Part shown: in pieces, positions 1-33,812 of the stretch | Layout of the letters: every line of letters starts with the position of its first letter | Numbering within the stretch: position 1 is the first letter of the stretch | Source of the DNA: Dehalococcoidales bacterium | GTDB taxonomy: Bacteria; Chloroflexota; Dehalococcoidia; Dehalococcoidales; GCA-2688105 | Assembly: GCA_030640255.1 (NCBI GenBank) | Contig: DAOWJS010000006.1 | Location: 1-33,812 of the forward strand | Length of the DNA stretch: 33,812 nucleotides | Reading direction: 5' to 3' | The notes under the pieces: generated by a model | Databases searched by the model: none | Seen by the model: only the letters and a program-made list of their open reading frames with translations | Told to the model about the DNA's origin: nothing | Translations under genes and position numbers: made by a program

Positions 1-180
1 CATAAGGTCGTGTAAAAAGTCCTCTCTATCCTCTCTCTTGACCTTGTGGACAAAGTATCGGGCTATCCTATAATAGGTAAGCCAGTCGCCAGTAAGCTGG
101 TCGTAACCGTTATTGTGGTAACCATTACCATTGTCTTGATACTGGTCAATAACCGTGTTATACTCGCCTATGTCTAGCAT
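1..180 (-). CDS. hypothetical protein, first 60 codons only (gene runs off the left edge)
   Basis: Unbroken minus-strand frame from ATG at 180-178 to the window edge (MLDIGEYNTVIDQYQDNGNGYHNNGYDQLTGDWLTYYRIARYFVHKVKREDREDFLHDLM...). All + frames carry stops. It is absent from the ORF track, probably because it is cut by the window edge. The REDREDFLHDLM end faintly resembles the start of sigma-70 region 2 but is too short to call. Confidence 0.35.
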   Translation of the reverse strand, partial: MLDIGEYNTVIDQYQDNGNGYHNNGYDQLTGDWLTYYRIARYFVHKVKREDREDFLHDLM

Positions 181-207
181 TGTGAGTTGACCTCCAGTGC
201 CTAGATT

Positions 208-247
208 TGCCCTAGCTTGGCTAATCACTGGCTAGGGCATTTTATTT
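208..247 (+). other. perfect hairpin TGCCCTAGC-N14-GCTAGGGCA followed by TTTTATTT; either a +-strand terminator-like element or an operator upstream of the minus-strand gene at 1-180
   Basis: 9-bp perfect inverted repeat at 208-216 / 231-239 with a T-run at 240-247. A further CCCTAG half-site lies at 249-254. No + strand gene lies upstream, so function is ambiguous. Confidence 0.4.
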
Positions 248-316
248 ACCCTAGACTAGGCAAGCGTTCAGGTTTGGCTTTTACCGATATTCAATTGTTA
301 AGGTGCTAGGAATATC

Positions 317-325
317 TGCTATAAT
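317..325 (+). promoter_or_regulatory. candidate extended -10 promoter (TGcTATAAT) facing the ORF-poor block
   Basis: TGCTATAAT at 317-325 is a perfect TGnTATAAT match. A TTGTTA lies at 295-300, but the 19-nt spacing is poor. The predicted start near 331-333 would transcribe 330-850 on the + strand. Confidence 0.35.
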
Positions 326-329
326 AAGT

Positions 330-464
330 ATGCTTTACAAAAGAGCCTTTAGAAAAGAAAAAGAAGTAGTTACTTTTTTGATAAAAGATAAAATGCTAAA
401 ATCAGCTTGGAACTTGAGAATTGAGCCTCGCCCCTACCAAAGCGACGCAACTGATTGGGCTTGA
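330..464 (+). CDS. possible 44-aa leaderless small ORF (very uncertain)
   Basis: ATG at 330 to TGA at 462-464 (MLYKRAFRKEKEVVTFLIKDKMLKSAWNLRIEPRPYQSDATDWA). There is no SD and it starts only 4-5 nt after the -10. No domain was recognised. It is below the ORF-track length cut-off. Confidence 0.15.
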   Translation: MLYKRAFRKEKEVVTFLIKDKMLKSAWNLRIEPRPYQSDATDWA

Positions 465-758
465 GCACAGAGGCAGGCAGTCTGATTGTCGGGGCAGTCT
501 AAACTCCCCAGCCAGATTATGGCACCTCACCGGAACCCGTCAGGTCTATTCTAGCCCAAGCCGCAGACTCACTGGCCCTCGGGAAATAGAATACAAGCCA
601 ATTTGTGCAGCAGTTAACCAAAACCCCATTATATATAAATATCCCATTCAAAAGCCCGGAAAGGGAGCTAAAAATTGATTCTAGGGCTTGAGAGCAAGGC
701 TTGTGCAGGAGCCGCCGTGCTAACAAACGCCTTGGCAAAGGAAGGAGCCTTGCCAGTG

Positions 759-786
759 TAGTCCAAGTTAGTCCAGCCCAGTCCAA
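759..786 (+). repeat. three helically phased (10-bp spacing) direct repeats of (T/C)AGTCCA
   Basis: tAGTCCAag ttAGTCCAgc ccAGTCCAac at 760, 770 and 780. Related AGTCTG/AGTCTA hexamers occur at 480, 496 and (inverted) 564. Confidence 0.5.
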
Positions 787-850
787 CCGATTTCATGTGT
801 CCCACATTCCCCCTGTTTAGGCAAATGTCAAACTTCCCTAATTTTCCCAT

Positions 851-1027
851 TTAGGTAGTTATCAAATTACCTAAAGATGGTATTACCTGAATTTTACCTG
901 CAGGTAGTTACCTAATTACCTTACCTAAATACCACCGCAGGTAATTACCTGAACTACCTTACCTAAATTACCTGCAGGTAGTTACCTAAAAAATTTACCA
1001 GAACTATTTACCAAATACCTAGGTAAT
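851..1027. repeat. dense array of TACCT/AGGTA half-sites forming five palindromes and a 21-bp direct repeat; candidate recombinase/replication/partition protein binding array
   Basis: Five palindromes: TTAGGTA-N10-TACCTAA (851-874), TACCTGCAGGTA (895-906), CAGGTAATTACCTG (938-951), TACCTGCAGGTA (969-980) and TACCTAGGTA (1016-1025). TTACCTGCAGGTAGTTACCTA is repeated exactly at 894-914 and 968-988, 74 bp apart. At least 12 TTACCT copies occur in ~180 bp. Confidence 0.8.
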
Positions 1028-1294
1028 TAACCAGCATCTTGGCTGAATAAAAGAGGAGGGGTTAGTATTAGAGTATGAAGTCAGGAACCAAGGTCTATAT
1101 CGCTCGCGAGGGTGGAGGCTAATGACCTCAGCAGGCTAGGCTTGTCCCGACCCGCCCAAGAAGCTTTCCAGATTACCACCATTAATATTCGTAGGAGCAT
1201 GGGGTGGCTTATGGTGGCTCTAGTTAGGAGGTAGCATTCTATTGTTGGGCATGTGTGTCGTTATACGCTTCAACTGTCCTATCACCGAAGATTG

Positions 1295-1741
1295 TCAACC
1301 AAACTCAGGGTGGGCTGCCCTCACCGGGTCTTGCCATCCGACCTCCTCAGCTTTCCCTTTGTCAGTCAGGCGATAGAACACGCGCTGCTCCAGGAAGTCG
1401 TAGATGGCCGGCTCCCGCCTATCTGTCGGTTCCACCAGGCCAAGCAGCTTGAACCAGTGAAAGTAGCGCGAAAACGAACTGTAGTTTGGCCTTTTGTAGG
1501 CTCTTTCCCCTATCTCAATTCTTTCTTCGTTTAGGTGTGCTATCTCGTCACTAAGAGCACGGTAGATGTCGGCAGCACAGGCCTCACCGTGCTCGACAAA
1601 ATACAGTTTTGTGAAAAGGCCAGGCCTATACAGACTGGCGCCTCTTCCCCAGGGGACAGCTATGCGCAGAGGATTCTGGTGTTGTTTTTCCTTTTTAGGC
1701 TCTTTCTTTGCCCTTGTAATCTTTGGTCTCTGTCGTCTCAT
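1295..1741 (-). CDS. winged-helix-like DNA-binding protein with Lys/Arg-rich N-terminal tail
   Basis: ORF 1295-1774, with starts possible at ATG 1741 or 1774. Both overlap the 3' end of the upstream recombinase gene. The tail RRQRPKITRAKKEPKKEKQ is followed by an HTH-plus-wing pattern (ADIYRALSDEI...SSFSRYFHWFKLLGLVE...RVFYRLTDKG). The family was not identified. Confidence 0.55.
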   Translation of the reverse strand: MRRQRPKITRAKKEPKKEKQHQNPLRIAVPWGRGASLYRPGLFTKLYFVEHGEACAADIYRALSDEIAHLNEERIEIGERAYKRPNYSSFSRYFHWFKLLGLVEPTDRREPAIYDFLEQRVFYRLTDKGKAEEVGWQDPVRAAHPEFG

Positions 1742-2447
1742 CTTCTTTGTTTTGCCACAGTTTCTCGTATTCACATCTCAGTTGCTCGAGGTTAGAATCG
1801 ACATATTCCATAGTCGTAGATATGCTGGCGTGGCCAAGCAGCACTTGGAGTTTCTTTGTATCGAGACCTTGGCTTACCCACATCGTAGCCAGCAAATGGC
1901 GCAGACTGTGAGGATGTAGTCCCTTTATCCCTATCCGCCGGCCGAGCTTCTCAACCAGTTGCCAGCCGCGTTGGCGAGTGAATGGAAATACTAGCGGCCC
2001 GCGATAAGGAAATTTACGCCGCCATTGCAGATATTCATGTAGCAGTCGTAAAGTATAACGGTCAACAGGTATCGTTCGCTGTCGCCGTTGCTTGACCTTC
2101 TCGCGTAGAGCCTGGTCTACCTTATTCCCACAACCTGGGCAGAAGAGATGCCGTTTACCTAAAATCTCGCCACAGTTGGGGCATTTCAGTTTCAACCGCT
2201 CTTTCAAGCGTACAATGGTTAAAGTTCCCCTTTTAGAGTCAATGTCACCTTCCTTCAGTTGGATGGCTTCAGAAATGCGTATCCCGTCCCTCGCTAGTAC
2301 GGCAATAAAAGCCTTATCCCTGGGGTTGAGGGCGGCGGCGATGAGCCTCTTCTGCAGCTGCTCAAGCTCAAAGTATCCTTTTAGGTCGCGTATCGAAGTA
2401 ACCTGTGTCATCCAATTAACCTCGTCCTTGCTCTTCAGTGGTTTCAC
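1695..2447 (-). CDS. tyrosine recombinase (Rec1), catalytic domain only, with internal 4-Cys zinc ribbon
   Basis: Motifs present: DGIRISEA (Arg I), HPHSLRHLLAT (HxxR), LLGHASISTTMEYV (His, Tyr). Insert is CPNCGEILGKRHLFCPGCGNKV. The likely start is ATG 2411 (GAGG 8 nt upstream) rather than GTG 2447. Confidence 0.85.
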   Translation of the reverse strand: MKPLKSKDEVNWMTQVTSIRDLKGYFELEQLQKRLIAAALNPRDKAFIAVLARDGIRISEAIQLKEGDIDSKRGTLTIVRLKERLKLKCPNCGEILGKRHLFCPGCGNKVDQALREKVKQRRQRTIPVDRYTLRLLHEYLQWRRKFPYRGPLVFPFTRQRGWQLVEKLGRRIGIKGLHPHSLRHLLATMWVSQGLDTKKLQVLLGHASISTTMEYVDSNLEQLRCEYEKLWQNKEDETTETKDYKGKERA

Positions 2448-2568
2448 CAGATGTTTTATACAGCATTAGGCGAATACAGTGGGGAGATATCAGTTGGCCG
2501 GCTCTCCCCTTTCTATCTTCTACGTCTACCAAAACCTCGGCCTCCGCATTGCCTTCGTGACTGGCTCA

Positions 2569-3339
2569 TTACACCTTTACTTTGACACTAAACGGTAAAA
2601 ATTGTGTGTTATTGTGACTATGCAGACACCACAGCCTGTTATACCATTGACGGTGCTCTTCCCCGGCAACCTTTCGGTATCTGGCTGTGGTATTAAAGCT
2701 GGCATGTCCTAGATGCTCCTGAAGCAACCTGAGCCCATCACCGGAATCATCCACCTTCATCGCATGAACGCTGAAGGCATCCCTGAGGCGATGAGGACTG
2801 ACACCCCTTAGCCTCCCCGTTTCAGGGTTAACCAGGGATGGCAGCCCAGCCCGTCTGGCACAGTCCCTTACTATCTGCCACGCACGGTGTCGGTTGAGAC
2901 TGAAGAGGGGCGACTTGCTATCGCTTGAGCTCAGTTCATGGATATAGCACTTGATCATCTCAAGGGTGATTTCGTCAACAGGCAACACCCTGATGCGTCT
3001 TCTTTCCTGCTGACTTCGTATAGTCGCACTGACCTTAACCCCGCATCCGGGGCAGAACTGATGCTGACTGCCCAACCGCGTTTTACAGCTGGGGCAGCAG
3101 AGCTTTAAGCTTCTCTTTAGATGTAGGATTGTGATGGTGTTTTGCTGGAAATCTACGTCCTCTACTTTAAGGGCAAGTACTTCCGATATCCGGCACCCCA
3201 GACGGGAAAGCAGTCTGATGAGTAGCCTATCTCTCCGAGAACCTGCAACTCCCTCCATCAGTTCTATATCAGCCAATTCAAGATACGCTTTCATTTGTGG
3301 GCACTTCCAGAGAATTCTTGATTCGGCGCTTAGCCTCAA
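2569..3339 (-). CDS. tyrosine recombinase (Rec2), catalytic domain only, with internal 4-Cys zinc ribbon
   Basis: Motifs present: LGCRISEV, SPHRLRDAFS, HLGHASFNTTARYRKV. Insert is CCPSCKTRLGSQHQFCPGCGVKV. The TTG at 3339 is doubtful; ATG 3294 (MKAYLELADIEL...) is the more likely start. Confidence 0.85.
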   Translation of the reverse strand: MRLSAESRILWKCPQMKAYLELADIELMEGVAGSRRDRLLIRLLSRLGCRISEVLALKVEDVDFQQNTITILHLKRSLKLCCPSCKTRLGSQHQFCPGCGVKVSATIRSQQERRRIRVLPVDEITLEMIKCYIHELSSSDSKSPLFSLNRHRAWQIVRDCARRAGLPSLVNPETGRLRGVSPHRLRDAFSVHAMKVDDSGDGLRLLQEHLGHASFNTTARYRKVAGEEHRQWYNRLWCLHSHNNTQFLPFSVKVKV

Positions 3340-3484
3340 GGTATCTTCGCTTCATGGTATCCCGGCTAACATATTCGCTGGTCAACTCGCGATATACTTC
3401 GGCCATCTTCGACCAGCCGAGATTCTGGCCATCACGCAAGCGCAAAACTATAGCAAAATCCACAGAGAGTCTTGGCCTACCCAT
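3278..3484 (-). CDS. small resolvase/Hin-type helix-turn-helix protein
   Basis: MGRPRLSVDFAIVLRLRDGQNLGWSKMAEVYRELTSEYVSRDTMKRRY matches the GRPR...G.S...IA....VSR.T..RR pattern of HTH_7-like domains. Its ATG overlaps the Rec3 stop by 8 nt (ATGGGTAG), suggesting translational coupling. Confidence 0.6.
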   Translation of the reverse strand: MGRPRLSVDFAIVLRLRDGQNLGWSKMAEVYRELTSEYVSRDTMKRRYLEAKRRIKNSLEVPTNESVS

Positions 3485-4208
3485 TTCTATCCTTTCGGTG
3501 ATGACGACCGGTTTTGCTTAATATTTGGTCTATCCTGTAACCTCTCAGCTTTCTTATACCCATTTGGTCAACCGGGGATAGCGTCTTACCATTTATCAAA
3601 GCCTGACTCGAAGCGTAGTGCACATACCGACGCACCATTTCGAGGTTATTGTGGCCCAGTATCTGTTGTAATCGGAAAACATCTCCGCAGTTGTGGATGA
3701 GGTAATTGGTGGCAAAGGTGTGACGACACAAATGAGCGTGTAATCTTGGTACGCCCGCCTTCTTGCCCCAGCGTCTAATCAATAATTTGACTGCGTTGGC
3801 TCGCAACGGTTTACCATCGAGGGTGAGGAGGAGATAGTTATCGGCTTTGACCAGGGGTTCAGGACGAAAGTGAATAATATCCCGCCAGAGCATCTTCTGT
3901 GCCGATGCGCCAATAGGTACTATTCTCTCCTTACCTCCCTTGCTCATGACTTTCAAATAGCCTTGCTCAACATGGGCATCTTCGAAACGCAAACCACAAA
4001 GCTCACTGAGTCTGACCCCAGTATCGAGCATGACTATCAGGATAGCTATATCACGGCAGCCAATAGCAGTTAATGGATTTTGACAGTCAACTAGCTGGTC
4101 TAAATGTTCCTTCAGGAGCTGTGGAATTTCGTCAGAGAATGGGTGGCTTGACGAAAGGTCATTGTGAGTGCTATCGTTATTCATAGGAGCTACTCTCTTC
4201 GGCGCCAC
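3477..4208 (-). CDS. tyrosine recombinase (Rec3), canonical catalytic domain, no N-terminal core-binding domain
   Basis: Motifs present: TGVRLSEL, SKGGKERIVPI (Lys hairpin), HLCRHTFAT, ILGHNNLEMVRRYVHY. Only ~25 aa precede the catalytic domain. The start is GTG 4208 or ATG 4184. Confidence 0.88.
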   Translation of the reverse strand: MAPKRVAPMNNDSTHNDLSSSHPFSDEIPQLLKEHLDQLVDCQNPLTAIGCRDIAILIVMLDTGVRLSELCGLRFEDAHVEQGYLKVMSKGGKERIVPIGASAQKMLWRDIIHFRPEPLVKADNYLLLTLDGKPLRANAVKLLIRRWGKKAGVPRLHAHLCRHTFATNYLIHNCGDVFRLQQILGHNNLEMVRRYVHYASSQALINGKTLSPVDQMGIRKLRGYRIDQILSKTGRHHRKDRNG

Positions 4209-4419
4209 CAGTTAGAGCATCTTCCGCGGGAGCTTGACAGGGTGGCTTTCCTTTTTCAGCATTCGCTGGGTTCCCTTTTGATCGCAAGGCATCCCTCGCT
4301 GCCGCCTTCAGCAGAATGTCGATGACGCGGGAGAGCCTCGCACTACCATCAGGAGTAGCGACATGACGTATGCTTACCACTAGGCGTTTTTGATTTTGCT
4401 TACCTTGCTTTTTAGGCAC
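4177..4419 (-). CDS. small basic hypothetical protein upstream of the recombinases
   Basis: GTG start at 4419 preceded by GGAGAGGTAAGGCGGA. N-terminus is MPKKQGKQNQKR, followed by VVSIRHVATPDGSARLSRVIDILLKAAARDA and a low-complexity C-terminus. It overlaps the Rec3 start. No family was recognised. Confidence 0.4.
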   Translation of the reverse strand: MPKKQGKQNQKRLVVSIRHVATPDGSARLSRVIDILLKAAARDALRSKGNPANAEKGKPPCQAPAEDALTGGAEESSSYE

Positions 4420-4517
4420 TCCGCCTTACCTCTCCATTGCCGACCACCAGCTCACAACCTCGGCCAGCCTCACCACCGAAAGGAGCGGGGCGGCGATAAG
4501 TCATTCTAACTGTTAGT

Positions 4518-4706
4518 TTATTTGCCGATTTCCGCTTTGCCATCGCCTTGTCTTTTCAACGGGCGGATGGTTAGTTCGCCGTCCGCAATCATCTCCAGCC
4601 TGTCGCCTGCCCTCAGCCCATAGTATTCCGCCCAGCCCTTGGGGACTGTTACTACGAGCCCACCCTTGCCCATCCTTATCAGACTTCTGCGTAGTAAGGT
4701 CGGCAT
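4518..4706 (-). CDS. AbrB/SpoVT (MazE-like) swapped-hairpin DNA-binding protein
   Basis: GLVVTVPKGWAEYYGLRAGDRLEMIADGELTIRP is the typical SpoVT-AbrB pattern. ATG at 4706 has GAGGTGA 5-6 nt upstream; the track ORF extends to GTG 4715. Confidence 0.75.
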   Translation of the reverse strand: MPTLLRRSLIRMGKGGLVVTVPKGWAEYYGLRAGDRLEMIADGELTIRPLKRQGDGKAEIGK

Positions 4707-4775
4707 ATAACTCACCTCTTGCCTGTTTCTATGAACAATGCTAGACTAAGCTCAAAAGACAGAACAGAGGGAGTT

Positions 4776-5438
4776 ATGTCCATATCTGACGTATTGAGGA
4801 GAGGCATTGCTCTCACGCCTTTAGAGGTCCAGGTCTTTGAGAGCGAGTACATTCGGAAAGTTCAGGAATATCCTTCTGTCGCTGCGAGGTGCGGCGGATA
4901 CTTACTCAAGGTTTACGAGCGCATAAGAAAGATAGAGCAAAACTGCAACGTATGGCGTCAAGGTCATGTCGTCTTGTTACGAATGGCTTTGGACTTGGAT
5001 GAGAACTCCCTTGATAAGATACTTCAAAGCAGCCATTTGTGGCTTAGCGCAGTGAACTTTGGACAAGCAGGGGCTCCGTTCGTGAACCGCTACTTCATAG
5101 CTATCAAGCTCCTGATAGGGGTGCCAGAGAGGGTCGTCGTGGCAGAGGAGGTCAGGCGTCACCTGGACGTGACCCGCCTGTGGCACTGCCGGGTCTGTGG
5201 GTATGAGTGGGAGAGCAGGGGACAAGCGATTTGCCCCAGATGTGAAAGCAAGGATGCGAAAAACCTCCCAATTGGAGCGAAGGAGATAAAGCAGGCCGAG
5301 GTAGCTGCCCACAAGAGGGTTCAACGGGCGAGAGACTTAGCCAAGATTCTGTGCTTGTACTTTATTCGCGGTTTTGTCAAAGAGGTCACCGAAAAAGCGG
5401 TGCCCGCTGATGCTTCATGCTGGGTCAGAGTCAAATGA
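4776..5438 (+). CDS. hypothetical protein with C-terminal CxxC...CxxC zinc ribbon
   Basis: ORF 4719-5438. Candidate starts are ATG 4776 (GAGGGAG just upstream) or ATG 4731. The ribbon is CRVCGYEWESRGQAICPRCES. It is divergent from the AbrB gene with a ~70-nt shared control region. No known domain was recognised in the N-terminal 140 aa. Confidence 0.5.
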   Translation: MSISDVLRRGIALTPLEVQVFESEYIRKVQEYPSVAARCGGYLLKVYERIRKIEQNCNVWRQGHVVLLRMALDLDENSLDKILQSSHLWLSAVNFGQAGAPFVNRYFIAIKLLIGVPERVVVAEEVRRHLDVTRLWHCRVCGYEWESRGQAICPRCESKDAKNLPIGAKEIKQAEVAAHKRVQRARDLAKILCLYFIRGFVKEVTEKAVPADASCWVRVK

Positions 5439-5533
5439 GCAACCTAGACAAGCGGCTCGGGAAATAAGCTGGTTGGGCGGCGTGATGTCTCTCATTGCAA
5501 GTGAACCAAGCGTTGCCTCTAACTAAATCGTGA

Positions 5534-6367
5534 ATGGAGTCTAGGAGGTCTGACATAGTAGAAAGCGCTGGCAAAGACCTACCTCAAGAAGAGCAGTTTA
5601 TTCAACGAATCAAATCGCTGAGGTCGGAGGATGTTAACCATATGGGAGCCATCATAGGGCAAGCCGGAATAGGCAAACTGAGGCGAACCGACCGCTACTA
5701 TCCATTGAGATTCCTTGCGGACGGTATCGATGCCTATAGGTATGGTTTTGACAATGCGGTTGTTTTCTATGCGGGAACGGCTTTGGAACTAGCGTTACTG
5801 GCTTTGTTGCGAGACATAATAAAGCAAGAACGGCAGCGAAACCCCAAGCTTCATGTGGATTTCAAATGGCTAATAGACCACTCTGGAAACCTGCTGGACG
5901 AGGCGGGAACGAATCTGTGCCACAAAGTTCGGATAATGAGGAATTGTTACATTCACTATGAGAACATAGTGGCTCATATTGCTTGGATGCAAGAGGTCGA
6001 TTGGCCCGAAAAGAGGGAAGAGGAGAAGGCAAAGCTTGGAAATGACCCCGAAGCAGTAAAATTCATTGACTCGCTTACTCAATTAATGGATGACCTGTAT
6101 AGCAGAGAGGGAATGTTGCCAATTCGCTTTGAACATCTGGAAACAAATAGGGAAGTAATGTCGTTTATTGAAAATCGATACAAGCAGTATATGAACTGGC
6201 TACCCCAGGCTTGGTCTTCCAAGAAGCGAGAACTCACCAGAGAAGAGTTCGATAACATCTATAGCATTGAGGCTTTTGACGCTCTGCATTGCATAACTTG
6301 GGTTTCCGAAGTCATTAGGAAACTGAATCTTATCTCCTTTTCTGGTCAGCCAGTACTGCTAGAGTGA
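5534..6367 (+). CDS. HEPN-domain (DUF4145-like, RNxxxH) protein, possible RNase toxin / abortive-infection effector
   Basis: A helical segment AVVFYAGTALELALLALLRD is followed ~45 aa later by KVRIMRNCYIHY, with R136-N-x3-H141 encoded at 5939-5956. This matches the Rx4-6H HEPN signature in its usual context. The ~130-aa C-terminus is unassigned. An alternative start is ATG 5642. Confidence 0.55.
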   Translation: MESRRSDIVESAGKDLPQEEQFIQRIKSLRSEDVNHMGAIIGQAGIGKLRRTDRYYPLRFLADGIDAYRYGFDNAVVFYAGTALELALLALLRDIIKQERQRNPKLHVDFKWLIDHSGNLLDEAGTNLCHKVRIMRNCYIHYENIVAHIAWMQEVDWPEKREEEKAKLGNDPEAVKFIDSLTQLMDDLYSREGMLPIRFEHLETNREVMSFIENRYKQYMNWLPQAWSSKKRELTREEFDNIYSIEAFDALHCITWVSEVIRKLNLISFSGQPVLLE

Positions 6368-6602
6368 ACGGAATGTTGTGATTATTGATTGTTGCAGGCC
6401 GACGCCTTCACTCTAATAACAAATGCCACCAACTGTAACTGACGAGGAAGTTCTCTAGGTAGTGTCACCTTCTGCTCTCATGAGGTCAGTCCAGAAACCG
6501 GTTAAGCTCTAAACGCTACGTCGCCTTGATTGTTTAGCGAGGGGTTTTATTAGGACAAGGCGAAGAGATTCTGGAATCTGTAAGGGTGTATCAATTGCAT
6601 CC

Positions 6603-6817
6603 AATCCCCCTCCCTTGATAAGGGAGGGGGAACGAGGTGTGTAAGAGAGGCTTCGCCTCTCTTTGACTCTCCCTTAGTATTGCCTCTCTTTGGACTCTCC
6701 TTTAGGAATTTATTAAGGAGATTTTTTATCAACCTCACCCCCTGTGTCCCCCTCTCCTTCAAAGGAGAGGGGGAGGAGTAGTTGGTGAAGGGGCGAAGCC
6801 CCTTCCAACTACTCCTC
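6603..6817. repeat. cluster of GC-rich perfect hairpin modules (REP/MITE-like dispersed palindromic repeat family), copy A
   Basis: Hairpins at 6606-6630 (11-bp stem), 6644-6662 (AGAGAGGC-TTC-GCCTCTCT), 6748-6773 (12-bp stem CCCCCTCTCCTT/AAGGAGAGGGGG) and 6773-6817 (~21-bp stem). The modules recur in inverted orientation at 33662-33752. Confidence 0.85.
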
Positions 6818-6969
6818 ATGTTTATCTTAGTCTGCTCCTTATCTAACGTACCATATTATCATCGCTCAACCTGAAGTTCAACGACACTTCGTCAAGAGTT
6901 GCAAACTAGCAAACAACATGGCGCTCTGTTGCCAATGAAATACAGCCTCTTCATGTTGCTAGCCATTAG

Positions 6970-6998
6970 TTGCACACCTTAGGCTTTATTGCTACAAT
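6970..6998 (+). promoter_or_regulatory. candidate sigma70-type promoter for the + strand AsnB paralog
   Basis: TTGCAC (6970-6975), 17-nt spacer, TACAAT (6993-6998), ~125 nt upstream of ATG 7124. Confidence 0.4.
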
Positions 6999-7123
6999 AT
7001 CCCACCTAAGCGTATTATTGAAATTTTACCATGAAAGACAGGCATGGATGACCTCAGGAGAAGAAATTTGGAGACAAATAGGAGAGCATGGTCGCTAAAG
7101 ATTAACTTCAGGAAGAAGGAGCA

Positions 7124-9040
7124 ATGCCCGGAATCTGTTGCCTAGCTGGAGAAGTTTCCAATCAACAAAATTCGCTGCAGTCTATGGCTGAGTCAATAAA
7201 ACATGAAGACTGGCACCTGGTAGATATGTATAGTGCTCCCGTCTGCGGCATTGCCCGCGTCCACCTGGGGATATTTAACCCTGAGCCACAGCCCATTTTT
7301 AATGAGGATAAGAACCTGTGCATCTTTTTTGACGGCAAGATTTATGATTATGAAGACAAAAAGAGGGACTTACGGCGTCTGGGACACAGTTTTCGTTTGA
7401 CTGATAACGATGCCGAGTTTTGCCTGCACCTGTATGAAGAGTTAGGCAAGGACTTTGTAAAGCAACTAAACGGCACTTTTACCATTGTAATTTATGATAG
7501 TAAGCAGCAGAAGTTGCTGGTGGTAAATGACCGCTATGGGTTGAGACCCCTCTACTATGCCACAGACCACAACCGGCTGCTAATTGCCTCTGAGGTAAAA
7601 GCCCTGCTACAAATTGAGCCACGTAGCAAACTAAATGATGAGGCTATAGCTGACTGGTTTTACTTCGGCAAACTCCTGGGGAATAAGACCTTCTTCAAGA
7701 ATATTAACGTTCTATCACCAGCCTCTATTCTGGAATACCAGGATGGCAAATTAAACATAGAAAAATATTGGGACTTTGAATTTAACCAGGCGACTAATAT
7801 TAGCCAGGATGAGCTGGTCGAGGGACTGGTCAGCTCCTTTAGAAAATCTGTAGCCAGACGATTAACCGGCAGCCATCGCTATGGTCTTGGTTTGAGTGGA
7901 GGATTAGACTCAAGGGCAATTGCCGCCGCCATGGGTGACACTGCCTCTCGGGTAACCGCCTTCACCTTTGGCGTAAGGGGCTGTGATGAGGCAAGGATAG
8001 CCCATACCATTGCCCAGAAATTGGGCATGGAACATCACATTATTGAGTTAAACCCAGATGAGCTTCCCCTTTATTTCAAGGACGTAGTTTATCTCACTGA
8101 TGGCATGGATTACATCGGGGTCAGCTTTCTGCCTATAGCCTACGGGGAATATAGAAAACATATAGATGTGCTTTTCCAGGGGTTGGAAGGCGATGTGCTA
8201 CTTGGCGAGTATTACCTTAATAGTAACCTACTGCAGGCAAAGGGCGAGGAGGAGATTACTCGGGCCTTATACCGTAGCACCTGCACTTTCCCGGAGAATA
8301 TGAGGATTAATCTTATAAAACCAGCTTATTACAGTAGAATAAAAGACATGCCGTTAAACTCGTTAAGGGACGAGCTGCAGCAGACGCGGGGAGGTCAACC
8401 GGGAAATAGAGCCACTCATTTTGCTATTCGCAGTGTCATCTGGCGGACTGACCTCATGGGCTGCGTTATTGGTCGAAACAAGGTAGAGGAGGCGTATCCC
8501 TTTTTTGACAATGACTTTATTGATTGGGTGCAGAGGATACCCCCTGACCTTCGCCTAAACCATCAAATCTATCGCCAATTTTTGAAGAAACTTTCCCCCA
8601 CCTTGGCTGGGGTGACTCGCCAGCTGACCGGGGTTCCGGCGGACGCTCCCTGGTTCCTATCAAAAATAGGGATATATTATCAGCAGAGTAAAATAGCCCT
8701 AAAACTACTACTATACGAACTATCAGCACGGAATATATATATTCGTAATACCTTCGGCTATCAATCCTTGGATGAACTCTTCTTAGTCAATGAGAATTGG
8801 CGTAAAGCTGTCGAGGATATAATAGCCGACGAATTTGCTTTATCAGGGGAATATCTCGACATGGATTACGTTAAACGACTTTTAGATGACCATGGTAAGA
8901 TGCTGCCACCGTGGCAAGTGACCAGACAAAAGAGGTTTACGGCTAATTATTCAACGCCATTAAGTTTTATTGTAGCCTTTGAACTCTTTCTCAGGTTATT
9001 TGTCAAGAACCCTGTTAGCCAAGGCTCTTATCCTCATTAA
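7124..9040 (+). CDS. asparagine synthetase (AsnB) family amidoligase with degenerate glutaminase domain
   Basis: Strong RBS (GAAGGAGCA ATG). The synthetase PP-loop is intact (GLGLSGGLDSRAIAAAM). The N-terminus is MPGICC, not MCG, and the NGE glutamine-binding triad is replaced (FFDGKIYDY versus VFNGEIYNY in the paralog at 14729). Confidence 0.85.
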   Translation: MPGICCLAGEVSNQQNSLQSMAESIKHEDWHLVDMYSAPVCGIARVHLGIFNPEPQPIFNEDKNLCIFFDGKIYDYEDKKRDLRRLGHSFRLTDNDAEFCLHLYEELGKDFVKQLNGTFTIVIYDSKQQKLLVVNDRYGLRPLYYATDHNRLLIASEVKALLQIEPRSKLNDEAIADWFYFGKLLGNKTFFKNINVLSPASILEYQDGKLNIEKYWDFEFNQATNISQDELVEGLVSSFRKSVARRLTGSHRYGLGLSGGLDSRAIAAAMGDTASRVTAFTFGVRGCDEARIAHTIAQKLGMEHHIIELNPDELPLYFKDVVYLTDGMDYIGVSFLPIAYGEYRKHIDVLFQGLEGDVLLGEYYLNSNLLQAKGEEEITRALYRSTCTFPENMRINLIKPAYYSRIKDMPLNSLRDELQQTRGGQPGNRATHFAIRSVIWRTDLMGCVIGRNKVEEAYPFFDNDFIDWVQRIPPDLRLNHQIYRQFLKKLSPTLAGVTRQLTGVPADAPWFLSKIGIYYQQSKIALKLLLYELSARNIYIRNTFGYQSLDELFLVNENWRKAVEDIIADEFALSGEYLDMDYVKRLLDDHGKMLPPWQVTRQKRFTANYSTPLSFIVAFELFLRLFVKNPVSQGSYPH

Positions 9041-9089
9041 AGACTGGCTGTGGCTCGGGGTTGAATATCCCCGGGTGGACGCAGGCAAT
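9018..9089 (-). pseudogene. 72-bp fragment homologous to codons 43-66 of the AsnB paralog, in inverted orientation (right arm of an inverted repeat)
   Basis: The minus strand encodes IACVHPGIFNPEPQPVFNEDKSLG, versus IARVHLGIFNPEPQPIFNEDKNLC encoded at 7250-7321. About 85 percent nucleotide identity, with many differences at synonymous third positions. No homology continues on either side. Confidence 0.7.
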
Positions 9090-9108
9090 GACCTCTTCCT
9101 TCGTGAAG

Positions 9109-10212
9109 TTAGTCTTTAGCGATAATCCTTTGGTATAGTCCTTCCATCCGTTCCATCTCCCTCTCATATTCGGCTCTTTCCCGTATGATTTTTCGCCCCA
9201 GCCTACCGAATTTCCTGCCTGCCTCCTCGTTTTCAAGCAGATAAACTATCTTCTTTGCCAGGGCTTGAATATCATTTACCGGAACCAGAAAGCCATTTTC
9301 ACCATCGGTTACCCACTCTCGGTTACCCGATAGGTCAGTAACTACTGGGGCTATTTCACAGGCCATCGCCTCCTGCAAGCTAAGTGAAGCGCTATCGGAA
9401 AGGGAGGTTGAAACGTATATATCCGACGAGGCTAAATATTGAGGAAGCTCATCATGGGCAATCCGCCCGACAAACCTGATATTTTCCGAGCAGCCTAAAG
9501 AGCTGGCCAGATTCTCCAGATACTCTCTCTGTTCGCCATCACCGGCAATTATGAAGCTTGACTGTGGTGAATGCTCTAGGACAAAGGGTATCGCCCTGAT
9601 TAGCATTTCCACATTACACACCGGTTTAAGATTTCGGATAGATATTACCACTGGCCTTCCCTGCCATCCCAACCTATCCTTAAATCTCTTATCGCGCTGA
9701 GGACTAAATTTTTGGGTATCTACCCCCTGGTAAATTATTCTTACCTTGGCAGGATTCACTCCAAATTTTACCAGTTCCCGTCTCACTGTCTCCGAATTAC
9801 AAACCACCATTTCCGCTTTTTTCAAAGCATATTTACCGAGGATACGCAACCAGAGACTCTCCCTCATCACGATTAGGACGTCACTACCCCATGCCGTTAG
9901 TAAGAGGGGATGGAAACCGGAGAGGGCACCCAGATAGCCGTTTACGGTAATATAGTGGGCGTCAATGATATCTGGCTTTATTCGGTTGATTAGCCTTCGG
10001 ATTTGAACAAGCCAAGATAAGGTATTGATATACCCTGAGCCTTTCCAGTGTTGCGGTAACAGTGAGGATAGTAAGTGAAGTTGGACACCCTCAGAGTATC
10101 CTTCCCCAGGCCAGCTGGTAATGATATGAGCCTGATGCCCTTTCCTGGCGAAGTAGTTCACCCACCTCTGGGTATGAATACTTGAGGCGTCAGCAATATA
10201 ACATATCTTCAA
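9109..10212 (-). CDS. glycosyltransferase, GT4 (GT-B fold) family
   Basis: N-terminus MKICYIADASSIHTQRWVNYFARKGHQAHII. C-terminal motif SLSDSASLSLQEAMACEIAPVVTDLSGNREWV (ExxxxxxE-type GT1/GT4 signature). Confidence 0.85.
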   Translation of the reverse strand: MKICYIADASSIHTQRWVNYFARKGHQAHIITSWPGEGYSEGVQLHLLSSLLPQHWKGSGYINTLSWLVQIRRLINRIKPDIIDAHYITVNGYLGALSGFHPLLLTAWGSDVLIVMRESLWLRILGKYALKKAEMVVCNSETVRRELVKFGVNPAKVRIIYQGVDTQKFSPQRDKRFKDRLGWQGRPVVISIRNLKPVCNVEMLIRAIPFVLEHSPQSSFIIAGDGEQREYLENLASSLGCSENIRFVGRIAHDELPQYLASSDIYVSTSLSDSASLSLQEAMACEIAPVVTDLSGNREWVTDGENGFLVPVNDIQALAKKIVYLLENEEAGRKFGRLGRKIIRERAEYEREMERMEGLYQRIIAKD

Positions 10213-10263
10213 TTAGTGTTCTCTCCACAAGTCATCTTAGCTCAACATGTTTCCTCTAAAACC

Positions 10264-11367
10264 TCAGCCACCTTCCTGGCCACGCTTTCCCAGCTCTGAT
10301 TTCAGCACGCAATCGATTATATTCTTAATATTTTTGCTGGCGTTACCTTTACCTAGTACTTCCCTCTGCTCACCTTTTGGCTCGAATTCTCGCACCATGC
10401 TTACTATCTTAACTCTATCAGCACCGACAAGTACGTTCCAGCCGTCCTCCACCGTTTCAACCCGTTCCGTCGTTTCACGGAGTGTAATGCAGGGTACCTT
10501 TAAAATATAGGCATCTGTTTGCACTCCCCCGGAATCTGTTACTATTTTTCGGGCATGATTCATAAGCTTCAGGAATTCAATGTAGCCGAGTGGTTCTATG
10601 AGCTTGATTTTGCTATTTTTCTTTAGTTTATCGTAAAAGCCATACCTCTTTAAAAAACTCTCTGTTCTGGGGTGAATAGGGAAAACAGTTGTTTGGTTCA
10701 TCTCACAAAGAGCATCTATTATATTTTTAAGGTTTTCTTTATTATCGGTATTACTAGCTCGGTGGATAGTGACTACAATATACTGCTTGCTTTTTAGACC
10801 GATAGCCTGAAGCACGCTTGATTTCTCAGCAATTTCCTTGTCGCGTAGTAATATATCAATCATAACATCTCCGGTCAGATAAACCCCGTTGCTGATACCT
10901 TCCTTATTTAAATTACTCACGCTAGTCTTCGTCGGACAAAACAGCAAATCCGAGCAGTGATCGGTTAAAATCCTATTTATTTCCTCGGGCATACTTTTGT
11001 CAAAGCTCCTCAATCCCGCCTCAACATGTCCCAGTTTAATGCGTAATTTAGAGGCAGCCAGAGCTCCGGCTAAGGTAGAGTTGGTATCCCCATAAACCAA
11101 AGTCAGCTTCGGCTTCTCCTTCGAGAGAACGTCCTCAATTGCCATTAACATCTGCCCAGTCTGATAACCATGAGTTCCAGAACCAATACCGAGGTTATAG
11201 TTTGGCCTTGGAATCTCAAGCTCCTCAAAAAACACGGCTGATAGCTTGCTGTCATAGTGCTGCCCAGTATGCACTAAGACATTATCGTACCCTTTCCTTA
11301 GCTCTGGAAACAAAGCAGCATGTTTTATAAATTGCGGGCGTGCCCCTACGATGGACAAAATTTTCAT
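10264..11367 (-). CDS. wecB: UDP-N-acetylglucosamine 2-epimerase (non-hydrolysing)
   Basis: MKILSIVGARPQFIKHAALFPEL...HTGQHYD...GDTNSTLAGALAA...HVEAGLRS...TDSGGVQ are the hallmark WecB/MnaA motifs. There is a 4-nt overlap with the upstream GT gene. Confidence 0.9.
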   Translation of the reverse strand: MKILSIVGARPQFIKHAALFPELRKGYDNVLVHTGQHYDSKLSAVFFEELEIPRPNYNLGIGSGTHGYQTGQMLMAIEDVLSKEKPKLTLVYGDTNSTLAGALAASKLRIKLGHVEAGLRSFDKSMPEEINRILTDHCSDLLFCPTKTSVSNLNKEGISNGVYLTGDVMIDILLRDKEIAEKSSVLQAIGLKSKQYIVVTIHRASNTDNKENLKNIIDALCEMNQTTVFPIHPRTESFLKRYGFYDKLKKNSKIKLIEPLGYIEFLKLMNHARKIVTDSGGVQTDAYILKVPCITLRETTERVETVEDGWNVLVGADRVKIVSMVREFEPKGEQREVLGKGNASKNIKNIIDCVLKSELGKRGQEGG

Positions 11368-12611
11368 TGTTCACATCTGCTTCTTCGGCTACAAATAAGA
11401 CCCTCAACCACATCAGCAACCCTTTTGGCAACGCTTGCCCAACTCTGATTTTCCACTATATATTTTCTGCCATTTTTACCTAGCTCTCTTCTAAGTTCGC
11501 CATTCTTAAGCAGTGTGATGACAGCATCAGCAAGTTCTTGAGAGTCTGTTGGATTGAAAAGTAATCCGGCACCATGCTCCTCCAAAATCTCAAGACCAGG
11601 TATCCTGGTAGCAACAACTGGTTTGGCGCAAGCCATGTATTCATATAGTTTTAATGGTGAACAAAGAACAGGTTTTTTAGGTAATACACAGACGTCACCG
11701 GCATTTATATATAAGGGGACTTCCTGGTAAGGAACCATCCCGGTAAAAATTATCTTATCGGATACACCAACCTGCCCAGCAAGTTCAACTAACTCTTGCC
11801 TTAGCATACCGTCGCCGACAATCAAAAACCTGGCTTCGGGACACTCCTTCACTACATAGGGGACACTTTTTATCAGATAGTCAACACCCTGCCAGGCAAC
11901 AAGGTCACCGACAAAAACTACCAGGTGCCCCGCCTGAGCCAGATTTACCTGCCTTCTTGCCTGGTCAGTATTCATCGGCTTGAACAGCTCTATGTTAGCC
12001 CCATTTGGTATTACTACAATCTTATCTTCGGGCACTCCATAATCGTGTTGAAGAGTCTCCTTTAGCTTTGAGGCAACGACAATAATCTTGTCAGCTCTGG
12101 GCATATTGAATCTCTCTATCCTATCAATAATCCATAATGAGAAGCTGTCGGTGAACCCGGTAATTCTGGCAAGGGCACTCTCTATTCCATTTACCTCTTT
12201 CACCAGAGGGAGCCTGAATAATCTGGCTAAGAGGTAGTCACTATTGAATAGACTATGTCGCCGATAAATCACGTCAAGGTTTCGTTTTTTGCCGATTATG
12301 AAGATAAAAGCGGAAAGAAAAAGAGAGACATCACGCCCGAAAGACCACAGGATGCCGAGCTCACCCATAAAGCGCCGGATTATTCCCAATGAAAGTAGCT
12401 TACTTCTTATGCCCTTGTCCAGTGATGGTGGGTTGCTACAAATGATTTCCCCTACCTTTTTAGGATAATCAGAATTGAGTAGGACTACATTGTGTCCCAG
12501 CCTTGATAGATTGGTTATGAGCTCATATTTATGAGTGGATATAGGAATTAGCTGTCCAACTTTTAAGCGGTCATAAAATAATATGTTCACCCCACCCCCC
12601 AAAAATGACAC
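11364..12611 (-). CDS. glycosyltransferase, GT4 family
   Basis: FVGDLVAWQGVDYLI and PLKLYEYMACAKPVVATRIPG motifs. The start may be GTG 12590 (MNILFYD...) rather than 12611. Confidence 0.85.
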   Translation of the reverse strand: MSFLGGGVNILFYDRLKVGQLIPISTHKYELITNLSRLGHNVVLLNSDYPKKVGEIICSNPPSLDKGIRSKLLSLGIIRRFMGELGILWSFGRDVSLFLSAFIFIIGKKRNLDVIYRRHSLFNSDYLLARLFRLPLVKEVNGIESALARITGFTDSFSLWIIDRIERFNMPRADKIIVVASKLKETLQHDYGVPEDKIVVIPNGANIELFKPMNTDQARRQVNLAQAGHLVVFVGDLVAWQGVDYLIKSVPYVVKECPEARFLIVGDGMLRQELVELAGQVGVSDKIIFTGMVPYQEVPLYINAGDVCVLPKKPVLCSPLKLYEYMACAKPVVATRIPGLEILEEHGAGLLFNPTDSQELADAVITLLKNGELRRELGKNGRKYIVENQSWASVAKRVADVVEGLICSRRSRCEQ

Positions 12612-12624
12612 AGGAAATCCAGAC

Positions 12625-13557
12625 TCACTCTTTTACCGCAATTACCAGTAAATCATCCGCCCAATTTTTGAAAATTCTGGAAACAAAATAGGGGAGCCTT
12701 GACAAAACCGGACCTCTTCCGATTTCCTCTTTCACTTCAAAGCCCGACTGCTTAAGGAGTTTCCTTAAGCTTTCAAAGGTAAAGAACCTTAAATGCAATG
12801 GTTGCTCAGGATACCTGATACTATCAAAGCTATATTGTTTTCCGGGAATGTTACCCAGGGGCCACGAGGTAAGAGGGTAAAAACCTCTTCTCAAAAAAAA
12901 CAAGGGGTTAAACTTTAAACCCTTGCCCAAAATCATCCCGACCCTGTTGCCTAAACAAACCAGATTGGGTGTAGACAGAATTAACTTCCCCCCTTCCTTA
13001 AGTACCCTATTGATTTCTCCAATCAATCGCCTTACTTCAACCACATGTTCAACCACTTCGGTGCATATTACAATATCAAATGAGGCATTAGCCAAGGGAA
13101 GGCTCAACCCCTCGCCTATGATTAACGCTTTGTATCCCTTATCCAGGGCATTATCTTCACCAAGTAACAGGCGCTTGGGACAGCTGTCCAGTCCGTAACC
13201 TTCATTTTCCTCGGTAAACAAATAGGAATACGGACCCTCCCCACACCCTAAATCCAATATCCTATTCCCGCTGCCCAGTCCCTCCTTAATTAATTTGTGC
13301 CTTACCCTCGTATAGTTATTCTTCTCTTTTCCTGTTTGGCAATAATTTAAGGTTTGATTTTCAAGCTTGACTTTGCATACTGTCTTTCCGTCTCTATTAC
13401 ATTCACAATCGGCAGTATCCAAAGACTTAAAATCAATAATATAGACATCATTTACTACATAATATGGGTACTCCCTTGAGCACTTCGGGCAATAGTACAC
13501 TCGGCTTCTTCGCTCCAAACTTGACCCACACTCAGGACATATAAATTCAAGATTCAT
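12625..13557 (-). CDS. class I SAM-dependent methyltransferase with N-terminal zinc ribbon
   Basis: CPECG...CPKC at the N-terminus. SAM motif I is ILDLGCGEGPYS, followed by FDIVICTEVVEHV. Confidence 0.85.
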   Translation of the reverse strand: MNLEFICPECGSSLERRSRVYYCPKCSREYPYYVVNDVYIIDFKSLDTADCECNRDGKTVCKVKLENQTLNYCQTGKEKNNYTRVRHKLIKEGLGSGNRILDLGCGEGPYSYLFTEENEGYGLDSCPKRLLLGEDNALDKGYKALIIGEGLSLPLANASFDIVICTEVVEHVVEVRRLIGEINRVLKEGGKLILSTPNLVCLGNRVGMILGKGLKFNPLFFLRRGFYPLTSWPLGNIPGKQYSFDSIRYPEQPLHLRFFTFESLRKLLKQSGFEVKEEIGRGPVLSRLPYFVSRIFKNWADDLLVIAVKE

Positions 13558-13595
13558 CGTTTTGGTAAAATGTTACCCCATTTACTTTCACCCTA

Positions 13596-14732
13596 TCAAA
13601 GAGTAACATTGTTTAATTTCTCAAACTCCTCCAAATATTTCTCGGTTATTGTTTCCCAGCTAACATTATCTATGGCGTATTGTCGGGCATTTTGGGAATG
13701 GCTTGAATTATCCCCCCTTAAGTACTTGGTTATCTTCCCGGCTGCCGTCTTAGTGTCTTGATAATCAACGATAATGCCACAGTTGGCCTCTTCAATCATC
13801 TTAAAATGCGGGATATTGGAAGCAATGCAAGGCAAGCCCGATGCCATCGCCTCAGCCACGGTTAAGATTGGCTCCCCCCCTTCATACTTTGATGATACGG
13901 CAAAATAATCGGAGCCGGCATAAAGGTCAGGGGCATCTTGTTCATGGTCCACATAGCCCAAGAATCTGACTTTAGTTAACCCCCTTTGTTGGGTAAGCCT
14001 TTCTACCCCTGATAAAAGTTCTCCCACTCCAGCGATAACCACGGTTACATCTTTAACCTCTTTCTCAACCAGTGAAAATACCTTGATCAATCTATACGGC
14101 TCTTTTTGCTCGGTCAACCTGCCCAGACTTAAGATTATGGTATCATCCTCGGGAAGGTTGAACTTCTCCCTTAACCTTTTCTTATCATTAGCTGGTTTGA
14201 ATCTGTCAATATTTACTCCATTAGGTATGTAGGTTATTCTTTTATGGTCTATGCCCCTCTCCTCTAATTCAGTGGCTACCTGATTGCTTACCGCGGTAAA
14301 TTTGGCATTGCTAAGACTGACCTTATGCCAGCTGTGTTTCTCAAACCGGGATGAGATTTTATAGAGAAGGTGATAGTACCACGAGTATATCCTGCGAACG
14401 CTCATCCCATAGTAAGTGCCGTGTATTGTAATCAGGCTTTTTTTGAAGGGATTATTTCTCATAAAAAAGGGGTTATTAAGCCAGACCACATCATAATCAT
14501 CAGCCCCTTGTCTAAAATACCTGCGCACTTGACGCCAATAATAAAGCAAACCCAGAATGCCAAACATCCTAATCAGCCGACTGCTGCCAAGCGTTATATC
14601 GGGACCGGTTGGTGAGCAAATGGTGCAGTCAACCCCCATTGCCTGGAGTCGCTCGGTGACATTATAGACAACATTGCCAATACCTGATGAATACCGAGGG
14701 GGATATTCTTGAGTACAAACCAGTAGCTTCAT
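13596..14732 (-). CDS. glycosyltransferase, GT4 family
   Basis: [22 protein letters not shown]... and [29 protein letters not shown]. There is a 4-nt overlap with the upstream asnB stop. Confidence 0.85.
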
Positions 14733-16585
14733 CTAAACTCCGACCTCATTATACTCGCTTTTTGGTTTTCAATAAATAAGCGATGCCAGATTTCAAATAT
14801 AAGTATACTCCATAGCTTTTGAGCATTGAGGAAATTCATATTATAGCTACCTCTGGACTTCTGGAATCTGTCTAGTAGATTGGAAATATACTCTTGGTTG
14901 TAGTAATTATGTTTTGATTCGTGAAGTAATTGGGCTAAGGTATCCCTTAACGAGTGCCTAAGCCAATAATCGGCGGGCACATTAAAGCCGTATTTTCTTC
15001 GGTTTATTATCTGGTCAGGCACTAATCCGGCCATTGCTTTCCTAAAGATATACTTGCCCGTCAATCCTTTTAATTTTAGCCGTGTTGGAATGGTAAAAGC
15101 AAACTCGGCGATGTTATGGTCTAGGATAGGCACCCTTTCTTCTACAGCATGCGCCATTGTCATCTTATCTGCTTTGATAAAGAAGTCGTTGGGAAGCCAG
15201 GTTTTTATGCCGAAATAAAGCAATTTATTTAATAGCTTAGCGTCATCAGGGAAGTAATTATTCAGATTGCTATCCAGCTTGAAATCGCCTAGTTTCCTTA
15301 GTTCGTCTTCATTAAACAGGGAGAGCACGCTTAAATACTGTTCAGCCTCGCTCCGGGCAGCGAGCAGATTTAAGGCACGCCTCACATTGCTACTCTCAGG
15401 AAAATAGCTGCCGATAACGGGGAAAAGGCGATGGTTGAGGAAGCTGGGGAGTAGCTTAGAAAGATTATGCCCCACCATCATAATCTTATAATTATCATAT
15501 CCGGCAAATAGCTCATCGCCACCCTCTCCAGCCAGGACTACAGTTACTTCCTTTTTGGCGAACCTAGACAGGACATAGGTGGGCAGGGTAGCGGCATCAC
15601 CTATCGGTTCATCCATATGCCAGACCATTTCCGGCAGCAGATTCAGGTCTTTTTCGCCAACATTAAATTCATGATGTTCAGTGCCGAAGTATCGGGACAC
15701 AAATCTAGCATACTCCAGTTCATCTTCACCCTCAGCGCCAAAGCCGACCGAGAATGTCTTTATGTGGTCGGTCAATTCGCTCATTAAAGCCACGACACAG
15801 GTTGAATCCAGACCACCGCTGAGGTAGACGCCCAAGGGTACCTCAGTCATCAAGCGCTGTTTCACTGATTTTCTAAGTAGCTCTCGCAATTTTTCAACAT
15901 AATACTCCTCAGGTTCATCAGTAATATCCTCTACCAAGTCCCAGTATTTAGAGGTCTGAATTTTGCCATCTTTAAGGAGCAAGATATGTCCGGGCATCAG
16001 CTTATAAATGTTTTCCATTAGTGTTCTCTCACTGGGAACATACCTATAGGTAAAGAACTCGTTTAATGCGGTTAAATTTACATTCCGGCTAACGCCTTCA
16101 TATTCCAGGATTGCTTTCATTTCTGAGGCAAAGACGAACCTGTTACCTTTGATGTAATAATACAGGGGTTTTATTCCCAACCTATCCCTGGCTAGGAAGA
16201 GTCGCTTTTGGTTAAGGTCCCAGATGGCGAAGGCAAATATACCCTCAAGGTGGTTAACACAGCCAGTATCGTATTCTTCATAGGCATGTACGATGACCTC
16301 GGTATCACTATTGGTATAGAAGCGGTGACCCTTCTGAAGCAAGCTTGCTTTCAATTCCAGGTAGTTGTATATTTCACCATTAAATACTATCTGAATGGAA
16401 CCGTCCTCGTTGTGGATAGGCTGTCTTCCGGTAAGCAGGTCAATTACCTTCAGCCGTTGATGACCTAATGAAACACGCTCATCTAAATAACAGCCCGATT
16501 CATCCGGACCCCTGTGTTTAACCGCAGCCATCATTTTGCTAAGCAATTTCTCATCCTGCCAGTTAAAGCCAACAATGCCACACAT
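14729..16585 (-). CDS. asnB: asparagine synthase (glutamine-hydrolysing)
   Basis: The true start is taken as ATG 16585, giving MCGIVGF (Ntn Cys2), with GGTGGGAAGG upstream. Also present: [20 protein letters not shown] and the SGGLDS PP-loop. The track ORF start at 16633 adds 16 unlikely residues. Confidence 0.92.
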
Positions 16586-16602
16586 ATCTACCTTCCCACC
16601 AG

Positions 16603-18609
16603 CTATCTGATAAAACCACTGACTGAGCCACAATCATAGACTTTATGAAATCCCTGCTCGGCAAGCACCTGCCGAGGGTCATAATTCAGCTTGTAGTAAC
16701 TCCCCGAGCCGGTTCCAAAAGGATGGTTCACGATTTCATCCCTGATGAGAAGCATGTCGGAAGAACACTGACCGAAATCTCGGTTTATCAGACAAGACTG
16801 TATCCATTCCAGCTTATCTTTCAACTCAGTAAGCAGCTCCGGCGTGAGCCGAATCATTCTATAATAGCCGTCGACGCCTATAGTTCCCTCATAATTAGCT
16901 GAGAGGGTCTGCACCGCCTGCGATTCAGAAGTGGTAAGGGCAAAACGAACCACCTGATTCTGGGAAAAAGTCCGATTAGTCTGGTTAGAGGGAAAACCTA
17001 TAATAGACAGGAAGGTCAGAACAAAAATCAAAACTATCACCAAGCTAGCCTTGAAATACCTCTTGTTAAACAGCCCGAATAAGAGGGAAAAGGTTACCGC
17101 CAGCGGGATAGATAATAAAATCTCCGCCATATACCACCACCTATGTTCAATAACAGAACGACCGGTTAGCATGGGGAAATAGCCAATGCCCAGAATCAAT
17201 ACCCCAGCGATGGCTATAAAGAAAGCATAAGGATTACCAAATCTCCTGGAGAGCATATAAAAGCCGCCGATGAAAGACGCGGCAAAAAATAGGAGCATGC
17301 CCAAACTGTTAAATAAGAATTCAAATGGGGCGCTGGAAAGCGTCTCAGTTGCTGGCGGTGTAGGCTCTGGTGGTGCAACCTCTGGAGGTGTAACCTCTGG
17401 AGGTGTAGTCTCTGGAGGTGTAGTCTCTGGTGGTGCAATTCCTGATGGTGCCAAGCTCGGGGCGTAGGTAAGCCCTGCGCTGGGTGCAAAACCGTGCCTT
17501 GCATGGTAGATTAAGCCCTGGATATTTCCTGAACCAAAAGTCCACCAGCCAAACATGGCAACAGTAAAGATAAGAGCTACGCCAGCCAAAAGAGGAAAGG
17601 TAGCTAGCTTCTCTTTATAGAGTTTTTTATAAAACATGAGGCTTAACCAGAAAGTAATCAGCAATAAAGCCAGCCAGAGTGTGGCTATGACATGGGTCAG
17701 GAGCAGAGACACCATGAGCAGCCCGCAAAGGGGGATTACTATAGGGGCTTTATCTTTATGGAACTTGAGGACTAGGTAGAGGATGATAACTACTAAAGTG
17801 GCTCCTAGCCCGTTGGGGACAGTCCAATAGCCGAAGAAGATATACCAGTTAGCTACTCCCATCAGTAAGGCAGCTAGCATGCCAATCTTGGCATTGAACA
17901 GGAGCCTGCCGATAAGGAAGATAAATAGCACGTTACAAACTGCCTGCAACAAGGAAATGGAAAACATGGCAGCCATCTTGTAACCCAGTCCAGTTATTAA
18001 TGAGGTTGCCCCGATGGTAAGGTGCATAATCGGTAACTTCGTATAGATACCACCTTCAATGTGTCCTGCATTTATCCACCCCACTGTAGTCAGCCGATGC
18101 ATCCAGGTGTCCATCCCGACCATGTCGGGGAATAAAAGTAGGACTGACCATTGCAAGCTTAAGGCAATAAGGATTATTTGAAATAAGGTAAAAGGTGTCG
18201 GTGAGTTTTTAGATGGTAGAAACAATATCTTAGCTGCCAAAATGGCACTCATCGCGGCTATTGAGATGAAGTATTCCAGGGGTCTTACGTATAGTTCGGT
18301 TCGGAAGGCAAAAGACCACAAGCTATAGGTAAAAAGGGCAAAGAATACGATGTCTAAAAGCAATAGGATAGATGGCGTGGCTTGAAAATCTAGGATTGAG
18401 GGAATATCTAGTAACCTCCGGCGCTGCTTTAAGACCAGATAAGCAGCACAAGCGACAAAGGCGAGGATGGCAGCGAGGGTATAGGTAAGATGTCCTATTT
18501 GGATTTGGAGATAGGCGATTAAAACGAGAGAGAAAATAGCACCGATTGAGGCTAAAGTGCTATCTAGATTATCTCTGATGAAGGGTAACACCTTACTTCT
18601 AGAGTTCAC
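16603..18609 (-). CDS. polytopic membrane protein (about 13 or more TM segments) with Pro/Thr/Glu repeat loop; possible GT-C type glycosyltransferase/polymerase
   Basis: 668 aa, hydrophobic throughout, with a ~130-aa soluble C-terminus. Central loop is [31 protein letters not shown]. It is the first gene of the glycan operon. No WWDxG or other diagnostic motif was seen, so the family call is inference from architecture and context. Confidence 0.6.
17350..17454. repeat. 15-bp tandem repeat (5 clean plus 2 degenerate units) encoding PPE(T/V)(T/A) units
   Basis: CTCTGGAGGTGTAAC-type units at 17365, 17380, 17395, 17410 and 17425. Units 3 and 4 are identical. Confidence 0.9.
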
Positions 18610-18822
18610 AATGTCTCCTGGTTATGTTCCGTGTATAGGTTTAGGCTGTCTCTAACCGATATTTAGCTAGCATTATGAACTGTGTGTGGGTTAGTGTCAA
18701 TACATTTGCGCTAGGAGCCATCTACCTATGTTTTACTTGAAAGGGGGTAGTAGGTGTCAGAGGGGTGGCTCCAGGTTTTTGGTAAAACCACGCTTTCTTC
18801 CCGATATTCTTTTAAGCTTGTC

Positions 18823-20289
18823 TTAACCCTTTATTACCCCTATGGGTCTAGACCGGGCGACGATTCGGGAGATGCCGGCGTTATGCGTCACATTGACCAC
18901 TGTGCCTACATCCTTATAAGCCTGGGAGGCTTCCTCAGCCAGACCCTTTAGGCTGCCGGCTCTGATGGTTATGCCTCGGGATTCAAGGTCCTGGCGCACC
19001 GCTTCACCCCTGAGCTCACGCTTGGCGGCAGCGCGACTCTTGACTCTACCGGCGCCGTGACAGGTGGAACCGAAGCTCTCTTTCATTGCCTGCTCCGTCC
19101 CCACCAGTATATAGGAGAATCGCCCCATGTCCCCCGGGATGAATACCGGCTGACCAATGCGGGCGTATTTGCGGGGGATATCGGGATGGCCGGCGGGGAA
19201 AGCCCGGGTTGCCCCTTTACGATGAACACAGAGCATCTCCTTCTTACCGTCCACTTCGTGCTCTTCTATCTTGGCAATATTGTGGGTAACATCATAGATA
19301 AGCTCCAGCCCAGCCTCTTCTTGGCTCATCCCCATCACCTGGCTGAAGGACTCTCTTACCCAGTGGGCGATGCACTGGCGGTTGGTCCAGGCGTAGTTGG
19401 CGGCGCATCTCATTGCTGTCAGGTAGTCCTGCCCCTCCCGAGAATCAAGAGGTGCGCAGGCTAGTTGGCGGTCAGGTAATTCAATGTTATACTTCTTCAT
19501 AGCGGCAACCATCTGCTCTATGTAGTCACCGGCAGTCTGATGCCCCAACCCTCGGGAGCCAGTATGGATAAGTAGCACAACCTGTCCTATCTGGTCGATA
19601 CCCATATCCTTGGCGATAGCCTTCTCCTGTATTTGGTCAATCACGGCTACCTCGAGAAAGTGATTCCCTGAGCCTAATGTACCTAGCTGAGGTATACCGC
19701 GTTCTTTGGCTTTCCGGCTGACACAGGCAGGGTCAGCCCCGGCCATCTCACCGCCTTCTTCGGTAGTCTCCAGGTCATCGGGTCGGCCGTATCCTTTCTC
19801 TATTGCCCAGCGCGAGCCTTTGGTCAACACCTCGTCGATTTCCCCGTGACGTAGCCTAATCTTACCCTTTGAGCCAAGCCCCGAAGGAACGTTTCTATAG
19901 AGAGCGTCAGTAAGCTCCCTTATCTTGGGGCGGACCTCAGCCTCCACTAAATTTGTCCGCAGCACCCGGACGCCACAGTTAATGTCAAAGCCGACGCCCC
20001 CTGGTGATACTACCCCATCGCTCATTCTCATCGCCGCCACGCCTCCGATGGGGAAACCATAGCCCCAGTGAATGTCGGGCATAGCCAGAGAATAGCCTAC
20101 AATCCCGGGCAGGAAGGCAACATTAGCCACCTGCTCTAGTGACTGCTCCTTTAGTATGTCATTGAGCATTCCCTGACTGGCAAACACTAACCCATCAACT
20201 CGCATCCCGGGCTTATAGCTTTTAGGTATTCGCCATCGGTAATCGTCTACTTTTTCCAACGGCCCTGTCCACGGACTCATATTCCTCAC
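18823..20289 (-). CDS. rtcB: RNA 3'-phosphate/5'-OH ligase RtcB
   Basis: 488 aa. Motifs: DIHWGYGFPIGGV, GVGFDINCGVR, GSGNHFLEV, HTGSRGLGHQ, CHGAGR. Confidence 0.95.
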   Translation of the reverse strand: MRNMSPWTGPLEKVDDYRWRIPKSYKPGMRVDGLVFASQGMLNDILKEQSLEQVANVAFLPGIVGYSLAMPDIHWGYGFPIGGVAAMRMSDGVVSPGGVGFDINCGVRVLRTNLVEAEVRPKIRELTDALYRNVPSGLGSKGKIRLRHGEIDEVLTKGSRWAIEKGYGRPDDLETTEEGGEMAGADPACVSRKAKERGIPQLGTLGSGNHFLEVAVIDQIQEKAIAKDMGIDQIGQVVLLIHTGSRGLGHQTAGDYIEQMVAAMKKYNIELPDRQLACAPLDSREGQDYLTAMRCAANYAWTNRQCIAHWVRESFSQVMGMSQEEAGLELIYDVTHNIAKIEEHEVDGKKEMLCVHRKGATRAFPAGHPDIPRKYARIGQPVFIPGDMGRFSYILVGTEQAMKESFGSTCHGAGRVKSRAAAKRELRGEAVRQDLESRGITIRAGSLKGLAEEASQAYKDVGTVVNVTHNAGISRIVARSRPIGVIKG

Positions 20290-20292
20290 CTC

Positions 20293-20703
20293 CTAGACAT
20301 CAAAGATAACCTGAACCTGGTTTTTCTCTCTGTCTACTTTGAGCATATAATAGGTAGCTGACTTCACCCCTAGCTTCAGCTGGTGCCGGGAGGGGTTATA
20401 GGTTTCTCCCCAGCAGGTAGCCTTAAGATTGTGCTCCGTAAATTCGGTGATGTCAAATCTTTTGAATAGAAGATACTCCACGTCAAAGATATAAATGAGG
20501 TGATTAAGCCAATTAAACAGCAGACCCTCGGCGTCTTCGGCGCTTACTGCCACTGGGCGTGATTCGCCTCCTCTCACCTTATTAAGTTCGGTAATAATTG
20601 AGAAAAGGCCATAAGCGGCGTTGGCAAACGCCTCAGCCAAGCTACTGCCGTAAGCAATTAGCCCGGTATCAGCGGTGTGGTCTATTAGTTGAAACCGTTT
20701 CAT
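20293..20703 (-). CDS. archease (RtcB activator)
   Basis: MKRFQLIDHTADTGLIAYGSSLAEAF is the typical archease N-terminus. 136 aa, 3 nt upstream of rtcB. Confidence 0.9.
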   Translation of the reverse strand: MKRFQLIDHTADTGLIAYGSSLAEAFANAAYGLFSIITELNKVRGGESRPVAVSAEDAEGLLFNWLNHLIYIFDVEYLLFKRFDITEFTEHNLKATCWGETYNPSRHQLKLGVKSATYYMLKVDREKNQVQVIFDV

Positions 20704-20709
20704 TTAAGT

Positions 20710-21693
20710 TCACCCGAGTCCGACTTTGTTCTTGACGATAGCCAAAGTTTTCTCGGCGAGTGGTCGGGCTCTAGATGCTCCCTCGGCAAGCAAGGAGTCA
20801 ATGTATGTTGGGTCGGCGGTGAATTCCCGATAACGAGACTGCAAGGGGCGTAGATTGTCAATGATTACCTCGGCCAGTTCTTGCTTGAAATCGGCATAAC
20901 CTTTACCTTCAAACCGGGCTTCTATATCGGGTCTACTGAGCCCGGTAAAGAGTTCATAGATGACCAGCAGGTTATAGATTCCGGGGCGGTTCTCATCAAA
21001 ACGGACCTCGCGCAGTGAGTCGGTAGTGGCTCGCATTATCTTGGCACGAATAGCCTCTGGTGAATCAAGCAGGTTGATGGCATGACCCGAACTTGCCTCA
21101 CTCTTGCTCATTTTTTTGGTGGGGTCGTCAAGTCCCATAATACGTGACCCGGTCTCGGGGATTAGCGGCTCCGGTAGCTTGAAAGTCTCACCATAGATTG
21201 AGTTGAATCGCTGGGCAACGTCCCGGGTAAGCTCTACATGTTGTTTTTGGTCTTCACCTACGGGCACAAGGTCGGTATCATAGAGCAGAATATCGGCTGC
21301 CATAAGTGCCGGGTAATCGAAAAGGCCGACGCTAACCTGCTCCTGCTGTTCTTGCAATTTCTGTTTAAACTGAGTCATCCTCTGCATCCATCCTATAGGG
21401 GTAAAACAGTTAAGAATCCAGGTCAGTTCAGCGTGAGCGCCAATGTGGGATTGGACGAAGACCTTGGATAGTTTAGGGTCTATGCCGGCGGCAAATAGCA
21501 GACCGGCTACCTCACGTATCTTTGACTTTAAAACATTGGGTTCCTGGGGAAGGGTGATAGCGTGTAGGTCAACAATACAAAAGATGCTGTCGAATTCAGC
21601 CTGTGAGGCTACCCAATACTTAATTGCCGCCAGGTAGTTTCCAATATGGATGTTGCCTGTTGGCTGAATGCCAGAGAATACTCGCTTTTTCAT
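20710..21693 (-). CDS. trpS: tryptophan--tRNA ligase
   Basis: GIQPTGNIHIGNY (HIGH motif), KMSKS, and a 327-aa class Ic size. Confidence 0.95.
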   Translation of the reverse strand: MKKRVFSGIQPTGNIHIGNYLAAIKYWVASQAEFDSIFCIVDLHAITLPQEPNVLKSKIREVAGLLFAAGIDPKLSKVFVQSHIGAHAELTWILNCFTPIGWMQRMTQFKQKLQEQQEQVSVGLFDYPALMAADILLYDTDLVPVGEDQKQHVELTRDVAQRFNSIYGETFKLPEPLIPETGSRIMGLDDPTKKMSKSEASSGHAINLLDSPEAIRAKIMRATTDSLREVRFDENRPGIYNLLVIYELFTGLSRPDIEARFEGKGYADFKQELAEVIIDNLRPLQSRYREFTADPTYIDSLLAEGASRARPLAEKTLAIVKNKVGLG

Positions 21694-21725
21694 TAACTAT
21701 TCCTTTCTTAATATATCTCCCTTAT

Positions 21726-21734
21726 TTTATACCA
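21726..21734 (-). promoter_or_regulatory. candidate extended -10 promoter for trpS-archease-rtcB
   Basis: The minus strand reads TGGTATAAA ~33 nt upstream of the trpS ATG, with AAGGAA as RBS. Confidence 0.3.
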
Positions 21735-21851
21735 AAATGGCAACCAATGTCTCTAGGTTCTGCCCAGGGCAAAGCATCCGAATGGCATTATTGGCCGTGA
21801 TTTAAATCATAAATAGGGAGGCTACCCTAACGATAATTGTCTTGCCGATGA

Positions 21852-22472
21852 TTAACCCTTTCTGGTGAATAGTAAAGGAAACACGATATCGCTTAAACAA
21901 CAGGGAATCCAAACGGCAAGGAATAAGAACAAGAAGACAAAACCGAGCAGGGGAATCCATTGGGCTATCCCGAAGGCGGTGAAATAGAATAGTGACGCCC
22001 AGGTGCTTAGCAATACATGCCCATAATGGGGGAATCCGGTTACCTGTTTCCAATAGCCAAGGGCAATACCAGCCAGTGCCGCTGAATTTATAAGCTGCCA
22101 CTTCGCCATTCCAATCACCGGCATTTTTTCAGTCTCGATAAAGGGGATGTGAAATCCCATTTCGATGTTAAGTAAGGCTCCCCCCAGATAAGGAATCACG
22201 GCATCGCTTAATGTAGCTATGCCGATTGAGCCGGTGTAGCCAATCAAAATCGCTGCCCAGATTTTGCCCTTGCTATACTTTTTATACATAGCTGTAGTTA
22301 CCATAGCGCTCAATATGATATGGATAGGGTGTAACGTATAGAAAGTAGTTTGGGAAATTGAGGCGGGGACATTGCCTAAGACTATTATGACCATGATAAT
22401 AATCCCGGTAGCAGCTCCAGCACCGGTGAAGGGAATGTGTCTCCCGAGTTCAATGGCTATTCGCCTGAACAT
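21852..22472 (-). CDS. integral membrane protein (about 6 TM), putative metal transporter by context
   Basis: 206 aa, hydrophobic, with His-rich motifs (LHPIHI, FPHYGHV) and a CC pair. It lies directly downstream of a Fur-family gene with a palindromic box in between. The function is inference. Confidence 0.6.
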   Translation of the reverse strand: MFRRIAIELGRHIPFTGAGAATGIIIMVIIVLGNVPASISQTTFYTLHPIHIILSAMVTTAMYKKYSKGKIWAAILIGYTGSIGIATLSDAVIPYLGGALLNIEMGFHIPFIETEKMPVIGMAKWQLINSAALAGIALGYWKQVTGFPHYGHVLLSTWASLFYFTAFGIAQWIPLLGFVFLFLFLAVWIPCCLSDIVFPLLFTRKG

Positions 22473-22489
22473 TGTTTCAGTTACCTAAC

Positions 22490-22504
22490 CGAAAATCATT
22501 TTCA
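22490..22504. promoter_or_regulatory. 7-1-7 palindrome CGAAAATCATTTTCA, candidate Fur-family operator
   Basis: GAAAAT-C-ATTTTC is a perfect 6-1-6 palindrome between the fur-family gene and the membrane protein gene. Confidence 0.5.
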
Positions 22505-22551
22505 ATAACATACTTAAAAATAAGCCCGGCTTCAGCAGTGTCTTAAATAAC

Positions 22552-22992
22552 TTAGGCTGAGGCTACCTTCTGGCACTTCTGGCAGTAGCCTATGAACTCA
22601 AGAAGGTGGCCCTCGATCTTAAAACCGGTCTTCCGGGATAACTTTTGCTCCAGTTCCCCGAGGTCGCATGTGGTAAAGTCAACCACCGTGTTACAGCCAG
22701 AGCAAATCAGATGGTGGTGGTGTCCTGAAGCTCTCCTGATTAGATAGCTTCGGGAGCTACCTTCGGTGTTGACCTTACAGATGACTCCAAGCTCGGCAAG
22801 CATCTCAAGCGTGCGGTAGATGGTAACCAGCCCGATGCCGGGGTGTTCTTGTTGCCCTCGCTCGTATATAGCGGCCGGGGTAAGGTGCTCATGACTAGCG
22901 GCGATTACATTTAGCACCGCGCGCCGCTGTGGGGTGAGCTTATAACCCCGCCGCCTTAGCTTAGCTATTATTTCCTTCTCTATGAGCTTCAT
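22552..22992 (-). CDS. Fur family transcriptional regulator (Fur/Zur/PerR type not resolved)
   Basis: LTPQRRAVLNVI...HLTPAAIY...VTIYRTLEMLAELGV winged helix. Metal sites HHHHLICSGCN and CQKC. Confidence 0.9.
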   Translation of the reverse strand: MKLIEKEIIAKLRRRGYKLTPQRRAVLNVIAASHEHLTPAAIYERGQQEHPGIGLVTIYRTLEMLAELGVICKVNTEGSSRSYLIRRASGHHHHLICSGCNTVVDFTTCDLGELEQKLSRKTGFKIEGHLLEFIGYCQKCQKVASA

Positions 22993-23005
22993 CTAGATTG
23001 GTAAA

Positions 23006-23020
23006 TGAAAATATTTTTCA
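23006..23020. promoter_or_regulatory. 7-1-7 palindrome TGAAAATATTTTTCA, candidate autoregulatory Fur-family operator
   Basis: Lies 14 nt upstream of the fur-family ATG and shares the consensus TGAAAAT-N-ATTTTCA with the box at 22490. Confidence 0.45.
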
Positions 23021-23518
23021 ATTAGCATTATAGCCGACTTGGCTAATTTTTGTCAATACCCCGGCTCCTCTTCAGGAGGTAAGCTGGCTGGATTCTGTGA
23101 GACTTAAATTGATGATAGAGCGGTTACCACCAGACCTAAAGTTAATAACCCGATTACATAGAATTTTAACGAAAACACGAGAATTTGGGACTATATGCCA
23201 TTTGGCGAAACCGAAGATGGGAGATTTTACGATTTATCTCAATTAGGTTAGCGGGTTATATATCCCTCAAGAACTATTAGCCTAAATTTTCGTGATTGAC
23301 TGTAGGTGCTGTCATTTGCTAGTCTAATAGCCTGAAAAGTAGGGGTTAGTGGTCGTAGCTGGAGAAAGCAGTCGAACACTAATTACCTCTTCCTAAGGTT
23401 CTTGGTTTAAGCTTCGTTCCGGTTACATGGGGAAGCTTGTTAACCTTCCTTCCTGTTAGTTTCACCCAATTCCTGTTATATTGTCAGAGTAGACATTGAT
23501 TAATAGAGGAGAAAACAT

Positions 23519-24334
23519 ATGTATTCTAGCTTTCAGCTAGAGGAAAGAAAGAAAGACATTTCTTTTCACTTTTCCCAGGTGGCAAAGCACTATCGTGACC
23601 TAAGAACAACTGACCCGGAACCGATTGTTTACATTACGCAGGAGCTTGATTCTGTATCAAACTTACCCCGTATTGACGTTGCCGATATTGGCTGTGGAGA
23701 TGGTCGATATAGTTTACTCTTGGCTAAGTATTTGGACGGGAAGGTTCAGCTTAGATGTGTTGATAATAATGAGCATATGCTAGAAACACTGGTAACCTAT
23801 TTGAAGGCGAATGGCATAAGCAAATTTGTGAGCGTGAAATCTGATGCTGAAAGTTTACCTTTTGGTGATAACTCGTTTGATTGCATAATTACATTTAACG
23901 CGGTGCACCACTTTAAACTGAGAGATTTTTTAGACGAGAGTGCTAGAATTCTTAGGGACGGGAGTCTACTTTTCATTTATACTAGAACACCGGAGCAAAA
24001 CAGCCGGAATATCTGGGGCAGGTGTTTCCCTCAGTTCTGTCAGAAAGAAACTCGCCTTTATCACCGCCATGAACTCGAGCACGCGGTGAGTGCGGTGCCT
24101 GCCTTAAAATTACGCACCGTGAGGGAATTTAAATATGAGCGGGTTACTTCGCTAGAGCGTCTGATAGAACAGGCTGAGAACCGCCATTATTCTACATTTT
24201 GGTTTTACTCTGAGGAGGAGTTTGTTACCGCGCTGGACGGGTTTCGACAGAATATTAGGGAGCGCTTCTCTAACTCAAACCAGGCACGGTGGTTCGATGA
24301 GAACCTTCTCTTGGTTATTGAGAAAAAGGGCTAG
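23519..24334 (+). CDS. class I SAM-dependent methyltransferase
   Basis: RBS AGAGGAG. Motif I VADIGCGDGRYS, post-I LRCVDNN, FDCIITFNAVHH. Confidence 0.85.
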   Translation: MYSSFQLEERKKDISFHFSQVAKHYRDLRTTDPEPIVYITQELDSVSNLPRIDVADIGCGDGRYSLLLAKYLDGKVQLRCVDNNEHMLETLVTYLKANGISKFVSVKSDAESLPFGDNSFDCIITFNAVHHFKLRDFLDESARILRDGSLLFIYTRTPEQNSRNIWGRCFPQFCQKETRLYHRHELEHAVSAVPALKLRTVREFKYERVTSLERLIEQAENRHYSTFWFYSEEEFVTALDGFRQNIRERFSNSNQARWFDENLLLVIEKKG

Positions 24335-24358
24335 GCTAGTTCTGAGCCCCGGAGTTGA

Positions 24359-24679
24359 TTATCCTCCCGATTCCTCTTCTTTGCCCCAGTTTTGCATCAT
24401 TTCTTTCAAGCGCTGAGCCAGTTTGGGATTGGAGCGCAGGCGCTCAATAAAGATAGGGCAGCTTTCCAGTAGCGAGTTCTGGGCGGCAGTTGCCATGCTT
24501 GACAGGAGGTTCTGAATACCGAGGTCAGCCGGCTGCGAAATATTCATCCCCGGTGCTGATGCCTCTAGCTGTCGGCGAATGTCCTCAGCAGTGAATCTCA
24601 TCGGCATTACACAGGATTTATACCACGGGCACTCCTTGCACTGGACTACTGCATAGGCTTCATCTAAAACGTCACCCAT
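24359..24679 (-). CDS. hypothetical small protein with CxxC...C...C
   Basis: Strong RBS (AAGGAGG). Begins MGDVLDEAYAVVQCKECPWYKSCVMPMRF... No family was recognised. Confidence 0.55.
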   Translation of the reverse strand: MGDVLDEAYAVVQCKECPWYKSCVMPMRFTAEDIRRQLEASAPGMNISQPADLGIQNLLSSMATAAQNSLLESCPIFIERLRSNPKLAQRLKEMMQNWGKEEESGG

Positions 24680-24690
24680 ATCCGGCCTCC

Positions 24691-24831
24691 TTATTTAACA
24701 ATCTTACTCAGTCCCTTTTCTATTTCCGCCTTGTTGGGGAAGGCACCGATTACCTTCTCCTGAATTATGCCACGGATAACAACCTTAATGCTAGTTAATT
24801 TGACCTGAAATATCAAGTTCAGCAGTAATTG
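24691..24831 (-). pseudogene. possible remnant of a thioredoxin-fold gene (C-terminal ~33 aa only)
   Basis: 46-codon open frame with no ATG. It ends ...IKVVIRGIIQEKVIGAFPNKAEIEKGLSKIVK*, which resembles the thioredoxin C-terminus (..VGAxPKxxLxxxI). Its stop overlaps the RBS of the downstream 106-aa gene. Confidence 0.25.
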
Positions 24832-24912
24832 CTAACATCCGGCATACCGGCTATTACCGCAGGTTAATTTAAGACTAGAAATATTCTATGATGGCGATGT
24901 AAAATAGAAGTG

Positions 24913-26049
24913 ATGAAACCTTTAAGCTATACTCAGATTAATATATACCAGTCCTGCCCTTTATGCTACAAGCTTCAATACATTGACGGCTTGAAACCGA
25001 AGGATAAGTGGTATTTTAGCTTTGGCACCACTTTGCACCTTTGCGCTGAGTACTTTTTTAAGGTAGGGGTGCCTCCGCCACCATCGCTGGATGAGCTATT
25101 ACAGTTTTATGAACAGAGCTGGCTTTCTGAGGGGTATGAATCGGCCGAAGAAGAAGCCAGGTATAGGGATTATGGCCGGGAGATACTGTCCAAGTTCTGG
25201 GAGATTCACCATGCCGATTTCAGGGTGCCGGTGGCTGTGGAGCGGAGGTTTTATATGGACATTGAGGGGGTAAAGCTGAGAGGTCTTATGGATAGGGTAG
25301 ATAAACTGGATAGTGGCGGGCTATCCATAGTTGACTATAAGACGAATCAGAAGCTGTTTACCCGAGACGACTTAGAGGCAAATCTTCAGTTGACCTTATA
25401 TCAATTGGCGGCTGAGCAGACCTGGCAGCTTCCGGTAGAGAGGCTTACCCTGTATCACCTCAGGTCAAATACCCCTTGTAGTTGTGCTCCCAGGAGTAAG
25501 GCGCAGCTTGAGGAAGCCCGGCACCTGGTATTGGAGGTAGCTGAGAATATTGCCGCCCAGAGATTCCCGGCTATTGAGAACCAGTATTGCCCCTGTGACT
25601 TCGCCGAGCACTGCCCGTACTACAAACAGGAGCTTGTGCCTGAGCTAAAGGAGACGGATATTCTGCGGGGAATGGCAGTGGATGAGGCTGTTGAGCAGTA
25701 TGTTGCGTTGCAGAGCCAGATAAAAGAGCTGCAATTAAAGTTTGAAGATTTAAGGCAAATGATTATCAGTTCCTGTCAGGCTGAGGGGTTAAATCGGGTC
25801 TATGGCCGGGAGCATGCCATTACCTATAAGCTGGTGGAGAAGGCAGGCTTTAGCCAGGATGAGGTCAGGGCGTTACTTGAGTCGGAGGGGCTGTGGAACC
25901 GGGTGCTTAGCCTTGACCAAGCCAAGCTTAAGGAGCTTATAACTGATGAAACGGTAGCTAGAGATATTAGACATAAGCTGGAAGCCTTAAGGCGGGTTAT
26001 TTCCAGTTCACCAAGATTATGGGTCAGAAGGCTTATTGAGGAAGAGTAG
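24913..26049 (+). CDS. PD-(D/E)XK nuclease, Cas4/RecB(AddB)-like with 4-Cys cluster
   Basis: N-terminal CPLCY. Core motif is GLMDRVDKLDSGGLSIVDYKT (D...D-x-K). C-terminal cysteines CPCDFAEHCPYY match the Fe-S arrangement of the Cas4/AddB nuclease domain. No cas genes lie nearby. Confidence 0.75.
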   Translation: MKPLSYTQINIYQSCPLCYKLQYIDGLKPKDKWYFSFGTTLHLCAEYFFKVGVPPPPSLDELLQFYEQSWLSEGYESAEEEARYRDYGREILSKFWEIHHADFRVPVAVERRFYMDIEGVKLRGLMDRVDKLDSGGLSIVDYKTNQKLFTRDDLEANLQLTLYQLAAEQTWQLPVERLTLYHLRSNTPCSCAPRSKAQLEEARHLVLEVAENIAAQRFPAIENQYCPCDFAEHCPYYKQELVPELKETDILRGMAVDEAVEQYVALQSQIKELQLKFEDLRQMIISSCQAEGLNRVYGREHAITYKLVEKAGFSQDEVRALLESEGLWNRVLSLDQAKLKELITDETVARDIRHKLEALRRVISSSPRLWVRRLIEEE

Positions 26050-26051
26050 GC

Positions 26052-26080
26052 TTGCATTTTCTCTGGGATTATTTTATCCT
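26052..26080 (+). promoter_or_regulatory. candidate sigma70 promoter of the cobamide operon
   Basis: TTGCAT (26052-26057), 17-nt spacer, TATCCT (26075-26080), immediately 5' of the riboswitch. Confidence 0.45.
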
Positions 26081-26081
26081 A

Positions 26082-26222
26082 GAGGGAAAATTTAATAGGA
26101 AGCTTGGAGGTGCCTGAGACGATTCAGGCGTAACCGGAGAGCAAGTCGGTGAAAATCCGACGCAGTACCGCCTACTGTGACTGGTAATCTTACCAGAAGC
26201 CAGAACGCCGGGCCTCTGTGTA
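26082..26222 (+). promoter_or_regulatory. cobalamin (B12) riboswitch aptamer
   Basis: Core is GTCGGTGAAAATCCGACGCAGTACCGCCTACTGTGA (GGTGnnAAnnCC...CCGCnACTGT), followed by a B12-box-like GAAGCCAGAACGCCGGGCC. It sits upstream of btuCD and cob genes. Confidence 0.85.
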
Positions 26223-26278
26223 TCCTATAACTTCCGCGGAGAAAGGGGAGTGGGATAAATAGCCAGAGCCTGGTGATG

Positions 26279-26318
26279 ACTCCCCTTGCTAGATTGAGCA
26301 GAGGGGGTTTTTATTTTA
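26279..26318 (+). terminator. intrinsic terminator serving as riboswitch expression platform
   Basis: Stem CTCCCCTTGCT / AGCAGAGGGGG followed by TTTTTATTTTATT. AGGGGAGT at 26243-26250 is exactly complementary to ACTCCCCT at 26279-26286 and is a candidate antiterminator. Confidence 0.7.
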
Positions 26319-26431
26319 TTCAAAATTATTGAAGCTGGGGGCATTTAGAGAAATTGATGCCACTTGGTGCTATGGTCATCTTAAGTATGGAACGAAGATG
26401 TGAAAATTGAGGTGTTAAGGATTTTTTAATT

Positions 26432-27523
26432 ATGACCTTGCATCAGCTTAAGCCATCTTTCACGGAGCAATCTGTGCCTATCCATTTCCCTCACTGGCGC
26501 GGTCGCATATATGCTATTTTGGGACTTTTAGTCGCCTTTGGAGCCATAGTGGTATTTGCCACAGCTGTCGGCAGTGTTCAAATTCCGTTCTCCACTATTT
26601 GCCGAATTCTGTTTTCAAAGCTGCCCTTAGTCGAGATAAATAACCCTGCCTGGCCTGGAACCTTGGAGACCATAATACTGGAAGTACGCTTGCCCAGGGT
26701 TATTCTGGCGGGGCTGGTAGGGGGTGCTCTAGCCTTAGCCGGGGCTACCTACCAGGGGCTCTTCCGTAATCCACTGGCTGACCCCTACCTTATCGGTGTG
26801 GCTCAAGGGGCGGCGCTGGGAGCCGTTGTTGGCTTTTTACTCCCATCCACCTGGCATGGTATGGGTTTCGGGATTATTCCCGTACTCGCCTTCATCGGGG
26901 CACTGGTTAGCACCACTATTGTCTATAGTTTAGCCCGGGTAGGCAAAACCTTACCCGTAACCACCCTTATTCTAGCCGGCGTGGCTTTGGGAGCGCTTTT
27001 GGCGTCAATCGTTTCCTACCTCATTATTTCCAGCGGGGAGAAGATGCACGGAATTATATTTTGGCTAATGGGTAGCTTTTCCTTGAGCCGGTGGTCAGAG
27101 GTAGGGGTGGTTCTTCCCTATGTGGTGGTGGGGGTAGTAGTCATCTTGCTTTATGCTCGCTCGCTTAATGTAATGCAGCTTGATGAGGAGCAGGCTCAGC
27201 AGCTAGGAGTCAATGTGGAAAGGCTCAAGCTGGTTCTTCTTGCCGCCGCTACCCTGATTACGGCGGCCGCGGTTTCTTTCGTAGGCACCATTGGATTTGT
27301 CGGTATCATCGTCCCTCATGCTGTGCGTCTGATATGGGGGCCAGACCACCGTTTCCTGCTACCTTTGTCTGTCCTTACCGGCGCCATTTTTCTAATTCTG
27401 GCTGATGTAATAGCGCGCACCATTCTGGCGCCTACGGAGATACCGATAGGGGTAATCACTGCCATCGTTGGAGCCCCCTTCTTCCTTTACTTATTGCGGC
27501 GTAGAAAGAGGGTAATTTTCTGA
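26432..27523 (+). CDS. btuC: ABC transporter permease, FecCD/BtuC family (corrinoid uptake by context)
   Basis: 363 aa, about 9-10 TM. Motifs RLPRVILAGLVGGALALAGATYQGLFRNPLADPYLIGV and GVITAIVGAPFFLYLL. Under the B12 riboswitch. Confidence 0.85.
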   Translation: MTLHQLKPSFTEQSVPIHFPHWRGRIYAILGLLVAFGAIVVFATAVGSVQIPFSTICRILFSKLPLVEINNPAWPGTLETIILEVRLPRVILAGLVGGALALAGATYQGLFRNPLADPYLIGVAQGAALGAVVGFLLPSTWHGMGFGIIPVLAFIGALVSTTIVYSLARVGKTLPVTTLILAGVALGALLASIVSYLIISSGEKMHGIIFWLMGSFSLSRWSEVGVVLPYVVVGVVVILLYARSLNVMQLDEEQAQQLGVNVERLKLVLLAAATLITAAAVSFVGTIGFVGIIVPHAVRLIWGPDHRFLLPLSVLTGAIFLILADVIARTILAPTEIPIGVITAIVGAPFFLYLLRRRKRVIF

Positions 27524-27535
27524 GGCTGGTTTAAA

Positions 27536-28363
27536 ATGATTAAGATAGAAATGCAGAATGTCTGTCTGGGCTATGGTCGTAAAGTAGTGCTGAAAGCTCT
27601 GACCTTTCATGTGATGCCGGGAGAGGTGGTAGGGCTTATCGGGCCCAATGGCTGTGGCAAGTCAACCATTATCAAGGCGTTAAGTCGTATTATCTCTCCC
27701 CACTCGGGGAAGATACTGCTGGACGGGAAAGACATATCCCAGATACCAAGGAGGGATTTAGCCCGTTTGCTGGGCGTAGTCCCTCAGATTCCGCTCCTTC
27801 CTAGCTCCTTCACCGCCTTTGAGATAGTGCTCATGGGCAGGAATCCCCACCTTGGTCTTTTTCAGTATGAAGGTTCAGAAGAACTGGCTATTACTTGGCG
27901 AGCTATGGAACGGACAGCGACCCAATCTCTCGCCGAGCGGAGGGTAGGCGAGCTTTCAGGTGGGGAGGTGCAATGTATAGTCATTGCTCGTGTTCTGGCT
28001 CAGGAGACAAAGGCGGTTCTTTTAGATGAGCCGACAGCGAATCTGGATATCGGACGTCAGGTTGAAATCCTTGACCTGATTAAGAGCTTATGCCGGGAGA
28101 GTAATTTGACGGTTCTGGCTGCCCTGCACGACCTAAACCTTGCCTCGCAATACTGTGACCGGTTAGTCCTGATAAATAACGGGCGGATTCATGCTGAGGG
28201 GACACCAAGGGAGGTCATCATTCCCCAGAATATTAAGGAGGTCTATGGGACTGATGGCTGTGTCTATACCCATCCCATAAATGGACTCCCCGTTGTCCTA
28301 CTTAAGTCAGGCAACGGCCAACCTGCCCAGACCAGAGATGGGGTAGAAAGGGGTATAGTCTAA
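27536..28363 (+). CDS. btuD: ABC transporter ATP-binding protein (BtuD/FepC-like)
   Basis: Walker A GPNGCGKST, signature LSGGEVQ, Walker B LLDEPT. Confidence 0.85.
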   Translation: MIKIEMQNVCLGYGRKVVLKALTFHVMPGEVVGLIGPNGCGKSTIIKALSRIISPHSGKILLDGKDISQIPRRDLARLLGVVPQIPLLPSSFTAFEIVLMGRNPHLGLFQYEGSEELAITWRAMERTATQSLAERRVGELSGGEVQCIVIARVLAQETKAVLLDEPTANLDIGRQVEILDLIKSLCRESNLTVLAALHDLNLASQYCDRLVLINNGRIHAEGTPREVIIPQNIKEVYGTDGCVYTHPINGLPVVLLKSGNGQPAQTRDGVERGIV

Positions 28364-28368
28364 CAGTT

Positions 28369-29301
28369 GTGGCTCTTTTACTGATATTTTCCATTGCCCT
28401 GGCTATTGATTTAGTTTTGGGTGAACCACCTCGTGTCATACACCCTGTGGTATGGATGGGAAAGGTGGCTTCATTCCTGGAAAAGGGCGGCATTGGTCGC
28501 CCCCCCTTAGCTCAGCTTCTCTACGGGCTGGGGATAACCCTGGTCACCATAGGGTTCTTTGTAGCTCCTGCCTATTTTATACTTTTCTATCTAAAGGGTC
28601 TTAGCTTTGCGGCGTATGTGATTGTCGGAGCAGTGTTCCTCAAGTTCACCTTTTCCTTGAAAGAACTGCGGCGGGTGGCATTAGAAATCAAGAGGCTTCT
28701 GCTGAAGGAAGAGTTGGACAAAGCCCGCTTTGAGCTGCGCTCATTAGTCAGCCGTAACACTCAGAATTTACCCAAGCCGCTGCTGGTATCGGCTACTGTG
28801 GAGTCGGTGGCTGAGAATACCGGCGACAGCTTTGTTGCCCCTCTGTTCTTCTTTTTACTTTTTGGTGTCCCCGGAGCCATCGCCTATCGCGTAGTCAACA
28901 CTCTGGATGCCATGATAGGCTATCATGGGAAATATGAGTATTTAGGCAAGTTTGTCACTAAGCTGGATGACGTGCTTAATTTTATCCCGGCGAGACTATC
29001 AGCGCTGCTCCTGGTTTTAGCCGCTTTCTTGTCCCGAAGAGATGCTCGCCGCTCATGGCAGACGGCACTTAGTAATCATTCCCGAACTGAGAGTCCCAAT
29101 GCCGGCTGGCCTATGGCAGCCGTGGCTGGCGCCCTCAATGTGCAGCTGGAAAAGAAGGAGCATTATAAATTAGGTAAGGTAGGTGTCCCGCTGATACCAG
29201 ATACCATTGATGCTTCGTTAAGGCTAATGCAAATAGCCGTGCTGGGCTGGGCGTTAATATGTTTTATAGTGGGGGTAGTTTATTTTGTCCATACCACCTA
29301 A
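28369..29301 (+). CDS. cbiB: adenosylcobinamide-phosphate synthase CbiB/CobD
   Basis: IDLVLGEPPRVIHPVVWMGK..., SVAENTGDSFVAPLFF, NAGWPMAAVAGAL. GTG start. Confidence 0.9.
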   Translation: MALLLIFSIALAIDLVLGEPPRVIHPVVWMGKVASFLEKGGIGRPPLAQLLYGLGITLVTIGFFVAPAYFILFYLKGLSFAAYVIVGAVFLKFTFSLKELRRVALEIKRLLLKEELDKARFELRSLVSRNTQNLPKPLLVSATVESVAENTGDSFVAPLFFFLLFGVPGAIAYRVVNTLDAMIGYHGKYEYLGKFVTKLDDVLNFIPARLSALLLVLAAFLSRRDARRSWQTALSNHSRTESPNAGWPMAAVAGALNVQLEKKEHYKLGKVGVPLIPDTIDASLRLMQIAVLGWALICFIVGVVYFVHTT

Positions 29302-30394
29302 TCCTGAAATAGAAGGTCTAAAAATCTGTTCCCACGGCGGGCCAAATTGGGCTGAGCTAAAGTCTATGGGCCTTAATCCTGAGGAGATTATCGACTTTAG
29401 CGTCTGCTCTAATCCCTTCCCACCTCCGCCCGGGGTAAGGAAGATTTTCAATAGTATTGCTATCGAGCGTTACCCTGATTCCGAGGCAATTGAACTTAGA
29501 CAGTGTCTCTCGGAAAAGCTAGGGGTGGCTCCGGATAACATTCTGGCGGGAAGCGGTGCTACCGAGCTTATTCGTCTCATCGCTTTGGCTTACTTCAGAC
29601 ATGGTGATTCAGTGTTAATTCTTGAGCCCACCTATGGTGAATATGAGGTGGCTTGCCAAATCGTGGGGGCGGAGGTTTTTAAGCAGTGGGGGAGGGCAGA
29701 GGAGGACTTTATGCTGAGGATAGAAGAGACGGTTAACCTTATCCGGCAACGCTGCCCTAAGGGGATTTTTATGTGCAATCCCAATAATCCTACCGGTCAA
29801 TACTTCTCCCGGCAAGAGGTTGAGGCGGTCTTGGATGCCGGGGTAAATAGCCTGCTCATTCTGGACGAGGCTTACGTTGCTTTTACCGATGATAGCTGGT
29901 CGGCTGTTGACTTGCTCCACCGAGACAACATAATTATGGTGTACTCCATGACCAAGGACTATGCCCTGGCTGGTCTGCGCCTTGGTTATGCTGTCGCCAA
30001 TCGGGATATTATTGGTCAGCTGCGACGGGTTCGTCCACCGTGGAATGTTAATGTAGTGGCTCAGAAGGCGGGCGTGGCGGCTCTAAGGGATGTGAGTTAT
30101 CTTGAGCGGTGTAAGCCGAAGATTAAACAGGCAAAGCAGTTCCTGGTAGATGAGTTTTGCCGAGTTGGCTTCACGGTGATTCCATCAAAGACGAATTTTT
30201 TCTTGGTCAGGGTAGGCGATGGTGAAAAACTTCGCACTACTTTACTTAGGCACGGAATGTTGGTGCGCGATTGCGCTTCCTTTGGGTTACCTGAGTATGT
30301 CCGTATTGCGCCTCGCACTATGCCCGAGTGCCAGAAGCTCATCGCCACCATCCAGGCATTAAAGCGTGGTGGAGAACTAGATGCCAATATTTAA
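29285..30394 (+). CDS. cobD: threonine-phosphate decarboxylase (class I/II aminotransferase fold)
   Basis: HGG near the N-terminus, IDFSVCSNPFPPPPG, NPNNPTG, SMTKDYALAGLRLGY (PLP Lys). TTG start overlapping the cbiB end by 17 nt. Histidinol-phosphate aminotransferase cannot be strictly excluded, but context favours CobD. Confidence 0.8.
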   Translation: MSIPPNPEIEGLKICSHGGPNWAELKSMGLNPEEIIDFSVCSNPFPPPPGVRKIFNSIAIERYPDSEAIELRQCLSEKLGVAPDNILAGSGATELIRLIALAYFRHGDSVLILEPTYGEYEVACQIVGAEVFKQWGRAEEDFMLRIEETVNLIRQRCPKGIFMCNPNNPTGQYFSRQEVEAVLDAGVNSLLILDEAYVAFTDDSWSAVDLLHRDNIIMVYSMTKDYALAGLRLGYAVANRDIIGQLRRVRPPWNVNVVAQKAGVAALRDVSYLERCKPKIKQAKQFLVDEFCRVGFTVIPSKTNFFLVRVGDGEKLRTTLLRHGMLVRDCASFGLPEYVRIAPRTMPECQKLIATIQALKRGGELDANI

Positions 30395-30413
30395 ATAGGC
30401 TCAGGAGGTAGAG

Positions 30414-31484
30414 ATGTCAGAATCATTATCCCAAATAATTGAAATGATAAAGCCTCTGGATAAAGGGGCAATGGCTGAAGCTCAAGCCAAGCAGGACCAG
30501 TTGACTAAACCTCGGGGTAGCCTGGGTAGGCTGGAGGAACTGTCCATTCAACTGGCTGGCATTCAGGGCAGGTCAATACCTCAAATCAGGCACAAGGTTA
30601 TTATTACTATGGCGGGAGACCATGGCGTAGTAGCTGAGAAGGTAGGTAACTGGCCTCAGGAGGTAACCGCTCAGATGGTTTACAATTTCCTTAATGGTGG
30701 GGCGGGAATAAATGTTATTGCCCGTCAGGTAGGAGCCAGGGTTGTGGTGGTTGATATGGGGGTGGCTACCGAACTGGGACCTAATCCTCAGCTTTTATCC
30801 CGGAAGATTGCCCCGGGCACTCAGAATATAACCCAGGGTCAGGCTATGACCCGGGAGCAGGCAGTGAGGGCAATAGAGACGGGGATAGAAATAGTGGCGG
30901 CAGAGGTGGCTAAGGGTCTGGATATTGTGGGCACTGGTGATATGGGGATAGGTAATACTACTGCCAGCAGTGCGGTTAGTGCAGTTATGATGGGAAGACC
31001 AGTGGCTGAGGTAACTGGCAGAGGTACCGGCATAACCGATGAACAGCTTGTGCATAAGATAGAAGTGATAGAGAGAGCCCTGGTGGTGAACCACCCTGAC
31101 CCCAAGCAGCCGCTGGAGGTGCTGGCGAAGGTAGGCGGCTTTGAGATTGGGGGGCTGGTTGGGGTAATGTTGGGGGCAGCCGCTCACCGCATTCCGATAG
31201 TTATTGATGGCTTTATCTCCGGGGCAGCCGCCCTCATTGCTACGGCGCTGTCACCAAAATTAAAGGAATTTCTTATCGCCGGTCATGTTTCAGTTGAGAC
31301 TGGTCACCAGTTAGTACTTAGGCATCTAGGGCTTAAGCCATTGTTGGATTTGGACATGCGTTTAGGTGAGGGCACTGGTGCTGCCCTGGGAATATTTCTG
31401 GCTGAGACTTCAGCCAGGGTTCTGGCGGAGATGGCTACCTTCACTGAAGCTGGGGTATCTCAGGAGGACGAGTCAGGCAATTGA
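30414..31484 (+). CDS. cobT: nicotinate-nucleotide--dimethylbenzimidazole phosphoribosyltransferase
   Basis: LTKPRGSLGRLEEL, MAGDHGV, GDMGIGNTT, MRLGEGTGAAL. Confidence 0.92.
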   Translation: MSESLSQIIEMIKPLDKGAMAEAQAKQDQLTKPRGSLGRLEELSIQLAGIQGRSIPQIRHKVIITMAGDHGVVAEKVGNWPQEVTAQMVYNFLNGGAGINVIARQVGARVVVVDMGVATELGPNPQLLSRKIAPGTQNITQGQAMTREQAVRAIETGIEIVAAEVAKGLDIVGTGDMGIGNTTASSAVSAVMMGRPVAEVTGRGTGITDEQLVHKIEVIERALVVNHPDPKQPLEVLAKVGGFEIGGLVGVMLGAAAHRIPIVIDGFISGAAALIATALSPKLKEFLIAGHVSVETGHQLVLRHLGLKPLLDLDMRLGEGTGAALGIFLAETSARVLAEMATFTEAGVSQEDESGN

Positions 31485-32260
31485 GTTTCTTAGCTGTTCT
31501 GAGGTTTCTAACCATTATAGACTTGCCCTGGCACCGTGAGGTTAGCCAGGAGGAGATAGGACGCGCTATAGGTTATTTCCCTGTGGTCGGGGTTGTTATT
31601 GGTCTTATCCTGGCTGGTTTGAATTGGCTGCTATCCCTGTTTTTACCGTCAATGGTGGTTAATGCCTTACTGCTGGTTAGCTTGGTGGTGATTACCGGGG
31701 CGCTGCACATGGATGGCTTGGTTGATACCTGCGATGGGATAGGTGGTCATAAAGCCCCTGAGGCTCGGTGGCAGATAATGTCTGACAGCCAGGTTGGCGG
31801 TTTTGGCGTTATTGGTGCTGTTTTACTGCTGCTGGTTAAGTATGTTTCCCTAAATAGCGTGCCCGAGACATTGCTGATGGCGACCCTGGTAATTATGCCG
31901 GTGGTAAGTCGCTGGGCAATGGTCTATGCCATTTTCGCCTACCCCTATGCCAAGCCATCAGGCTTAGGCAGGGTGCTTAAGCAGGAGGCAAGTTGGCTGA
32001 GGTTTATTTTGGCCACAATTATAACTCTGGCGGTAGCTATAGGTTTAGCCCGATGGGCAAACATTACTTACTTTTATCTGGTAGGGTTAGCTATAATGGT
32101 AGGCATCTGGGTTATAGTTATGGCTATGGCAGCTTACCTGAAACGCAAGTTTTCTGGTCTTACTGGTGATACCTATGGGGCTATAAACGAGGTAGCTGAG
32201 GTCAGTGTCCTTATTCTTGTCCTGTTGCTGGCTCACCACCAGTGGTTGGGGTTAGCCTAG
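31481..32260 (+). CDS. cobS: adenosylcobinamide-GDP ribazoletransferase (cobalamin synthase)
   Basis: Membrane protein with HMDGLVDTCDG and GLTGDTYGA motifs. The TTG start overlaps the cobT stop. Confidence 0.9.
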   Translation: MSFLAVLRFLTIIDLPWHREVSQEEIGRAIGYFPVVGVVIGLILAGLNWLLSLFLPSMVVNALLLVSLVVITGALHMDGLVDTCDGIGGHKAPEARWQIMSDSQVGGFGVIGAVLLLLVKYVSLNSVPETLLMATLVIMPVVSRWAMVYAIFAYPYAKPSGLGRVLKQEASWLRFILATIITLAVAIGLARWANITYFYLVGLAIMVGIWVIVMAMAAYLKRKFSGLTGDTYGAINEVAEVSVLILVLLLAHHQWLGLA

Positions 32261-32273
32261 TTGGGAGGGACAG

Positions 32274-32879
32274 TTGTCTAAGTTATTACTGGTGCGACAC
32301 GGTGATGCTGAATTAAACAGTGCCGAGAGGTACTGGGGAAGTAATGATGTCAGGCTGAGTGCCACTGGACTCAGGCAGGCGGAGAAGTTGCGCCACTGCC
32401 TGGCTACCGAAAGGATTGATGCCATTTATTCCAGCGACCTGAGTCGGGCTTCAGTAACCGCTGAGACCATTGCCTCAGGGCGCCAGTTGGAGGTTGTAAC
32501 CTGTGCCGAGTTACGCGAGATTAACTTCGGTGAGCTTGAGGGTTTGACCTTTAATGAGATAAGTCAGCTTTATCCAGAAGTGACTAAATTGTGGCTCAAT
32601 TGGAGTCTCACGCTAAAGTTTCCCGGCGGCGAAAGCTTTAACGAGCTTAATACCCGGGTGAGTAAATTCCTGGGCAAGCTGGAGAAACATGCTTTGGAGG
32701 AAACGATACTTATCGTAGCTCATAGTGCACCGCTGCGGCTACTGGTGTGCCATTTATTGGGGATAGAGCTGCAGCACTGGCGGCAGTTTCGTCTTGATTT
32801 GGCTTCACTTAGCATACTGGAGACCTATCCTCAGGGAGCCATACTGAGCCGGTTAAACGATATTTCTCATTTGGCATAG
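32274..32879 (+). CDS. cobC: alpha-ribazole phosphatase (histidine phosphatase family)
   Basis: LLLVRHGDAELN (RHG), SSDLSRA, FPGGES, IVAHSAPLR. Positioned after cobS. Confidence 0.8.
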   Translation: MSKLLLVRHGDAELNSAERYWGSNDVRLSATGLRQAEKLRHCLATERIDAIYSSDLSRASVTAETIASGRQLEVVTCAELREINFGELEGLTFNEISQLYPEVTKLWLNWSLTLKFPGGESFNELNTRVSKFLGKLEKHALEETILIVAHSAPLRLLVCHLLGIELQHWRQFRLDLASLSILETYPQGAILSRLNDISHLA

Positions 32880-32888
32880 GGGGTTATT

Positions 32889-33566
32889 GTGCATCAGGTT
32901 TTTACCTCGTGGAGCGGCGGGAAGGATTGTTGCCTTGCCTGTTACCGGGCGTCTATCAGCGGGCTAAAGGTTCGTTATTTAGCCAATATGGTAACTGAGG
33001 ATGGCAAGCGGTCATGGACTCATGGCCTGTCATCTGAATTACTGCAGGTGCAGTCGCAGGCTATCGGGATTCCACTAGTTCAGCGGCGGACTACCCGGGA
33101 TAACTATGAAGCTGAATTTAAAAGTATGCTCCGTGCCTTCAGGCAGGAGGGGGTTGATGGCGGCGTCTTTGGCGATATTGACTTCAATGAACACCGGCAG
33201 TGGATTGATAGGGTATGCCAAGAAGTAGATGTCATTCCCCATTTACCCTTATGGGGAGAGAGCCAGGATAAAATAATGAGAGACTTTATAGACCTGGGGT
33301 TTGAGGCGGTCGTAGTTGCGGCTAAGGCTGACCTCTTTGGTGAGGAGATATTGGGGCGGAAAGTAGACCTTGATTTCATCAAGCATTTGGAGGAACTGAG
33401 GGAGACAAAGGAAATTACGCCCTGCGGTGAAGCTGGTGAGTATCATACTCTGGTTGTTGATGGTCCTCTATTTAACCAGCGGCTCGAAATCCTGGAGACC
33501 AATAAGGTATTGAGGGAGGGGCACTGGTTTTTAGAGATTTTGAAGAGCGACCTAAGGTCTAAGTGA
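32889..33566 (+). CDS. MJ0570/Dph6-type PP-loop ATP-binding (diphthine-ammonia-ligase-like N-terminal domain) protein
   Basis: SWSGGKDCCLACY (SGGKDS-type PP-loop), PLWGESQDKIMRDFIDLGFEAVVVA, CGEAGEYHTLVVDGPLF. Confidence 0.8.
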   Translation: MHQVFTSWSGGKDCCLACYRASISGLKVRYLANMVTEDGKRSWTHGLSSELLQVQSQAIGIPLVQRRTTRDNYEAEFKSMLRAFRQEGVDGGVFGDIDFNEHRQWIDRVCQEVDVIPHLPLWGESQDKIMRDFIDLGFEAVVVAAKADLFGEEILGRKVDLDFIKHLEELRETKEITPCGEAGEYHTLVVDGPLFNQRLEILETNKVLREGHWFLEILKSDLRSK

Positions 33567-33661
33567 TAGCCAAGAGGAGTTTCAGAGGGGCTTTGCCCAC
33601 CAGAGGCGACTCTGTCGACCCCTGTAAAGAAATTATCTTCCCCCTAAACTGATTAAAAATT

Positions 33662-33752
33662 AAAGAGAGTCAAAGAGAGGCGAAGCCTCTCTTATACAAC
33701 CCTTCCCCCTCTCCTTTGAAGGAGAGGGGGATTAAGGGGGTGAGGTAGATAA
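33662..33752. repeat. GC-rich hairpin modules, copy B of the REP/MITE-like family (inverted relative to copy A)
   Basis: AGAGAGGC-GAA-GCCTCTCT (33674-33692) and CCCCCTCTCCTT-TG-AAGGAGAGGGGG (33705-33730). The flanks AGAGTCAAAG and GGGGGTGAGGTAGATAAACA match the reverse complement of 6655-6670 and 6725-6747. Confidence 0.85.
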
Positions 33753-33754
33753 AC

Positions 33755-33812
33755 ATTCTAATAACTGGCGGCGCTCGCAGTGGCAAGAGCCGTTTTGCCC
33801 AGGAGCTGGCGC
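33755..33812 (+). CDS. cobU: adenosylcobinamide kinase/adenosylcobinamide-phosphate guanylyltransferase, N-terminal fragment (runs off the right edge)
   Basis: The frame reads (I)NILITGGARSGKSRFAQELA with the CobU/CobP P-loop GGxRSGKS. An in-frame TAG lies at 33746-33748, leaving only ATA (33749) or ATT (33755) as possible starts. GGGGGTGAGG lies just upstream. Confidence 0.7.
   Translation, partial: MLITGGARSGKSRFAQELA

What the first reader, a model, noticed from the sequence alone, without database searches (positions are those of the whole stretch)
851..1027. Dense TACCT/AGGTA palindrome and iteron array next to the recombinase block
About 180 bp contain at least 12 TTACCT copies arranged as five palindromes: TTAGGTA-N10-TACCTAA, TACCTGCAGGTA twice, the perfect 14-mer CAGGTAATTACCTG, and TACCTAGGTA. 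A perfect 21-bp direct repeat (894-914 = 968-988) recurs 74 bp apart, about seven helical turns. No ORF explains this. Its position directly downstream of the wHTH gene and the recombinase trio suggests a multi-site protein-binding locus. It could be att/arm-type sites, a replication origin with iterons, or a partition centromere.
Basis: seen in the sequence. Interest (0 to 1): 0.65.

Follow-up and report, generated by a model that had tools for sequence, protein, structure and literature searches.

The report
Orphan binding-site array in mobile element
A 177-bp stretch packed with 21 copies of a short DNA word is a real docking array for a DNA-binding protein inside a widespread, undescribed mobile element of sediment Dehalococcoidia; it is one of many such arrays with element-specific words, but here the gene for its reader protein is missing next to it.

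Summary
Window 851-1027 has 12 exact TTACCT/AGGTAA (0.12 expected locally), 21 TACC cores, four perfect palindromes, a 22-nt perfect direct repeat and a 37-nt higher-order period. It is single-copy, not a dispersed repeat.

The window is a cold-seep metagenome scaffold. The array lies inside a mobile-element family of Dehalococcoidia whose hallmark is a short Xer-like recombinase plus an overlapping winged-helix gene (>1200 protein clusters). The exact TTACCT array is not conserved. However, 21 of 85 relatives carry a dense array of some other 6-8-nt word in the same slot. Such arrays are about 6-fold enriched there.

In relatives these arrays abut genes for small DNA-binding proteins. All seven independent RHH-zinc-finger genes examined are preceded by 5-12 GGTAA repeats, and an HTH family by GGGAAT/CAGGGA boxes.

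The best reading is a cooperative operator-type array for such a protein.

The winged-helix recognition helix is invariant and the recombinases lack arm-binding domains, so they are unlikely readers. Origin, centromere and att readings are not excluded but lack their defining partners. This is an ordinary kind of feature in a new family; interest is moderate.

The parts
851..1027 (.). Dense array of 21 TACC(T) boxes (15 as TTACC on +, which is GGTAA on the minus strand; 6 inverted). 33% GC.
896..989 (.). 37-nt higher-order tandem repeat inside the array (2.6 copies), with GCAGGTA(G/A)TTACCT at 900, 937 and 974.
894..915 (+). First copy of the 22-nt perfect direct repeat TTACCTGCAGGTAGTTACCTAA.
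968..989 (+). Second copy of the 22-nt perfect direct repeat.
826..850 (-). Array-proximal degenerate boxes ATGGGAAAATTAGGGAAG (GGGAA type) and a TTGACA hexamer.
668..850 (-). 60-aa ORF directly after the array; judged not to be a gene. It has no homologue in the protein database, and abundant near-identical variants carry 1-nt and 7-nt indels inside it. The stretch 717-857 is conserved as DNA.
753..786 (+). Three AGTCCA repeats about 10 nt apart. This is a second repeat type that recurs in relatives, usually 43 nt after the winged-helix stop codon.
641..690 (-). Conserved terminator-like hairpin plus T-run segment. It is found in many contexts at depth above 1000 and follows the RHH-Zn gene in L071.
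190..485 (-). Conserved non-coding region (promoter-like, AT-rich core) upstream of the next conserved gene. It is 50-100x deeper than its flanks in metagenomes and is present in more than 30 related loci.
1..180 (-). Start of the conserved gene that follows the slot (88% identical to L008). It is possibly sigma-factor-like, on a weak hit in a paralogue only. It runs off the scaffold end.
1295..1741 (-). 148-aa conserved winged-helix protein of PadR/RTP/TubR-like fold. No Pfam family; more than 1200 homologue clusters at 70-80% identity.
1695..2447 (-). Rec1: Xer-like tyrosine recombinase, catalytic domain only, with an inserted zinc ribbon. It overlaps the winged-helix gene and is its universal partner in relatives.
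2569..3339 (-). Rec2: second zinc-ribbon Xer-like recombinase. Present in only a few relatives.
3477..4208 (-). Rec3: third Xer-like recombinase. Present in only a few relatives.
3278..3484 (-). 68-aa protein with a weak resolvase-type HTH match. Unique to the window among 117 loci; a candidate reader.
4518..4715 (-). 65-aa AbrB/MazE-fold DNA-binding protein. Unique to the window among 117 loci; a candidate reader.

Best explanation
The array is a cluster of about 21 binding boxes for a small sequence-specific DNA-binding protein of the mobile element. It belongs to a recurrent class of element-specific repeat arrays. These occupy the variable slot between the Xer-like recombinase/winged-helix gene pair and the conserved promoter region of the next operon.

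In relatives such arrays run directly into the start codon of the gene for their presumed reader, which is either a ribbon-helix-helix plus zinc-finger protein or an HTH protein. The likely mechanism there is cooperative coating of the array, giving switch-like autorepression that senses copy number or confers immunity.

In the window the boxes (A)GGTAA(T) resemble those of both reader families, but no reader gene follows. The array is therefore an orphan site. It would be read in trans by a protein encoded elsewhere in this element (beyond the scaffold end, or the window-specific AbrB-like or 68-aa HTH proteins) or by a co-resident related element.

For: 1. The box density is far beyond chance and the array is single-copy.

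2. The class recurs. There are 25 arrays (at least 6 copies of a 6-mer in 200 nt) in 190 kb of the 0-3 kb slot downstream of the winged-helix gene, against 11 in 505 kb elsewhere and 0 in a shuffle. 21 of 85 loci with enough flank have one. The words differ per element: TGGGGA, AAGACA, GAGTCC, ACACTT, TATGGAC, CAGGGA, CACGGA, GGGACA, TGTCAA, GGAATA and GGTAAA.

3. All seven independent RHH-Zn genes inspected (L008, L009, L018, L071, L113, L114, L115) have 3-12 direct (A/G)(T/G)GG(T/C)AA repeats at 11-12 nt spacing ending at the start codon. In addition, 17 of 32 database homologues inspected carry N-terminal over-calls (MVNVRVNGMVKGRV...) that are translated GGTAAA arrays.

4. HTH148/169 homologues (L069 x2, L079, L107) are likewise preceded by GGGAAT or CAGGGA boxes ending at ATG.

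5. The window array sits at the same distance and orientation as the L008/L009 arrays. The distance from the winged-helix stop to the next conserved gene is 1115 versus 1111 nt, and 15 of 21 boxes read GGTAA on the gene strand. The array ends in ATGGGAAAATTAGGGAAG, where relatives have ATGGTAAAG....

6. Variable half-site spacing and mixed orientation match arrays read box by box by RHH proteins: parH/ParG (PMC3130281) and the omega heptads (PMC9499535).
Against: - No reader gene or relic lies next to the array.
- The boxes differ from RHH-Zn boxes at the flanking positions: AGGTAAT versus T/GGGTAAAC.
- The boxes lack the strict 11-12-nt phasing of RHH-Zn arrays and are mixed in orientation.
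- No sigma-70-like promoter is predicted in or next to the array.
- What follows the array is non-coding DNA and a terminator-like hairpin, so there is no obvious regulated gene.
- There is no binding or expression data. The one metatranscriptome tried gave no coverage.
Confidence: 0.45

Rival explanations
1. The array is a partition centromere. A centromere-binding protein coats it and couples the episomal form of the element to a ParA/ParM/TubZ-type motor.
For: The array architecture, many short boxes in direct and inverted order with AT-rich spacers, is that of parH/ParG and the omega heptads (PMC3130281, PMC9499535). Relatives pair arrays with RHH-type genes. The neighbouring winged-helix protein has a fold shared with TubR and the pNOB8 AspA centromere binders, but only weakly.
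Against: No ParA, ParM or TubZ family appears in the gene tables of ten related loci or in the window's element part. The fold match is generic PadR-like (E about 1e-2). It is unknown whether this element variant is maintained as an episome.
Confidence: 0.15
2. The array consists of replication-origin iterons. The element's initiator (a Prim-Pol or D5-type primase-helicase in relatives) binds the boxes and melts adjacent AT-rich DNA, and the box word sets replicon specificity.
For: The words are element-specific, as expected of iterons. The array is AT-rich (33% GC). It lies about 370 nt from a conserved AT-rich non-coding region and upstream of a sliding-clamp-like gene in relatives. Relatives encode Prim-Pol or D5 replicases.
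Against: In relatives an origin-like structure lies elsewhere: GGGGAGTTAG iterons in both orientations flanking an AT-rich core, inside the 3' end of the Prim-Pol gene (L028, L077). Arrays of the window type abut regulator genes, not rep genes. No rep gene is in the window. The conserved AT-rich region is conserved at sequence level, like a promoter rather than an unwinding element.
Confidence: 0.12
3. The array provides accessory or arm-type sites for site-specific recombination. The three Xer-like recombinases and/or the winged-helix protein assemble on it to control integration, excision, resolution or inversion.
For: The array is adjacent to three intact tyrosine recombinase genes, with catalytic R, HxxR, H and Y readable in all three. 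The palindromes resemble recombinase core sites. The single-stranded DNA folds better than shuffles (z -4.3).
Against: - Relatives with 70-77% identical Rec1 and winged-helix proteins lack the TTACCT word.
- The winged-helix recognition helix is invariant while array words vary.
- The recombinases are 243-256 aa with only the catalytic domain, so they have no arm-binding domain.
- The array is internal, not at an element end.
- No joints or breakpoints fall in the array in contigs of eight runs.
- The constant AGTCCA repeats are a better candidate for the conserved proteins.
Confidence: 0.08
4. The array is a decaying relic. It would be a former operator array that lost its reader gene and then drifted or expanded by 37-nt tandem duplication, with no present function.
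For: There is a higher-order 37-nt duplication. The ORF that follows is not a gene.
Against: Four perfect palindromes and a 22-nt perfect repeat argue against long neutral decay. The array is near-identical in runs from other studies. Variants of its right part occur at high depth in other samples.
Confidence: 0.1

Closest known systems
parH centromere / OF operator of plasmid TP228, read by the RHH protein ParG (PMC3130281)
   Same: About 100-180 bp of many degenerate short boxes (4-5 nt core) separated by AT-rich spacers, in direct and inverted order, with tolerant geometry. Binding is presumed to be cooperative coating.
   Different: There is no ParF-type ATPase and no adjacent RHH gene in the window. 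The box word is TACCT, not ACTC. Binding is untested.
Omega (RHH) heptad arrays of pSM19035, which serve as both parS and operators (PMC9499535)
   Same: Contiguous short repeats in mixed orientation upstream of the regulator's own gene in relatives. They would have a dual regulatory and copy-number role.
   Different: The boxes here are irregularly spaced (5-16 nt), not contiguous heptads. No delta/ParA partner is present. The array is orphan in the window.
parC of plasmid R1, read by ParR: 11-bp direct iterons around the promoter (own knowledge, not checked in a paper here)
   Same: The RHH-Zn arrays of the relatives (5-12 direct repeats at 11-12 nt running into the gene start) look like this.
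   Different: The window's own array lacks the strict period. No ParM is present.
SaPI/PICI and phage P4 origins: element-specific short iterons read by a primase-helicase (own knowledge)
   Same: Element-specific 6-8-nt words in both orientations. Relatives encode Prim-Pol or D5 replicases.
   Different: In relatives the origin-like iteron/AT-rich structure lies inside the replicase gene 3' end, not in this slot.
RIT (recombinase-in-trio) elements (own knowledge)
   Same: Three adjacent tyrosine recombinase genes.
   Different: The trio is not a conserved unit here. Relatives have one or two of the genes, and a 68-aa gene is interposed. The proteins are catalytic-domain-only Xer-like.

Membership tests
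Variable-word repeat arrays in the slot downstream of the Xer-like recombinase/winged-helix pair (class defined here) | At least 6 copies of a 6-mer, in either orientation, within 200 nt. | tested here: met
   11-12 copies of AGGTAA.
Variable-word repeat arrays in the slot downstream of the Xer-like recombinase/winged-helix pair (class defined here) | Location 0-3 kb downstream of the winged-helix gene and upstream of the conserved non-coding region. | tested here: met
   The array starts 268 nt after the stop codon. The conserved region lies at 190-485.
Variable-word repeat arrays in the slot downstream of the Xer-like recombinase/winged-helix pair (class defined here) | The array abuts the start of a small DNA-binding protein gene. 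| tested here: not met
   There is no RHH-Zn or HTH148 gene or relic. The following ORF is not a gene.
RHH-type centromere/operator arrays (ParG-parH, omega, ParR-parC) | Four or more clustered short repeats, direct and/or inverted. | tested here: met
RHH-type centromere/operator arrays (ParG-parH, omega, ParR-parC) | A cognate RHH protein encoded in the locus. | tested here: not met
   Absent in the window. Present in relatives, with weak RHH support.
RHH-type centromere/operator arrays (ParG-parH, omega, ParR-parC) | A partner partition NTPase (ParA, ParM or ParF). | tested here: not met
   None in the window's element part or in the gene tables of ten related loci. The element is incomplete, so this is not exhaustive.
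RHH-type centromere/operator arrays (ParG-parH, omega, ParR-parC) | Specific cooperative binding of the protein to the array. | not testable with these tools
   Needs EMSA or footprinting.
Iteron-type replication origin | An adjacent gene for the initiator that reads the iterons. | tested here: not met
   There is no rep-like gene in the window. The scaffold ends 0.9 kb away.
Iteron-type replication origin | Iterons flanking or adjoining an AT-rich unwinding region. | tested here: inconclusive
   The array itself is 33% GC. The conserved AT-rich DNA is about 370 nt away. In relatives a clearer origin-like structure lies inside the Prim-Pol gene.
att / arm-type sites of a tyrosine integrase | Location at or next to the element end / core crossover site. 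| tested here: not met
   Conserved element DNA lies on both sides. No joints fall in the array.
att / arm-type sites of a tyrosine integrase | A recombinase with an N-terminal arm-binding domain. | tested here: not met
   Rec1-3 are 243-256 aa and only the catalytic domain matches.
att / arm-type sites of a tyrosine integrase | Sites co-conserved with the recombinase. | tested here: not met
   Relatives with 60-77% identical Rec1 lack the word.
RIT (recombinase in trio) element | Three recombinase genes conserved as a unit. | tested here: not met
   Only Rec1 is universal. Rec2 and Rec3 are sporadic.

The most novel reading that the evidence does not exclude
The slot is a specificity-exchange site. 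Each element carries a private pair of repeat array and small reader protein that sets immunity or incompatibility between competing elements. The window's reader-less array would then be a decoy that titrates the repressor of a co-resident relative. Alternatively, the slot is a cassette position serviced by the conserved Xer-like recombinase/winged-helix pair acting at the constant AGTCCA repeats that flank it in several relatives.
Probability: 0.1. Interest if true: 0.7.

Novelty: new member of a known kind. Interest (0 to 1): 0.38.

Why it matters
The array itself is a familiar kind of object: a multi-box protein docking site on a mobile element. Its value is as an entry point to an abundant mobile-element family of sediment Dehalococcoidia that is undescribed as far as my limited literature searches show. 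The family has more than 1200 winged-helix protein clusters, is absent from IMG/VR and PLSDB, and has no Pfam family for its hallmark protein.

The family shows a clear pattern of element-specific repeat arrays paired with fast-diverging small DNA-binding proteins. That pattern gives directly testable protein/DNA pairs, for example RHH-Zn with GGTAA repeats. It also offers a handle on how these elements avoid interfering with each other. For annotation, it shows that gene callers routinely over-extend the RHH-Zn genes into their own operator arrays.

Tried and rejected
**Searches that found nothing or little**
- DNA search of 1-4800 against plasmids: no match.
- Protein searches of the winged-helix and RHH-Zn proteins against plasmids: no match.
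- IMG/VR scan with the winged-helix alignment: no relatives.
- Rfam on the whole window: only a cobalamin riboswitch far away. Rfam with permissive E-value on 1-1400: only chance miRNA-hairpin hits on the palindromes.
- tRNA scan: none.

**The ORF and candidate readers**
- The 60-aa ORF after the array is rejected as a gene. It has no homologue, and abundant variants carry frameshifting indels.
- RHH-Zn relic search in 1-1400 by tblastn and HMM: nothing.
- HTH148/169 and other array-adjacent proteins against the window: nothing.
- The 68-aa HTH compared with array-adjacent HTH proteins: no similarity.
- No TACCT-type palindromes near the AbrB-like gene's own upstream region.

**Other checks**
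- PDB sequence search with the winged-helix profile: no hit. The fold search gave only generic PadR-like matches.
- Promoter/terminator scan: nothing in the array.
- RNA fold of the array plus downstream region is not better than shuffles (z -1.5).
- The metatranscriptome run X27 gave no coverage.
- The IME1 elements of Dehalococcoides (bioRxiv 10.64898/2026.09.15.751708) were read. I did not equate them with this family, because the paper mentions none of the hallmark genes.
- An idea that the AGTCCA module is inverted in the window relative to L030 was dropped. The shared AAGTTGGACTACAC has the same orientation relative to the winged-helix gene in L047 and L066.

Full report
**1. The observation**

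There are 12 exact TTACCT/AGGTAA hexamers between 867 and 1026. The whole window has 54, against 20.7 +/- 4.5 in dinucleotide shuffles. Shuffles of the 177 bp itself give 0.12 on average and at most 3, and no other 177-bp window holds more than 2.

At the level of the 4-nt core there are 21 TACC/GGTA boxes, 15 in one orientation and 6 in the other. The consensus is (G)TAAT-TACCT-(A/G)AA. Four perfect palindromes are present, and the perfect direct repeat is 22 nt (894-915 = 968-989).

The array has a 37-nt higher-order period (TRF score 128; GCAGGTA(G/A)TTACCT at 900, 937 and 974). It is 33% GC in a roughly 50% GC context. No ORF of 40 aa or more crosses it.

**2. Where the window comes from and what surrounds the array**

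The window is part of a 53.8-kb ENA metagenome scaffold and starts 46 nt from its end. Public runs that hold it are cold-seep and marine-sediment metagenomes.

On the minus strand the gene order is:
- an AbrB/MazE-fold gene (4518-4715)
- an 80-aa gene
- Rec3 (3477-4208)
- a 68-aa gene with a weak resolvase-HTH match
- Rec2 (2569-3339)
- Rec1 (1695-2447)
- an overlapping 148-aa gene with no Pfam family (1295-1741)
- 268 nt of non-coding DNA
- the array.

All three recombinases are Xer-like and match only over the catalytic domain. Two carry an inserted zinc ribbon. An AlphaFold model of the 148-aa protein (pLDDT 77; 90 or more over most of the fold) is a winged helix.

After the array come, in order:
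- degenerate boxes ATGGGAAAATTAGGGAAG
- three AGTCCA repeats (753-786)
- a terminator-like conserved hairpin (641-690)
- a conserved non-coding region (about 190-485)
- the start of a conserved gene that runs off the scaffold.

**3. The array is not a dispersed repeat and the ORF after it is not a gene**

In the source study's runs the array has the same depth as the flanking single-copy DNA. By contrast, the conserved non-coding region at 235-468 is 50-100 times deeper.

In a soil run, 2080-6632 is 98-99% identical but the array is absent, with a breakpoint near 2080 inside Rec1. Near-identical copies of the array occur at low depth in runs of other studies. In one other sample, variants of its right part and of 717-857 occur at depth 200-800 in other arrangements.

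Those abundant variants carry 1-nt and 7-nt indels inside the 60-aa ORF (668-850), and that ORF has no homologue. I therefore treat it as non-coding. No joints were seen in the array, but only assembler contigs were available, not raw reads.

**4. Relatives**

The winged-helix protein has more than 1200 homologue clusters at about 70-80% identity, mostly on short contigs. Scans with its alignment gave 26 genome loci, of which 22 are labelled Dehalococcoidia, Dehalococcoidales, Chloroflexota or Chloroflexia. They also gave 80 metagenome loci and none in IMG/VR.

The universal module is Rec1 plus the winged-helix gene. The trio is not conserved. Longer contigs place the pair inside integrative elements that carry a classical 393-401-aa integrase, an Xis-like HTH, a Prim-Pol or D5 primase-helicase, cargo such as DISARM genes, and a sliding-clamp-like gene.

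Between the winged-helix gene and the conserved non-coding region lies a slot of 0.5-5 kb with variable content.

**5. The array as a class**

The TTACCT word itself is not found clustered in any relative. Dense arrays of other short words are, however, common in the same slot.
- There are 25 arrays in 190 kb of slot, against 11 in 505 kb elsewhere and none in a shuffle.
- 21 of 85 loci with enough flank have one.
- The words include TGGGGA, AAGACA, GAGTCC, ACACTT, TATGGAC, CAGGGA, CACGGA, GGGACA, TGTCAA, GGAATA and GGTAAA. They often occur in direct plus inverted order and with higher-order periods of 22-44 nt, like the window's.

**6. What the arrays sit next to**

In L008 and L009 the array is 8-10 direct GGTAAA repeats at 11 nt. 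These two loci are the closest in layout to the window: 1111 versus 1115 nt between the winged-helix stop and the next conserved gene, which is 88% identical. Their array starts 180-230 nt after the winged-helix stop and runs into the start codon of a 116-aa protein.

That protein family has 66 homologues. One is named CopG/RHH by its source and one carries a Pfam RHH_1 hit. It has an N-terminal beta-alpha-alpha unit and a C-terminal CxxC...H...C unit. The best fold matches are Arc and CopG, but they are not significant.

Every independent gene of this family that I inspected (L008, L009, L018, L071, L113, L114, L115) has 3-12 (A/G)(T/G)GG(T/C)AA repeats at 11-12 nt ending at its ATG. In addition, 17 of 32 database entries are over-called into the array, giving MVNVRVNGMVKGRV-type N-termini.

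A second family (HTH148/169; L069 twice, L079, L107; homologous at E 1e-6) is preceded in the same way by GGGAAT or CAGGGA boxes ending at ATG. Other arrays abut winged-helix or HTH genes (L079, L097).

I infer from this adjacency that such arrays are the operators of the small proteins encoded beside them.

**7. The window's array in that light**

Its boxes, (A)GGTAA(T), share GGTAA with the RHH-Zn boxes and differ by one base from the GGGAAT boxes of the HTH148 family. 15 of 21 have the orientation seen in relatives. The array ends in ATGGGAAAATTAGGGAAG at the place where relatives have their start codon.

However, the window holds no RHH-Zn or HTH148 gene, not even a relic. The box spacing is irregular (5-16 nt), and no promoter is predicted. 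The array is thus an orphan member of the class.

The AbrB-like and 68-aa proteins occur in none of the other 116 loci. They are therefore formal candidates for a window-specific reader, but nothing ties them to the word.

**8. Who is unlikely to read it**

The winged-helix protein's helix 87-99 and wing are nearly invariant across relatives whose arrays differ. It should therefore recognise something constant.

A constant repeat does exist. AGTCCA pairs occur 50 times against 0.6 expected, in 16 loci. They typically start 43 nt after the winged-helix stop and often recur further downstream. The window has three at 760-785.

The recombinases lack any arm-binding domain.

**9. Origin and centromere readings**

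In Prim-Pol-bearing relatives an origin-like structure lies inside the 3' end of the replicase gene, not in the slot. It consists of GGGGAGTTAG in both orientations around an AT-rich core. No partition NTPase appears in any gene table.

Both readings remain possible, because the window's element is truncated 0.9 kb from the array. Each, however, lacks its defining partner.

**10. Comparison with known systems and verdict**

The nearest known objects are the multi-box arrays read by RHH proteins. These are parH/OF of TP228 (degenerate tetramer boxes with AT-rich spacers and tolerant geometry; PMC3130281) and the omega heptads of pSM19035 (PMC9499535). The window's array works like these at the level of architecture. 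Membership fails on the adjacent reader gene and the NTPase partner.

It is a new member of a known kind, a protein-docking repeat array on a mobile element. It sits in an element family I could not find described.

My confidence that it is a protein-binding array is about 0.8. My confidence that it is specifically an operator-type array read in trans by an RHH-Zn-like or HTH148-like protein is about 0.45.

Noticed in passing
window 6553-6810: A cluster of GC-rich hairpins (CCCCCTCCCTTGATAAGGGAGGGGG, AGAGAGGCTTCGCCTCTCT, CCCCCTCTCCTTCAAAGGAGAGGGGG, GAAGGGGCGAAGCCCCTTC). Word depth is 4e3-2e5 against 12-55 in the flanks, with many alternative joints. It is a REP/MITE-like dispersed repeat, possibly at the right border of the mobile element.
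   Followed up: partly
window 190-485 (core about 300-400): A near-invariant non-coding stretch (TTATCAAAAAAGTAACTACTTCTTTTTCTTTTCTAAAGGCTCTTTTGTAAAG on the minus strand). It lies upstream of the conserved gene at 1-180. It is 50-100x deeper than its neighbours and is found in more than 30 related loci, in either orientation relative to the recombinase pair. It could be a promoter for an element-specific factor or an origin component.
   Followed up: partly
window 753-786; L030 10496-10521, 10643-10660, 13141-13168; L038, L039, L077, L095 at +43 after the winged-helix stop: AGTCCA repeats about 10 nt apart: 50 pairs against 0.6 expected, nearly always in one orientation. They often occur as two clusters bracketing the variable slot. 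They are candidate sites for the conserved winged-helix protein or Rec1.
   Followed up: partly
window 1295-2447 and all related loci: A catalytic-domain-only Xer-like recombinase with an inserted zinc ribbon is always paired with an overlapping, highly conserved 148-aa winged-helix gene that has no Pfam family. There are more than 1200 clusters, none in IMG/VR or PLSDB.
   Followed up: partly
window about 2080: In a soil-metagenome run, 2080-6632 is 98-99% identical but the contig diverges completely to the left of about 2080, inside Rec1. This is a recombination breakpoint between element variants.
   Followed up: no
window 641-690: A terminator-like hairpin plus T-run (minus strand) present at depth above 1000 in many different contexts. 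The same segment follows the RHH-Zn gene in L071. It looks like a module boundary.
   Followed up: no
L028 8860-9030; L077 380-580 and 690-880: An origin-like structure inside the 3' end of the Prim-Pol gene: GGGGAGTTAG iterons in both orientations around an AT-rich core. In L077 a second array of GGTTGTGCAC repeats follows just downstream.
   Followed up: no
L039 about 6500-6590; L094 819-953 and 1360-1515; L038 824-985: A small conserved peptide (MEQINKSLQSLESLPG..HWTSP) is encoded right after arrays of the TTTAGCTAGGGACAG type, behind a TTGACAAAG motif.
   Followed up: no
P0122-P0184 (RHH-Zn homologues): Gene callers extend many RHH-Zn genes upstream into their own GGTAAA arrays. This creates artificial N-termini such as MVNVRVNGMVKGRVNDMVKGK.
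   Followed up: yes
window 26091-26231: A cobalamin riboswitch (Rfam RF00174, 37.9 bits) lies upstream of a plus-strand operon. It is host DNA, unrelated to the finding.
   Followed up: no
whole window outside 851-1027: TTACCT/AGGTAA is still about 2-fold over-represented (42 sites; the whole-window shuffle expectation is 20.7). It occurs as isolated sites or pairs (for example 10343/10349). The cause is unknown, possibly codon or dinucleotide usage.
   Followed up: no

Follow-up and report, generated by a model that had tools for sequence, protein, structure and literature searches.

FimB and FimE are tyrosine recombinases of ~200 aa that consist essentially of the catalytic domain only and rely on accessory DNA-binding proteins. 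In Tn916/Tn1549-type integrases, a DNA-shaping insertion is known between strands β2 and β3, and in Tn1549 Int this β2–β3 segment shapes the DNA substrate (PMC8138268). RIT elements, which occur in alpha- and beta-proteobacteria, are ~3.5 kb long and encode three full-length recombinases of mutually distinct families from genes that overlap by 4–8 bp, with two core-binding domains in RitA and an extra C-terminal helix in RitC (PMC3414803, PMC8138268). Here, we describe a locus with three tyrosine recombinase genes, two of which belong to a large, undescribed metagenomic family of short tyrosine recombinases from Dehalococcoidales/Chloroflexota.

The window (the whole stretch of 33,812 nt that was analyzed) carries a minus-strand run headed by a gene for an AbrB/MazE-like small DNA-binding protein (4518..4715; PF04014, 6.7e-08). 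It is followed by an 80-aa basic ORF (4177..4419), Rec3 (3477..4208; a 5′-truncated tyrosine integrase by tblastn with full-length relatives), whose new start overlaps that ORF, and HTH68 (3278..3484), a 68-aa protein whose frame runs over the Rec3 stop at one end and the Rec2 start at the other. Next come Rec2 (2569..3294; PF00589 and DZR), a spacer (2448..2568, compared in a junction alignment of eight tandem loci), Rec1 (1695..2411; PF00589 and PF13248), and a partner gene of ~148 aa (1295..1741) that shares 47 nt with the 3′ end of Rec1. The spacing between the recombinase genes includes a 121–157 bp gap. All six minus-strand ORFs listed in an earlier note on this DNA are present where the note places them, and the R / HxxR / H / Y signature that it claimed for the three recombinases is legible in each translation.

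A Pfam search of the window gave PF00589 matches for Rec1 (6.9e-28), Rec2 (1e-16), and Rec3 (7.6e-33). These begin at approximately residue 28–33 in each protein, so the window copies have no N-terminal core-binding domain. The earlier note had regarded all three as catalytic-domain-only enzymes, which holds for Rec1 and Rec2 but not for Rec3. Homologues place the probable Rec1 start at ATG 2411 (238 aa; the ORF reaches GTG 2447) and that of Rec2 at ATG 3294 (241 aa; the ORF reaches TTG 3339). Rec1 has hundreds of homologues of ~230 aa (75–87% identity) and Rec2 has thousands of ~225 aa; both proteins, which are 35% identical to each other in a pairwise comparison, are naturally short (~227–240 aa) enzymes without a core-binding domain. 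The catalytic set R-K-H-R-H-Y is complete in this family (in Rec1 R45, K70, H168, R171, H194, and Y203 by family alignment), and the enzymes are predicted to be catalytically active. Searches of Pfam, NCBIfam, PDB, BFVD, and the literature placed neither protein in a characterized zinc-ribbon integrase family and turned up no characterized family that combines a ribbon with the lack of a core-binding domain.

Rec3, by comparison, is a truncated copy of an ordinary full-length integrase and not a naturally short recombinase. Its relatives are 328–351 aa long and have SAM-like N-domains (PF13495/PF02899), while the window form is 235–243 aa. Protein P0241 matches Rec3 only over residues 110–328 (tblastn), and homology to the full-length relatives begins at nt 4136, the first ~110 residues having been deleted and replaced; a tblastn search for the N-domain found it nowhere in the window. 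The shortness of Rec3 is therefore due to 5′ truncation only, and the same 235-aa form was found in a second assembly. We considered the 80-aa basic ORF as the lost N-domain and rejected it, as it has no similarity to that domain; a relative (51% identity) lies directly 5′ of a Rec1-type gene in L045, and the ORF is conserved in the sister strain (L149). Similarly, a 40%-identical relative of the AbrB/MazE-like protein lies directly 5′ of a Rec2-type gene in L095.

Ribbon models match inside Rec1 (PF13248, 3.2e-05) and Rec2 (DZR, 0.0024; C67–C84, nt 3043–3096). By HMM alignment, the Rec1 insert sits between the XerD strands β2 (..VIGK) and β3 (KGNKERLVPL). Its coding region (K70–R110; 2082..2204, minus strand) comprises the lysine, the four-cysteine ribbon (C77, C80, C91, and C94), and a basic helix, and 14 of the 45 residues of the insert are K/R. 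An AlphaFold model of Rec1 (pLDDT 76.6; 74–86 across the insert) has β2 at residues 63–67, the ribbon at ~70–99, the helix at 100–109, and β3 at 111–115, thereby placing the ribbon directly after the lysine in the β2–β3 hairpin. The position proposed in the earlier note, at the hairpin that carries the catalytic lysine, is thus borne out; replacement of the lysine is not, because K70 (in an HLK motif, counted from ATG 2411) is invariant before the ribbon in 40/40 aligned family members, as are the four cysteines. This architecture, a ribbon in the hairpin and no core-binding domain, occurs in 119/120 Rec1-like and 119/120 Rec2-like matches, and in 39 of the 55 full-length representatives at 50% identity. 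Judged from sequence and topology, the ribbon, which would project from the DNA-contacting hairpin, may bind zinc and contact DNA.

The partner gene follows Rec1-type genes in overlapping frames in 35 of 36 non-redundant loci, and the linkage is kept even with a ribbon-less short recombinase (L086). Its product has a very basic N-terminal tail (12 of residues 1–35 are K/R), a helix-rich core, and a C-terminal β-hairpin; copies are 64–75% identical, with 63 invariant columns. Because of the constant linkage, a dedicated DNA-binding protein of Rec1-type recombinases is plausible. A relocated core-binding domain was rejected as its identity (HHalign probability 0.1%), and single-sequence modeling gave no usable structure (pLDDT 41.7). 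Copies of HTH68 (cluster n = 18) are 66–75% identical and occupy the same position in L030 and L033–L035, between a full-length integrase and a Rec2-type gene. The labels given to these proteins by the earlier note, a winged helix for the partner and a resolvase-type HTH for HTH68, could not be established: Pfam and PDB searches gave no match for either protein, and HTH68 has a weak NCBIfam match to the YneB-resolvase C-terminus (E 0.0047). HTH68 is possibly an excisionase-like or regulatory HTH.

The recombinase trio described in the earlier note is not a co-conserved unit, since the three genes are not kept together in relatives; nor is it a designed set of catalytic-domain-only enzymes, given the 5′ deletion in Rec3. 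Two smaller units are conserved: the Rec1-type gene with its overlapping basic partner, and a full-length integrase with the 68-aa protein and a Rec2-type gene. Rec1-type and Rec2-type genes are mostly single and are preceded by a large serine integrase or by a tyrosine integrase from one of four families. A Rec2-type→Rec1-type tandem nevertheless recurs in eight loci, with junction gaps of 5–139 bp and divergent sequence; a ~120-bp piece of the spacer is present in the window and L080 and absent in L036 and L037. As these loci have diverged, the tandem could mean a functional pair and not accretion. On that reading, the two types would form a heteromer (XerC/XerD-like or TnpA/TnpB-like), a true trio with the first integrase, acting at one joint site. 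The order Rec2-type→Rec1-type→partner in all eight loci, with Rec2-type members 64–96% and Rec1-type members 38–85% identical and differing junctions, is consistent with this, as are the catalytic residues retained in all members and a locus beside tRNA-Lys (L086) in which an integrase gene and a Rec2-type gene are accompanied by one more short recombinase and by the partner. However, L086 is the one intact trio, with a full-length first member and no ribbon in the third (as in L090). At most loci there is one short recombinase only, and among the 22 Rec1-type loci with enough sequence upstream, 3 have the tandem (leaving out L071, a split match of a single gene). With no RIT-style gene overlaps, and with Rec3 truncated here and Rec1 truncated in the sister strain while the rest is retained, we consider a heteromer very improbable.

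Across 37 loci, the integrase upstream of the short recombinase is a tyrosine enzyme in 18 and a large serine enzyme in nine, and none was found in 9/37. The separate integrase adjoins a tRNA gene in L001, L004, L031, L057, L084, L086, L088, L094, L097, L114, L119, and L120. In L005 and L058, ~650 bp or less separates the short recombinase from host genes. Rec1-type and Rec2-type elements have conserved cargo in common, including a β-clamp-like protein. Taken together, window positions 1–6667 are, on balance, best read as the eroded front of a small Dehalococcoidales integrative element, with the short enzymes as accessory recombinases. Rec3 would be the remnant of the element's own full-length integrase, its core-binding domain and the tRNA attachment end having been lost. 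In intact relatives, chromosomal integration would be carried out by a separate, interchangeable integrase beside a tRNA gene, from one of the four tyrosine families or the large serine recombinases. The short recombinase heads a conserved core operon, followed by the ~148-aa partner and then by cargo (HTH/coiled-coil proteins or a c132/β-clamp-like/c98 module). The short enzymes may recombine a site within the element, so that multimers of its excised form are resolved or a segment is inverted; the DNA face that is usually clamped by a core-binding domain would be covered by the ribbon and the separately encoded partner.

Erosion is indicated by the sister strain, which matches window positions 6667–2080 (a 4.6-kb block, 98.2% identity) and in which Rec1 is cut in half after the ribbon, with host genes following. 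The same truncations would also fit decay of piled-up elements, in which the short ribbon recombinase and its partner are the core element's own integrase/excisionase, the upstream integrases are foreign or exchanged modules piled at tRNA hot spots, and the recombinase cluster of the window consists of three element heads accreted in tandem. Where no upstream integrase was found, and where host genes are near (L005 and L058, in which the short recombinase abuts them), the short recombinase could indeed be the integrase. The unit that it forms with partner and cargo is preceded, in different loci, by five or more unrelated integration genes. In L085, L097, and L114 two full-length integrases stand in tandem 5′ of the short recombinase, the arrangement expected from accretion. 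Yet integrase and short recombinase are tightly linked (gaps of 32–33 bp in L085 and L097), HTH68 overlaps both genes, and compact, host-bounded elements hold both enzymes and little else (L033, ~3.7 kb; L031, ~5 kb). The tRNA-adjacent integrases would then have no cargo, and the short recombinase is never the tRNA-proximal gene, so we regard this origin as unlikely.

Under the preferred reading of accessory recombinases, the best candidate site in the window is an array of 17 AGGTA/TACCT pentamers (840..1035) in the ORF-poor gap 3′ of the partner gene, where 0.74 are expected (P about 9e-18). It contains the palindrome TACCTGCAGGTA twice (895 and 969) and the repeats D1, D3, and I1, and could serve for protein binding or for recombination. 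In L004, L046, and L073, similar arrays built from other motifs lie at the equivalent place, and the sequence of the candidate site is not conserved between elements. Further 3′, a cargo gene of the c132 family (1..180, minus strand, by tblastn; 67% identity to L004_208 and 51% to L030_260) is represented by its 5′ portion only, as the contig ends within it and the ENA scaffold adds no more than 45 nt. A motif map of 148 loci revealed a ~27-bp inverted pair flanking c132 in related elements, and its upstream arm, AAAGCC-N4-CCTGAACGCTTGCC, can be read directly in the window (259..281, minus strand). These arms bound a ~0.9-kb segment, one arm lying in the first codons of the β-clamp-like gene, so that FimB/FimE-like invertases flipping it would switch expression of that gene. 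The small size without a core-binding domain, a weak match to the NCBIfam tyrosine invertase model PRK09871 (4.9e-13, with a score far under the cut-off), strong conservation of the pair in every c132–c403 element, and the presence of this module in both orientations relative to the Rec1-type gene (L001 versus L042, L051, and L056) would agree with inversion. We nevertheless find it quite improbable: the relative orientation of c132 and c403 is constant in ~12 loci, the same motif occurs in Rec1-type and Rec2-type elements despite the low identity (35%) of their enzymes, and elements with c250–c271 cargo lack the motif but still keep the recombinase. In addition, differences between the arms are mostly compensatory or compatible with G·U pairs, a pattern suggestive of pairing in RNA instead of a DNA site. 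No circle, inversion, or deletion products were observed, and no contig carries a candidate segment in the alternative orientation.

Several same-orientation tyrosine recombinase genes on a mobile element are a feature shared with RIT and Tn554 (TnpA/TnpB/TnpC). Rec1 and Rec2 are members of neither, as the earlier note had held: the window members are short or truncated, interleaved with small DNA-binding genes, separated by a 121–157 bp gap, and not co-conserved. FimB/FimE have no ribbon and the similarity to them is weak (49 bits versus a cut-off of 222). IntTn916/Tn1549 and IntBPP-1 have a catalytic-domain insertion at the same topological position as the ribbon, but theirs is a β-hairpin without metal ligands instead of a four-cysteine ribbon, and they have the arm- and core-binding domains that are absent from the short recombinases. 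The catalytic domain is best matched by the "simple" tyrosine recombinases of the Xer type, a group to which single-recombinase Xer systems and resolvases of plasmids and phages such as Cre belong (XerA NF040815, 1e-30; best PDB fold matches of Rec1 are XerA, XerD, and XerH, 5hxy, 4a8e, 1a0p, and 5jk0), with which the RKHRH-Y set is shared, and a role in resolution at a nearby site, as proposed for the short recombinases, would be Xer/Cre-like. In contrast to Xer proteins, the short recombinases score far below every equivalog cut-off (107 versus 220 bits), lack the core-binding domain, have a 40-residue ribbon-plus-helix insert in the β2–β3 hairpin, and are encoded on mobile elements together with a small partner protein of their own, with many such enzymes in each metagenome.

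Rec1 (1695-2411, minus strand) and Rec2 (2569-3294, minus strand) are short tyrosine recombinases that consist of little more than a catalytic domain. All six minus-strand open reading frames listed in an earlier note were found in place, and the R / HxxR / H / Y motifs described there can be read in both proteins as well as in the third recombinase of the cluster, Rec3 (3477-4208, minus strand). The three proteins match PF00589 (cut-off 27.1 bits) at 6.9e-28 (98 bits), 1e-16 (61.6 bits) and 7.6e-33 (114 bits), respectively. Because these matches start at residue 28-33, about 30 residues from the N-terminus, the window copies have no core-binding domain. A SAM-like N-domain was found neither in Rec1 and Rec2 nor in 240 close homologues. 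The earlier picture of a catalytic-domain-only trio holds for Rec1 and Rec2, which are naturally short, and fails for Rec3, whose relatives have an N-domain that the window copy has lost. Homologues of Rec1 (hundreds) and Rec2 (thousands) are about 225-231 aa long, share 70-95% identity, derive from groundwater, sediment and subsurface metagenomes and from Chloroflexota MAGs, and are annotated just as 'XerD' or 'tyrosine-type recombinase/integrase'. In a 40-member family alignment, R45, K70, R171, Y203 and four cysteines are invariant, while H168 and H194 are at least 90% conserved. The Rec1 family has the tyrosine recombinase set RKHRH plus the Tyr nucleophile, and Rec1 and Rec2 are probably catalytically competent. 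A fold search with the Rec1 model returned solely ordinary Xer/Int/Cre structures, and annotated phage and plasmid records contained no close relatives of the short recombinases, the best matches being ordinary integrases at <33% identity.

What distinguishes this family further is an insert within the catalytic domain that is matched by zinc-ribbon models in both Rec1 and Rec2. The Pfam matches (PF13248/PF12773-like) lie below threshold (23.7 vs 27 bits), yet they are consistent. The cysteines of the two CxxC knuckles (C77, C80, C91 and C94), which have the spacing of a zinc ribbon, are invariant in 40 sequences, and the family signature reads TIxHLKxRxKLxCPxC...FCPxCG. The CxxC...CxxC pattern occurs in 119 of 120 Rec1-like matches, 119 of 120 Rec2-like matches and none of 120 Rec3-like matches, and also in 39 of 55 full-length representatives (50% clustering). 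By HMM alignment to XerD, the insert falls between beta2 (..VIGK) and beta3 (KGNKERLVPL), and the AlphaFold model of Rec1 (pLDDT 76.6) has beta2 at residues 63-67, the knuckles at ~75-97, a helix at 100-109 and beta3 at 111-115; the ribbon is therefore grafted into the hairpin turn after the invariant Lys. The earlier note had the position right, at the catalytic-Lys hairpin; the Lys itself is not replaced, as the invariant K70 directly precedes the ribbon. Judging from its cysteines, the ribbon probably binds zinc, and the Rec1 insert, which is strongly basic (14 K/R per 45 residues), may contact DNA. Genome-collection matches that would have extended ribbon recombinases to Clostridia, Bacteroidota and Methanomassiliicoccales are unrelated membrane double-zinc-ribbon proteins. 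At one related locus (L071, 6983-7710), the Rec1-type gene is split in two frames at the ribbon-coding region, by a frameshift or as a pseudogene.

Rec3 is what remains of an ordinary integrase after truncation. Related proteins span 328-351 aa and carry SAM-like N-domains (PF13495/PF02899); one of them, full-length and 91% identical, matches the window only from residue 110 onward (residues 110-328, window 4136 to 3480), and its residues 1-109 are absent from the whole window in any frame (tblastn). The idea that a frameshift had left the N-domain in another frame, as the small basic open reading frame overlapping Rec3 (4177-4419, minus strand), is excluded by this recovery of residues 110-328 only, and the basic frame is unrelated to the lost domain. 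The truncation is real and inherited, because a second assembly carries the same 235-aa Rec3 together with the same basic frame and the 68-aa protein (HTH68; 3278-3484, minus strand). The gene following Rec1 encodes a ~148-aa basic protein, which we call the partner (1295-1741, minus strand). Its identification as a detached core-binding domain was rejected at the sequence level (HHalign probability 0.1%); it has no PDB sequence matches, and its single-sequence AlphaFold model is unusable (pLDDT 41.7).

The best-supported reading of the window cluster is a decaying remnant, an eroded integrative element. It sits at the extreme contig end, next to an ordinary Dehalococcoidales chromosome with a glycosyltransferase cluster, RtcB, a class I tRNA synthetase and a cobalamin riboswitch. 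The window holds no tRNA gene and no genes of the c250 and c271 cargo families of related elements; after the partner gene comes a 1.1-kb ORF-poor gap, and the element then leaves the contig within a gene of the c132 cargo family. A sister strain (L149; GCA_044240385.1) has one 4,596-nt block in common with the window (window 6667-2080, L149 398-4993, 98.2% identity), with wholly different sequence on both sides. In this strain, Rec1 breaks off just past the ribbon and is followed, in the absence of a partner gene, by an Oxidored_FMN gene. The left edge of the block falls within a stretch of GC-rich REP-like hairpins (window ~6560-6800) and shows no att site. The block also contains two divergent plus-strand genes: 4719-5438 encodes a 239-aa protein of unknown function with a C-terminal CxxC...CxxC rubredoxin-like ribbon, and 5534-6367 encodes a 277-aa protein that has no matches and is split in the sister strain. 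Rfam (window 1-7200, E up to 1) and PADLOC gave no matches. Further along the chromosome, a 668-aa open reading frame without a Pfam match (E up to 1e-5) lies at the end of the glycosyltransferase/asparagine-synthase cluster (16603-18609, minus strand), and the cobalamin riboswitch (RF00174, 26091-26231, plus strand, 37.9 bits) lies upstream of a plus-strand gene run from 26432.

Comparison with 148 related loci shows which parts of the cluster are inherited together. An overlapping ~148-aa partner gene directly follows the Rec1-type gene in 35 of 36 non-redundant loci. The closest Rec2-type genes (L030, L033-L035) are preceded by a full-length Rec3-type integrase and then a 68-aa protein, with the same overlap layout as in the window; more distant Rec2-type genes have a remote partner relative downstream in 16 of 31 cases. 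The trio, which had been proposed as a unit, is not co-inherited across this panel: most loci have a single short recombinase, and an intact trio is found in L086 only. There the order is tRNA-Lys, full-length integrase, Rec2-type recombinase, third short recombinase and partner. The hairpin of this 210-aa third enzyme is plain and contains no cysteines, and the missing core-binding domain and the partner are therefore independent of the ribbon. The trio itself is no new system or machine. That the recombinases work as a heteromeric pair or trio is possible, and we consider it less probable than the eroded-element reading; a Rec2-type, Rec1-type, partner tandem does occur in eight loci, with junctions that vary in length and sequence.

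In complete elements, a different recombinase directly adjoins the tRNA gene. L001, L004, L031, L057, L084, L086, L088, L094, L097 and L114 have a full-length tyrosine integrase at this place, drawn from four families unrelated to one another; L119, L120 and no fewer than seven others (L107, L091, L052, L104, L106, L101 and L122) have a large serine recombinase of 515 aa. In the latter subset, the serine recombinase (L119 110-1657, minus strand) takes the place of a tyrosine integrase and is followed by a ~300-aa unknown regulator-like protein. Among the 37 loci with at least 2 kb 5' of the first short recombinase, 18 have a full-length tyrosine integrase upstream, nine a large serine integrase, one (the sister strain, L149) only the truncated Rec3, and nine no detected integration gene. 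The downstream cargo is common to Rec1-type and Rec2-type elements and comes in two options: an HTH/coiled-coil protein plus a ~270-aa protein, or a c132 protein, a DNA polymerase III beta-clamp-like protein (c403) and a c98 protein. The 403-aa clamp protein (L001 9147-10358, with homologues in about 15 loci; PF02768 1.8e-09, PF02767 2.5e-08; phrog_947) is an unusual cargo for an integrative element of 7-9 kb. With varied integration genes and common downstream cargo, the integration module is interchangeable and the short recombinase forms part of the conserved core, which speaks against a role for the latter as the chromosomal integrase. Two loci leave room for it as the true integrase: in L005 and L058, no more than about 650 bp separates the short recombinase from host genes upstream, and the contigs stop shortly afterwards; we rate this reading as possible, below that of an eroded element. 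Convincing att-like direct repeats were not found at the edges of compact elements, nor terminal repeats or circularity in IMG/VR contigs.

A candidate site of action lies in the ORF-poor gap downstream of the partner gene. Here, window 840-1035 contains 17 AGGTA/TACCT pentamers in 196 bp against 0.74 expected (P about 9e-18), including two TACCTGCAGGTA palindromes. The AGGTA motif occurs in the window only; elsewhere, positional analogues have other motifs, such as a ATGATAACT array in L004 (9263-9468) and an 18-bp palindrome at the equivalent relative position in L046 and L073. Such differences are as expected of co-evolving protein-DNA specificities, and the sites are candidates only. A conserved ~27-bp inverted pair (AAAGCC-N4-CCTGAACGCTTGCCC) brackets c132 in all c132-c403 elements (window 259-281, one arm; L001 8203-8226 and 9176-9199; L113 2503-2519 and 3304-3320; some 20 additional loci); one of its arms falls within codons ~10-20 of the gene for the beta-clamp-like protein. 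That the short enzymes act as an invertase is possible, again with a lower score than the eroded-element reading. An invertible segment at this pair appears unlikely, as no alternative orientation was found in the assembled loci (c132 and c403 have one relative orientation only among related loci) and the arm differences look RNA-compatible. Since these differences are mostly G.U-compatible or compensatory, the pair may form a long-range RNA pairing, which hints at an RNA role rather than a recombination site.

To our knowledge, every tyrosine recombinase whose structure is understood wraps around DNA by means of a core-binding and a catalytic domain. In the short ribbon recombinases, the ribbon and the separately encoded partner could stand in for the missing core-binding clamp, and the enzymes would be accessory: they may resolve an excised, possibly replicating, circle, or act as a switch. 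Tentatively, and as a proposal that may well prove wrong, the clamp has been replaced by a zinc ribbon on the catalytic-lysine hairpin plus a separate, translationally coupled DNA-binding subunit, for a second, element-internal reaction (resolution or switching) in undescribed tRNA-integrating, beta-clamp-encoding Dehalococcoidia elements. This large natural family, with thousands of sequences, lacks a core-binding domain and combines a predicted metal-binding module at the DNA-contacting hairpin with a fixed small partner; it would show how site recognition and clamping are divisible between an insert and a separate subunit. This bears on how recombinases work and on the engineering of compact or retargetable ones. 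A family of small integrative elements, so far unannotated, is thereby also delineated in Dehalococcoidia, which are important in subsurface and dehalogenating communities.

Among known systems, the nearest NCBIfam matches are the Xer equivalogs, far below every curated cut-off (XerA 107.3 vs 220 bits, XerD 84 vs 329.6, XerC 83 vs 335). Scores also fall short of the cut-offs for the FimB/FimE invertases (PRK09871 49.1 vs 222 bits, PRK09870 42.1 vs 221) and the integron integrases (TIGR02249 42-44 vs 265 bits); integron integrases are marked by an IntI-specific insertion in the catalytic domain, and the window insert is a 4-Cys ribbon at beta2-beta3. RIT elements differ in gene arrangement and architecture, in agreement with the earlier note. 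Their three adjacent recombinase genes overlap by 4-8 bp (PMC3414803), whereas in the window the HTH68 gene separates Rec3 from Rec2 and 121-157 bp lie between the Rec2 stop and the Rec1 start. RIT recombinases belong to three full-length distinct families, RitA having two core-binding domains and RitC an extra C-terminal helix (PMC8138268); these descriptions set apart the window cluster, in which two members have no core-binding domain and the third is truncated. In addition, the RIT trio is inherited as a unit, unlike the window-type trio. Tn554 encodes two full-length recombinases plus TnpC, with N-terminal beta-strands and an inter-domain helix in TnpA, whereas the window proteins lack N-terminal domains; the nearest 'Tn554-related transposase A' plasmid match has 30.8% identity in the catalytic domain only. 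A recent preprint on Dehalococcoides IME1 concerns another type of element, whose integrase is a conventional XerCD-family enzyme. Beta-stranded beta2-beta3 insertions are found in the Tn916 and BPP-1 groups, and the Tn1549 insert shapes DNA (PMC8138268). The position of the IntTn916/IntBPP-1 insertion matches that of the Rec1 insert in both the model and the XerD alignment, but these integrases have arm-binding and core-binding N-domains, whereas in Rec1 and Rec2 only about 30 residues precede the catalytic domain. The tyrosine recombinase classification mentions neither a zinc-ribbon insert nor a class without a core-binding domain (PMC8138268), and, judging from the resources searched, enzymes that lack the core-binding domain, carry a ribbon at the catalytic hairpin and come with a constant small partner appear not to have been described before. 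In mechanism, their closest parallels are Xer/Cre-type resolvases as regards the role and Tn1549-type beta2-beta3 inserts as regards where the ribbon sits.
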